DNA from: Vezdaea acicularis
Taxonomy: Eukaryota
Reading direction: 5' to 3'
Assembly (NCBI GenBank): GCA_026025075.1
Contig: JAPEUI010000019.1
Location: 124,001-188,000 of the forward strand
Length of the DNA stretch: 64,000 nucleotides
Shown here: in pieces, positions 1 to 64,000 of the stretch
How the letters are laid out: each line of letters begins with the position of its first letter
How positions within the stretch are numbered: the first letter of the stretch is position 1
Notes under the pieces: generated by a model
Seen by the model: only the letters and a program-made list of their open reading frames with translations
Database searches by the model: none
What the model was told of the DNA's origin: nothing
Program-made: the position numbers and the translations under genes

Positions 1-3000
1 TGTGACGGTTTCTAATGCAGATGCAGGAACTTGAACTGGCGATTGACGACTTAGAATTTGAGTCGCAGGTGGTCGGGCAGAGTTTGACACCATATTTCGG
101 CACCGAATTTGAAGGATTGTGCCAATACTTTGACCTCCACCCGTCAGGATCTGCTTTTGCTGTTTTGGCAGACGGGAAAGAGCTAGACATTCGGGTACAA
201 TTATTTGCAAACCGTCCAACCCGGAACTTGTCTGCAAATAAAAACCCCGAGCAAGGAGCGTCAATTCTACTCGACAAACTCTCATCATACATAGGGACGA
301 CCCTAGATCAATCGAAGATCATGCTAGCAGTCGAAGGAAGTTTTTTCCTTGGTCTCGCTAAGAAATGGTATCTCTTATCCTTCCTTTATTTACTTATAGC
401 TAACTGCTGCACAGTTCAAACATTGTTTCCATACCTCTGAGAATTCTGGACTCAATGCAAACAGAGCTTGCTTTGCTAAGCCACACTATTGCTAACAGCA
501 CTCATACACTGATCTTCGATCAGTCCCGTCTGCTTGAGGCATCAATATTGCAATTAGTTCATCAGGTGGGTGTTTCAAGCGAGCCTAGTTCCTTCCTTGT
601 ACTTTATGATAACCGGTGGAGTAGCTACTGCTCGCTCATCGAGAAGGGCTGTCTGAAGTTGCTGAGAAATGTCGCAAACACTTAGCGGAGAAGACCGAGC
701 ATCTCCTTAAATGTCACCAAGTGGAGACTGAAAAAAGTTTCGTACCTAAGGCATCTAATTGGCAGGTGGCCGAATTTGGTCCGCTAGCAAACAAGTCTTT
801 CATGGATGCCTGCCGGCTTTACCTCTCACCGTGCATTTCTGAGGTTTCTAACCCTGACATGAGTAAAGGCGCGGATCCTTCAAGTATGGATGTGATGAGG
901 CTTGGCCGTGCTTGGGTATACTTCGCAGTTGCCTTTCTGAAGCTCTACGTGCCTGACAGGCCCTATGACCCGGCTCTACTACCTTTGGTCCAAAGGGAGC
1001 TTATTGTTGATCAAAGAGAAGAATATCAACACAAAATTCAAGAGCTGAAAGAATTCGAGCTCGAGTTTACGGGCCAGGACTCAAATACCAGGATAGACGT
1101 TCTCCAAGAAGATATACGCAATCTTCCTGCCGAACCATCCATAGTGGGGCCTCGGCCCCAGCAATCCACCCTTGCCGATCTCCATCTTTTATTTTCAAAG
1201 ATCTTTGGCCTAGACACCATTGCCGCCCATGATAGAATCCGATATGAAGGCTCTTATATTTCGTCTGATTCTGAGAAAATATTACGCATCCTCCATAGGC
1301 TAGAAAAGGGCTGGGAACATTACAATGATCTGAAAACACCAATAGACAGAACACTAAAGCTACTGTGGATGGGACTTCGGCTCATTCAACCTAAGCAGCC
1401 TGATCACCTGCCAGTAGTGCCTTTGCTTGGAGGCACACCTGATTCCATCTTCACGCCTGGGCAGTCACCATGGCATTACCTTCGAATGATTAATTTTGGC
1501 TTCGGTCATCCCCGGCAAGCGCTTGAGATATTCCATACTCTATATGAAGAGTGGAAAGCCCAATTATCGAAGGAGCAAGTGGAAAGCATTGCCGCTACTG
1601 GGTTATATCGGTACCGCGGCGCAGAATCAGATGAGCTACTCGACCAGGAAACAGAACTTAGAGAGATATTTCCGATAGGCGAGAGTACTACCCCCCCCCA
1701 AACTTCCCACTCCCCAAGCTATTCGCCGAGGGACCTAGCGATAAAGGTAGCCAAACATCACGCTCAAATATTTGGGTCACCGAAACGTATGGGAATAAAA
1801 GATGTCATCTTGGATACAGTAGATGAATTGATCAAGAAGTCTGTGCAAAATGAAGTACAAGCCGCTGGCGAAAGACTGATCCCTGCGTTGCTCTTTTCGC
1901 TCGAGCGGAGTAACGACTACTTTAACTTTTTTCAAAAGGATCCGAAAACGTACAACTTCTATCTTGACACCAACCTAGGGGAGTCTCGTAAAGTTGTTAG
2001 TCTCGTGCTTAAAATCCAAGCTCGATTTCTAGAACTGAAGGAAGCGTGGCCAGAGCATGCAACGATCCACGAAGTCCTGGAAACCTGCGATGAACTCCTC
2101 TCTTTCAAGAGCGAGGAGCCCGTTGCGAAGCTGCTGACCAAAGCTGAGAAGATACATAGCTACATCCATGAATGGCAAGTGGTTGCAAGCCGAGAGTATT
2201 CGGCACTTGCATTATTCAACGAGTTAACGCAACTTCTTATAAGCTGGCGACGGCTTGAGCTTTCTACATGGTCGACCCTGCTCAATTTTGAAGACGAAAA
2301 GTGCAAAGAAGATGTGAGATCATGGTGGTTTGTGGGATATGAGGCCCTAATTGCTAGTTCTGTGTCATTGGCAGAACAGGAAGGCAATATCTCAGAACAC
2401 ACGAGGGATGTATTAGATACCTTATCTTCATTCCTCACGAATACCTCTATTGGCCAGTTTACCACACGCCTGACCCTCTTGAGACAATTCAGCGAGCATG
2501 CCTCAACTCTCCGTAAAGATGTGCCCGCTATGGGGATAATTCGCAATGGTCTCACCAATCTCATTGATCTCTATGCCGGATACGAGCAAAAGGTCGCGGA
2601 AACCGTTGTCAAGAGGCGCCTCTTGCTAGAGAAGGAAATCAGGGAGGTCATCTTACTTGCAAGTTGGAAAGATACCAATATTATTGCTCTTAGGGATAGT
2701 GCCCGAAGGTCCCACCACAAACTCTTCAAGATCATAAGAAAATATCGAGGCATTCTCGGCCAGCCTGTGAGCGATATGATGAAGGATGGAATTCCAGACA
2801 TAGAAGGAAGCCATGTTGCGTTCGGTCCCCAGCATCACAAGCTTTCAGTGTCCTTTGTTGACCCTCGGGCCCAAGATGTGCTTAGATCACAGTTTCCACT
2901 ATTATGGTCCAGTAGGCCTAATAGAATGATTGACGCTGGAAAAACAGCTCGACTTATGCGTGACATCAGTCAACCATCATCACCTATCGTGGACACGCCT

Positions 3001-6000
3001 GAAATCTTGGACTCCTTCATCTCAGAAATGCTTTCTACCATAGTGGAGCTCAGAGAGCAGACTCCAGCATCTATGACCAAGGAAAATGTCGATTCGGTAA
3101 AATATCTAAAGGTAAGGAAACGAAATCTTTTTACAGAAACGCTTAAAGCCGTTCGACATATGGGAATGAAGTCAAATCTTGCGGCAAATGACTTGGATGA
3201 CCAATCAACGATTTCAAAAATACTAGCAAACACCAAGGTGTTACCGAGCAACTCAACCATATACTGTAGCAAAGACTTGAATCGGCTTTTTCTTAGAGCG
3301 GTCGATCAATTTCGAAGCGTACGAGGGGCAAGCGGCAGCCACAACGATGACCTTAACACTAGAGAAATGGGCAGGAGCCTTGGATATCTTGAGAGCTTTC
3401 TTCAATTGCTCTTACAACAGCGGAGCGAGATTGCAAATATTTTACAGGATATGGAGTATTTGAAAGAAATTGTCCAAAAAATCCGATCATTATGGAATCC
3501 TGAAAAATACAGCGTAACAGGAAGCTCGCAAGTCGACATCATCGAGCTGAGAGAGCATTTGCAACGACTCATCGTGGTTATAGGGTCAGGACTGGACATA
3601 ATCGAAACGCAAGAGAACCTAGGTGGTATCCAGCAACACAGCTTCAAGGCATTCTTGACTGAAGAGAAAGAGAAGCTTGTTCTTAGTGTGAGCCAATTAG
3701 AAGATCTCCCTCTCTTACACGGAGATATTTCTACAACTCTGCATGAAACAGCTGTCACGACATCGCTGAAAATTCTATCCGAGCTGCGACATGCGCTGGA
3801 GTGTAAGCTTGAAACTGAGAGATCGATCCAATTTGTTGTCAGGGAAATCCTTCTCTGGACTACACCGAAGCTAAAGAGCGCAGTGGTTGAGAGACATCCG
3901 GTTTATAAGCTTGAGGAAATAGACGAGAAAATCAGTGAATCCTGCAACGCTATACTAGTTGCTATACAGGACCACAGGGGCATCCTTTCCTCCGTCCCCT
4001 ATTCGTCAGAAGATTCTGCCTGGCTGCTGAGAGCAAACGCCGGTTGGTTAAGTAGTATTAAAGCCCTACGCGCCCAGAAAGTAGGAAATCTTTTGGCTAC
4101 TGCACTAGAGACTCTTAACTCCAAGCAAAAAGGTGATAACAGTATAGATTCGTATACTAGCCGGTCCGCACTGTTCACATCCGTGCTCCCAATAGTCGAG
4201 CAGTATGCAGTGATCATTGAAGAGCGAATTGGAGGCTACATGAACATTCACTATTCGACTTGCAGGACAACTTATCACCTCGCAAAATGCTTCACGCAGG
4301 TGGCATCTGAGGGGTTTTGTAGTCCTCCGGAGAAGTCTGATTCGAAGGACCAAAGTAATGAGAAACTTGAGTCGGGAACTGGGCTTGGTGATGGCGAAGG
4401 CGGAGAAGATATAAGTAAAGATATTCAAGAGGACGAGGATCTTTCAGAGTTAGCTCAAGAGCCAAGCCAGCGGGACAGCGATCATGAAGTCAAAGATGAG
4501 AAAGACGCAGTGGATATGCAGGAGGATTTTCAGGGTGACATGGGTGACGTCTCGGAGAAAAGTGAGGATACCAGTGATGCGTCAGTCAATGAGGAAGATG
4601 GTGATCTTGACGAAGAAGTTGGAGGAATCGATGGTTTAGATCCATCAGCAGTCGATGAGAAGCTTTGGGATGATCAAAGCGGCGAGGCTGAAGAAGAACA
4701 GCAGGGAGATGAGTCGAAAGGGAAGAAGACCAACCAACAAGTAGCTGCTCAAGACGCTAAGCAAAATGATGATGCTTCCGAAGATTCCGCCGATGAAGGA
4801 GATGACAGAGGTGTAGACGAAGATGAGCAAGTTGGACACGAGATGCCCGAGGATGCAGACACTCATATTCCTGACGGTGAAAAGCTGGATCTGCCAGATG
4901 ACATGCAACTGGATGGTGACAAAGGGTCCATCTCTGATACAGATGCCCTCGACGACGACTTTGGAAGCCTGCCCGATATTGACCAAGAAGGTCAGGCCGA
5001 TGAAGTACCTCAAATTGATGAAAGTGAAACACCTGACGAAGGCGGCCCTCAAGAAAAAGACGAGACACGAGAGAGTGGCATGGATGAAGAGAATATGAGT
5101 GAGGCAGACTTAGAGCTCCCTGATGCAATGACTAAAGAAGATGAAAACATGCCTAATGATTTTAATGAAGATCAAGATATTATAGAACAAGATCGGGCCA
5201 AGTATAACGTTGCAGATGCTGATAAAGCTGCTTCAAGCGATGTCCAAGGATCCGGACAGAATGAGAATAACAATGGCGATGAAAACGATATGGAGACTGA
5301 CGAGCAAGGGGCTACAGGTTCTAGAGGGGTAGAGTCACAAAATATACATCAAGAGCAGGTCGACGAGGACACAAGCAGCGGTCAAGTAAATGCTGATGTT
5401 GGCTCTAGCCAAGCTCAGGAGGCTAAGGAAAGCCGGCAAAGTCAAGCATTTAGGAGGCTCGGCGATGCACTGGAGAAATGGCATCGATATACACAACAGA
5501 TCCAAGACGTGCCTAATGACCAAAGGGAGAAGACTACACACCTGGACCCTTCGGCTCTCGAGAACGCAGATTTTGAACATCTTAGGAATGATCAGACCGA
5601 TGCCGATACTCAAGCTCTAGGGGCAAGTAGTACTGAAGAAGCACACGCCCTTGATGAGACAATGGCAATGGAGTCTGGCGACAAGGAGAATATCCAAACT
5701 TTCGAACCCAATTGGCTTGAGCCGCAAGTGCAAAATAATGAAGAAGTGGAGATGAACGATGTAGGCCCGGACCAGGCCAATGGTGTTCAGGCTGAAACGG
5801 AGTACGGCACTTTCATCGGAAAGTCACAACCTCGTGAACTTGACGAGCAAAATCAAATTTCCAATGGCGTCGAAGTCGAGCAAAAGGTTGACGAAGTGGA
5901 CCAAAAACTCTCTGATGTCACCTTGGAGTTCGCGGACGTCTTTCAGCGGGAATTACAGGAGGCTCGACGCCTTTGGCGACAACATGAAGCAACTACTAGG

Positions 6001-6828
6001 GATCTTTCACTATTTCTCACTGAGCAGCTACGTCTTATCCTAGCTCCCACAATTGCAACGAAGATGCGCGGAGACTTTCGTACAGGGAAGCGCCTAAACA
6101 TCAAACGCATCATTCCGTACATCGCCTCTCAGTATAAGCGCGACAAGATCTGGATGCGCCGGTCTATCCCTTCCAAGCGGCACTACCAGATCATGCTGGC
6201 CATCGATGACAGTCAAAGTATGAATGAGAATGGGGGTGCTGATTTAGCCTTCGAGACCCTTGCCCTAGTTGCCAAAAGTTTGACCATGCTCGAAGTTGGT
6301 GAACTCAGCGTCGTTAGCTTCGGCTCCTCCATCAACGTTGCACACGAGTTTGGGAAGCCTTTCACTGCCGACTCAGGAGTCCATGTCTTCAGCCAGTTCG
6401 GGTTCAAGCAGACCAAAACGGACGTCAAAGCACTCCTCACAGAGAGCTTATCTCTATTCCGCAATGCGCGAGCCACATCTTTGTCAAGCGGGTCTGTGGA
6501 TCTATGGCAGCTGCAACTCATCATCAGTGACGCCGTCTGCGAAGATCATGAGAGCATACGGCGGTTAGTGCGGCAGGCTCACGAAGAGCGGATCATGATC
6601 GTTTTCGTGATCGTCGATAATACGAAAGCTACGGGTGGCAGCTCGATCATGGATATGACTCGGGCCAGCTTTGAGAAGGATGATAGCGGCGAGATGAAAT
6701 TGAAGATGAGAAGATACATGGACGATTTCCCGTTCAGGTATTATCTCGTCGTGGGGGATGTGAAGGCTTTGCCAAGTGTGCTCGGCCAGGCGCTTAGGGG
6801 ATGGTTCAGGGAGGTTGTGGAGTCTTAG
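1..6828 (+). CDS. MDN1: Midasin / Rea1 AAA ATPase, 3' portion (linker, D/E-rich region, MIDAS/VWA domain); 5' end lies outside the window
   Basis: 2035-aa ORF 721-6828 with a long acidic tract, the conserved GDFRTGKRLNIKRIIPYIAS..KRDKIWMRR segment and a DDSQS MIDAS motif. The upstream ORFs join in frame via introns 368-414 and 566-624. Confidence 0.96.
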
Positions 6829-7117
6829 ATGTGTAAAAGTTTTGTGGATGTCTATCGTGAACTAGAATCAGGGTTAGATTCAGGATTGTAGAGCTGTAGC
6901 TTTAGCTAGTCGAAGCACTCCCACAATATTCGAAAATCGTTCCATTTTTGTGAGTGTGCGTTGGTGGTTGGCTCCGTTAACTTCACAATCCAGATTGCTC
7001 TCCTTTTAAAAATGCCCTCAGCCGCCCATAGACCATGCAGAGATATTCAAATGCTATCTGTAAGTTGTGATGTACAATATATTCTTTGAACATTCATTAC
7101 TCAGTCGAGAGGCAAAG

Positions 7118-10100
7118 CTACCGTTCAGCCGTTGGGCTCTCACTCCCTACACTCTCCCTACCCAGAAGACCTCTTTCCTCACCTGTGCCATCCTCTCTCG
7201 TAACACCCGTCCCTAGCGCCTGTCTACCTTCCTCAGCGCCATTTAAGACGTACCAGACGTCTTTCTTGGTCAGGAGTCCTTGCAGCATGCCCCTGTCGCA
7301 GAACATGACATAGCGGAGCCCAAGCTTCTGAAACATATTTGCAGTCAATTGAAGACTGCTCTTGCCAGAGAGCGTGATCGGCGTTTGATCCATCCACGGC
7401 CGCAGGTCAAGCGTTGTATGGGGGTCTGCGAGGGCTTGGTGCGAGAAATACGTTTCGGTAGTAGGAGCAAAGTCTTGGGGAGGGGCTGTGGCTTTACTGA
7501 GGGCGTAGCCGAGCTCGGTGCGCGAGATGTAGCCAAGTAGAAGGGCTTCGCGTGGGTCGGAGATGACTGGAAATCCACGGTGCGGGTGGGTTGACAGCAG
7601 CTCGTTGAGTGTTTCGATGGTGTGGCCGGTAGCGGTGATGACGACGAGATCTTCGATGCGAGTCATTACTTGCGAGATTGGTACATCTGGGAGATGCGCT
7701 TCTTCGCGGTTGTCGAGGAAAGGATATTGGTTGAAGTGGATCCAGGTTTCGTAGATGCCGCTTTTGCCCATGGCGTCGCCAACCCATTTGCTGATCATCA
7801 CGGCGATCATGATGGGTAGGACATAGGTGAGCGCACCGGTGAGCTCGAACATTATGACGACAATGGAAACGGTCAGACGAGTCACGCCACCGAGGGCAGA
7901 AGCTGCACCAATAATGGCGTAGGTGCCCGGAGTAACACAGGGGATGTCCGGCTCACAGTTTGCGAAGGCGATAAAATGAGGGTAGTGGTGCTGCCATGCT
8001 TGGACGATTAGGCCAACCGCGCGGCCGTAAAGGGCCCCGATGGCCATCGAGGGGAGGATGATACCAGCGGGAATCTCAAGGCCAAATGTAATAGCCGCCA
8101 AGAAGAATCCAAGAATGCAAGCGAAGAGTAGTAGTGTGACGGTGCTGCCAGTCGCGCTGGCCTTGCAAAGACCGAATTGGTCGTCTGGGACCGCTGAACA
8201 CTCTGCAAACAAGGAGTAGACGAGTTCCGAAGACTGAGCCCTCATGAAGAGGTTTGGAAAGTTGATGAGAGACGTTACGAGTGAGACAATGATGACCTCC
8301 GTTACCGGACCGAGTCGGAAGGGTGAATTTCTCCGCCATGCAGCAATCCTCATATTCAATTTGATGAACAGTCCGCCATAGAGGCCCTAATATAGTGTTA
8401 GCATCAAGGGTCACAGTTTTGTAAGCTTCGTGAGCTTACACCTATGATACCCAATAGCGCAAAAGGGATCATCTCAAAGTCATGCCAACCACTACTGTAG
8501 GTGACCTGGTAGAGCACGAGTTTACCCGTTCTGAAGGGGTTGAACGCTTGCAATGTGACTGCTGCCACCATAGCACATACGAAGCTTTGCCACATGGTCT
8601 TATCTGGGAAATAATAAGATAATTGCTATAATTTGTGAGTGACAGAGAAGAGAAACAAATGCATAGATGCGACTATACCTCAAGACTGAAAAGTACGCCA
8701 CCTATAGGTGATCCAAACGCCACCGAGATCCCAGCCGCAGCAGCCGCAGAAAGGATTTCTCTCTTTCGAGCTAAATATTGCTTAGTATAATTGAGCGTTA
8801 TGAGGTGTTGAAATACACACCTTCGTTTTTCTGAATAGGATCAAACGCCTTCATCATGAAATTCGCACAGCAGCATGCCACATGCACAAGAGGCCCTTCC
8901 TTACCCAGCCAGAGACCCGATGCAACCGCTAAACACTATTCATCGCATTAGCAAAGTTTTTACCTGCGGAAGAGCTTCCACGTACCAAACCTAAAGATTT
9001 GATGACCAAAGTCCAGGTCCCCATAAAGCGCCGTATGACAAATCCGCCCAAAACTGTCTTGATTTCTGGAATCCCGCTATGCTTTGCATAAACAGCGTAT
9101 GTCTTGACAAGAACACTCGCACATGCTGCAAACAGTATCTGATAGTACGTATGAGTCTAAGGTCACTAGGGGTGAAGGATACCAAAAGGGGTCATACAGA
9201 ATACAAAACAAAGAAAATATATTCAATGAACCAGCTTCCCCCTTTAGAACTGATATGAAGGGCTGTGCTCCAGGATGTCCAGTCCTGACATTGAGCATAT
9301 TCTATCGGGCTGTATCAGCGATGCAGATTCCATGGACAGCTCATGCGCTCTTGCTACTGCCTACCTTCATGACCCCAGCAGCAGAACCCCTTATTGAGGT
9401 AGAACTTCCCACCTCCTGGTCCATTCTTGCAGTATCCTGTTTTCAAATCTCCTAACCAGTCACTAGCTACATCGATGCTAGCTGCAATGATCCCAGTAGC
9501 AATCCCTGTTGCGATCAGAACCAGCCAGATTTCGCTCGCATCCAGAAGCTGGCGGATGTACCCAAGCAGGCCTGTCGCACTGGCGTATAATTGCCGCAGC
9601 CTGTCTCTCTCCTTCTTATACTCAAAGATCCAGTCTATAGCCGTCATATCGTCGTAACCCACGCGTCGCCCGGGCCCCTCGACATACCAATCGAGACCGC
9701 CGTCTTTGGTGCTGTTCAGGGCGCCGGTATCATCATTACGGGAAGCTGAGATAGAGTCATCTCGTGTCTGTTGAAGCCTTGGTAGAGGCGATCGAGGTGC
9801 CGGCGAGCCTTGTCGGCTCCCCCTCAAAGGTGAGGACAGAAACCTTGGAAGCGCGAATCCCGAGGATGATGCCTTCTGTTTGCGCTTGAACGTAAGCCTA
9901 GAGATGTCAGCCATGGGACCACTGCCAACCTCGAGATTAGGGGTATTAATACCTGTTGCTCTCGTCATCATCTTCGAGTGGGTCCGCAGAAAGCAGGTCC
10001 CGATCCCTCGAATGGATCGCTACCGGGTCGTCAATATCGCTCTCGTCCTCGACGGAGGGCTGCTGCTGCGCCGGCGTTCTTGACGATGAAGCTTCCCCAT

Positions 10101-10149
10101 ATCCTGGAGCATGGTGGCTCGTACCCGAAGATGAGCTGGACATGCTCAT
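7118..10149 (-). CDS. CLC voltage-gated chloride channel/antiporter with C-terminal CBS domains (Gef1/ClC-3-like), multi-exon
   Basis: The [25 protein letters not shown] and [10 protein letters not shown] motifs are spread over exons. Intron 9898-9952 joins the MSMSSS.. exon in frame to RLTFKRK. Further short introns lie between about 8390 and 9365. Confidence 0.93.
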
Positions 10150-10479
10150 ACATGGAAGGGAGGATCTGCCGTTCAGAAGAAGAGGGACGATCCACGAAAG
10201 TAAAGTTCAATGTCGGCGCAGAAAGCTACCCTTCATGTGCTCGCGGAAATCTCCGGCGCATGGCGCGAACGAAGCGCCCCAGGCCGACGCGATTAAAGCA
10301 GCGGCAGAAAAGTATCCCCGGATTTCAAGAGGCCAGAACAAAACACTCGAGTTCGCCAGGGGCACTACGACGTCCTCGAGCGCCCACAACACGACCTTAC
10401 GAGTTTGCGTTCTGATCGCATGCTTACGCCTCCGGATCTTTGTCGGATTTCTTGCAATTGCAGTTTAGCGTAAGACAGA

Positions 10480-11654
10480 ATGCTATTTTCACGGTTGGTG
10501 TCATGGGCGTGGTTGATGGGGTCGGCCGTTGCGGCAATATCGAGGGATGAGAATAATGATGTGAAAAGCATACCCGTGAGTGAGCGCCTACAGTAGGATC
10601 AAGAAATAGTACTGACTTTGGGTCAATTGTAGCTGCGTACACATAGTCTGAGCCCCGTAAGTTCAAACCTTTCAATTCACCAATATGGCGTATCTGGTTT
10701 GGCTTCTGAGGCCCCTCCCTCCTATCAACACTGCCACTATACTCTAGAAGCAACCACCTCGAGAAAATCCTATACAGTGCCCTCTAGACTTGTCACTAAC
10801 ATCGATGCCAGCCCTATCTCGACACTGACATGCAATCCCGCTGGTTCGACTTCGGCGGCAGCACCATCGTCCGCGCCGACCGCTACATCCGCCTTACCTC
10901 CGCCTACCAATCACAAACGGGCTACATCTTCTCACGGATCCCCTTGACGGCCACCAACTGGGAGATCGAAGTAGAATTCGCCATCCACGGCCCCGGAACA
11001 CTCAACGGCGACGGTCTCGCCATGTGGATAACCAAGCAGCGCGCCACGCAAGGCACCGTCTTCGGCTCGACCGACAGATTCGAAGGCCTCGGCGTCTTCA
11101 TCGACACATACAAGAACAACCGGCCCGGCGTCGTCTTTCCCTACGTGATGGCCATGGTCGGCGACGGCCAGACCAACTACGACAAGGCCAACGACGGCAA
11201 GAGCAACGAACTCGCCGGCTGCTCCGCCCGCGGCATCCGCAACTCCGAATCCCCCACCAAGATGCGCCTCACCTACTACGCCGAGCACAGCCTGACCCTC
11301 ATGCTGCAGTATAAGAGCAGCGGCGAGTGGACCGAGTGCTTCAACACCGGCCCCATCACCCTCCCGCAGGTCGCCTACCTCGGCTTCAGCGCCGAAACCG
11401 GCGAGTTGACAGATAACCACGACATCCTCAAAGTCACCACCAAGAACCTGTATGCCTTCGACGCGAAGCTCAGTCAGGCCGACAGGAAGGCGGGAGCTGG
11501 TCCCGGGAAGGGTAAGTCTGGCTCCTCGGACGCAAAGAAGGCCGGTTGGGGCTGGTGGTTCATCAAGGTCATCCTGGTCGTCGTCGCCTGCGGTGCCGTC
11601 TATATCGGATATACGGTCTGGCGGACGCAGCAGCGGAGTAAGTCGAGGTTCTGA
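10480..11654 (+). CDS. L-type lectin cargo receptor (VIP36/LMAN2/Emp46-like), with signal peptide and C-terminal TM helix
   Basis: Exons 10480-10575 (MLFSRLVSWAWLMGSAVAA), 10633-10656 (LRTHSLSP) and 10812-11654. Motifs GDGLAMW, FIDTYKN and YLGFSAETG; TM helix followed by a short tail ending KSRF. Confidence 0.92.
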
Positions 11655-12041
11655 TTGGGAGGGGAAACATAAAGGGAGGTTTGGTGGGCTTGCATGGTCT
11701 TGGCGTGCGTGCGCGCGTGCGTGGTTTCTTCTTTTTTTTATGGATATCCAGGTTTCTACACTTTTCTGTATAGCAGGGTTCGTAGCGAAATAAAAGATCA
11801 TTCTCCCAAAAAGCTAAGGTAGCTAACGCAACTGGCGCGCTACCGCACTGCCCGCAAACGAGCATAAGAGATAAGGGTTTGTATTCAACGCAGCCTTTGG
11901 GAAGTAAATGGTTCACAGTCTGCATTCTGACTATCTTACTTATCCCCTACCCCTGAGGGCCTTCCAAAGCCACACCCGATATTCCCCAAAAAGTCCCCCA
12001 TTGCCTCCTCCGCCCCTTCCTTTTCACAGATCCGCAGCGCA

Positions 12042-12644
12042 CTAATCCATAGTCTCCAAATAATCCGGATCCATATGCCTGGGAGCGCCAAAGCGACTTG
12101 GGCGTGGCGGCGGAGCGTCCTCAGGCCAGATGTTTGCGCGCGGGTCCGGGAATTGTCCTTGATTGCTCCATCCCGCAGGCAGCTGGCCCGGTAGCACGCC
12201 CGGCGGATAGCCGTTAGATGCTGGCGATGCGGCGTTTTGATTAGTCGGCGGTGGCTGCAAAGGAGGAGCTTCAGGGGTAGGCGGGGGTGGGGGGGTATAC
12301 AGACGGTCGGAAGGGCGGGCCTGGGAGCCGGGATTGTCGTAGCGCGAGATATACGTATGGACCGGAAGATCTTCTAGGCGGCGGGTGCCGAAGACTAGAG
12401 GGAACCACGTCTCGGCGCTGTTGACCGGGTGTGGAGGAGGTGGGGGTGGAGGTGTATTTGGAGGAGGATTTGAGTCTGCATTGGGGTGGGGAGACCCCCC
12501 TGGGTAGACTCCTTGGGGTGGGTAAGCGGGATAGGGAATGTTACCGCCCGAGACAGGGATGCCGAAGCCGTGTTCGGTGAAGACGCCCCATGTGGGACTC
12601 CCGTTGTAGTTGTAGTATCCCCATTGCTGATGTGTGGGAGGCAT
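12042..12644 (-). CDS. Proline-rich hypothetical protein (200 aa)
   Basis: Uninterrupted ATG ORF in good start context (GCAGCCATG), with a TATATA element at about 12881-12886 upstream. No recognisable domain. Confidence 0.6.
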   Translation of the reverse strand: MPPTHQQWGYYNYNGSPTWGVFTEHGFGIPVSGGNIPYPAYPPQGVYPGGSPHPNADSNPPPNTPPPPPPPHPVNSAETWFPLVFGTRRLEDLPVHTYISRYDNPGSQARPSDRLYTPPPPPTPEAPPLQPPPTNQNAASPASNGYPPGVLPGQLPAGWSNQGQFPDPRANIWPEDAPPPRPSRFGAPRHMDPDYLETMD

Positions 12645-14340
12645 GGCTGCTTATTCTAGTTGCGCCCTGGAGCAGTGGTCGAAGTGGTTGAAATAAGAGT
12701 TATTCTGTACTTCAGTGATGGAGATAACCGAGGATTCTAAATTCAATCTCCAGAGTGCAGTGTCTAAGAATGCAATGACTTAGACGCTGTGAATGAAACT
12801 TTGGATTGTGAGCTCGAGGAAGACCGGATCTCATCTCATTCTTTCAAGAAGTGGAAGAAGCAAAGGTCGACGGGATGCAATATATAGAAGAGAAAATAAG
12901 GAATGAAAACAGTGAATTCGTAGATACGAACTATTCGTGGTGAAGGGTTACGCAAAAGGGGCACATGTTAACTGCGAAGACAAACAGCGGCTGCCACATC
13001 ACCGCAAATCAGCTGGTAAAAAGAGAAAAGGCAGATTGCCAGATCATGCGAAATATTCCAAACTGGAGTTCTAATGGAAGACACGCAGGCAGTATGAAGG
13101 GAGATGGGCCAGCAAGGCTATGACTTGCAGGCAGCCATCCGCAGGAATTTGAGTCAGAAGGGAAAATGATGTTGGGGTCGACCGTTGCTTCACCACATTA
13201 ACACCAACATCAGTTCTGGTCCCAGTTCCAATTCCGCCATGGCAGGCTCGGGTTGTATCTTCCGCATCTACACCGATGCCACCGGCTTCGTATTTGCCAT
13301 GGTTGTCATGGTGTATTATGGGTTCGAGAAGCTCAGTTGCTGGGTTCCGGCCGAAGAACGACATCCCCAAGTGGACGATCCGTACGTAAGCAGACAGGCA
13401 CGGCCACGACGCTCCAGCGAAAGATACTGCCGTTACAACGCCGATTATGTTGAGGGCAGCGGACTGGCAGGCGATTCGGAATCCACGGTCGGATCGTCCT
13501 CTATCTGAGTAGCACAAGCAAGAGGAGAGAGAGAGAGGCCGCTCTTGGCTGCTTTGTCTGCCTCTTTCACATTCACCTGCGCTCACCGGCCCCTCCACGC
13601 TCGGCCGTTTCCCTGCTTGTGCCGATTGCCCCTCCATCTCCTGCCCGGCCAATCGCCCAATCACCCGCCCTGGCCGGCTCGAGGCCCGCTCTTTCCCCCT
13701 CTGGCCCGTCGCTCTTGCTCTCTTTGGCTCTTCCCTCTTTCGCCGTCTCGCTCCCTCGCTCTTTCCTTCTGGAGAGCGACCCGACTCCCCTCCCCCACAC
13801 GCCTCGTCCTCCACCCGTCACCTCCGCGGCTCTTTGACCGACCTCATCTCTCTCCCACTCCCTCTTCCTCGCCGCGTCTGCTTCACCTTCAATCACTCCC
13901 GGTCTACACTTCGACCGGTGCTGCCAATTGCTTCACTCGTCCCTGCCAACGCCTATCGAGCTGCCCATGAGGATTCCGGATTCCATTCTGATCGCGTCGG
14001 ATTCAAACCTTGCCCGCGTTGGATTCCCCCGCCTACTTCCCTTCCATCCGACACCTGACGGAGGATTAATCGCGCGATAACCAAAACTCCACGTTTTTCA
14101 TTCACTCCTTCGACCACCCGAGACAACCGTCCGCCTGGCCTCTGCTGCTTCTGCACCTATCCGTCAACCACCAATTGAAACATCCGTCGCTAAGCTCTGC
14201 GGTTGATCCAATAAGCACGGTGAATGCGATTGCATCGCCCGCGGCTCTACGAGGAAGCTTAAGCTTGGAATTGACATCGGGAAGCTGGGGCCTTACGTTT
14301 GCCCTGCCTTCTACGATCTCAACCCTCCCCTCAAACTCAC

Positions 14341-15899
14341 ATGCCGACCCTCGGTTTCCTCAAGAAGCGACGGACGAAAGAATCAAGAGATTCTGCCACG
14401 CCCGCCTCGCCCATTGCAGATTCGGGCTCTTCGCTGACCCAAACCTCTTCTAAAGGCGCCGACACCTCCGGTCAAACCCCAGCCTCTTCCCAATCTTCCT
14501 ATCCGCACTCGTCGGACATTGCGACTTCCGAGAAAGAGATCGGCCCCACCTCTGTAGCTCCAGACCCTCAAATGAACCCAGCACTCGCGCAGAAGTACAC
14601 CTCGTCGCCCCATAATAGTCCAGACATCAAAAATTTGATTAACCCTCCACAAAATGATGGGGCTGCTCAATCATATCCGCAGCATATGGACGCACAGGCT
14701 ACTGGAGGCGGGGGTACGGGTGCGACTCCCGCGGCTGCGGCAACAAGCAACCCCGTGAGAACAACGAAAGGCAAATACACCTTGACCGACTTCACCATCC
14801 AAAGGACCCTCGGAACCGGTAGCTTTGGGAGGGTGCATCTTGTCCAATCGCGACATAATCAAAGGTACTATGCGGTGAAGGTCTTGAAGAAGAATCAGGT
14901 GTTCAAGATGAAGCAAGTCGAGCACACCAACGACGAGCGCAGGATGCTGCAGAAAGTCAAGCACCCGTTTTTGATCACGCTGTGGGGGACATTTCAGGAT
15001 TCGAAGAATCTATACATGGTCATGGACTTTGTCGAAGGCGGCGAACTGTTTTCTCTTTTACGAAAATCTCAAGTGAGTCAAGGCCAGTTTCCTTGGTACC
15101 ACCTACCGTTTGGGCCATTACTCATTACGCCTTGACAGAGATTCCCAAACCCCGTTGCAAAGTTCTATGCGGCCGAAGTTACATTGGCTCTGGATTACCT
15201 GCATTCGTTGCACATCATTTATCGCGACCTGAAGCCGGAGAACTTGTTGCTAGATCGTCATGGACATCTGAAGATCACCGACTTCGGTTTCGCGAAAGAG
15301 GTGCCAGATATCACGTGGACCCTTTGCGGAACCCCTGATTACCTTGCGCCCGAAGTAGTAGCCTCGAAAGGCTACAATAAATCAGTCGATTGGTGCGTAA
15401 ATGTCAATACGATCTGTTCAATTTAGCTAACAATGGTATCTTCAGGTGGTCACTCGGGATCCTCATCTTCGAAATGCTGTGCGGCTTCACCCCGTTCTGG
15501 GACGGCGGCTCGCCCATGAAGATCTATGAGAACATTCTCAAAGGCAAGGTCAAGTACCCGCCTTACATCCACCCAGATGCGCAGAATCTGCTCATGCAAC
15601 TCATCACACCCGATCTGACGAAGAGGTTGGGGAATTTGCACGGGGGCTCCAAGGATGTTATGCAGCACCCGTGGTTCGCGGAAGTCACATGGGAACGGCT
15701 CGCCAAGAAGGACATTGATGCGCCATATGTTCCGCCCGTGCGCGGCGGCGTCGGTGATGCGAGCCAGTTCGACAAGTACCCGGAAGAGACGGAAGAGTAT
15801 GGGCAGATGGGTGATGATCCGTAAGTCCGGCATCCATTAGTGAAAAATTGGTCTTGTGCTGACTTCTGAAGGCACGGTCATTTGTTTACGGAGTTTTAA
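14341..15899 (+). CDS. pkaC1: cAMP-dependent protein kinase catalytic subunit (PkaC1/CpkA type)
   Basis: MPTLGFLKK start typical of filamentous-fungal [25 protein letters not shown] and [14 protein letters not shown] motifs. Introns 15073-15138, 15393-15445 and 15821-15871; C-terminus LFTEF. Confidence 0.96.
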
Positions 15900-16502
15900 G
15901 ATGCACCAAACACGACGTGTATGCCTGCAAGATAGCTTCATGACCTCTTAGAAAGCCACCCACGAGAAGACCTGTTGCGCCCACAACGCCGTGCTCGCAT
16001 GCCCTCGCTCAAATGTCTTTAAAGCCCCCAGCACTGGCGCTGTCATGCGGGATCCATTCGGTGCTGCAGTGACCCTTCGGATGAAATACCAAGGAGAGCG
16101 GCCTGTGACTTCTTTCGCGTTTAACCTATTTTTTCCCGGCGCTCATCCGTTTCTTCTCGCTTTTCTTGGTTCTGGACGGCTTTTTTCTGCCCTTCTTCTA
16201 CTATTACTCCTTTTTTTTGTGTAGTGGGCGGAATGGATGAATATGCGGGCAGGGAGCATGGCTCGTTTATAAGCGGTCGAACATATTGTTGTTCCTTAGG
16301 CGACCAAGTGCTCGCGATCGAAAAAATCGAAATATGGCAAACACCAGATGAGAAGAATAAGAGATCTTGGTCTAGATGGCTTTTGTGACCAGTACTGTTG
16401 GCCTCTTTGATGCTACACAGCCATCCTTCTACCCTTGCCCAACAAAGAAAAAGCTGGCGCCCCTTTCCCTCCTCCCCCCTCTCAAAACCAAAAACCCCCC
16501 TT

Positions 16503-19179
16503 TTACCCCGCCGCCCCCTTATACATCTCGATCCCCCTCCTCACCTCCTCCACAATACGCCTCGCCTCCTCCCTTCCCCCCACCGCCTCGAAATCATACC
16601 TCTTCGTGCCACCCTCGCGAAACACAACAACCTTAAACGCACTACCCTTACGACCCTTCGCCATCTTGGCACCGACGACATTCCCAAAATGGATCGTCGT
16701 GGTCTTCTGCTCGCGCTGGGCGCCCAGGCCAGCAAGGGGGTGATGACGATTTTCAGGTTGCGTGTTCGCGGCAGCGGCGGCGCTGGTATCGCTGGGGAGG
16801 AGCAAGAGGAGTTCCCCGTCGATGGCGAGGACGCGTTCGTGCGTCGGCATGAAGGACATAGGTTGTTTGCGCCAGACGACCCAGCGCTTGCTGGTTCCCG
16901 CCGCGCGGGGAATGAGGAGGCCAAGGGGGTCGGTGGGGGTGGTAGCAGCGAGGGGGTGGGCGGCGGCGGAGCCCCCCTTTTTGAGTTTTGTGGTGGCGGA
17001 GGGCCGGTGGGGCCGGGCCGGGTCCGGGTCGTCGGCGAGGATGGGGGCGTTGGGGGAGGAGGAGGCGGGGGAGGCGCTGGTGACGCCGTCGGTGGCGAAG
17101 CGGCGGGGGAGGAGGTCCAGGTCGGCGCGGGAGCGGAGCGACTCGACGGTGCGGTCGAGCGGGACGATGATGTTTGTGTTCGAGAGCTTGAAAACGTGCG
17201 CGGCGGCCGCGAGGTTGCGCTTTTGGCAGACGTTCGTGAGTACTTCGGCCATGTACGTGTCGGTCGTGACGTCCACGGCGATCACTTGGCTGGCGAACGG
17301 GTCCGCACTGTGTAGGTGGATGCGCAGGATTTTAGAGACGCCGGTGCGCGGTGTAGAGGTGCTGGTTGGGGCGGTGGGCTGGTCGGCGGGCGGGAGGTGC
17401 GAGCTGTAGGCGGTGGAGAACTCGGGGCCGAGGATGGGGTTGCGTCGGGGCTGGCGGGGTGCCAGCGGGAAAGGGATCGAAGGTGGATGGACGGTTGAGG
17501 GGGTATTTTCCTCTTCCGGCGAGGACGGGGTAGTGGCTGCAGGAGCTTCGTGCTTGAAGTTGGGGGTAAGGCGCTCGTTTTCTGCAAACTGGGAGGACGT
17601 GGCTTCGACCAGCGCGAACTCGTCAAAGGGCTTGTTGGCTGAACGGTTGCGACCGCCGCGCGTGTTGTTTGAGGCGAAGGAAACGATGGGTTTGGTACGC
17701 TCGAGGGCGGGGAAGTCTTCTTCGACTTCGCCGTCTTCAACCATGCGGAGGGTCCACCAGTTGACGTTCATTCGTTCGGGGGCGATAGGGGGTTGGACTC
17801 CTTCTTCGCAATAGCGCCATAGGCTGAGGCCTATCGCGTCAGCGACAGTGATAGTGCGTTGCATACCGCTATCTTTGTCTTCCGTGGTGCGTCTTATCAG
17901 GACTTCAAAGGGTTTGGAGGGGTTCTGCGCAGAGAAAATGCGTAGGGATAGAGGGTTCGGGTCGCCTTTACCCGACAGGGTGGCAAACCCTTCGAAGGGA
18001 GATGCGGCGTTGGATCTTTTGGCTTTAATAGCTTGGCTGAGCAGACTAACTGGCATAATAGTGCTTATAGGCCGTGGAGGAGGGAGCGCTTGGAGGATTT
18101 GAGGGGCAGCCTTGGACTTTGGTATGCGCTTGCCGTCGGCCTCTGTGCTAGCCATATCCATAATCGATAGGGGCGAGGATATCAAGGGATTCGCAACACT
18201 ATCCATAAGCGACACTGAGTCTGCGGCCTCCTCGAATTCGGATGAAAGGGCTGTGCCGTCGGAGTCTTCCCCTGAGTCTTCCTCGCCCTCTAAGTCTGTG
18301 CTATCTTTTGTTTCTCGACGCTCAAGATCATTACCCTGCAATCCTTCTGCGAGCGTCCTGCTTGCCTTCGCGGGGTTGGCGGGCTGTATCTGCTTTCTTT
18401 TGAAGACTGATGGGTCCAGGTCGTTTTCGGAAGACATCTCGCTACTAGTGGTAGTGTCTCTTCTTGCCCGCTCTTTCACAGCCTCGACAGCTCCCAGTGA
18501 GCCTCGCCGAAGACGGTTCGAGCCCGGTGGCCTTGATGGTGACGTTACGAGCACAGAAGGCCCATCTCGAGTATTAGAGCTGCGTATTGGTGATGATCCA
18601 GACCTCGTCCGTACCGGCATCTTCGCAAACCGTATTTGCTGCGCCGCCCTGAATCCTCCATCCCCGTCATCATCACTCTCGTCACTCAGATCACTGCTAT
18701 CTTCCTCTTCCATCTGTTCTCTTCGCCGCCTCCGCCGTGTCGCGTTGAGTCCTGGGCCCACAGTGTCTTCACTTCCACGCGCTCCTGTGACTAGCCCGCC
18801 CTCGTCGTCCTCTTCACCCAAGCCATTCTGCGGCAGGCCAGCTGACCGCGGTGGAGCTTGGAAGTACTCTGAAGCAATCGCAGTAGGTATTGGTGGTGAG
18901 TATGTTCGCCTTGTGTCTGCCGGATTTGGTGTCCATCCGGCCGCACGAAAGCCAGAGGTATTGAGCACCGCTGGGTTGACCGTAATCAGGCGCTCTCCCA
19001 CCCCGTCTTTGATCGAGGAGAGATACGATGTTCGGAGGCGGTAGATAGTGAAGCTGTATAGTACCAATCAGCCCCGTGCTATGAGTAATTCTTGCGTGGT
19101 GACTCTGTCCATGGTCTTGAGAGAGCAGCACGTTGGTAGACTGTCTTATAACGTACTCTTCATTTTGGAGTAGTGACAT
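16503..19179 (-). CDS. SIN1: TORC2 subunit Sin1/Avo1 (CRIM and C-terminal PH-like domain)
   Basis: MSLLQNE|DFTIYRLRTSYL formed via intron 19054-19156. CRIM-like segment AIGLSLWRY..WWTLRMVEDGEVEEDFPALER; C-terminal HERVLAIDG..KRYDFEA. Confidence 0.92.
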
Positions 19180-19442
19180 CTCAAAGCGTTATCACGCATA
19201 CACCCATATTTGTCAATTCGTGAAGCTGATGCATGCAAACATGGACGTACGTAAGTAAGGAGCTTGCAGGTACGGCCTCGAGGAAGTTGTGTTAAAGCTT
19301 GGGAGTGAAGTAAGACAACGTACGGAGGTTTTGCATTCTGAGGTCAACCTCCATTCCGCGGGGCATCTCGCGTCGCAAAAGCGGCATTGAATCCCAGATC
19401 ACCGAGCTCTTCCGCTAACCTTACTCCTATAGAATTCAAATC

Positions 19443-20627
19443 ATGGCACTCGTGGGATATTCCGACTCAGACAGTTCACAGTCGGAGGGAGAGAAGGTCT
19501 CAAAGCCAGTGCCTACCAAGGCCCCTCTCAAAAAGCTTGTCGATAGAGAAAACCCTCACAAAATCCGGGTCAACCTCGCGACAGTTGCTGAGACCAGCGC
19601 AAAGGATAGCAACGCAGGGGACGATGAACCGCCGGCAAAGCGCGCACGCATCGGAGGAGGGCTCTCTGCCGGATTCAACTCTTTCCTGCCTGCGCCAAAG
19701 AGGACAGGTGTAACTACAAAAGGAGGACTCGGCGCAAGTGGAATCAAAAGAGGCCTGGGAAGTGGCGTCTCACTGAAGACCGGAGCTGAGCCAGGATTCA
19801 GAAGGGAACCCAAAGAGGCTTTCAGTACAAAAGATGAGGGAGAAGAGGAGAAAACTTCCATCCTTGATCTACCAGCGCCTTCCATCGACCTTCAAAGGTC
19901 TCCATCTCCCCCTGTCCAGTCCAAGACTTTAGACCCTCCACGTACGAAGAAGCCAATGATGTTTAAGCCTCTTTCGGTGGCACAGAAGTCCAAAAAGAAG
20001 AAGACGTTTCCCGCCACGAACCTTTCAGAACCAGTGCCTGTAACTGCAAATGGTGCATCGAAGGCAGTAGAAGCCCCTAAGAAGATTCCACTATTCTCTA
20101 TGAACGGAGAGAGCTCTACACCTGATATTCCTACCAGCGGAGATGACGCATACACACCCCTTGTCTATGAGGCTGCGGCCCCAGAGGGCACTGCTGAAGA
20201 GGCCCAATTCCTCAATACAGATCCTATGGAATATCCAGAATACACAGATGGTGCAAAGCCGCCAATGACCCAAGATCCCACATCCACACCTGATACTGAT
20301 CCGCAGTCTCTCCACTCCATAGCAGCAGAGCTGAACCTTTCCAAGTCTGCACAGCGGCAGCTTTTTGGACGCAATAAAGGCACAGGCCAGCTACCGTCCG
20401 CCATCAAGGTGATCAACTTCAATACTGACCAGGAGTATGCTGCCAATGAAGAGCTACGTGCGGCGGGAGAGACTGTGTCGCATAATCCAGTCAGGGCGAT
20501 TGCGCCTGGCAAGCATAGTCTCAAGCAGTTGGTCAGCGCAGCAAGTGGGCAGAAAGAGGCGTTGGAGGAGCATTTTGCATCTGGGAAGAGGAATAAGAAA
20601 GAAGCCGGAAGTAGATACGGTTGGTAG
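19443..20627 (+). CDS. PRCC-family protein (mitotic checkpoint regulator, MAD2B-interacting domain)
   Basis: Starts MALVGYSDSD and ends GKHSLKQLV..LEEHFASGKRNKKEAGSRYGW, as is characteristic of the family. Confidence 0.85.
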   Translation: MALVGYSDSDSSQSEGEKVSKPVPTKAPLKKLVDRENPHKIRVNLATVAETSAKDSNAGDDEPPAKRARIGGGLSAGFNSFLPAPKRTGVTTKGGLGASGIKRGLGSGVSLKTGAEPGFRREPKEAFSTKDEGEEEKTSILDLPAPSIDLQRSPSPPVQSKTLDPPRTKKPMMFKPLSVAQKSKKKKTFPATNLSEPVPVTANGASKAVEAPKKIPLFSMNGESSTPDIPTSGDDAYTPLVYEAAAPEGTAEEAQFLNTDPMEYPEYTDGAKPPMTQDPTSTPDTDPQSLHSIAAELNLSKSAQRQLFGRNKGTGQLPSAIKVINFNTDQEYAANEELRAAGETVSHNPVRAIAPGKHSLKQLVSAASGQKEALEEHFASGKRNKKEAGSRYGW

Positions 20628-20688
20628 GAGAACGAGAGAAAGTTTAGCTAGGTATACGTGCATCTACATTTCACAAGAGGGCCTGACT

Positions 20689-21703
20689 CTAAATTGATGT
20701 GATTATTGGTTGTGAGTGTTGCTGATTGTGTATTATATCGGACGGCGCTACCATATTATCTTGTCGTTGTACCTGAGAAATCTGTGAAGAGTTCCATGCC
20801 TCATCCCATATAGTGTCGTAAGTTTGTGCACTACCCAGTTCCCACAGGGTATCCCATGTGAAATTCCACTTAGATGCACCTTCGCTACCAACGCCCGCGA
20901 GAATGCTTGTCAAGTACACCATCACCCCACGCTTATTGACTTGATGTCCGCCACTAGCGCTTTCGGTGGGAGAATTCGTCCCTTCATAACCGTAAAGGTG
21001 CTGACGAAATAGCTCCAATAATATTTCCCTGAGTTGTAAAGAGCATTATCAGCCAATGCTAGTCCTTTATCCATAACAACCGTGGAGGCCGTGAAGATAG
21101 CGCAGCAGACGCCTACAAGGCGGGCCTTGCCAAGCCGTCTCCGGTTCCAAAACCAACAGCTATAAAGGCAGCTTTGAGCTCAAGAGCCACCTTGTCAACG
21201 TTCTTTCTACACTTCATGCACTGGCCTTGAGGACCAAGAGTAGGTCGGCATGGCAAAACCTCCCAGCCTGTAGCGATGTGCTTGAACTTGTCACAATGGA
21301 GACAGAGATGGTATAGACTAAGACCAGAACTCGGACAAAGAAATCGCCGCATGAGATGATATCGTTCATATCTCGTCGCTGGCCTCATGATACCAACCGT
21401 GCTGTAAAGACTTCTGCAAGTGATTGATAAGACGCGACGGTCGTTATCTGAAAGGCCAGAACTAAAGACAATTATTTCCATGATTTCCACGGGGAGATTG
21501 ATGAATTGCGAGTTTTGATATTGCCCAGTACAATTATTTTTTGGGGAAAACCCGCATCGTTCGCAGAGTCCATGCTTAGAAATGCTTCCACTGTTCCTGA
21601 CCACTGCGTTCCTGTTGGGGAAAGGAATCCAGTCTGATCTGACGCAGCCGTCACAGTGATGTCGCAAGCCGGCGGCCAGAGCGTTCGTGGTAACCATTGC
21701 CAT
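20689..21703 (-). CDS. F-box-motif protein with Cys-rich flanks, probably two exons
   Basis: F-box-like segment FINLPVEIMEIIV..LSDNDRRVLSITCRSLY. Putative intron 21029-21116 (GTAGGC..GCTGAT..CAG) joins ORF 21113-21703 in frame to ORF 20689-21018. Confidence 0.6.
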
Positions 21704-22211
21704 CTTTGTCCACAGAGATAGTGGTATAGCTTGTCACTAGTCCAAAGAACGGTTTACAAAAGTCCTGCAGAAGTGATATTTCATCCAGAGTGAAAGGCAC
21801 AACTCAGATAAAGTCCGGTAGACGAGCGAGCGAGCTAACGATTTTGAAAATGAACACGGCGTCCTTGGAGGATGGGGACGACCATGCTATGAAAGGCATG
21901 AAATATGAGAACAGTAGCAAGACTTGCTAAAGGAGAGAAGAAAAGAAAATTCCTGGTCAAAATGCAAAGGCAGACTCACAATATAGGGCTAGCCCCGTGA
22001 AGTGTGTAAGGACGGAAAGGCCTGTCAACCGCCTCGCGAAGCCAAGGTTGAAAGTGGAAGAAATACTAGCCAATGGGAGGCGGGTCCGGGCTTCGAATTC
22101 CTAGCACGTCCCGGCAGAGCTCGCTACGACTTCCCAACGCCCCGAACATCCAACACTTCCGTCTCACTCCAGTCATTCCCCTCGGAGTCTCACTATCCAT
22201 TAAATTCCACA

Positions 22212-23634
22212 ATGCTCTCTAGGCTGGTAAAAACAGGCCGGGCGCTGCCTGTGAGGCGTTGCGCAGAGCTTTCTCTGGCTCGGAGGACCGTCACAACGGA
22301 CGCAGCTTCTTCACATACAGACAAGGAAAATGTACCAGAGGTATGAGCTTCCAATCGAACTAGATCCACCTATGATTACCTGTGTAGCCGTCGCTGACTG
22401 CCTGTTTGAACCATAGTCTGAAGATGAGCACTTCACAGTCCATCTCTCGGATGAGAGCTTTGAGACATATGAGCTTGACCCGCCGCCATACACCCTAGAC
22501 GTCACTAAGAAGGAGCTCAAGGACATGTACCGTGATATGGTCTCGATACGGTATTTAGCCAACCCTCAGTTCGGATTGGAGTGTTACTGATTGTCTGCCT
22601 TTAGACGAATGGAGATGGCCGCCGATCGCCTGTACAAGGAGAAGAAGATTCGGGGTTTCTGCCATCTTTCAACGGGTCAAGAAGCCGTTGCTACAGGGAT
22701 TGAGCGCGCTATCACCAAGGAAGACAGTGTAATCACAGCTTACAGGTGTCATGGCTTCGCTATGCTTCGTGGAGGGTCGGTCAAGTCAATTATCGGCGAA
22801 CTTCTAGGCCGAAGAGAGGGCATTGCCTATGGCAAGGGTGGCTCGATGCACATGTTCGCAAAAGGCTTCTATGGTGGAAACGGGATTGTGGGAGCTCAGG
22901 TTCCTGTCGGAGCCGGTCTAGCTTTTGCCCACAAGTATATGGAAGAGAAGAACGCGACGATCTGCCTGTATGGTGATGGCGCATCGAATCAAGGCCAAGT
23001 ATTTGAGGCTTTCAACATGGCTAAGCTGTGGAACTTGCCAATCATGTTCGGCTGCGAGAGTGAGCATCTATTCGACCTCCCTGAGTTCCTATCTTTACTA
23101 ATCTGATTTTCCCCAGATAACAAGTATGGCATGGGTACAGCCGCCAACCGTGCAGCCGCCCTTACAGACTACTACAAGCGTGGCCAATATATCCCCGGCT
23201 TGAAGGTCAACGGCATGGATGTTCTTGCGGTCAAAGCCGCTGTAGCATACGGTAAACAATTCACAACCTCTGGCAACGGCCCTCTCGTCATCGAATACGT
23301 CACCTATCGATATGGCGGACACTCGATGTCGGATCCCGGTACGACCTACCGCACACGTGAGGAGATCCAGCGTATGCGAAGCACCAACGACCCAATCGCG
23401 GGACTGAAACAGAAACTGCTGGATTGGGAGGTAACGACCGAGGACGAGTTGAAGAACATCGACAAAGAAGCGCGCGCTGCGGTCGACGCTGAGGTCGCCG
23501 AGGCGGAGAAGATGGCGGCGCCGGAGCCGGAGCCGAAGATCCTCTTTGAGGATATCTATGTGAGAGGGAGCGAGCCGCAGTTCATGAGGGGACGGGTGCC
23601 TGAGGAGAACTTCTACTATGCGGAGGCAAAGTAG
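22212..23634 (+). CDS. PDA1: Pyruvate dehydrogenase E1 alpha subunit, mitochondrial
   Basis: [32 protein letters not shown] and [13 protein letters not shown] motifs. Arg-rich presequence; introns 22341-22416, 22551-22604 and 23060-23116. Confidence 0.97.
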
Positions 23635-23813
23635 GTTCGCTAAGGATTAGGAAAGGGGGGTTTGTGACTTTGTAACTATAGACGCAGAAGGTTGAGTGCT
23701 CATCACAATGTATAGAATAGCCATCACAAGACCCGCTGTAACATGACATTCAATTCTTCAAAAGCGATGTCTGACGCGAAACCCGCAGCAGGACCTTAGT
23801 AGAGCATACAACA

Positions 23814-26800
23814 CTAAACAAACCGCACATCCCCGAAAACGCTTGCTCTGACCTGCACCAACGCCGCCAATTCCAATATAAACTCCTGTAGAATAATCAC
23901 GTTCGTCAACAGATGACTGACCGTAACATCCCTATCCCGCCACCTCTCCCTCTCGCTGGCCTTCCCGCCCACAGCCTCCCGCTCATCCACCCCGCGCTCC
24001 GAATCCGCCAGACCGACAGACCCGCTGCGGATGCTACTCGCGCTGCTACTCACATCCCCTCCCTCCTCTCGGCGCAGCTTGTCATAGAAGGGCCTTAGGA
24101 TATCGCGCACAGCTGCCGGCTTATTCTTCAGCGCCAGGGCATCGCCGAGGGCGAAGGAAGGGGGTTGGATAGGTGCGGATGTGACGTCGCGCGCACTGGG
24201 AGGAAGCGCTCCCTCGCGGAGGGGGGAGGGAGAGAAAGCGCGGCGGGATGGACTCGGGGAGCCGAGGCTGATGGCGCCAGGCTTCAGCTTGGGCGCCAGG
24301 GTGGGCGTGCCGATCTGCTGGGAGCGGCCACGTGGCGAGGTGGAGCGCGAGATGCTGGTCGGGTTGGAGAACATCCGCTGTGAGATGGAGTCGAGGGCCG
24401 GGATCTTGGGAGACTGAGTGGGGGTTGAGGAGCCCTGCGAGCGGTGGTGGGATAAGGAGGTTGTGCTCAGTGCTTCGCTAAGCTCGTCGGAGACTTGGAA
24501 GGCTTGGCGGCGGACCGCGAGGTGGGTGTCGAAGTTGGAGATTTCGGACCGGCAGGTCCGTACTTGGGTTAAGAGGGAGTGGAGGACGGTTAGGAGGGCG
24601 GGCGTAGAGGAGGGTACCCAAGAGGGTTCGCGAAGGGCCGCCTTGAAGGCGCGGAGGCGCGCTTTCTCCTCGGTTTCAGATTGGCCTAGTTCTTGTTCTG
24701 ATGTAGCAATAATGTGTTCCTCAGCTGAGGAGCTATTGTTGTCTACTGCTCCCTCATCGTCGTATTCGTAGTTAGCTGGGTCGACGAGAAGCCAGCCCTC
24801 CAAGCGCATGTAGCCGCATGATGCAAGGTCGATAATCGTCTCTGTTAGACTAAGGTTCAGCTCAACCGTGTTAGTTAAGAAGGTTTCGAGGAGACTATTC
24901 AATCCCTTCAAAAGCGGGTCGCCAGTTCGAAGGAAATGGGGGTATGGCTCTCGCGTGTTGCTCGCCCCAAGCATGGAGCCAATAGTAGAGACTTTCCTCG
25001 ATCCGCTCCTTGTTGGAGCGGTGTTTAGAAGTGATGCCGAGCATGGATGGTGCTCTATTAGTATTAGATTATCTTTGAGGTGATTACTGTATGATTCGTT
25101 AAAATCAGTGTCCTTTCCCCCAATTTCTTCCGCGAGTGAAAAGAAGACAGCCATCTCTTTATTATGGGCGCCGATAGATCTCTGAGCTGCAGATGAGACC
25201 GGACTGGTTTGAAGGAGGGTAGCTATCGCAAAACGGTGATGTCTCCGAAGAATGACAGATACAAGCTTCAGAGCGGCGGTAATGGTCTGTTGGCTTCGAG
25301 AGTTGAGACTCGTAAGGACAAGATCGACAAGATTGAAGAGTGCGGGTGTGGGGTTTTCCTCCTCTGCGTATTTGGAAAGAAGCTCGAGGGATTTTCGTTT
25401 TCGTGCAGCGTTCGGGGATCTTGGCGACGCTGCAGCTTTGTTAAGATAACCCCCAGGAAGTGCAAGCAGATAGTGCAGTATTAGGTGTATAAGTTCTGCG
25501 TGATCAATTGAGTCGAGAATGCGCTGTAAGTACGTGAGTACCGCAACTGAAGAACCTCCATCGACATCGGAAGACTCGAGGAGAGAGGGGTATCTGCATG
25601 CATAAGCAGGTATCCAACTATAGGCTAATATTCTGACCACTTACAGCAATTGTTGTAGGAATAAGACCTGAAAGTGATCCAGAAGGGTCTGCTTCACCTC
25701 ATAAGATTTGCAATGCTCTAGAACATCTTGCCAGAAGACCAGATATGACAGGAATGTTTCCATATGGCCTTTAAACTCAGGAGAGGTCGAGCTTTCAGCT
25801 TCAACGGCTTGCTGGACTTCTGCATAGTCTGAAAGAGAAAGAACGGAAGGTAGGTCGTCCAGAGGATAGGTTATCACAAGCTTCCTACTCTCTTTAGTAC
25901 GATATAGCCCAAAAGATACCAGGGGCCATACCGGCTAAGCTGACTATACAGAGCTCCCAAGCCAGTTGCCATCAGGGTTGCTAGATCGCTCTCCACAATC
26001 CATCGCTCCAGCTCTTCTGAGTGAGAGGCTGATTCGATAATATAGAGCAGGCCGGTCCTAGCGAAGTCGCCAACTCTACCCTCGTGATGCACATAGTCTA
26101 TCAGTATGTAGAAAAGGGGGAAATCTTCTTTATGCGTCGCGCCAGTGAATTTTGAGGTTTCGTCCGTCTGCATCTCACTCTCTCCAAAGTTTCTGGAGGT
26201 GAACCACACCGGCAGAATCTCTGGCTGCAGTCTGATCTTCGCTGCAATCGCGAAAAGGAGCTCTACGACCTCTCCCTCAGTCTCCCCCCCAACAACCATG
26301 GCGTTTGCGCCCGAAATGTTTCCTACGAACGCAACGAGGCTTTTCGCAAATTCTCCATCGCTCAAGAAGTCCTCTTCTTCCTCGGTGTCTATCAGGGTAT
26401 TGAACGCCGAAATTGCTTCGCGAATAATGGCTTCATTGTGGGACTTCGTTGCGATTTTTGATATATTTGAGTATATGCGGAACTCTGCTGCGAAGGCCAA
26501 ACATGTATGAGGAGCTGGGGTGCGAGCTTCCTCATGCAATATCGATGTGAGAATGTGGATGCAATGACGGAGGGCTTCGATCGCCGCCGGGTCGGTGATT
26601 ACGGACGACCTCCATGTTGTCTAGGCCATTACATTTTCAGAGTCAAACTCTTTACAATAGGCCAGCAGGAATCATTACCAACAGTTGATTGTAAACCTTC
26701 TTAAACTTTGTCAAACGTTGCTGGGGGTTCTGAGAGGTCAACTGCTTAGAGCGTGGGGATGAACCCACCCCCCCAATCAACCGTGCCCACTAACGACGCA

Positions 26801-26853
26801 GACGTCAGCTATCGGCAGTATTCCGGATGCTCTGCGACACTTACAAAGTCCAT
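23814..26853 (-). CDS. FAM160/FHIP (retinoic-acid-induced-16-like) FTS-Hook-interacting protein
   Basis: MDF|WARLIG start; EDFPLFYILIDYVHHEGRVGDFARTGLLYIIE, MATGLGALYSQLSR and YPSLLESSD motifs; C-terminal TNVIILQEFILELAALVQVRAS. Confidence 0.88.
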
Positions 26854-27380
26854 GGCATGACTCTGCACGTCTTCCGTAGATTTTCTAAGCTTTGCATAAG
26901 TCGCGGTTCGCGTCCAGTCTAGCTGACTAAGCATTATAGCGGCCTTTGCTGAGGAGGCTTTTCACACGAACTTCTCGTCATTTCAAACAGGGCGCCTTCA
27001 AGATCAGAACCATGCAGGACTGCTCACTTCTCGAGAATGTGTGAAGCATTGAGAGGCGCGCTCCTTCAGGTTCACCTGCGTCAAGGTTTGCACTGGAAAA
27101 AGAATGAACTCGTCACAGACGGCCTCACAAAGGACAGCCCTGCTTTGATCGAAACAAATCGGGTTTGAAACATAGAATGTTCTCGATATGAGATTGACGC
27201 CTTCATGCTATTTAGAGCTAACGGATGATAATATGATAGCTCTAACTAGTTGATCCCCGACCACTGTGGAGCAAATGCAGCCATCCCTCCTAAGCCGTAG
27301 AGAGATCGAAGTCTGGATACCAATATCGGTCACCTAGGACGCCGGGACTCCAAAACGCTTTCATAACACCACAAATGCAC

Positions 27381-28164
27381 TCATAAGTCATCCTCACTAT
27401 CTGTCTTCTTCTTCCTGCCCTTCGCGCGTTTCTTTTTCGCCCCTATTCCTTCGCCGTCTTCGGTCTTTTCTGCTGGAGCCACCGCGTCCGGCACCTTTGC
27501 GACAATCTCCTGCAGGAAGTCGAATTGGCTGTCTTTCGCCACAGCTTGTTTGAGATGGGCAGCAGTGATACGTTTCGCTTTTCGAGCGTTGGCTTCGTCG
27601 GACGCCTTCCCGATGAGTGATATCATGAAGAGCTCGAGTGCTTTGGCTTCGGAGAATTAAAGTTAGCGATGGAATGAGATGAGACGGTTACGTGCAACAA
27701 GAAGACTTACAAACGACTACTGGAGTAACCTGCGCGACCTTCCCCACATCCTCGTCCGCTTGCATTATTCGCTTTATTCGTGCGACAGGAAATTTAGTCT
27801 TCACTTCGATGCCTCGTCCAACGCCCCCCTCTACCGACGATTGTGGTATCTCTGGTGCTTTACCATCGTATCCACTGTCTTCCGGTGCAGCTGGTGCCTC
27901 AGGCAGCCATTCTGAATCTTCCCGCTGTCTCTTCTGCCTGGTACGAGGAGCCATTAGTGACGGCGGCGGTAAATTTCCGTCCCGGTAGAATATTGGAGCA
28001 GGTTGAGGTTGAGGTTGAGGATCAAACCCAGATTGCGGAAATAGCGGTGGGGCTAATTGGCCATGTGTTTGGGCGTATGCCGGTGAATGTGACGGTGGAG
28101 GAAAGTTGTCGAATGCGGATAGGTTAGGGGAGCGAGGGGTGTAGGTGCTGTCAGGGTCTGTCAT
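27381..28164 (-). CDS. BUR6: NC2 alpha subunit (Bur6/DRAP1), histone-fold transcription regulator; start codon uncertain
   Basis: KTKFPVARIKRIMQADEDVGKVAQVTPVVV|SKALELFM, joined by intron 27647-27710. Confidence 0.88.
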
Positions 28165-28626
28165 GTTTGCGCCGTGGTATCGACCTTTTAAAGTGGGACG
28201 ACGGTACCAAAGGACCACTACGGCCCCACCATTCACTGAAATAAAAAGGGCTAAAAACCAACGACCCGACCGAGCTATAACAAGACCAACCGAATTTTCT
28301 GGCCGTAGCGTATAGTATTATATCAAAGGAATATCGAGGTCGTCCGGCTTTATGTTTCCAAACCGAGAGCACGGCGCCTGTGTTGATTGGCCGAATAACG
28401 CGGACAGGGATGTGCTGTTTTGCGGGACTCGAGCTTGCGTCGAGAGTGTCTGACCCCTCAACCCCCGTTTTCCGAGCGGCGGACAAAGCTGCATTTATGT
28501 CGGCCGCGTCGGGCGCAACAAGGGGCCGCGAGTCTAGCGCGCCTTCGGTTAGTCATCCCGACCAGGGTCTTCGCGTCACTACGCCTGACCCTTCGAAAGC
28601 TTCTCTCGAGACGCACGTCTTTTGCA

Positions 28627-28842
28627 ATGATGATACTTCGAGAGGTTACCGGAGGCTCGTGGCTGCTCAAAGGGCGTCGCGAGAGCTGCGACGTGCTGCC
28701 TTAATGGATCTGGCGCTCTAGATCTGGCGTGCTGTAAGCCCTGCCTTGCGGTGGTTTCTCTCCCAGTCTCGAGGGCCGCTGGAGCCTTGGTTATGCCTTG
28801 GAGCTGTACCGATGATGGCCATAATTACTTGATCTAATCTGA
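28627..28842 (+). ncRNA. Box C/D guide RNA (snoRNA/scaRNA-like), predicted to direct 2'-O-methylation of U2 snRNA
   Basis: Box C ATGATGA at 28627-28633, C'-like ATGATGG at 28812-28818 and box D CTGA at 28839-28842. Guide ACTTGATCTAA (28827-28837) is the reverse complement of the conserved fungal U2 segment UUAGAUCAAGU. Long internal hairpin; no credible coding frame here. Confidence 0.72.
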
Positions 28843-29058
28843 GAAGCTGCGTTTATCCCATTTCTGGGCCTTCTATGGCTCAAGGAACATCAGTCTTGAA
28901 ATATTCTTCTTGGCCTAAATCACAAAAGGCGTGCGAGAGCTTTGTACGAGGACTCGTCTAATGAATGCAAAAAGCATCGAATCAAGGCTAATCTAAGGCC
29001 AAATCCTGATACTGATGAAGGATATCTAGTAGCTTGCAGCGTAGAGTCCATCTATGTC

Positions 29059-30455
29059 TTACCATTTATTCCCAGTACCAACACTAGTATAACCGTTTAA
29101 CTCCTTCTCTTTTGACTCCTGTCCTCCTATTCGACTAAAGATAATCTTGGTAATTTCAACCAACCCTTTCTGTCTCTCCGCTTTCGTATCACTCAGGAAC
29201 ATGGTCGCTACTGGCCAACAGTGGATGGAGTTTTGTTCTTCCCGAGCGTAGACTTTTGTCCCTACCTGCTGCAGCCTTCTTACCAATCGTTTTATCTCGG
29301 ATGCAAACACTTCTTCAGATCCGTAGAAGATCGACATTCCCTGAGAGGGCATGGCTCGTCTCCACCATTCTAGGTCATCACAGGTGCCGGGCGAGACCAG
29401 GGGGTCATCTAGCGATACCCTGGAGCCTGCGTACTGCCGCGCATACAGATGAAGACTCTGAGCATCGAGGAAATCGCTTGGAGTATTTCGATTTTCGGGA
29501 GAGACCAGCGTCACCCATGGCGAGATGAGTGTTGCATGTCCTGGCCTTTTCATAAGATTGGGCAAGTTTGCGAGATAAAGCAAAAGACTCAAGATCAGAG
29601 TGCCGCCAGCAGAGTCACCAGCAACGCAGACCTTTAAGGGATCTCCGATGATAGAAAGGACGTAGTCATATCCGGCAATTGTCTGGTGTAGCTGTGTCGG
29701 GTATACTGCCTCAGGTACGAGGCTGTACTCCAAGGTAAAGAGTGCAGGATTGCGGAAGCCAGCCTGCTTAAGAAGTGTGACCCAAGCAAGAAGGAATTCC
29801 AGATAGAAATAGCTAGATCCCATCGAGAATCCGCCTCCTTACGGATGAGAGTCAGTACATTCTGTAGACCGGTCATATGACTATGAGTGGTGTGATACCA
29901 TGGCAATAATACACTATTATATCTGGTTGCTCAAGCTCATCAATAGTGATCCAGATACCATGGAACCCATTCTGCACGTTATTCAACGATTAGTCAAGGG
30001 CATAAGCTGGGTCACGGGTGACTACCTTTTCCACCTCTCGCCAGTAGACTGAGGATCGAATATACCCGTGCCGTAACAATCTAAAATTCAAGAAAGGCAG
30101 TGCTACCTCTTTGGAGAAGAACACCCGCCCAATGCTAGCTGGAATATCTGCAAAGGCATAGCGAACACATCTGATGATTACATCTTGAAACCAGGTGGCC
30201 TGGCGGACGAAGGGTGAGCGAAGCCGTTGCCTCGTGAAGAATCTCTCTTTGATGAATTGATATGGGAGAGCCAATACTTCATGACATGTCAATTGCACTT
30301 CTGAATCATGGCAATTTGTGGGAAGTACCTAGAAATGGCAATGCTTGAATTCCACACCTCAACGTGACCCAAAGGCCGACCTGAATGATTAATTGAGGCG
30401 CCAGAGATATCAAAAATACCAAACAATCTAAAAAAGAGATCTGACCAAGAATCAT
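29059..30455 (-). CDS. Alpha/beta hydrolase (HSL/GDXG-like, Say1-type), with hydrophobic N-terminus
   Basis: YYCH|GGGFSMG oxyanion motif across an intron, GDSAGG nucleophile elbow, LISPW and HCWP. First exon MILGQISFLDCLVFL. Confidence 0.88.
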
Positions 30456-30997
30456 GACGATATTAAACGCAATGGGAAAACAGGTGAGAAATTCACCGCA
30501 CCGAATGGAGCGGGCTGCAGTATCTATGGTACATGTCTACCGTGGATGATGACGAAGGTCCACTTCGCCTACTATGGTAAGTTAGCTTGTGAATTGCATG
30601 GTTATCTTAACTGAGCAACTCGTAACAACATCGAGTTTTCGCGTGACGAAGCTTGATTCAGCTTGAGATAAGCGTAATGATCATCCTATTCATTGCGTAA
30701 GTTCCAAAGGTAACAGAACACCGCACTCTTGGCTGCTACAGTCACGCGTCTGCTCCGCAACACTCCTAAACACATTCGCCAGAATTTTCTGAAATTTCAA
30801 GCTTCTACAACACTGCAAACGATCGACTTCTCGACCACAATAATTCTTGCTCTTGACTCGGAGCTCTATCTCTTGCCACCATGCTCTCATCTTCACAGAC
30901 AATATAAAGCTTCCTGCTTGCTACAACGGAGGACCGAGCACTCAATTTGGAGCTACTAACAGAGCTAGGCTGTATTGATCCACGCAAAGTTCTCCAG

Positions 30998-33900
30998 ATG
31001 GCGGCGCCTTCAAGCCCTGTTCCAACAGAACTCGACGTCATAGAGTAAGCCGTAGCTATCAGGGTAGACTCGAATGATGCTAATAAGATCTTTGGAGACT
31101 TCTTAAGCCAGAATCAATTCCAGCTAGACTGAAATGCGCCCTATGCAGCAAACTCGCTGTAGACGCGTATCGGCTTCCATGCTGTAGCCAGTCGGTCTGC
31201 TCAAACTGTATGTCCTCAGCGCATTAGGAGTCATTTCCTTAGAAATTAAGACAGCTAGCTAATGGAAATGTAGGTCACCCTTCACTTGGGACAGCATGCC
31301 CCGTCTGTGAGCACACCCCTCTGTCTCTCAGCGATGTGCTTCCCTCGAGAGCTTTGAGGAATACTATCAAAATCTTCCTGAAAACAAAGATGTCAGAACA
31401 AAAGGCGGCGCTGGCAAAAGACGCGAAACTTATCCCTCAGAGAGGCTTGAACGTCCCCTCTCTCTCTGGCCTAGATACGGAGCCCCAGCAATTGCTTAAA
31501 CCAAACGAAGATGCAAATCCTTCATCACCTACGCAGAAAGATATACAAAATGGATTGTTGGTACAAAATCAGCCGGTCACTAAAGACTTCGGTCAAACTC
31601 CTTCAAACAACATATCTCATAATCAGGCTACCCCAAAAAATGATCTGGAGTCCATGTCGCTTGAAGCTTCGAAAGACATACCAAGAGAATCGATTGAAGT
31701 ATGTAAAGCTATGATTGGATGCCTCAACTTGAAAAGCTAACTCTCACCACAGGAGGTCTTGCCAGAACATCGGGTCAATTCAGACACAAGTGATGGAACA
31801 AGCAACACAGTTCACGCAGATGGTGTTACTGGAAGCATATCACTAGATGGAGCTAATGAAAGTGTGGGGGATCAACCCGCACAAATGAATGCAGGCCAGC
31901 TAGAAGGAAGCACAATACCGCCAATGCAACAATCGCTGAGCAACGGAGCTATGCCTGGTCAAGGTATTCCTGGAGCGAGCTTCATGAATCAAGGCTGGAA
32001 CGGAATGGGAAACCTCAACCCAATGATGCAGATGCAGGGTGGAATGATGGCTGGCGGATTTGGCGCATTTCCGAACATGATGGGTAAGTTCAAACAGCTA
32101 CGGTATAGCTGTGCAGAAATGTGCTAACCATTTTCAACTGCAGGCATGCCAGGGATGGGCATAAACCCAATGGGAATGTCGGCAGGGATGTATGGTGGCT
32201 TTGGCGGTCCGAGCATGGGCATGAATGGCATAGGTGCCATGGGAGGAATGAATGCGGGTATGGGCATGGGATTCAATGCTATGAACAGCGGCTTCAATGG
32301 GTGGAATGGAAATTCTGCTTGGAACAGTGGCCAGAATAATTTCAATCCTAATACATTCGGCATGAACGCCAACCGTATGGGTGATTTTGGGTCCAACTCT
32401 GGGTTCAACTCTGCCTCTGGCAGACACGACCAGATGCATCAGCCGCAAGTTGCGCAATATAACCTTCAGGGACAGTTTCAGCACAGACAAGGCCAGCATC
32501 AACAAAGTCGTGGACGAAATCCCGGCTTCGGCCGCGGTAACAATGGATTTCCAGGGCGAAACGCTGACAGTCAGCCTTTTCCACAGCAAATACCTTCACA
32601 GACAAATCCTGCTAAGAATAATTTGCGAGAATCATCGTCTCAACAACAAACGCCAGCTCCCGCCAATGAGAACAAGATAGCCGAGTCCGCTGCAGAAGGT
32701 TCAAATATAGAAAATAAAGATGCCGAGACGAAGCCCGATGAAGTTTCCAAGGAATTGGGTGGCGCAGATTCGACGGCAGGAACTCTTAAGCCTCCAGGAA
32801 CTCCAGAACCAGCTGGGAATGAGCATGACCGAACAACTGAGAAGCCAGAGCTGCCACTCCAAATGGATGTTGTTGTCGAGGACTCCGATAAAATTCAAGT
32901 TCTTCGAGTACCAGAGACTGTGGTTCTGACGCCTGACACTGATGCCCCCCTAAACGTACTGCCCAACGGAATAATTCCTCCTTCCGGCCCTGCTGCACTA
33001 ATGAACCAAGGCACTTCATTTGATGTTGCCGATCGGGGGCGAGGTGGTTTTCGGGGCGGATTCGGCCGAGGTAACGGAGTAGGGATAGGGTTTCATGGGC
33101 GAGGGCACGGCTCATGGTCCACCCTCGGCGGGGCATCATCGGGGCTAAATGCAAATAAACACACGATGAATTCCTCTCTTGTTTCCATCCCGTCCGAGCC
33201 AAGAGGAGTTGGCGTTGCTGGCGCGCCTACTGCGCCTAAGGCTCTCCGCGAAGGCCTTCCAAATGTAGGGTTAAGAGGTCGCCTAAGTTATCAGCTATCC
33301 ACCAGGGTTTCTGCATCTACCAATTCCGTGGAGAAAGCCAAGAGGTATGTGAGAGTCCCTCAACGAAACTTCGAAATTCCGATTTACTTTTACGTTTGTT
33401 TCTTGCTGTTTCGGTTACCGGTTAGGTTCCTTTTGCTGACATACCTTTTACTAGCCCTAGCCCTAAATACCGTAGATCTCGTTCCAGCTCCAGAAGTCCA
33501 GCCCGCCGTGAAACGGGGGACCTCCAGCGCAATGAACGGCCCGAAGTGGATAATGAAAGCGGGCGTGAACAAAAACGAGGAGACCGCCGGCGGCACTCGC
33601 GACGTTACGAGGATGAGGAGTACGAGAGGGATCGGGAGAGGAATAGGGAGAGGGACCAGGAAAGATCTCGAAGTCGAAGTCGGGGCTCTCCATCACGTAT
33701 AGAGGCATCCCCACGATCAAAAAGGTCCTCCCACCGCCGCCACCGTAGCCGTGAGAGGTACCATCGCCGCCACCGCTCTCGCTCTCGTTCGCGCTCTCGA
33801 TCCCATTCCCGTACCCGTCGTCCCCGTTCTCGCTCTCGCTCTCCAGCACGCCCCTCATCACGTGAAGACAAGTATGACCGTCACGAGAAGAGTGGAGCAG

Positions 33901-34220
33901 CGAAATACGACAAGACACGTGAACGCCGTGGCTCTCAACGTCAGGAGGCTTCCCGTGCGCCCGAGGTGAATTCCCACGACCGTGAGCGCGAGGCGCGGAA
34001 CCGTGAACGTCTCCTGAAGGAACAGCAGCGGCGTGAAGAGAACTCTCGCGATATAGGAAGCAGTCGGAGGGACGGGAGAGAGAGGAAACGGGCGAGGGAG
34101 GTTGATGAAGGGAGCGAGCGACGGAGCAAGCGTGGTGGGGTCCGTCATACGTATGAGGAGACCTCTGAAGAACGTGCCCTGCGCATCGAACAGGAGAGGG
34201 AAGCTCCCAGGTGGCAGTAA
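30998..34220 (+). CDS. Protein with N-terminal RING-like finger, G/M/N-rich low-complexity middle and C-terminal RS/RE-rich domain
   Basis: Spliced N-terminus CALC..LPCCSQSVCSNC..CPVCEH. Introns include 31045-31097 and 33345-33454; the last exon carries RSRSRS repeats. Confidence 0.75.
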
Positions 34221-34858
34221 GGGCTGCTTGTATGAGCAGAAGTTCCTATGTTCGCCTACTCATACTTTGCTGGTGGGGCCCCCTTATTGTATAAATATGT
34301 TTGCACCTGTAAATAGAAAATAGACACCAAGACCTCGGGAAAAACAAGGTTATCAAGTCAACCAATTCACGTGCAGCCGCGTAATAGGGAGTTACAAAGA
34401 AATATGGCGTAGTAATGTGCTAGAGGAGTTTACTGAATGGGAAAGGGTTTGAACGCTGAGAGCATGGTTCTATGCAGTGATTTATGTGACCTGAGGAATT
34501 TCTCAAGCGTTTTTGGAGCCCACCCCGCTCACTCCATATCCAGATTTGATGGGTCATGTTTTAAAGTCTCTATTACGTTAAGACAAGTCTTTTAATTGAC
34601 AAGATATTTACACTGTTCTACTCCTAGTTCTACTCCAGACGCCCTGCCAAATGCTGCTAATCGATGCTGAAGCCAGATTCTAATATACACTTGGCGCGCC
34701 GACTACAATATGAGCTCGAGTGGAGAGGTGGGCCATTCATTTCTCGCCTTGTAAATTATTCAAATCTGCTTCAAATCCTTGTGGTCTTGAATAGTATGTC
34801 TTGCATATACACAGGTAGAAGAGAACGCTAAGCCAAAGATGCAGGTTCGTTTCGATCT

Positions 34859-35592
34859 TCAAAAGATGGCCTTCCGTGTCACCTTGAAATTACTATGTTA
34901 GCCTGGCCCAAGTGAAGAATGGCAGCTAATAAGATGTAATCACTCACAGCCCAAGCACCTGCTACGGAGGCGACGATGCTTCCGGATATCATCATAGGCT
35001 TGATCCCTCGTGTGCTCTTGAAGATCATCCCACTCAATGCACCAGCAGCGACACTGTTTGCCGAATCATGCTTGCCTCTGTAGTAGCCTATCGTCGAGTT
35101 GATACCGTTGTATACCATTGCAATAACGCCTGTCGAGTTTGCTAAGAACGGTCCTCGCCGAGTGACTGCGTTGAGGACCGAATTTAACCGTAGCTTGGGT
35201 GGTGCAGAGCTTGGTAGTCTATTTAGACCTTCTGCCATTCCCCACACCCCCCCCATCGATAACGCCGTAAGATATGTGACGCCTGTCCCATAGCAAAGGT
35301 CATCCGACCATCCTCTCGAGGGCAACGCAGATTGCGAGCCCGGGAGGTCCGATAAGGCAGAGTCTTCGAGAGAGATATAGTCGAGGGTCTGTTGGTCTAG
35401 GCCAGCGAGGGGATGTAATGCCGAGGGATCGGCGAGCGACGGGTCTGAGAGGAAGGAGGAAACATCTTGGGCTGTGGATGGGTCGAACTGTTCTGGTTGG
35501 TACTCGTCTCGGAAGCCTGTGGAGGAGCTGCTACCAGAGGGCGAGGACGAGGATGATGATTTGCGCCCTGTGAGGGTGTCCCAGATTGACAT
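34859..35592 (-). CDS. TIM23: Mitochondrial inner-membrane translocase subunit Tim23
   Basis: LPSRGWSDDLCYGTG, KLRLNSVLNAVTRRGPF and RGKHD motifs. Intron 34883-34947 gives the terminal VTRKAIF. Confidence 0.95.
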
Positions 35593-35818
35593 GGCTGTTG
35601 TTTTGTAAAGTTGATAGGCTGTGCCACCACCGTCTCCAGTCTAGGAAAGCTCCGCCGGTTATGGAATTCGATGATGCATAGGAGGCGCAACGGTTCTCGG
35701 TTCTCAAAAAATTTCGCATCGTGGTCACTTCACACACGTGATTATATGAACAGAAGGAAAACGTTGAGATTTCGCAGAAAATGTTTACAGCTGGGCAAAC
35801 ATCACGGTTACAGAGGGG

Positions 35819-38800
35819 ATGGACGCATCTTATTTCATTCTAGATTTGTCGAACGCGTATGAGGATGCTCTGCCTCATCGAGCTGTCACAGAGACAGCCG
35901 CCCAAGACTTGAGCGAGAACCTATCAACAAGGTTCGCAAAGAAGGAGGCGTCGGGACAATTTGTTGAGTGAGTCTCGAGGTTGAGGCTGATTTTGAGTTA
36001 ACTTAGTTGATAAGACAAAAGCTGAGATCTTGAAGTCATATCAATCTTGTACAAGAAGAACTTCATCGGACTGCATTTCTCCCTGGCATATCTTCCTCAC
36101 ATCGAGCGACAGTGTGCCATGCACTATGTAGCATTTTGCAGAGTTGTCTTCTTTCTGGGAGAACGAGTTTGATTGCTCTTACTCAACCGGAAGAATTACC
36201 TGGAAAACTTCTATCAATCAATCTCAGTCATGCGGAAAGTCTTAGAATACGGTCAAGCAGAGAAATTCTTGCCACATTGACTTCCATTCTACGTGGCGTT
36301 GAACAGGAAACTTCCATTCAAACAAGAAGCCTCATTGTGCAAACACAGATACTTCGGACTGTGCATGCTGCGCAATCTGACCTGGATCGTACTAAAGTTA
36401 AACCCGCTCTGCAAGCATTGGAGTACCTCCTAAAACGAGATGTCCTCAGTTTAGAGAGTATCACGCAAGAATGGAGGGCTTTGGACACATCTCGAGCACA
36501 GACTTCTGACGATCAGGGAGACTTGAACTTACTGGACGCACTTGGCCTTGCCATATTGAGTTTCATGACATATTCAGACGTGGCACCAGCAGCTGGGGCT
36601 GTGTTTGTTGCAGTGTATACTAAAATCGAACAGCGCCGTTTCGGCATTAGTGACAATGAAACATATCAGAGCAGAATACCTTTATGGGCTAGCCCTATCT
36701 ACATAAATCTTGAGCGCGACTGGGAGACGCTGGAGCCTATTCAACAACAGATATTCCCTGACCTCTTCCGCTTAAACCCTTTGAAATTTGAAGTGTTTCT
36801 CGATGACCTAGGGTTTCGAGATCTAATACGTGATACCGTTCAAGCTTATGCCGATCGAAAGCTGATACTACTCTTTTGTGCCCTTCAGGTTGGTAAGGAG
36901 GTTGGGTTAATCCGGGAAAGTGGTATGTCGATTGAGTCTTGATCCGTCCTTCAGGGCTAACGGCTTTTAGGAGGCGCTTTACTTGAAGGCTGTGGCATAG
37001 TAATCAATTCTGCAGATATTATTAGGCCATATCTTGTAAATCAATTGCCAGAGATCCGGTCTGCCGCGTTTTCCTTGATTATTAGCTCCCCAAATCAGAC
37101 CTTTCATTTCACGAAAGAGAGCCTTGAAGCCCTTCAATATTCTCTGCCATTCTTTCATTCAGAAACAGATGCAAAAACGCGCAATAGTAACCTGGGCTTG
37201 ATTCGACGATTGGTGGAAAGACTGAGAGCTTCCTCCTTGGCCTTATATAGGCAATCGGCGGAGCGACGAGGAGCTACTTTGAACAGACTCACAACATCCC
37301 GAATTTTGCCTTCACCAGAGCTCGAATCTCCTTGCAAGAGCTCGGAGACCTTGCACAATGAATTTTTACTTTGGTACATCGAATTTTTGAAGACAACAAT
37401 TGGTCCTTCTAGTCCCTACTATCAGCAAATCGGTGGCTTGAAAGCGCTACTCAGCTTGTTTCATTCAGGACTTGATCGTTCAATTCCTATAAGTCGCCTT
37501 CCGAAGCGGAGTCAGGGGCAGCATAAATGGGCCAAGCAACTTTCAATATTTGACGGCCATCTTGTGCGGTTGCTCCTCGATCTACTCTTTAACCCGTACA
37601 ATGACATCCGCGCGATTGCCGCCACCATTTTAGAACTTCCAGGAGTATTTGATATAAGTCTCATCAGTGAGGGTTCAATACTGTCTACTCGCAGCGAGTA
37701 TCTTGTGGCAAGCTCGGGCCGAGCCGACCATTCTGACGGACTAGCTAAGCTGCTGTTTCTAAGATACAAGCTGGCATGTCGGGATATGATTCTGAAAGGT
37801 CTTTCGCAGGACAGTCATAAAGCATGTGCAGCTCTTATGATAGAGTCTCTGCTTGATCAGTTAGAGAAGAAAGTGAGAGGAGCAGACCACAACATCGCAG
37901 AGGCTGTAGCGCATGCTCCCTTCCACGCCGAGATAATTGGCTTAAGGTAATAGTCAACTCTCACATTTCCACCTACTCCTTCTGCTGATGTTTGGCAAGA
38001 TACATGTTAGAAGATTCCCTAAAGGATGGCGAAATACACAATTTCACGAGTATTCAGCAAAAGATTTGGACTTGTTGTCGGTCCATCTGGGATGTCGTTC
38101 AAGAAGTCCTTTGTGTTGATTCTCCAGAAGGTTACGTACTTGAAGATGAGGATCCTGAATTTGATATTGGAACAAAAGACCTTCTCAGCTTTTGTTGGAG
38201 AGCTTTGAAAGAATCAAGGTAGGCTACGGGGCCCTTTTCAGTGATTCTTAGCTAAGCCTGAAGCCTGCTCCTGTGGGCTCTTGTTATCAACACGCCCATG
38301 ACGCAAAAAAATTCTCTCGCCGTTCTTGAAACAAGAGATCTTGATAGAATCGGTTCCCTAACGTTTTCTCAGCTGGCATCTTTGCGTCACCGAGGAGCAT
38401 TCACGACTGTTGCAACAACCTTTGCAGCATGTTGCAAGCGCTGTCATCAGTCTGGAGCTCATAGATTGCTGGTTGAGTGGTATCTAGTAAGCTAAAAGTC
38501 AATCGTGCACAGGAGGGCCTATTTAACTAAATTCAAACAGAAAACGCGGCACGAAATCATCGCAATTTCAACGAGCGCAACGCGTCGTTCTGCCGGTATT
38601 CCTTCTATAATCACCGGGATCTTGTCTGCAAACCCTGGTGACAGTTTTTCATTGAGCATCATGGATGATCTATTCGACGATGCTGGAAAACATCCAGACG
38701 GACCGCGTCCAGAAAAAGGTACAAGTGTACCTCAGGTTCATGCTTTGAATTGTTTGAAGGAAATCTTCTCTCATACCAAGCTTGGGCTAGTTTCAGAGCC

Positions 38801-40628
38801 CAATATTGCCCGAGGTCTGGAAGTCGCAATCTCTTCGCTTCGGTCAAATGACTGGGCAATCCGTAACTGCGGCTTGATGTTGCTAAGGGCTCTCGTCGAC
38901 CGTCTATTTGGGACCAATGAGTCCACTAAACAGGAGGTTGATGGCCCCACTCAGTCGTCCAAGCTATCATGGGATCGGTACCCTCAACTACCATTTCTGT
39001 TGATTAGCATGCTTGAGCCCGGGAAAACAGAATCGAATGGCCCTGGTTTGGCTGTATCGAGCGAACATTCTACAGAAAGTATCCATGCTATTTTACCTGC
39101 ACTTGAGATTGTACGTCGAGCAGGTGTACCAAATAAGCATGGACAAATTTTTCGTTCTTTGATTAACTTGCACATGGCGAGCAGGATATGGCATGTTCGG
39201 CATCTTGCTGCTAGAGCATTTTTAACTCTCGTTAATGCAAACCAATGGGTGGTCGAGGCTTTGAGACTTCTGCAACCCACTTGGAAGTCCCAGAACGAGT
39301 TACATGGAAGGCTGCTAGCAGTAAAATACTGTTTGGATCATTATAAAAGTCATTCAGGACAGGATGCTTCTTGTAAGTGTGAGTGAATGAAATATGTATG
39401 ACTAGCTGAAAATGATTAGGGGACTTTGAACGTATCCAGATGCAGTTGGCTTTATCTTGCAAGGCTAGTCTTTCCATGGGTGACTGTTCTTTCACCAGAG
39501 CCGCCTTCTCCGATCTTCTTCGGGGCTCTGAAGACAGTAAGAATCCTGCCTTGAATTTTAAGCCAGCAGGCCGGAAAACATGCCCCAGTTCTGCGGACCT
39601 GTCATTGCAACTACAGGGCGCTACTTTAGCGGATACATACAACCCAGAAAATCTTTTGGACAATGATGCTAAACACCTCGAGCCGGCAACCAAGTCATGG
39701 ATCCTATTACTCTATGCAGCGTCAGGACAGGAAAGCGTATGTAGACATGTGTCCCTAGTTCTGTATCATCTAACATTTCCAGAGCTATGACACTCGCTAT
39801 GCAGCTGTCTGCTCGTTAGCAGCCTTTAGGGCAAGTCTTCACTTTCCGGGGGGGCCCATTCGAACTTGTCCTGCATTTCTGCCCATTTATGTTATTCTCT
39901 ACGAATTATTGAATGACGATGATACAACCATACGCGAGACTACCTTGGGAGTCGTCTCAAGCATACTTTCTCCGCTTAACAATCATAAGCTTGTGCCCAC
40001 GGCAGCAGGCTCCGCGCTTGTTCGCTGGCTCGGCGATCATTGTGCCGAGTCTAAAGAAATATTGACAAGATATGCTCTCCTTCGTTTGACCAAACAATCG
40101 GGTCGTTTCTTCAGTTACGAAATTCTTGAGAATAAATTAGAAGACTATGTACTGCGCTCATTCATACCATTGAGAGCATTTCTCGTTGAGGCGCTAAAAG
40201 TAGATGCATCACTCTTTGCTACTGAAAAACAAAACCTCTTCATCGACCCTCTCCGTGAGTCAAGGGACTGGTCCGACCTCCTTATCTTCACAGGAGCATC
40301 ACATGTCTACCATCAAACATTGGATGGGTTCAAAGTCTGGACAGTAGAAGGTCTCGAAGCGTTTTCAGAGGGGATTTGCAATGGTGCGGACGGTGCGCTT
40401 GGCCGGTGCAGTAACCCCGATTTATTTGAGCTTGGAGTAAGATTGATAGATGCAGCAAGAGTTCTAGTCAGCTGGTACAAGTACGAAAAATTGGACTGCG
40501 CAGAGGAGGAATTCCAGAAAATCATCGAACGTCTAAAAGACTTTGTTGAGCGAGGGAGAATCAACAACATGCACGAGAGTCTGCAACTGAAGGCAGAGGA
40601 GATCCTAGCATCAGTCTTTCGGCATTAG
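35819..40628 (+). CDS. TRM732: THADA/Trm732 (DUF2428) HEAT/ARM protein, multi-exon
   Basis: LCVDSPEG, LLSFCWRALKES, LRHRGAF, TRRSAGIP, QVHALNCLKEIF, WAIRNCGLML and LFATEKQNLFID motifs, spread over exons separated by short GT-AG introns. Confidence 0.88.
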
Positions 40629-41733
40629 GAGTGTGCTACAACTTGGAAGACTTTCGTGTTAGGCCTGACCAGTGAGATAACAGGTGGTTGGGAGCGTCAG
40701 TAGAGTGATCGTCAGAAGTAGGAACAAAAAGTTATCTAAAGATACATAAAGCCTCCTTCAAATGAAAAATGCTACTGACCGGGTATTTGTTCCAATACCA
40801 TAAATAAGTGCAAGAGGCAATTTAAGTCAGTGCACATAATCTTCTAAGCAAGAAGTCTCTACCGTTCCTCTTCTCTTCCGAGTTCTTTCGAAAGTCTGCA
40901 AGAAGCCAAAGGGTCCTCCGGCAGGTGTCAATCATCCCGCCCTGTTGTCTTATTAGATGCGAGTTATTTTGATGATAAGGTAGAGCATGCAAATGCGTCC
41001 AGATAAAACACAATCCCTAGAACAAAGATATTGCCTACGATAGTCAGGTATTTGAGGAGGTTGGTTCTGTTTTCCCGGTTCGTTATAAAGCAAACGGCTA
41101 GTCGAGAATCTTCTTCGTCGTAAAAGTGGATGATTTCTCCGTCCTGAGTTTAAAAGATATACTGCAATAAGAGGTGAATGGAGCAGTCCTCATGCCAAAG
41201 GGGGAAGATAAACGGCGGATCGAACGGGCCGGGTGATATCGGCCCTAATCACGTGCGTAGTAGTGATATTTTCTTCTCAACACGTAGGACGCACCCCTCT
41301 CCTTTTTTAAGGTTCGTCTCACATGCAAGGCAAGACGTTTGCCTGCGGCTTCACTGGTAAAGACGAAAATCCCACTACAAACAAAGCTTTGTGTTGATGT
41401 CCTATCCAACCAACTTCATTAGCAGTCTCCTAGCGATCAAAGACAATTAAGAACTCAAGACCTCTCGCAAAGGTGCTGTGTGTTGTAAGTAGCGTATTCA
41501 AAGTAAAACAATTAGTGCTCTCAAGTTTGATTGATTTTTAGCAGTTTTCCGGAGAGCCTTTTTAAGACAACCCCTGGAAGCAGTCTTTGCCTTACCCTCG
41601 GCTGGTAACACCCCTAGACGCAGCCACCGGCCTTATAACACATTGTAGGTATCTTTCGGCCGAAGAAAAGCTAATAAGCATGAAGCTGACAAGTCCCTGT
41701 TGTAGCAAGATTGCTCGCCTCTCTAAATCGAGA

Positions 41734-41898
41734 ATGAAGCGAAACATTACCATTTTGGTGGTGCTGTGCCTCCTCGTACTGTTCTTCATTGGCGTATACT
41801 ATCTGGCCATGTGGTTTCTGAATAGTATGGTCGCGCAGGCGCAGGCGCAGAACGAGGTGCAGGCGAGCGAGGCAGAAGAGACAGCTACTAATTCGTAA
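41734..41898 (+). CDS. Small single-pass membrane or secreted microprotein (54 aa), putative
   Basis: MKRN followed by a strongly hydrophobic helix (ITILVVLCLLVLFFIGVYYLAMWFL) and an acidic Q/A/E tail. A plausible upstream intron at about 41649-41705. Confidence 0.5.
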   Translation: MKRNITILVVLCLLVLFFIGVYYLAMWFLNSMVAQAQAQNEVQASEAEETATNS

Positions 41899-42168
41899 GA
41901 CGGTGAAGACCGCCAGATTGTTTTCAGAGCCTGATTTCAGATATCTTCAGAACGAAGAAACTGTCGTCCACGAAGCGGCAATAGTTCAATTGATTCGAGT
42001 GCCCGTGTGACTCTTTTGGTCCAGAACCGATTCAACAGCGTTTCCTTCACTATATCTTATGTGAGCCTTGGCTATTTGCAGTGAATGTATTAAATCTTCG
42101 TATTTATTTCATGCGAAAGTAACCCACACGAAATGGATGACCCTTCCTAGATCCTTATTGTTGTCGAC

Positions 42169-43705
42169 ATGGCAGTATCAACGACAATCACCGCCCTTAT
42201 TGCCTCAACCTCATCGAGGGTCCTATATCCTGATGAACCAGCTACCTATCTATACGACGGACCTGTAGGAACAAGGCCGGGTAACGTCGTATACTACGAT
42301 ATTCCCCTTGGTCGTACATTCACAGACATCTCGACCGGGCAGCTGTGGGGCTACGTTACACCTTTTACTAATCGTCAGCCAACTTTTACTGCGGAAGCGC
42401 CTCTAGTTAACTGGAACAGAGAGATTGGCACACAGGGTACTCCGTTGCAGGTGAGTTGCCTTCTTCGCCCGTTGTTATGAGAGTCTCTTACCAGATCTAG
42501 CTCTTCTACTATCTTCACAAGGTACGGCCCTGCTGCAAAGACTGTTTGCTTTAAGACTGAGGAAAACTTGTTAGGCCCCAATCATAGTGTCGTTTAATGG
42601 CAGTCACGCCCCTACCAGTCTGATCCACATGAACCGGCCTCATGTACCGCTTTCATTGACAACTGAAGTGGTTGCCACTATCGTAACCGTAACTATAACT
42701 TCCTCTCCTTTTTCTTCACCATCATCAATATCATCCGCTTTTGCCACTGCCGCAGCTTCGATCACAGTTCCGCCGAGGAAAGAACGGAAAAGGCAAGCCA
42801 TGTCAATAGATTCGCCAGCAGCGCCGTCCGCAGCGACTGGCAGCGGCCCTACCATTTATGGCGCAACAAGAACTGAAACGTTCTATACAACCATTACAGC
42901 CACGCCTGGTGATGTTGTGTACATTCCGTTCCCAACACTGACAACTCCCGAGCCAGTTGAGTATACCACAATTCCCGTCTCTGCAAGCATCAACAGAACG
43001 GAGAAGGTATTTCCAAATGGTCAGCCTATACTGGTCCTTACGGAAGTAGATGCGGCGGTCTTTAATCCTACGATTAATGACATTGCCTACGTTCAGACCT
43101 TGTTACAAGCTCCACCGCCACCGCCAACAGAGGATCCACGAAGTGGCAAAATTGCGCTAGCAAACCCAAGTTGGAAGTGGGACACGTGGACCACAGCAGA
43201 AAAAGCCGGAGTGGTGGGTGCTTGCATCGTAGCGTTTTTCGCCACCGGGACATTGCTGATTTGGCTCTGTCTGGAACGTCATAGAAGAAGGAAAAGAGAG
43301 GATGCAGAGAAAGGCAGTGGCACCTACAGCCATAGAAATAAGCCGTCCAGGGGCAAGTCAAGGTCAAAGGCGAGGAAGAGAGATGAAAGTAGGATTTTCG
43401 GCCCTACGCGGAAGAGCGGAGCAGACTATTCCTCAGCTCGAGGAGAGCTGGGCTCGGTCAGGGCGTCCACTCCAACTACCAGTGGCACCATAAGTAACAA
43501 CAATTTAAGAGGTTCTGGAACTGGAGGGTGGTCATCGTATATATCCAATCTATTTCTAGCAAGTTCGGTCCGAGCAACGATTCCAAGCTCTCCTGTCCTG
43601 GACGCATCCACTAGCTATAGTGATAACGAATCCACTCTTTCAGAGGGTATTTCGGATGTGGCACCTCCACGTTCAGGTTCAGCCATCGCGGCGAATAATC
43701 ACTGA
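42169..43705 (+). CDS. Single-pass membrane protein with Ser/Thr-rich ectodomain, hypothetical
   Basis: Exons 42169-42450, 42501-42521 (LFYYLHK) and 42575-43705 join in frame. TM helix AGVVGACIVAFFATGTLLIWLCL followed by RHRRRKR. Confidence 0.7.
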
Positions 43706-43948
43706 ATGGGTAAAGCCCCAGGGCCGGGCTCTAATCTATGGAAGCGCAATGTGGTTATTGAGGACGATAGCTCGGTTTTAAGACATTCTCCATAGCTTAG
43801 GATACAGTGTTAGGTAGGCTCCAGCCTTCAATCCGAATTTGCCTTGGTTTCCAATGGCGAGTGGCGTTTCCAAGGACGAGAGAAGTGGGGAATATGACGG
43901 TGCATGTGAAAAGAAGAGGTAGAGAGAAACAAAAAATCTGGTAAGAGC

Positions 43949-44028
43949 TAGAATGTAGGATGTAGATTTTAGGATGTAGGATGTAGGATGTAGAATATAG
44001 GATGTAGAATGTAGGATGTAGAACGTAG
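43949..44028. repeat. 7-bp tandem minisatellite, consensus TAGGATG, about 11 copies
   Basis: tagaatg taggatg tagattt taggatg taggatg taggatg tagaata taggatg tagaatg taggatg tagaacg tag. Confidence 0.9.
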
Positions 44029-44402
44029 CTGAAAGGCCTTTCGTTTCCTCGTCAAAGACGGCACGATGGGAAGGGAAAGCACACGTGATTAGCACGACAC
44101 TTGCTATATATTAGATGCTCAGTCGTAGCTTTTCCGACTGTATGTTTCTCAAAATCTAGCAGACTTTGAAAATCCTCTTTAATAGTGGGGTAATTACATG
44201 GATAGAGCATCTGAAGGAGACGTCACTTCCCGGCAAAGGCTTCCCTTCAAAACGGTAAGCCCGCCGCAGCCAAGCCTGCTGTTTACGCCTATAGTCGGGA
44301 CTGCACTTGAGAATACGCATACGCATTCCAGTTCCGCCCAAAGCAGACCAGTCCTGTTCTATCTTGACCTTTTCTCTAAATTAGCCCTCAAAAGAACGAA
44401 CT

Positions 44403-46627
44403 ATGTGGAATGACGAGGACAACAATCCTTATGGGTCTTTTGACCGGCGAGACTCGTCCAATTCCGCATCTGGTATAGCAGGCTCTCCACCATCTCGTAC
44501 CTCCTCGTACTCCTATCACGGTTATCAGCAGCATGCGCTCGTGGGCGCAGAAGATGAAAATGGCGATACTCCTTATGATCGACCAGCAACCCCGACTTCA
44601 ACTAACTCATCCGACAATCGCGACGTAGACTATCATTCGCGGGGTCGAGGTCCAAACGAGCACGGGCAGGCTGGTCCAGAGGACCATGAGAGTCCCGAAG
44701 CGTCCCGGAAAAGAGGTGCATATGATAGCCGCGTTGAGCAGATTCTCTATGAGCAGTCTGAGCTTCCAATAGTCATCACGGATGCGGGCAAGAATGTTGA
44801 TGGTGGGGGGAACCATATTGTCTATACGATTCGGACTGGGGTACACCACTGGGTCCGAGTACGTTAGAAGACGGGCTAACTCTACGTAGGACATAGAGGT
44901 GCGGCGAAGGTATTCCGAATTTGCAACCCTTCGGGAAACACTGGTCAATCTACACCCCACCCTTGTAATACCTCCCATACCGGAGAAGCATTCTATGACC
45001 GATTATGCGGCCAAGCCAACAAAAGCGAAGGAAGATATGAGGATCATCGATCTACGAAAACGTATGCTTGGTGTGTTCTTGAATCGTTGTAGACGAATGA
45101 AGGAGATTCGAGAAGACGGTGTTTGGTGGAGGTTTTTGGATCCCAAGACGAGCTGGGTAAGTATTCGCTCAGAGCGGCTACGATAATCAAGTGTAAGGGC
45201 GCATGCTAACTTGTATCCGATCCAGAGCGAAGTACTGAATTCCCATCCAGTATCGTCAATACCTAAATCCATCATGAAAGCGCCCCCTCTTGACCCAGCA
45301 AACCCTACTCAGGCGCACAACTGGCTCCCAGTCCCTTCTACCAATGCCAAGTTGAAGTCAGGGCCCACAAGTAGCACAGGTATGCCATCATCAGCTTCAG
45401 AATCCGCAACAAGTGCGACATCAATAGCCCACACTATTCCAGGGCTTCAGGTGTTCGGCCGCTTCCCACCTTCATCGAAAAACCTTAGCGAGCCAGAGCT
45501 CGACCCCTACTTTATCAACTTTGAGACCGCCACCAAGGAGCTAGAGATATTACTGCAGGGAAACATCGAGAAAGTGAATCGGCGAACACTAAGCCATCTC
45601 TCATCTCTTGCAGCAGATTTGGCTGAGCTAGGCGCACGATACAACGCCTTTTCACTCTCAGAACAGTCGCCTACCTTAGCAGCCGCCATAGAACGTGTTG
45701 GGCAGGCCGTCGACTCTTCTTACATAGCAACAGAAGAGCTATCTTCCTCACTTGGAGCTAGCTTTGCAGAGCCAATGAGGGAAAGCTCACAATTCGCTGG
45801 CGTAGTACGCAACGTACTTCGATACAGGGTGCTAAAGCGGATCCAAGAAGATATGACCAAGGACGAGCTCAAGAAGAAAAAGGAGCTGCTCGCCTCCCTT
45901 GAGGCAAGCGAAATGGAAGCCAATAGGATGGAACAATATCTCAACAGCTCGTCGGGGCCGAATGTGCCTCGAAGGTCTTTATCGACTAGCAGCAGCGGGA
46001 CTGCGCGTGAGACGCCTGGCGAAGACAACGCTTCCATCGACTCAGACTTTCCTCCCACTCAAGGTGATGGTCCCTCCTCACCTTCAGCGCCCCAGGGAAC
46101 CCCTAAAGGTCAGGAGAATGGACCGGGTTCGACTACGTCCCCAGCGAAGAGGGCAAGCGGTAACTTCGTTACGAACAAGATATTCGGACGCCTTAGCCAC
46201 GCAGTCCACGGAATCGTTGATGTGGACCCTGAGAGGACGAGGCGAGACCAGATCGGCAAGACAAAGGAAAGCTTAGTCCAAGTAAGCCTTGTATGCCAGC
46301 ATGATTTCAGACGCTAGAATACTAACAACACTACCCTAGCTCGAGCAAGCCCTGACCGTGTCCGAGAAAGATGTGAAAGACGCTAGCGCAGGCGTCCTGA
46401 AAGACCTGAAGCGCTTCCAGAAAGAAAAGGAAGACGACTTCAAGCGTTACATGGTATTTAGGCCCCTCTCTCCTCCATTCCTTTTTCCATCTACCCAGAG
46501 CAGTAGCCCGCTAACACCTCTCCTTCTACAGATCGCCTACGCGAAATGCCACATCGAATGGGCGAAGAAAAATTTGGAGACATGGGAAGAAGCAAGAGGC
46601 GAAGTCAACAAAATCGAAGTACATTAG
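44403..46627 (+). CDS. SNX41: PX-BAR sorting nexin (Snx41/Atg20 family)
   Basis: MWNDEDNNPYG start. PX motifs VRRRYSEF..LHPTLVIPPIPEKH..IDLRKRMLGVFLNR; BAR-like helical C-terminus; multiple short introns. Confidence 0.88.
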
Positions 46628-47757
46628 ATGAGCTAATAACTAGCAAGTCGGGCAGCGTCCCTGCGCGTCAAGTCCACTGTTTTGGTACGGCGTTCGGCGA
46701 GTTCTTGGGCGGATTTGGCAAGATTACTATATGGCGGTCTACATCGTGCCAAGGGCGGGGGAGGGGAGGCAATTGTCATGTTATAGAGATTATAGTCCAA
46801 TCGCCGTCCATTTCTGAACAAAATTACCACCTCTCATATCTGTTCATTGAGAGCGCTGCGCTGTGGTCATGATGGTCGTACCTTTTTCTTCCTGCGCAAC
46901 ACTACTCGAACACTGCAGCCCCAGGGAACTTTCCGCCCCACCACCACCACCAATCCCGAATCCCCATCCTCACCTCACGACAACCCGGATCCCGATATCT
47001 GCAAGATGTGGTCACAGCCTGGTCTCACAGCATGCAGGATCCTTGGTATTTGGAATTTCCGCGCCGGCGCCGTATGTGGGTGTGCGCGCGCTTCTTTTGC
47101 GTAGGGGTGTTGGGGCTGGGCGTTCGGAAGGCGTTCCGAGCGGGTGTTGCGTGACGCTGATTGCTGGGCGTGACACCCAGCTGCGGGCGGATGGACGGAT
47201 GGGGACTTGGGTTTGGGAGTTTCGGGGGAAATGGGGATGGGGTTCTCCAAAAGGGAGGAGGAAAAGAGGAATTGGGTAGTGGGCTTCACGGGCACGGTTG
47301 GCGATGGAGTTACGCAGGGTTGGATATCACTCCCAACGAAATGAGGATTTATCGGAGTTATCACGGTTGGTTGGTTCGTAAAAAGCTTGGACTTCAGGGT
47401 AGTAATATCATGTTTTATATCAAGCCTGTCTCTCAGTGTTACATCGTCAATCCCCTTATTCTCACGAAGTTATCGTCCTTAAGGCTGTCAGGCACATTAT
47501 CGGTATAGCGTAATAGTTAGTAATGCGATTAGAGGTCTTGGCAAACTAGCATCGACGTCATGCTAGATGCTTACTCGCTCGAACTTTGAGCTTCAAAGTG
47601 CAAAAGTTGCCGATGCCGTCCGTTCGGGATGCGGGGAAGAGGCTATTTGGAATACACTGTTTAAAGTAAACAGAATGCCCCTCTTTTCGAGGCCAGAATT
47701 CAGCAGGCTGAATATATCGATTGATTGTATATTGCCCAACACACCGCTCTGTTCGAG

Positions 47758-48297
47758 ATGGCAACTACTTTCAATGGTAAATGCCACTGCGGGGAGGTAG
47801 AATGGACTGTTTCACTTGAAAAGGAGCAGCAAGCTCACGTCCTCTGGTAAGGGCTTGTCGCGATTCAGCCCTGTCGGGGGAAATTGAGCTGATGATACTA
47901 CCTGATGTAGTCACTGTCCTACTTGTCAAGTCCTCGGCGGTGGCGCCTTCTCTTTGAACCAGGTCGTTCCGAAAAAAGCTTTCAAGCTTACCAAGGGCGA
48001 GCTTAAGACATATACCTACAAAGGAGCTTCTGGTTTGCGATTCTCCATGCTGTAGATGTGGCTGGTTTGCTGACCTTGGGCTCGACAGGCAACCCCACTC
48101 ATTGCTATTTCTGCGGTACCTGCACGGCAAGCCCTTATCACCACCAAACCGTGATGGGAGAGGATAACATCGTGTTACGCACAATCCTCCTAGACGGAGG
48201 AAAGGGCTTCCAGCCTGCTGCGGAACTTTGGGGCAAGTCGAGATTGCCATGGGTCGTGGAGGTTGCTCAAACCTTCGAGGGTGCTCCCCCAGGATGA
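47758..48297 (+). CDS. GFA / CENP-V / Mss4-like zinc-binding protein (glutathione-dependent formaldehyde-activating family)
   Basis: Exons 47758-47846, 47911-48032 and 48089-48297 give GKCHCGEV..LCHCPTCQ..YFCGTC..RLPWV. The ORF track does not show this gene intact. Confidence 0.9.
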
Positions 48298-51200
48298 TAA
48301 GATATTGGAATATAGTGGCCTATTCACTCCCCCAGCCATACTGTAGACATTGGTGGGCGGTTTCGGATTGTTTGGGTATTTGGTCCAGATATTCCTTGCT
48401 CCAGGCCTGGTTTTAGTAGATAGCTCAAACCGTTCTGGCGGTCGGGCGTTTGCTTCGTGTAGAGAAAATGACCAACATGTTTGCACGATTGTCAGTATTG
48501 CACTCGCATCTCTTGTGAAAGATCCAGATGTCCAAATTTGAGATCGGGATAAGAAAAATAACACTGGAGATGGAGTTTCCTTCCTAAAGCCGCCGTATTT
48601 GAAGACATGCTTCCATAAGGGTTGAATTGATCTGAACCTCTAGCCTCCGCGAATTTGTATCAATGTCAATGAACTCGTAGAGGGGCATGTCCGCTGGATT
48701 GATCCGATTCATCTATCAGATTATATCAGCTATAATTTGCTCTAATGCTGGGCCGCACTCACATGTCAACCTCTTGACTTAGGGATAATTGGACGTATGC
48801 ACGACTTAGGATGAGATATGCAGCAATACTTCTTTGAAGACAATACACTATGTCAGGCCACTCCTTGAAAAGCTTGGGGCTACTAGAGCTCCAAGCACAT
48901 CAACGCCACTCTCATGCTCTCAAGGTGTGGGTGCCCCCAGGCCGGCCAACGGGTCTGACGGCATCTGCTACCAAGCAATTGACCTCGCTCGATCTTTGTT
49001 GATCAACAGGCAGCTTCCGAGTTCAACAATGGCCTATGCTAGTAAGCTCAGCTTTACGGTTCCGTTGGGACCTAGCCCAGAGCTACCAGCTGTAACTATT
49101 ACAAATCCTCAAAACTTATAATCTCTCAGAGAAGAGTTAGTTGAAGCTGATGCTGTCAAAAGTCCCAGTATCGGTGCCGAAAGCATATCAGGGTCGAGGC
49201 TACAAGTTCCACCAGAGGTTTTAGTGCAAGAGTTTCAGGGTCCACGGAAAAGTTAGCCTATCCGCGTCACGCTTCTTGACACCCGCCATTACAAAAGAGG
49301 AAAGGATGAGGCGAACGATTCAAGGCGTCCAAGTTGCTTGGATGGGGAAGTTTTCGCCATCGCCAAAGCTCTAAATCGTTGTGACGTCGAAGACTGGGTG
49401 GGGGCATGAGAAGGATCGACAGTACGTCTGAGCTGCAGGGAACAGCGGGAGATTATACAGGGTCGATGGACGATGATAGCTAGCGCTTGTTGTCGATCGA
49501 ACAAAGACCGATCTAGGCCATCGCCTGTTAACTTTAAGCTGCGTGTAAGGAGGAGGGAAGGTTCAGGGATTTTTCAGGGTTCACCCAAGCCTTCCGCCAC
49601 CAAATGCTGATTCGCGCGAATCGAGGTAGCTTATTGCTGGGAAAGGCGGATGGGACAACCCTTTTCGGCATCGGCACCAGAGAGCTTCGGTGACAGACCC
49701 GGCATCTCTCCCCGGTCCAAGACGCGATCCTCTTCGAATAGAAATCGCGATGAATGATGAGTGAACAAACCGACCGGAACGGCGCTTTTGTTGGTGGGAT
49801 TATGACTGCGCGGATCCAAGCTGTCGGTATGCTTGGTGGCCTATGATTCCTCCATCTTTTGGGGCTACCGATGAGGCGTCGACAAGAAGGTCGAGACGCT
49901 GTCGATCATCCGGGCCCCACTGGCCTGTCAAACGACCCATGAGCGAGGGAGCTCAGGCCAAGTTAGTTGTCGGGAATTGCTCCCTGCTCCTATTCTCGAA
50001 AGTAGCACAAGATGATGTACGAACCCTTTGCACATCTTTGGGAGCGCTTGTTGACGCGGCGGCGGAGGAAATTTCCGCAGCGTCTTGGCAAGAATAGAGA
50101 AGCCCTTAGCGTGGAGCGGATTCTTATCATCGGCTCCCACAAAACACCCACAAAAATACTGTGCACTTACTTTAGCAAACTCTCGATCGAGCTACGTACC
50201 AAGAAATAACTTGAAAATAATCAAGTGGCTTTTTGTGAGTTTGTTCGTTGATATGCTAGTTACCTTTGCCATTGAGGGAACTCGGTCATTTGAGCTCTGA
50301 AAAGAGCTCAAGGTAACTTGCATTTCACAGCATTGGGATCTTAACCAATCAGTTGAGTTCTTTCGTAGCTTGCAGGGATATCATATCACACTTGAGGAAT
50401 GAAACCCATCCCAGAGTTGCTGGCAAGGCATGGATGCGGATGGAGGCAGGGAACGACCCTTATGATAATCTCTAAAGGGTGTTCCGTCGCTGGATACAGA
50501 GCAGATTCCCGTCCACGGTTGGGAAAGCTGTTAGATGGCGTTGCTCCACATCACGCCTACAGAGAGCCGCAGAGTCCTCATGCTCCTCCTTTTTCGCATC
50601 ATCTCGAAAGAGTACTAGATACCTTCAGGTCACCCTTTTGACGTTCTCAACTGGGAAATGTTCTAACACAAAGTGGGAGAGCGATTCTGCATCTCGAGTA
50701 ACGCACTTTCCCTCTCAATTCTCGGTCTACTCGAGCTCGAGTGAAACCTTCGATGAAGAGGTGAAGAGATGGGAAGTTAGTAGAGTAGGAATTATTGCGA
50801 AATTCAGCAAATCACCAGTAGTAACTTGGAAATTCAGTTCAACTCCACACAATTTTACTATATTACATCGTATTTTACATCATCGTGTCTTTACGACACT
50901 GAGCATTCCATGATCTTCACGGATCCCGAGATGAGATCCAAGCGAGGGCTTGGACCATTAAAGGTTGACAGAGTCTCCCCTTGTCGTCGGCGTATGTCGG
51001 CGTGCACAATATCCAGCCACGCAGGATCTGCACCATCCCAAACTGGGGGACGGTACACCGTATTCGGCCGCATCTGACCTCAGTCCATCAAACACGGCAA
51101 GACGGAGGACGCCTCGCAGCATCAGAGGCTTTGAGGAGTGCGACTACTTGCGCCAATCCTTCCCCGGCATACGGAAACCCCTGGCATTATCCAAAAATGA

Positions 51201-54041
51201 TTGAGCGCTGTAGTCAACTGGAAGGCCTGTGAATGTTCAAGATTACAGGAGCAAAGAGGTGTAGGGGAGCTTGCATAAGACGGCAGCCTTGCGCCTCGGC
51301 CAATGCTCCACAGATCGCTCTCTGCTATCACCGCATGCGAGCCCCACCACCCGCTGGTACATCGCGGTATGACAGCTTGCGCAGTCAGGATGCAAAGGAC
51401 CTGTGGATATAAATGGGTTTAATGGCAATTCGCAGATGCCTGACTAATTTACACCCTCTTGGCATCACATGTATCGCCTTTGAATTGGTGGCCTCGGCTG
51501 TCGTGGGGAGAGTAGCAACTTTCAGCATTCTTGGCATGTTCAATGCTGTGGAGAATGGGTTGATACGGCGCCGGAGCGCTTGGCAGCTGACGTATGCGAG
51601 AGAAAGCCGCCGAGTTGACAGGGTGAAAGAAAAGCGGCGGCGCGAACACGAAACCACGGTTTTAGGTGCAGCTATGTCAAGGCCGTGGCACTGACCTTGC
51701 CTCCCGGAAGATATCCAGATGCTTGTGAGTGTCGCATGGAGGATGGGTGTCTCAGGAGGTCGTCCGCATTCGTCGTAGTATCGACCCATGCAACTTGGGG
51801 CGGTATTCTGGCGGCGGGACGAGGCCGATCAAGTCAGAATTTGTAGCTTCCTCATTTGCTTTCTCCGGCCTGGCCCACCACACGCCTTACTCCCACAATA
51901 GCCTATCAATTCTCACTCCCGGAATCTTGCACGCTCTTCCTTTTCTTCTCCCTGACTACCTTTCCTCCTTTGAACCTAGCGTCCTACGAACTTCATTTCT
52001 TCCGCGACCCGGCAGCCAGGGTAATTTCACACCTTAATGCTTGAGGCCAATCGTCGATATCCCGGCAGAGGTGCTTGATCGGACGATCGCGGCTCTAACC
52101 TATCTTTCGGGTATCGGAACCATTTGAGGATGTATCGGCGCATCTGGAGAAATGTGCTTTTTTTCCAGCTGACTGCGAGAGACACCCATGGTTCTGTGAC
52201 CTGATCAGCCGGGTATCGACTCCTTTGCCCCTGCGTGATCAGACTGGTTGACACCGTCATTCTTGAGTCTGACCAGGCGCAGGAAGGATGCGAAGGGCCT
52301 CCATTGGTGCAGCCAAGCTCTCGCACTGATCTCTTTACGACGAACGGAGCTTAGGCCTGAGACGTATGTCATGTACGACATCCACGACCGACTAGTCAAC
52401 ACCAGTGAAAAAGCTTCGCAACGTTCAGAATTGGCGATGGCTACCAACTAAGCCCTCTGGTAGCAGGCCAAAGGGCGATACTGCTGAGGCAATTCTGGAG
52501 GGGAAGCTGCACGTGGAAACGCAGTGTCAGCGCTTCGAAACGCGCCGCTAAAGTCAATGATGATCTGCGGTGCCGCTGATGGCTTGAAGACAACTGCTGA
52601 TTGTCCCAAAACGATATTTCTGGCACTGGCGAGCACTGATTCGTAACTCAAAGCAACGCTGATGGCTTGGTTTCTCCGTGGGCTGGACCTCGCTGAACAG
52701 ACGCCAGAGCGCCATGAACAGGGTACTAAAACGATGACCGGCGTGGATCTACCAGACCGGCAAGCCTCACTGGCTAGGGTACACTTCTCGAGCTAGCCTG
52801 CACGCATTTCACCACCAGGTTATAGGACAGATACTCTCTCACAACGACTCGGCGCCAATGCCACCTTTCCTACCCCGAACACCCTTGATGTGCCTTGCCG
52901 GATTGGGCTGCCTAAAGTGCCACGGTGCTCAGCTTGGACTGCACCAATCCTCATTCCATCAACTGGAAGACGTGGCGTGTGGGATTAACCCTCAAACATG
53001 ACGCTGCCTATGGCTAGCTTGTGCATATGCCTTCCCGCACGGATCGAAATGGTCCCTTCGATACCCTGGGTAATGGAGGGGCAGCGCGGGACCATCAGCG
53101 TAGCTTCTAAGGGACGAACAGCAGGCGGGTTGGGCGTGTGAGCTGTTCCTTGGAGTATTAGTGCGTTCGTTGGACCCTTTCCCACCACCACACGCCCGTT
53201 CTCTCCCTCTTCATCGACAATCTCATAGTCGGTATATCTCCTGCGTACGGAAAAACCGGGTTTGCCGCAAGCCAGTGTGACCGTGCAAGCTACTTGGACC
53301 GTCAAGTGGAGACCACTGCGTAATCCTGGATACGGCTTGACTTCAGTACGTTCCGGTGGCCTGGTCCACTAGGGTGCCTTGCCATCCGACATTTTGACGG
53401 CGCTGATCTTTAATTTTTGCTTCCTACCAAGATTCTCCCTCCACATAAATTCTATTTCCCTGCTCCTACTGTTGATCCTGTTAACTGTTGCTCCACCTCT
53501 GCTGCACTGCTCCGTTCTACTTAATTGATCGATCACACGACCCTGACAATTGCTTTGCGCAACATACCGACCCTTCACCTCGTCTATTTTGGATACAATC
53601 AGTCTTGACCTGTCAGCCTGTCCTGAGACTTGCTGCTGTGTATGCGCTGGGAATTGTGTGGGCCGCCTCATCGAGTCATATGGGAATTCTATTTTGGATC
53701 GCCATCCAGTGCATAATCTTTACGCATAGGCTCCCCACACCATCGATACCTTTGGTGCCTTGAGATATATCATCTTTAAGTAACTGGGTAGATCCGACCA
53801 TCCTGCCTATGATCGAATTTTCTCCGGCGGGCCTAACGACAAGGACGGGCGACCAAGCTGGCCGACATCTCTAGGGACCCATCAATCTGACGGGGAATCG
53901 ACTTGAACGCTTCGGAGACCACTCAACCACCTGTATTCGTTGCTATCTGCTAGCAACCTTAAGACACCCACCCTCGTTCCGTCCAATTTCCTTTGTGCTT
54001 ACACTGGTTGCCCCATTTTGTTGGCGACCCGAGTTAGCAAG

Positions 54042-54267
54042 GTACGTACGTCTTCCTATTCTCAGGATACCAATCATATGTTATGAGGCGACAGATCCCA
54101 ATATCCTCGTTATCCTTGTGTCGAAAGCCTTCGGAAGTACAAGATAACCAGGGTTGGAATCCTGTATCAGACCCGAATTCGTGACGAATATCTTTCAAAA
54201 GCCCTGATTCAATTTGTTTGGGCTTGGACTTCGTTTGTTTTAAGACTTCCCACTGATTACCTTACAG
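54042..54267 (+). other. Probable 5'-UTR intron of the homeobox gene
   Basis: AAG|GTACGT donor, ACTGAT branch point and TTACAG acceptor, just upstream of the ATG at about 54324. Confidence 0.5.
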
Positions 54268-54323
54268 AGATCTGGGGCATAGCTGCGCTTGGAATCATTG
54301 GTAATCTGGTTTTGCAAGCTCTT

Positions 54324-55828
54324 ATGGATACACTGCCAACTGGAGACAAACAAGAGCTTCAAGTTAGTCCGGCTGAACATCATCTTGAGAATATGGCGAC
54401 GTTACCACCCATCCGTCAGGTATCTCTAGCCTCCTCATTTGCTATGTCTAAGTTGTTACTGACGCTTCGAAGGCGATCCCTCAAATACTTGAGGCTGTTC
54501 CGCCGGATTACGCAATACCGCAGTCGGAACTATCGCCAATCACTCACGACGGACAGTCCTCTAAACTTTGGACGAATGTGTCTGACTCTTTCTCTCCAAA
54601 TATGTGCGTAGCCCACCGTGCTCCTTATAGAGTCTTGCGCACCCGGCATTCCTTGCCGTCTTAAACTCTTGGTCTCAATTATCAGCTTGCAGGGAATGCT
54701 GTGATAATTTTGAGCGGATTTACTTTTAGCATTTCACCCCTCTCGTCCGAAAACCCTGGCAATACCTACATGCTCGTATCATTTGGTATACACAACAATT
54801 ACTGACTTAGACGCGGCTAGCCCATACTATTCTGGACCCCGCTCACCTCACAGCCCTCGCGGGTTTGAGAGTGAAAGTCCCGTATTCACAGCACCAACAC
54901 CCAATCGGGCGCTGGATACTGTTAGCAGAAGAGTGAGCCCTGGTGGACAGTCTCGCCCGACCTTTGATCCTCCTACATACGGCCCACAAGTACTAGCAAT
55001 GAGTCCTTATCTACATTCTAGCCATCAAACCTCCATCTCTCCAACATATCCAGCAACACAATCTTATCCAACACCTTACGAGCAGTCTCACTCAATGGCG
55101 TACTCATCAGGACAGTTGAATGATCAGGGGAGTTATTCTAGTGGCGACCAAACGCTGGATATCGTTCAAGATTTCGACATGCGGAAAAAGCGACGTGGGA
55201 ACTTGCCTAAACAGGTCACAGATATGCTGAGACAATGGTATGCAGAACATCAAATGCATCCATACCCAAGCGAGGACGAAAAACAGCAGCTAATGTCCGT
55301 GACTGGTCTCACAATGGCTCAGGTATGATTGTATTCAGTTGGCTTGAATCTCCTAATTACTGAACGATAGACAGATAAGCAACTGGTTCATCAATGCAAG
55401 AAGACGTACGCCAAAGACATCCCTTGAACATCTAGCTCTCCTATCTCACATTCACAGGTCAACCACGACATAGCAATAGCGATCTACAAAACTCGCAACC
55501 ATAACATCCAATCCGCCTTCAAGTCAATTAATCAATAATACGGAGAACTCGTTCCGCTGCCGATCTCCCTTTCCCTTCGTGTCTCAGATGCGTGATATGA
55601 CGGGAACAGTGATTCTGTTGTGGCATCCTCTCACTGTTGTTTTGCATAACGTTGTGGGGATCTACAAAGGAGCTGGCGCAATCTCTCGTGTGAAAATGAC
55701 TGGCCGAAAAGGGAGAAATGGACAATACAGAGCTACCACTACTAAATCTCACAGGCTTGACCAGCGATGGGGTGGACGAAGTTGCGCGCGCAGAGGGGAC
55801 CGGTGAGGATGGAGCTGACACAGCATAG
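54324..55828 (+). CDS. TALE-class (KN/Cup9-like) homeodomain transcription factor; N-terminal exons and last exon uncertain
   Basis: KKRRGNLPKQVTDMLRQW..HPYPSEDEKQQLM..TGLTMAQ|ISNWFINARRR, with the PYP loop and WFIN; intron 55323-55374. Confidence 0.85.
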
Positions 55829-56929
55829 GAGTTCATGCTGCGAGAAGACCCGTGACTACGGAAGTCTTTGCGTCGCCAACTGATAGAGCTGCTGGTTCAG
55901 CTGTATGAGCCATCCTCCCTAGTCAGCTCTTTGGACATTTTAGATTTACGAACAAAAAACCTCAAGTTTACCTTTCCGAGGGCATGTGACCTTCATGGTT
56001 AGTGAATCGCAAATCCGGAATTCTGCTCCCGAACAGAGGCGAATCCGTAGATCAACGAACCACGAACCATGAAAGACAAGGACATCTCGAATCATCCCTC
56101 CCGTGAAATCCGATACTACCCGACGTCATACTGTGTGGGACGGGGATCATCACATTAGCATCCGAGACAGTCGGGGACACCTCTGTGCCCAGCCCTGCTC
56201 TCATGTGTCCCATTCCGGGGGAAAACTCTCTTCACCCGTCGCTCCAGACTTCGTCAACTACGGTATCGACCCGAGCACTCCACCGCGCTCCATATACCTT
56301 ACCGCCAACGCGATTACACGCGCGGCCGTCCTCGCGGCTGCGTCTCTTCCCTCCTGTCCCTCCCGAACGACTCCTCTTCCAGTCGTCTACGCCTCTTCCG
56401 TCTGCGCCTCTTCCGTCTCCCCCTAACCCCCTTTCCCTTACCTCCCTCCTTTCCGGGTCAACTTCAATTCTCTTCTCACCGCCTCGAACACCCCGTAGAA
56501 TCTTCAAAGTCTTAAGCAGAATCCTGCTCAATTCATGTCTTGTAGATACGCAGAGCAGATATTCTCTGCATCCATCACACCTGCCGTACCCGCACACTGT
56601 TGACATGACACGTAAGACGTACATACATGGCACACGCACCACGCATGCACTTCCTCAAACCCAGCCCCCCCTCTCCCCGTCCTCACCACCCCCCACCCCA
56701 CCCTCCTCCCCCCAGCGCCACGCCCCCCAACCCATCGAGAATCTGACAGCGATCTGACATCCGCGGAGGCTCCCGTCGATCTGCAACGCATCATGCACGC
56801 CGTCCGTCCGTCCTTTCCAACGAACTGCATCCGCACGCGATCCCGCGCCGCAGCGCGATACGTGACGAAGCGCCCAGCCAACCCCCCTTGCGCGACAGGG
56901 ATGTAGCTCCTTCCCTTCGAGAAAAGGCC

Positions 56930-56961
56930 GGGACGAACGACGAACGACCGACCGACCGACT
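56930..56961. repeat. Short imperfect (CGAA/CGAC)n microsatellite
   Basis: ggacgaacgacgaacgaccgaccgaccgact. Confidence 0.6.
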
Positions 56962-57450
56962 ACTGCTGTGTGGAAGTGCATTGCATGTTCGGGGAACCGG
57001 GGAGGGAGGGTTAGGCTTTACGAGATGGCGACGGGGACCGGGGAGCAGGGGATGAGGGACGGGGTAGGGGGCTGGGAAGTGGCATGGGCCGGGGTGGGCA
57101 GGCGCGCGGGTATTGTGCGGCTGGTGTGTGGTAGGGAATTCGTGCTGGACGTTACGCAGCGTAGTTGATGGCACGGTTCTGATGGATGGGGAGGGAAGAG
57201 GCCGTGGGGAGATGGAGAACCGCATGGTTTGTGTAGATATGATGTGGTACTATTCGAATATTCTACTCCCGTCATCCTTCGCCTCTTTCCGTAAGGGAGA
57301 AATGCTGGCGAATCATCAGTTCGCTGATGTGCGTGACCACGAACCCCGCAGACTGAGAAAAAGAAAGATATACGCGCTACCCAAGCCCATGCCAGTCTAT
57401 CCCATTCGAGCTCGTGTGTGGTCCGTGATGTGTAGAATGCCTAGAGGACA

Positions 57451-60335
57451 TCAAGGCGCCGATATGATAAGACTCTCGAGCCTATTCTTCGTCGCCTCGA
57501 CCAACGCGGACCTAAGATACAGAATTAGTTATCAATCGCCTTAGGAGGTAAGGCGTAGGGATGGGGGGAACACACTCTCTATCCATGAGTAACTGGACCT
57601 GCTTGATCTTTGCCTTGCGGATCTCAGACGAGACTCTCAGTGCAGTCACCCTCTTGTCTGGGGTTGGTTTGGCTTCCAACTCCTTGGTTTCTTTGACCAG
57701 TTCGTCTGCCAGTTGTCTCGCCTGTACGAATAGTCGGCAATCAGCAGAGATAGACCACGGGAGGCATGAAGGAGAAAACTTACCTCTTGATACCTAAACC
57801 ACGGCTGATCCGTCTTGCGACCCTCAAGATCCTCCTGACTAGTTGGAGCCAGCACGCTTGAGCTCAGTCTGTTAACTTCCTTGACCCACGCCTTCTCCTT
57901 GTCGCTCAAGTCGCCACTCCCATGCGCCGCCAGCTTCCGTCTTAGTGCCGCATATCGTGAAACCAACTCTTTTTGTCTAGTCTTTGCGGCAATGAGTCTC
58001 CGCTCAAGCTGTGGACCCGCCTGCGGGACGTCCTCCCCATCATCTTCATCGTAGTCTTCCCCCGTGACCTCCTCAATACGATCAGAGAGTTCATCCAGGC
58101 GTTTGATCTGGTCGCGGAATTCTTCTTGTAGGCGCTCGCACCGACGGAAGAGCTCAGCGGCTGCGACGCCAAGTTGGTGTGTTCGTTGGCTTAGGACGCG
58201 GTGGGCAGCGGTCATGACCTCGAGGGTTGCAGACGAGAGGCGGATTTCTCCTTTAATAAAGTGCTGATGGCGACCATCGGCGAACTTGGCGAGGGAGCTA
58301 GGGAGAGGTGAGCTCATGTAGAATGCTCTAGGAGGGTCGTAGATGGGGCGGGGTTTAGGCGCAGGTAGGGCTAGGCGTTCTGACTCGAAATCGTGAATGA
58401 AAGGTTCTTCGGGGATTGAAGATAGGAGTGCATCGGGTTGGTCGAATGAGATGGCATAGGGTTGACCATCGTTGGCAGTCAAAAGGAAATATCCTAAAGT
58501 GTGGTCCTTGTAGATCAGGCTTTCACTGAGAATCCCTGAAACTTCGTCTACATCTTCGTCGACCTCGTCCTTGGTATCGAGGATCCGCTCGCGTAATGTG
58601 CTCTCCCCTTTAGTGATTATGTCAATACGGAATGCCGAGCCAGGATCTGTGCTATTTTCTAATTCGTTTTCTAGATTTTCTGCTAGGGCTTGCAACGACA
58701 AGAAGGTGACGCCCTGGCCGTGAGTTACGAAAAACCCATAGCGTGATAAGGGATCGAGACTGAAGGTAGGCCAGCTTAACGCAGAATTTCGCGTCTCTGT
58801 TGATCTTATGGTGTCGATCGATTCGAACGTGAGCAAAGCTTTCTGTTCGACCAAGTAAGCTGGCTGATGGCTTCGAAAGCGTTTTTCTGGTAGCCATTCT
58901 GCCTCAACTCCATGCAGATCTAAGCAGACATGTATCCTGCCGTTGCTCGACAAGACACACAGAACACCAATAGACAATCCCTCTTGACTCAGTTCTTCGT
59001 ATTCGAAATCGATATCTTCACCCCGCATGAGTTCGTCCGCATCAATTTTGGGTGCAATCGCGTGAATATCGGTAATGAGCACCTCTTCTTCGTCATCTGA
59101 ATCCTCAGGCAAGGTCTCTAATCTAAAGGGGCCTTGTAGTCTTGGGATTGAGCTTGGCAGATTAGGACGCTTGAAAACCGGAATCTCCTGATCGAACTCG
59201 CCACTACCCGGTACGAATATCGGTTCCTGTTCATCCAGCTCTTTCATCCACTGCATCTGTTGTCGATAATGTCGACGATCCTCTGACGATGCTTCCGGAT
59301 TGTTGTCTGTTGCGTCTCGCTTCGTCACAGCAGAAACAGATAGCGAAGGTATGAGCGTGGGTTGCGGTTGCCACTTGTTCGGCAGGAGGGGACATAACGC
59401 ATATATATCCCCTTCCCTCATTGCAACCCAAAGTGTCATGGCCGCCCAGCCGTTCTCTTCATTCTTGCCCTGTCCCCCAAAGCAAGCCGCAGCGACCTCC
59501 ATTTCGAAAGAGTCTGGTGAAAAGCCCTTGCTTCGTCCAAAGTTGGCGGCACCAAAATCCTCATCTGAAGATAAGCCATCTGCGAGCTTCTTCAAGTCGA
59601 CCGCTAAAGCTGGACAGTCAAAAGACCATCGGTCCTCGGGCGAAACCTCCCATATACGAACCACTGCATCTTTTGTCACAGTGACCAAGCATTTCCCCAA
59701 GACGCCAAGCGGATGCCATAGAGCTGAGACAATTGGTGACTGTGTCGTGACATGCGTAGTAGGACCTAACTGGAAGCTCTTCAGCTTTATGGCACCTGAA
59801 TCTGCTGCCTTTAGATGACGAGGGTCTGGAAGCACGGCTATGTGGACTGTATGGCTCGTAAGGATTGCCATCAGATTGCCATTTGGTGAAGGAATCATCT
59901 GTCTTATATCTTCCCCAAGGGATATCCGCAATGTCTGTTCAATATGGGTAAGCACCTATACATGTCGTCCGAAAGCACCCATAGAGCTCTTACCCTATAG
60001 CCAGCTTCTGTATCACCCACGCTCTCTTCACGCCGTTTCCTAGACCTACTTCCTCGCGGCTGACTCTGCTCCTCCCAATCATCTTTCAGGTGTCGGAGGT
60101 CCGTCCATCGTATCTGTTTCCCAGCGGCGACGAATATCTCTGTTCCACGCTTCGCAATGGTTCTCCGTGGGCCACTAAGCCTATAGTCTTCAGGAGAGGT
60201 ATACGCCCCATTACTAGATGTCGGCCTCGCTTTCTGTGTCTTTGACCATGACGTTCCTTCTGGGGACTCAAAGATCTTGAAGCCCGGCGAGGTCCTGGAC
60301 AACCAAGGCGGCGTGTAACTTAGAACTTTAGGCAT
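57451..60335 (-). CDS. NUP82: Nucleoporin Nup82/Nup88 (beta-propeller plus C-terminal coiled coil)
   Basis: MPKVLSYTPPWLSR start; GPRRTIAKRGTEIFVA, ALWHPLG and GDIYALCPLLP motifs. Spliced coiled-coil tail ending SALVEATKNRLESLIISAP. Confidence 0.88.
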
Positions 60336-60632
60336 GGCGGGATGTGATAGAGGAGAGCAATGGGAAAAGAACCTGAGGATTGGGTACTACCTCAATTAGT
60401 TGAGCCCAAAGCTTGAAAGAGCCAAAAAAACAACAACAGTAGTGACAATCCCAAATTCAAGTTGGCGGGTGGTTGTTGCATCGCTGTAAACCTTTCAGAG
60501 GCCAACGCGCCTGGCGCCTTCGCTTAGCCTCCCAAACCCCGGTCTCCCCCAGGCGCGTCAGATCATTAGCGCCGCGGCCCTGCACCTTCACCAACACCTT
60601 TCATGGAATAGTTATCAAGCAGCGCAGCAAAC

Positions 60633-61409
60633 ATGGCCGGACCTCCACGAAATACCGTGGATCGTCTCGACAGGCCCAGTGCTTACTATCTAGGGCGGGT
60701 GAGTTCAGCCTTGTATCAGTATTCTTTGTGACGCAAACTCATGCGGCGTGCTTGAGCAGAATCGAAAACGCAAGTTTGACCGGGATCGCGATGAGAGGGA
60801 AGAGAGGGAGAAGTCACCGGCGGAGGAAGAGGACCCATTGAAAGACGCAACAACCCTCTATGTTGGAAACTTGTAGGTCTCCTTCGACGGAAGCTCTTCT
60901 TTGTGTGGATATTTTCAATTTACGCATACAGGTCTTTCTATACCACTGAGGAACAGATTCATGAGCTCTTTGCGAAGTAAATGCCCCCTTGGCTCCGATG
61001 CTCCTTATGTGTGGCTAATTGGCTATTCAAACAGGTGCGGAGAGATCAAGCGTCTGGTAATGGGACTCGACCGCTTTAATAAGACGCCTTGCGGCTTCTG
61101 TTTCGTGGAATACTACACACATCAGGATGCGCTCGACTGTATGAAGTATATTGGTGGAACTAAGCTCGATGAGCGCATAATCCGCACAGATCTGGACCCA
61201 GGGTTCAAGGAAGGGAGACAATACGGGTATGTCACAGCTTCGCCTAGCTTCTACAACAGCTCTAACCAGAGAGATACAGGCGAGGAAAGTCTGGCGGCCA
61301 AGTGCGCGACGAGTACCGCGACGAGTATGATCCCGGACGTGGAGGTTATGGTCGTGCGGTTGAGATGGAGCGCCAGAAAGAAGAGGACGAGTACGGGAAA
61401 GGTAGGTAG
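60633..61409 (+). CDS. CBC2: Nuclear cap-binding complex small subunit CBP20
   Basis: [50 protein letters not shown] and [17 protein letters not shown] motifs. Confidence 0.95.
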
Positions 61410-61575
61410 ATTGGACTATCCATCTGAACCAGTAGCAAAGTGTGCGGCGCCTGGATAAACATGTGATTGCCTCGTTTCCTTCCCAGGTATCTCCGAGTGC
61501 GTTCACCGATACTCCACACAATGCACCCCGAACGCCCTCAAACATGCTTCCACCCAATTGCCCTTTCCAGAATGC

Positions 61576-62141
61576 TCAAAGATACTTCTTCCCCGCCCCC
61601 ACCACTCTCGCCTTGAACACCGGACTCGTGACCACCTGGTCGACCCTATAAAACGGATTCATGATATTCTTGACCCAGACCTCATACACATCCGCGAAAA
61701 AACTCTTAATCGCCTCCTCCGTGGCCGGACTCGTCGGATTCGCCGCCACACTCGTACTCGCCCTCGTCGTCCCGCTCGGTTGGTGTAGCAGCAGAAACTT
61801 GATATTGCCCCCCGTGATCCAGCACGAGACGTAGGAATTGTAGAAGCGGTCGATCAGTTTGAGGTACCTGCGCATTTTTTCGTCAATTTACCAACTTCTT
61901 CTACTAATAATACTACTGCTGGGGTGTTTTTTTTTTGGATGAAGAAAAGCTCTTACATTTGTCCGCCGTTCCATTGGACCTCTTCCACAATGTCCAGGCT
62001 TGAATGCACGACGAACTGGTTTATGTGTCTTGCATCCTCGCGGAACCGCGCGAGGCCGTCGCCGCCGGCTTTGGAGGTGCCGAATTCGAGCTCGAAGAGG
62101 GGATTGTCCTTCGTGCCCACTATGCTGAAATAATACGACAT
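61576..62141 (-). CDS. TRS20: TRAPP subunit Trs20 / sedlin (TRAPPC2)
   Basis: MSYYFSIVGTKDNPLFELEF, NQFVVHSSLDIVEE, M|YLKLID and MNPFY motifs; intron 61868-61956. Confidence 0.94.
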
Positions 62142-62329
62142 CTTCCCTGCTGTTCGGGTATGAAAGGTGGGAAGCCGTGGGGCGCATTGGGGGAAAGCTT
62201 GTGTTGGCAGATCCCCGCTCACCGCCCTCGGGAATTTCGAAAAAGCTTGGCACTCGCGACGTCGAGCTTTCGAACTTAACCTTCAATCCGCGATCCCTCC
62301 CATATCCCCCATCGTCACCCCCACCCACA

Positions 62330-62803
62330 ATGTTTGGACCCTTCCGCCTGACCTCCCCGCTCAGCGGCGGTCTTCTCTGGTACCTCCCCCCTCTCAACCC
62401 ACCAACTCATCCGACCCATCTAACCCTCTGGCAGGAAAATCCCCTACCGGCTCTCCCAGCCGCAAAAAGCGCGACACCGCGCACGACTACGCCGCGTCGA
62501 CAAAATCATCGGGGTCGTCGACCGCGCCCTGGCGAAAGCGGGGTTATCCACCAAAGCGGTTGAGCGCTGGAAAGGGGAGATGCCGGCTGAGAGAGAGATG
62601 CGCCCGCGGGATAAGTATACGGTGTTTGATCGTAAGGCGAAGGGGTACAGGAAGGGGATACATAGTGAGTTTGTGGTTTTCTCTTTTTGTGAGAAGGAGG
62701 GGGGGATGGAGATGGGAAATGGGGGGGGATTGAGGCTAATGTGTTTACAGAGGTGCCGAAGTGGACGAGGGTTAGTCAACGGGTGAATCCGCCGGGGTAT
62801 TGA
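62330..62803 (+). CDS. MRPL31: Mitochondrial large-subunit ribosomal protein L31 (mL60)
   Basis: MFGPFRLTSPLSGGLLW|KIPYRLS..RLRRVD..RDKYTVFDRKAKGYRKGIH|..VPKWTRVSQRVNPPGY; two introns. Confidence 0.92.
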
Positions 62804-63123
62804 GGACTGTCTTTGGATGTTTCTGGGGAAGGAATGGAGGGGGGTTGGTGTAGCATGCCGAGGATGTTACAGTTAGCATCATCGCACCCTGCGACTAGGG
62901 AGACTTTGAGGGTATCATGTAGTAATATTTTGATCAGCATCATCAGCGGAAAAAAGAGGCGTTAATCCCACCATCCACCCTAAAGGCAAATTTGCTCGCC
63001 AAGCACCGTTAACCAAGCCCTTGACATTTCTTCATGTTGCGATGAACAATTCTTCGTCAAAATGCCGTCAAGCATGAAACTCCCCCAGCACCATATCCAA
63101 CGCCCATCCCTCCTTCCCATGCA

Positions 63124-64000
63124 TTACCCCTTCGCCAATTGCATCCTCTCCACCCCTGGACCTCTCCCCTCCCTGACCGCCCTCCTGCCCTCCACAAAGA
63201 CATTTTCCCTCCTCCCCACGCCAAGGCCCAAATCCTCAATCCTAAGCCTCTTGATATCCACGGTATCCATCTCCTCATCCTCCGCCTGGCGCTTAAGCGG
63301 GATCTCCGCTCCGCCAGGCAGACGGACACTGCGGGCCCCAAGGGTCCTCTTCATGTCTTCGAGCAGAACCTGCATGGGACAGATATACGCGATAGCGTTA
63401 CGTTCGCACCACGCGAGAACGTGTCCACAGACGCGCCCGTCGCTGTTCGAGATCACCCACGCCCCGGAGTCGCCACCGACTGTGTTGCATGTCAGTCACG
63501 AGGAAAATTGGAGGGAGTTGGGAAGATGGAACTAACCGCCAAAACGGCCCATGACGTGCCAACTCCGGGAGTATGAGCGGCGTCCAAAAACCTTCACGGA
63601 GCTCATAGCCGGGCTGATCATGCCGCCCTGTAAGCCGCTCGTGCGGCCAAGACAGTGCACTTCGAGGTTACCCAGCTGGTCCCCTGGTGCGACGGCTGTG
63701 GGATAGAGGTCTTCCTCCGGCTTGAAGAGCGGATGTCTGCAGACCGGATCGAGCAGATCCGGGTGTGCCTGCGCGCCACCTTCTCTGCTGAAGCGCCGCC
63801 CGCCTTGGATCAGGTTGTGCGGCTGTAAGCGGCTGTTGGAGACTTTGAGCAACGCCCAGTCGATCTCGTGCTTGATGCCGTTGCGCTTCCAGCGCCGCAC
63901 GCCAGAGGAGGCGTGTACGTGGCCCAGTGTATGCGAGTCGAGGTGCTCTTCATCACGCTCTTCGTCGTTAGGGAAGAAGTTGTCATCGACGTCGTCGATC
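63124..64000 (-). CDS. Trypsin-like (PA clan) serine protease-domain protein, 3' portion; 5' end lies outside the window
   Basis: DWALLKV (catalytic Asp region), GRTSGL, and [11 protein letters not shown] (catalytic Ser motif) formed across intron 63480-63536. Confidence 0.75.

Follow-up and report, generated by a model that had tools for sequence, protein, structure and literature searches.

Background

Nucleotides 21-30 of U2 snRNA base-pair with U6 in the core of the spliceosome, and in vertebrates several riboses in this stretch are methylated by Cajal-body guide RNAs. The locus described here raises the question whether an ascomycete encodes a guide of this kind and, if so, for which residue. 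A first-pass annotation of 64,000 nucleotides of Vezdaea acicularis DNA (the window, to which all coordinates refer unless stated otherwise) had placed a box C/D RNA at positions 28627-28842, with the residue opposite the fifth nucleotide upstream of box D (D+5) being the U2 G equivalent to vertebrate Gm25.

Guided methylation of U2 is established in filamentous fungi at another residue, A31/A32. The Neurospora crassa RNA CD29 guides U2-Am31, as found by primer extension (PMC2780460), and Aspergillus fumigatus Afu-191 (AM921920) is assigned to U2 Am32 (PMC2377427, Table 1); both have been related by their authors to human SCARNA9 (PMC2780460, PMC2377427). The snRNA targets in the accessible part of the N. 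crassa study are four, U6-Am47, U5-Am62, U2-Gm183 and U2-Am31 (PMC2780460), and in the accessible parts of the N. crassa and A. fumigatus catalogues the sole guide for the 5′ end of U2 (helix I region) is that for A31/A32. Canzler et al. 2018 traced CD_29 to Glomerellales and Neurospora and AM921920 to Pezizomycotina; the main-text passages of that study contain no U2 methylation target (PMC5824354). Outside the supplements of PMC5824354 and PMC2377427 and the work of Gu et al. 1996 on Schizosaccharomyces pombe, a full-text literature search returned no fungal guide for U2 G26.

The residue in question is methylated in other kingdoms. Human U2 Gm25 is assigned to scaRNA2 in a review table (PMC7960923), which bears out the first-pass statement that vertebrate G25 is methylated by way of a C/D scaRNA. 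Arabidopsis U2 G26 is 2′-O-methylated according to RiboMeth-seq, and the table reporting it assigns no guide (PMC8053127, Table 3). The U2 of Saccharomyces cerevisiae is described in the review as devoid of 2′-O-methyl residues (PMC7960923), hence the mark is not universal in fungi.

In this work we analyzed the locus for box motifs, U2 complementarity, conservation, folding and coding potential. Our reading, built on sequence comparison, is that 28627-28842 on the plus strand, together with a few flanking bases, likely encodes a box C/D guide RNA for predicted methylation of U2 G26 (yeast numbering, corresponding to human G25).

Results

Organization of the locus

The candidate lies between two protein genes, as had been proposed, and both are encoded on the minus strand:

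27381-28164, minus strand: gene for NC2-alpha, a DRAP1/BUR6-type histone-fold protein, with exons 27381-27656 and approximately 27700-28164 (PF00808 homologues)
29059-29823, minus strand: alpha/beta-hydrolase gene (homologues)

NC2-alpha is transcribed away from the candidate RNA gene and was used as the syntenic anchor. The nearest named relatives of the window are lichen-type and Geoglossum-type ascomycetes, with 66-68% identity for the hydrolase and 40-48% for the N-terminal part of NC2-alpha. According to locus tags, the hydrolase and NC2-alpha genes are adjacent in Vezdaea aestivalis and are separated by 7 to about 50 genes in Sarea, Glutinoglossum and Pycnora.

The elements of the candidate, with the evidence for each in brackets, are the following (L001 is a related locus described in the next section):

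28627-28842 with a few flanking bases, plus strand: candidate box C/D RNA (motifs, U2 complementarity, conservation)
28610-28626, plus strand: 5′ flank, putative terminal or external stem (pairing with the 3′ flank in the MFE fold)
28627-28633, plus strand: box C, ATGATGA (sequence reading and regex)
28634-28809, plus strand: variable G+C-rich interior of 176 nt (free of blastn similarity to L001)
28810-28815, plus strand: box C′, CGATGA (identical in L001, where it likewise opens the 34-nt conserved block)
28816-28826, plus strand: spacer between C′ and guide (GCC and AATT conserved in the pairwise alignment with L001)
28827-28837, plus strand: antisense guide ACTTGATCTAA (identical in L001; complement of U2 UUAGAUCAAGU)
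28838, plus strand: single spacer base T (same base in L001)
28839-28842, plus strand: box D, CTGA (identical in L001 and followed by a conserved G)
28843-28853, plus strand: 3′ flank, putative stem partner of the 5′ flank (MFE fold and duplex prediction)

All motif coordinates of the first-pass annotation were reproduced by sequence reading and a regex pass. Box C is the sole RTGATGA on the RNA strand of the 894-nt intergenic region of the window, and the guide 11-mer occurs once in the 64 kb when both strands are searched. A motif scan of the interior between boxes C and D revealed no CTGA that could serve as box D′. The opposite arrangement, in which ATGATGG/CGATGA would be the true box C and the present CTGA a box D′, was rejected, as the next CTGA does not appear until about 29004 and the flanks there are unpaired.

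When the whole window was searched with Rfam 15 at gathering thresholds, there were no matches, including to tRNA, snRNA, rRNA and known snoRNA models. A permissive search of the window locus and L001 gave sub-threshold noise only: archaeal sR2, sR7, sR20 and sR22 models on box words (10-14 bits), and adapt33_3, a lncRNA model, on the opposite strand with E 0.16, the only match with E<1. A sub-threshold sR2 match (10.8 bits, E 3.2) covers L001 2691-2634 on the minus strand, including its box C and an internal CTGA.

Conservation in a distant fungus

For comparison, NC2-alpha homologues were aligned and a prokaryotic genome collection was then scanned for contaminating eukaryotic contigs. The NC2-alpha pattern search of genome contigs yielded 138 matching stretches, one of which was confirmed and is designated L001. 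It lies on contig CAVXRI010000003.1 (376 kb), filed under an uncultured Alphaproteobacteria MAG. The 8.6 kb examined carry intron-containing fungal genes (NC2-alpha and a RING-finger gene) and a P450-like ORF. The NC2-alpha of L001 is 83-84% identical to those of Talaromyces amestolkiae and T. pinophilus and has its intron at the same position as in the window, and on these grounds the contig is considered a mis-binned, Talaromyces-like member of Eurotiales. Within the histone fold, the NC2-alpha proteins of the window and L001 are 86% identical along 37 aa and 64% identical along 69 aa. Their N-termini barely align, and the two sequences thus appear to come from two distant Pezizomycotina.

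The L001 counterparts, upstream of NC2-alpha on the opposite strand and so in the same relative arrangement as in the window, are:

L001 2687-2681, strand opposite NC2-alpha: box C, GTGATGA (sole RTGATGA on the RNA strand of the 1851-nt intergenic region)
L001 2577-2572, strand opposite NC2-alpha: box C′, CGATGA (alignment and regex)
L001 2560-2550, strand opposite NC2-alpha: guide ACTTGATCTAA, then T (identical to the window)
L001 2548-2545, strand opposite NC2-alpha: box D, CTGA (identical to the window)

Comparison of the two intergenic regions (894 against 1851 nt) by blastn with word size 7 gave one significant HSP, window 28810-28843 against L001 2577-2544, with 88% identity over 34 nt and E 1.8e-6; the sole other HSP was noise (E 5). 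This 34-nt block spans C′ through box D, and the pairwise alignment within it contains 21 consecutive identical bases, AATTACTTGATCTAATCTGAG, amid otherwise unalignable intergenic DNA. In both intergenic regions the RNA strand carries a single RTGATGA, and it lies upstream of the block. The first-pass expectation that boxes and guide would be conserved beside NC2-alpha in related genomes therefore held in the one relative examined, L001. Alignment of the full regions by MAFFT misplaced box C owing to the difference in length, and we relied on the blastn and motif coordinates instead.

The comparison also revised one box. A C′ box had been proposed at 28812-28818 as ATGATGG; the box is present, but its register was off by two bases. 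CGATGA at 28810-28815 overlaps ATGATGG by four bases and is the better C′ register since it is this hexamer that L001 conserves.

The rest of the candidate is variable. The span from box C to box D is 216 nt in the window and 143 nt in L001, with 103 nt between C and C′ in the latter, so the 216-nt length is not conserved. Comparison of the two sequences revealed neither a shared D′ box nor a shared second guide; the CTGA at L001 2639-2636, a D′ candidate, has no equivalent in the window. The candidate RNA has a single conserved guide, adjoining box D, and an interior that varies in sequence and length.

A search of genome contigs with the DNA pattern TGATG-N8-16-guide-N-CTGA returned no loci. 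The pattern would miss L001 itself, because the C′ there reads CGATGAC.

Complementarity to U2

The guide ACTTGATCTAA is the exact complement of U2 UUAGAUCAAGU, taken from S. cerevisiae, whose U2 5′ end is printed with GGCUUAGAUCAAGUGUAGUA (PMC3177201). The same 11 bases are included in a yeast anti-U2 northern probe (PMC4466884, Table 2). Supplement 4 of the N. crassa study prints only AUCAAGUGUAGU of U2 (PMC2780460), and the UUAG part is thus verified for S. cerevisiae only. The numbering was cross-checked against the N. crassa paper, which puts A31 in the same stretch.

The predicted duplex of guide and U2 has 11 Watson-Crick pairs and one G-U pair, the latter supplied by T28826, giving 12 bp and -14.8 kcal/mol; the prediction for L001 is the same. 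The guide occupies positions 2-12 before box D, which is the canonical register, with a spacer of 1 nt. C28834, the fifth base 5′ of box D by sequence reading, stands opposite U2 G26 in the yeast numbering, equivalent to human G25. Exact complementarity and this register on the S. cerevisiae sequence agree with the D+5 target first proposed, the U2 G equivalent to vertebrate Gm25. A U2-like fragment on the minus strand was considered as another origin of the match and ruled out: the resemblance to U2 is confined to the 11-12 nt core, and the Rfam search did not report U2.

The locus could, in principle, encode a real box C/D RNA for which U2 G26 is not the main or the only substrate, or which acts as a non-methylating chaperone. 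Four conserved bases, the AATT 5′ of the guide, are left without explanation by U2 pairing; they carry the identity of window and L001 4 nt past it, and AATT together with ACTTGATCTAA might pair over a greater length with rRNA or another RNA. Guides with two or three targets each are reported for several fungal C/D RNAs (PMC5824354), among them CD11 and CD27 of N. crassa with multiple targets per guide (PMC2780460). Four conserved bases in two sequences are, however, weak evidence when set against a perfect 11-nt match in the exact canonical register, directed at a residue that is methylated in humans and in Arabidopsis (PMC7960923, PMC8053127). The complement of the guide was also absent by string search from all rRNA target fragments printed for N. 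crassa. We consider a different principal substrate unlikely, and G26 remains the preferred target.

Coding potential, context and folding

The first-pass annotation had found no credible ORF in the region. Reading frames do exist, as four stop-to-stop frames of 80-146 aa overlap the candidate, but none has a coding signal: none of the four gave a Pfam match at E<=0.1, and a six-frame comparison of window and L001 detected no translated similarity beyond the 34-nt block (best E 0.014). The RNA strand has a stop within the block in each of its three frames, and a small conserved ORF was ruled out on this evidence taken together.

Neither a TATA box nor a telomere-like promoter motif was found within 300 nt upstream of the candidate in the window or L001, and no promoter motif common to the two was found. 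The octamer GGTTAGTC occurs in both upstream regions (window 28546-28553; L001 approximately 3232-3225, minus strand) and resembles a 5′ splice site. The sharing is probably meaningless, as regions of such size should have about 25 8-mers in common by chance.

Folding was evaluated for the flanks and for the whole candidate. The MFE fold of the window pairs 28610-28623 with 28842-28853, and the best pairing of the flanks is an interrupted helix of 10 bp (28611-28622 with 28843-28852). Between this stem and the G-A pairs there are six unpaired bases instead of three, and the stem sits 3 nt farther from box C than it should; by sequence reading, C28625-G28843 is the one clean pair in the canonical K-turn register. 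By sequence reading, the L001 flanks can form a canonical 4-bp stem, GUCC/GGAC, directly after box D, with a 5-bp extension and a 3-nt bulge made up of one base and the GU of box C. The flank duplex (16-nt flanks) is predicted at -7.4 kcal/mol in the window and is equalled or bettered by 282 of 2000 shuffled flanks, and at -6.7 kcal/mol in L001, where the corresponding count is 298 of 2000. The fold of 28610-28860 is not better than that of shuffled sequences (z 0.24, with 113/200 folding at least as well), and neither is the whole fold of L001 (z -0.91, 37/200 at least as good).

These features bear on another reading, in which the 34-nt block is a cis-acting element, such as a transcription factor site upstream of NC2-alpha, or a piece of the UTR or intron of a neighbour. 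The block is located upstream of NC2-alpha in both loci and contains CTAAT, which resembles a branch site; in L001 a RING-finger gene on the same strand follows about 390 nt downstream of it, and the lack of a visible independent promoter motif and the unremarkable folding statistics fit this reading too. The distance to the NC2-alpha ATG is, however, 646 nt in the window and 1427 nt in L001. The RING-finger gene, which bounds the far side of L001, has an orthologue in the window starting near 31087; there the hydrolase gene, which is missing from the matching L001 interval, separates the block from it and lies on the opposite strand. A regulatory site would leave three features unaccounted for, namely a perfect CUGA separated by one base from an exact U2 antisense 11-mer, a GAUGA box that precedes the 11-mer by 11 nt, and a lone RUGAUGA upstream in both species. 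We regard this reading as distinctly unlikely and retain that of a box C/D RNA.

Chance controls

The bare architecture of boxes, RTGATG[AGT]-N10-24-CTGA, occurs 5 times on the two strands of the 64-kb window and therefore proves nothing alone. The four sites other than the candidate are at 52557 (+), 42909 (+), 45391 (-) and 9736 (-). The guide is far more selective: when the sites preceding each CTGA were inspected on both strands with 0-2 spacer bases, the perfect 11-mer was found at one of 516 sites in the window, the next best having 2 mismatches, and at one of 81 sites in L001, the next best having 4. A looser control, presence of the 11-mer with at most one mismatch anywhere in L001, was satisfied by 38 of 200 shuffled sequences and is unconvincing alone. 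Although box-like words and near-matches to the guide can arise at these rates, a chance coincidence of boxes with an 11-mer antisense to U2 is very improbable: the guide matches perfectly and in register, is found again at the syntenic position of a distant fungus, and falls within the sole significant intergenic HSP.

Discussion

The locus is probably a real and uncatalogued C/D guide RNA gene. Following the established rules for box C/D RNPs, we infer that the transcript, if expressed, would assemble and act in the usual way. Boxes C and D would form a kink-turn on which Snu13, Nop56, Nop58 and fibrillarin (Nop1) assemble; the 11-nt element 5′ of box D would pair with U2 nt 23-33, with a G-U pair at 34; and fibrillarin would 2′-O-methylate the U2 residue opposite the fifth guide nucleotide, G26, the equivalent of human Gm25. 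No new principle is claimed, since this mechanism is entirely conventional.

Comparison with scaRNA2

The candidate parallels the Gm25 guide scaRNA2 (mgU2-25/61) in function as predicted here, although homology is not demonstrable. Both are box C/D guides with fibrillarin chemistry and with the G of AGAUC in U2 as substrate, all by prediction in the present case. The scaRNA2 RNA is likewise long for a C/D RNA, and it has its own gene and is not intronic. Within the models contained in Rfam 15, no sequence relationship between the two was detected. Moreover, scaRNA2 also guides modification of C61 (and G11), whereas the window and L001 have no conserved second antisense element.

A conserved Gm25-equivalent guide would mean that RNA guidance in Pezizomycotina, Talaromyces among them, extends to a second U2 mark of the vertebrate type, and would add a gene missed by automatic annotation and by Rfam. 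Deletion or mutation of the guide would offer a genetically tractable probe of the role of the methyl group in splicing. The candidate may also help to locate the guide for Arabidopsis U2 Gm26; in that plant a modification is present with no known guide, while here a candidate guide is present with no demonstrated modification.

Relation to the U2-A31 guides

CD29 and Afu-191 resemble the candidate in being C/D RNAs of filamentous fungi with a guide at box D that targets the overlapping U2 AUCAAGU, and the guide core ACUUGAU is common to all three (PMC2780460, PMC2377427). In CD29 and Afu-191 the guide ACUACACUUGAU directly precedes CUGA, which places A31 at D+5 (PMC2780460). The candidate, by contrast, has five bases, CUAAU, between ACUUGAU and CUGA and does not have the 5′ extension ACUAC of CD29 and Afu-191. 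It is therefore not a guide of the U2-A31 register, as it is shifted by 5 nt and has G26 at D+5. No other sequence similarity to CD29 was seen, and among the C/D sequences printed in the available N. crassa supplements a string search found none with the present guide (PMC2780460).

The junction of guide and box D has a further property. Window 28831-28842 and L001 2556-2545 contain a tandem repeat of 5 nt, ATCTA-ATCTG, and both loci read ACTTG-ATCTA-ATCTG-A. Removal of one repeat copy leaves ACUUGAU-CUGA, an ending of the CD29 type. The inner CTAA is a single base away from box D, and if used as box D it would put U2 A31 at D+5. Because the U2 bases 5′ of AUCAAGU are UUAG, the complement of which, CUAA, differs by one base from CUGA, a 5-nt slippage could convert an A31 guide into one for G26 in a single step. 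It is conceivable, if doubtful, that the family arose in this way from an A31-type guide (CD29, Afu-191 or SCARNA9-like), an idea drawn from two sequences. Duplication at the junction would have moved the site of methylation by 5 nt, from A31 to G26, and created the 11-bp guide at once. In a bolder form of the idea the degenerate inner CUAA would still act as a second box D, and one guide would serve both G26 and A31. Slippage of this kind, if true, would be a simple and general way for C/D guides to step along their substrate. In either form of the idea, the RNA would stand as the fungal equivalent of the scaRNA2 guide for Gm25, and guided methylation of this residue of the catalytic core would predate the split of fungi and animals.

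Size of the candidate

The N. crassa RNAs CD52 and CD53 are C/D RNAs of about 180-210 nt and, like the candidate, have G+C-rich interiors; their guides are unrelated to that of the candidate, and CD53 is an orphan (PMC2780460). Judged by these lengths, the 216-nt span between boxes C and D is not out of range for Pezizomycotina.
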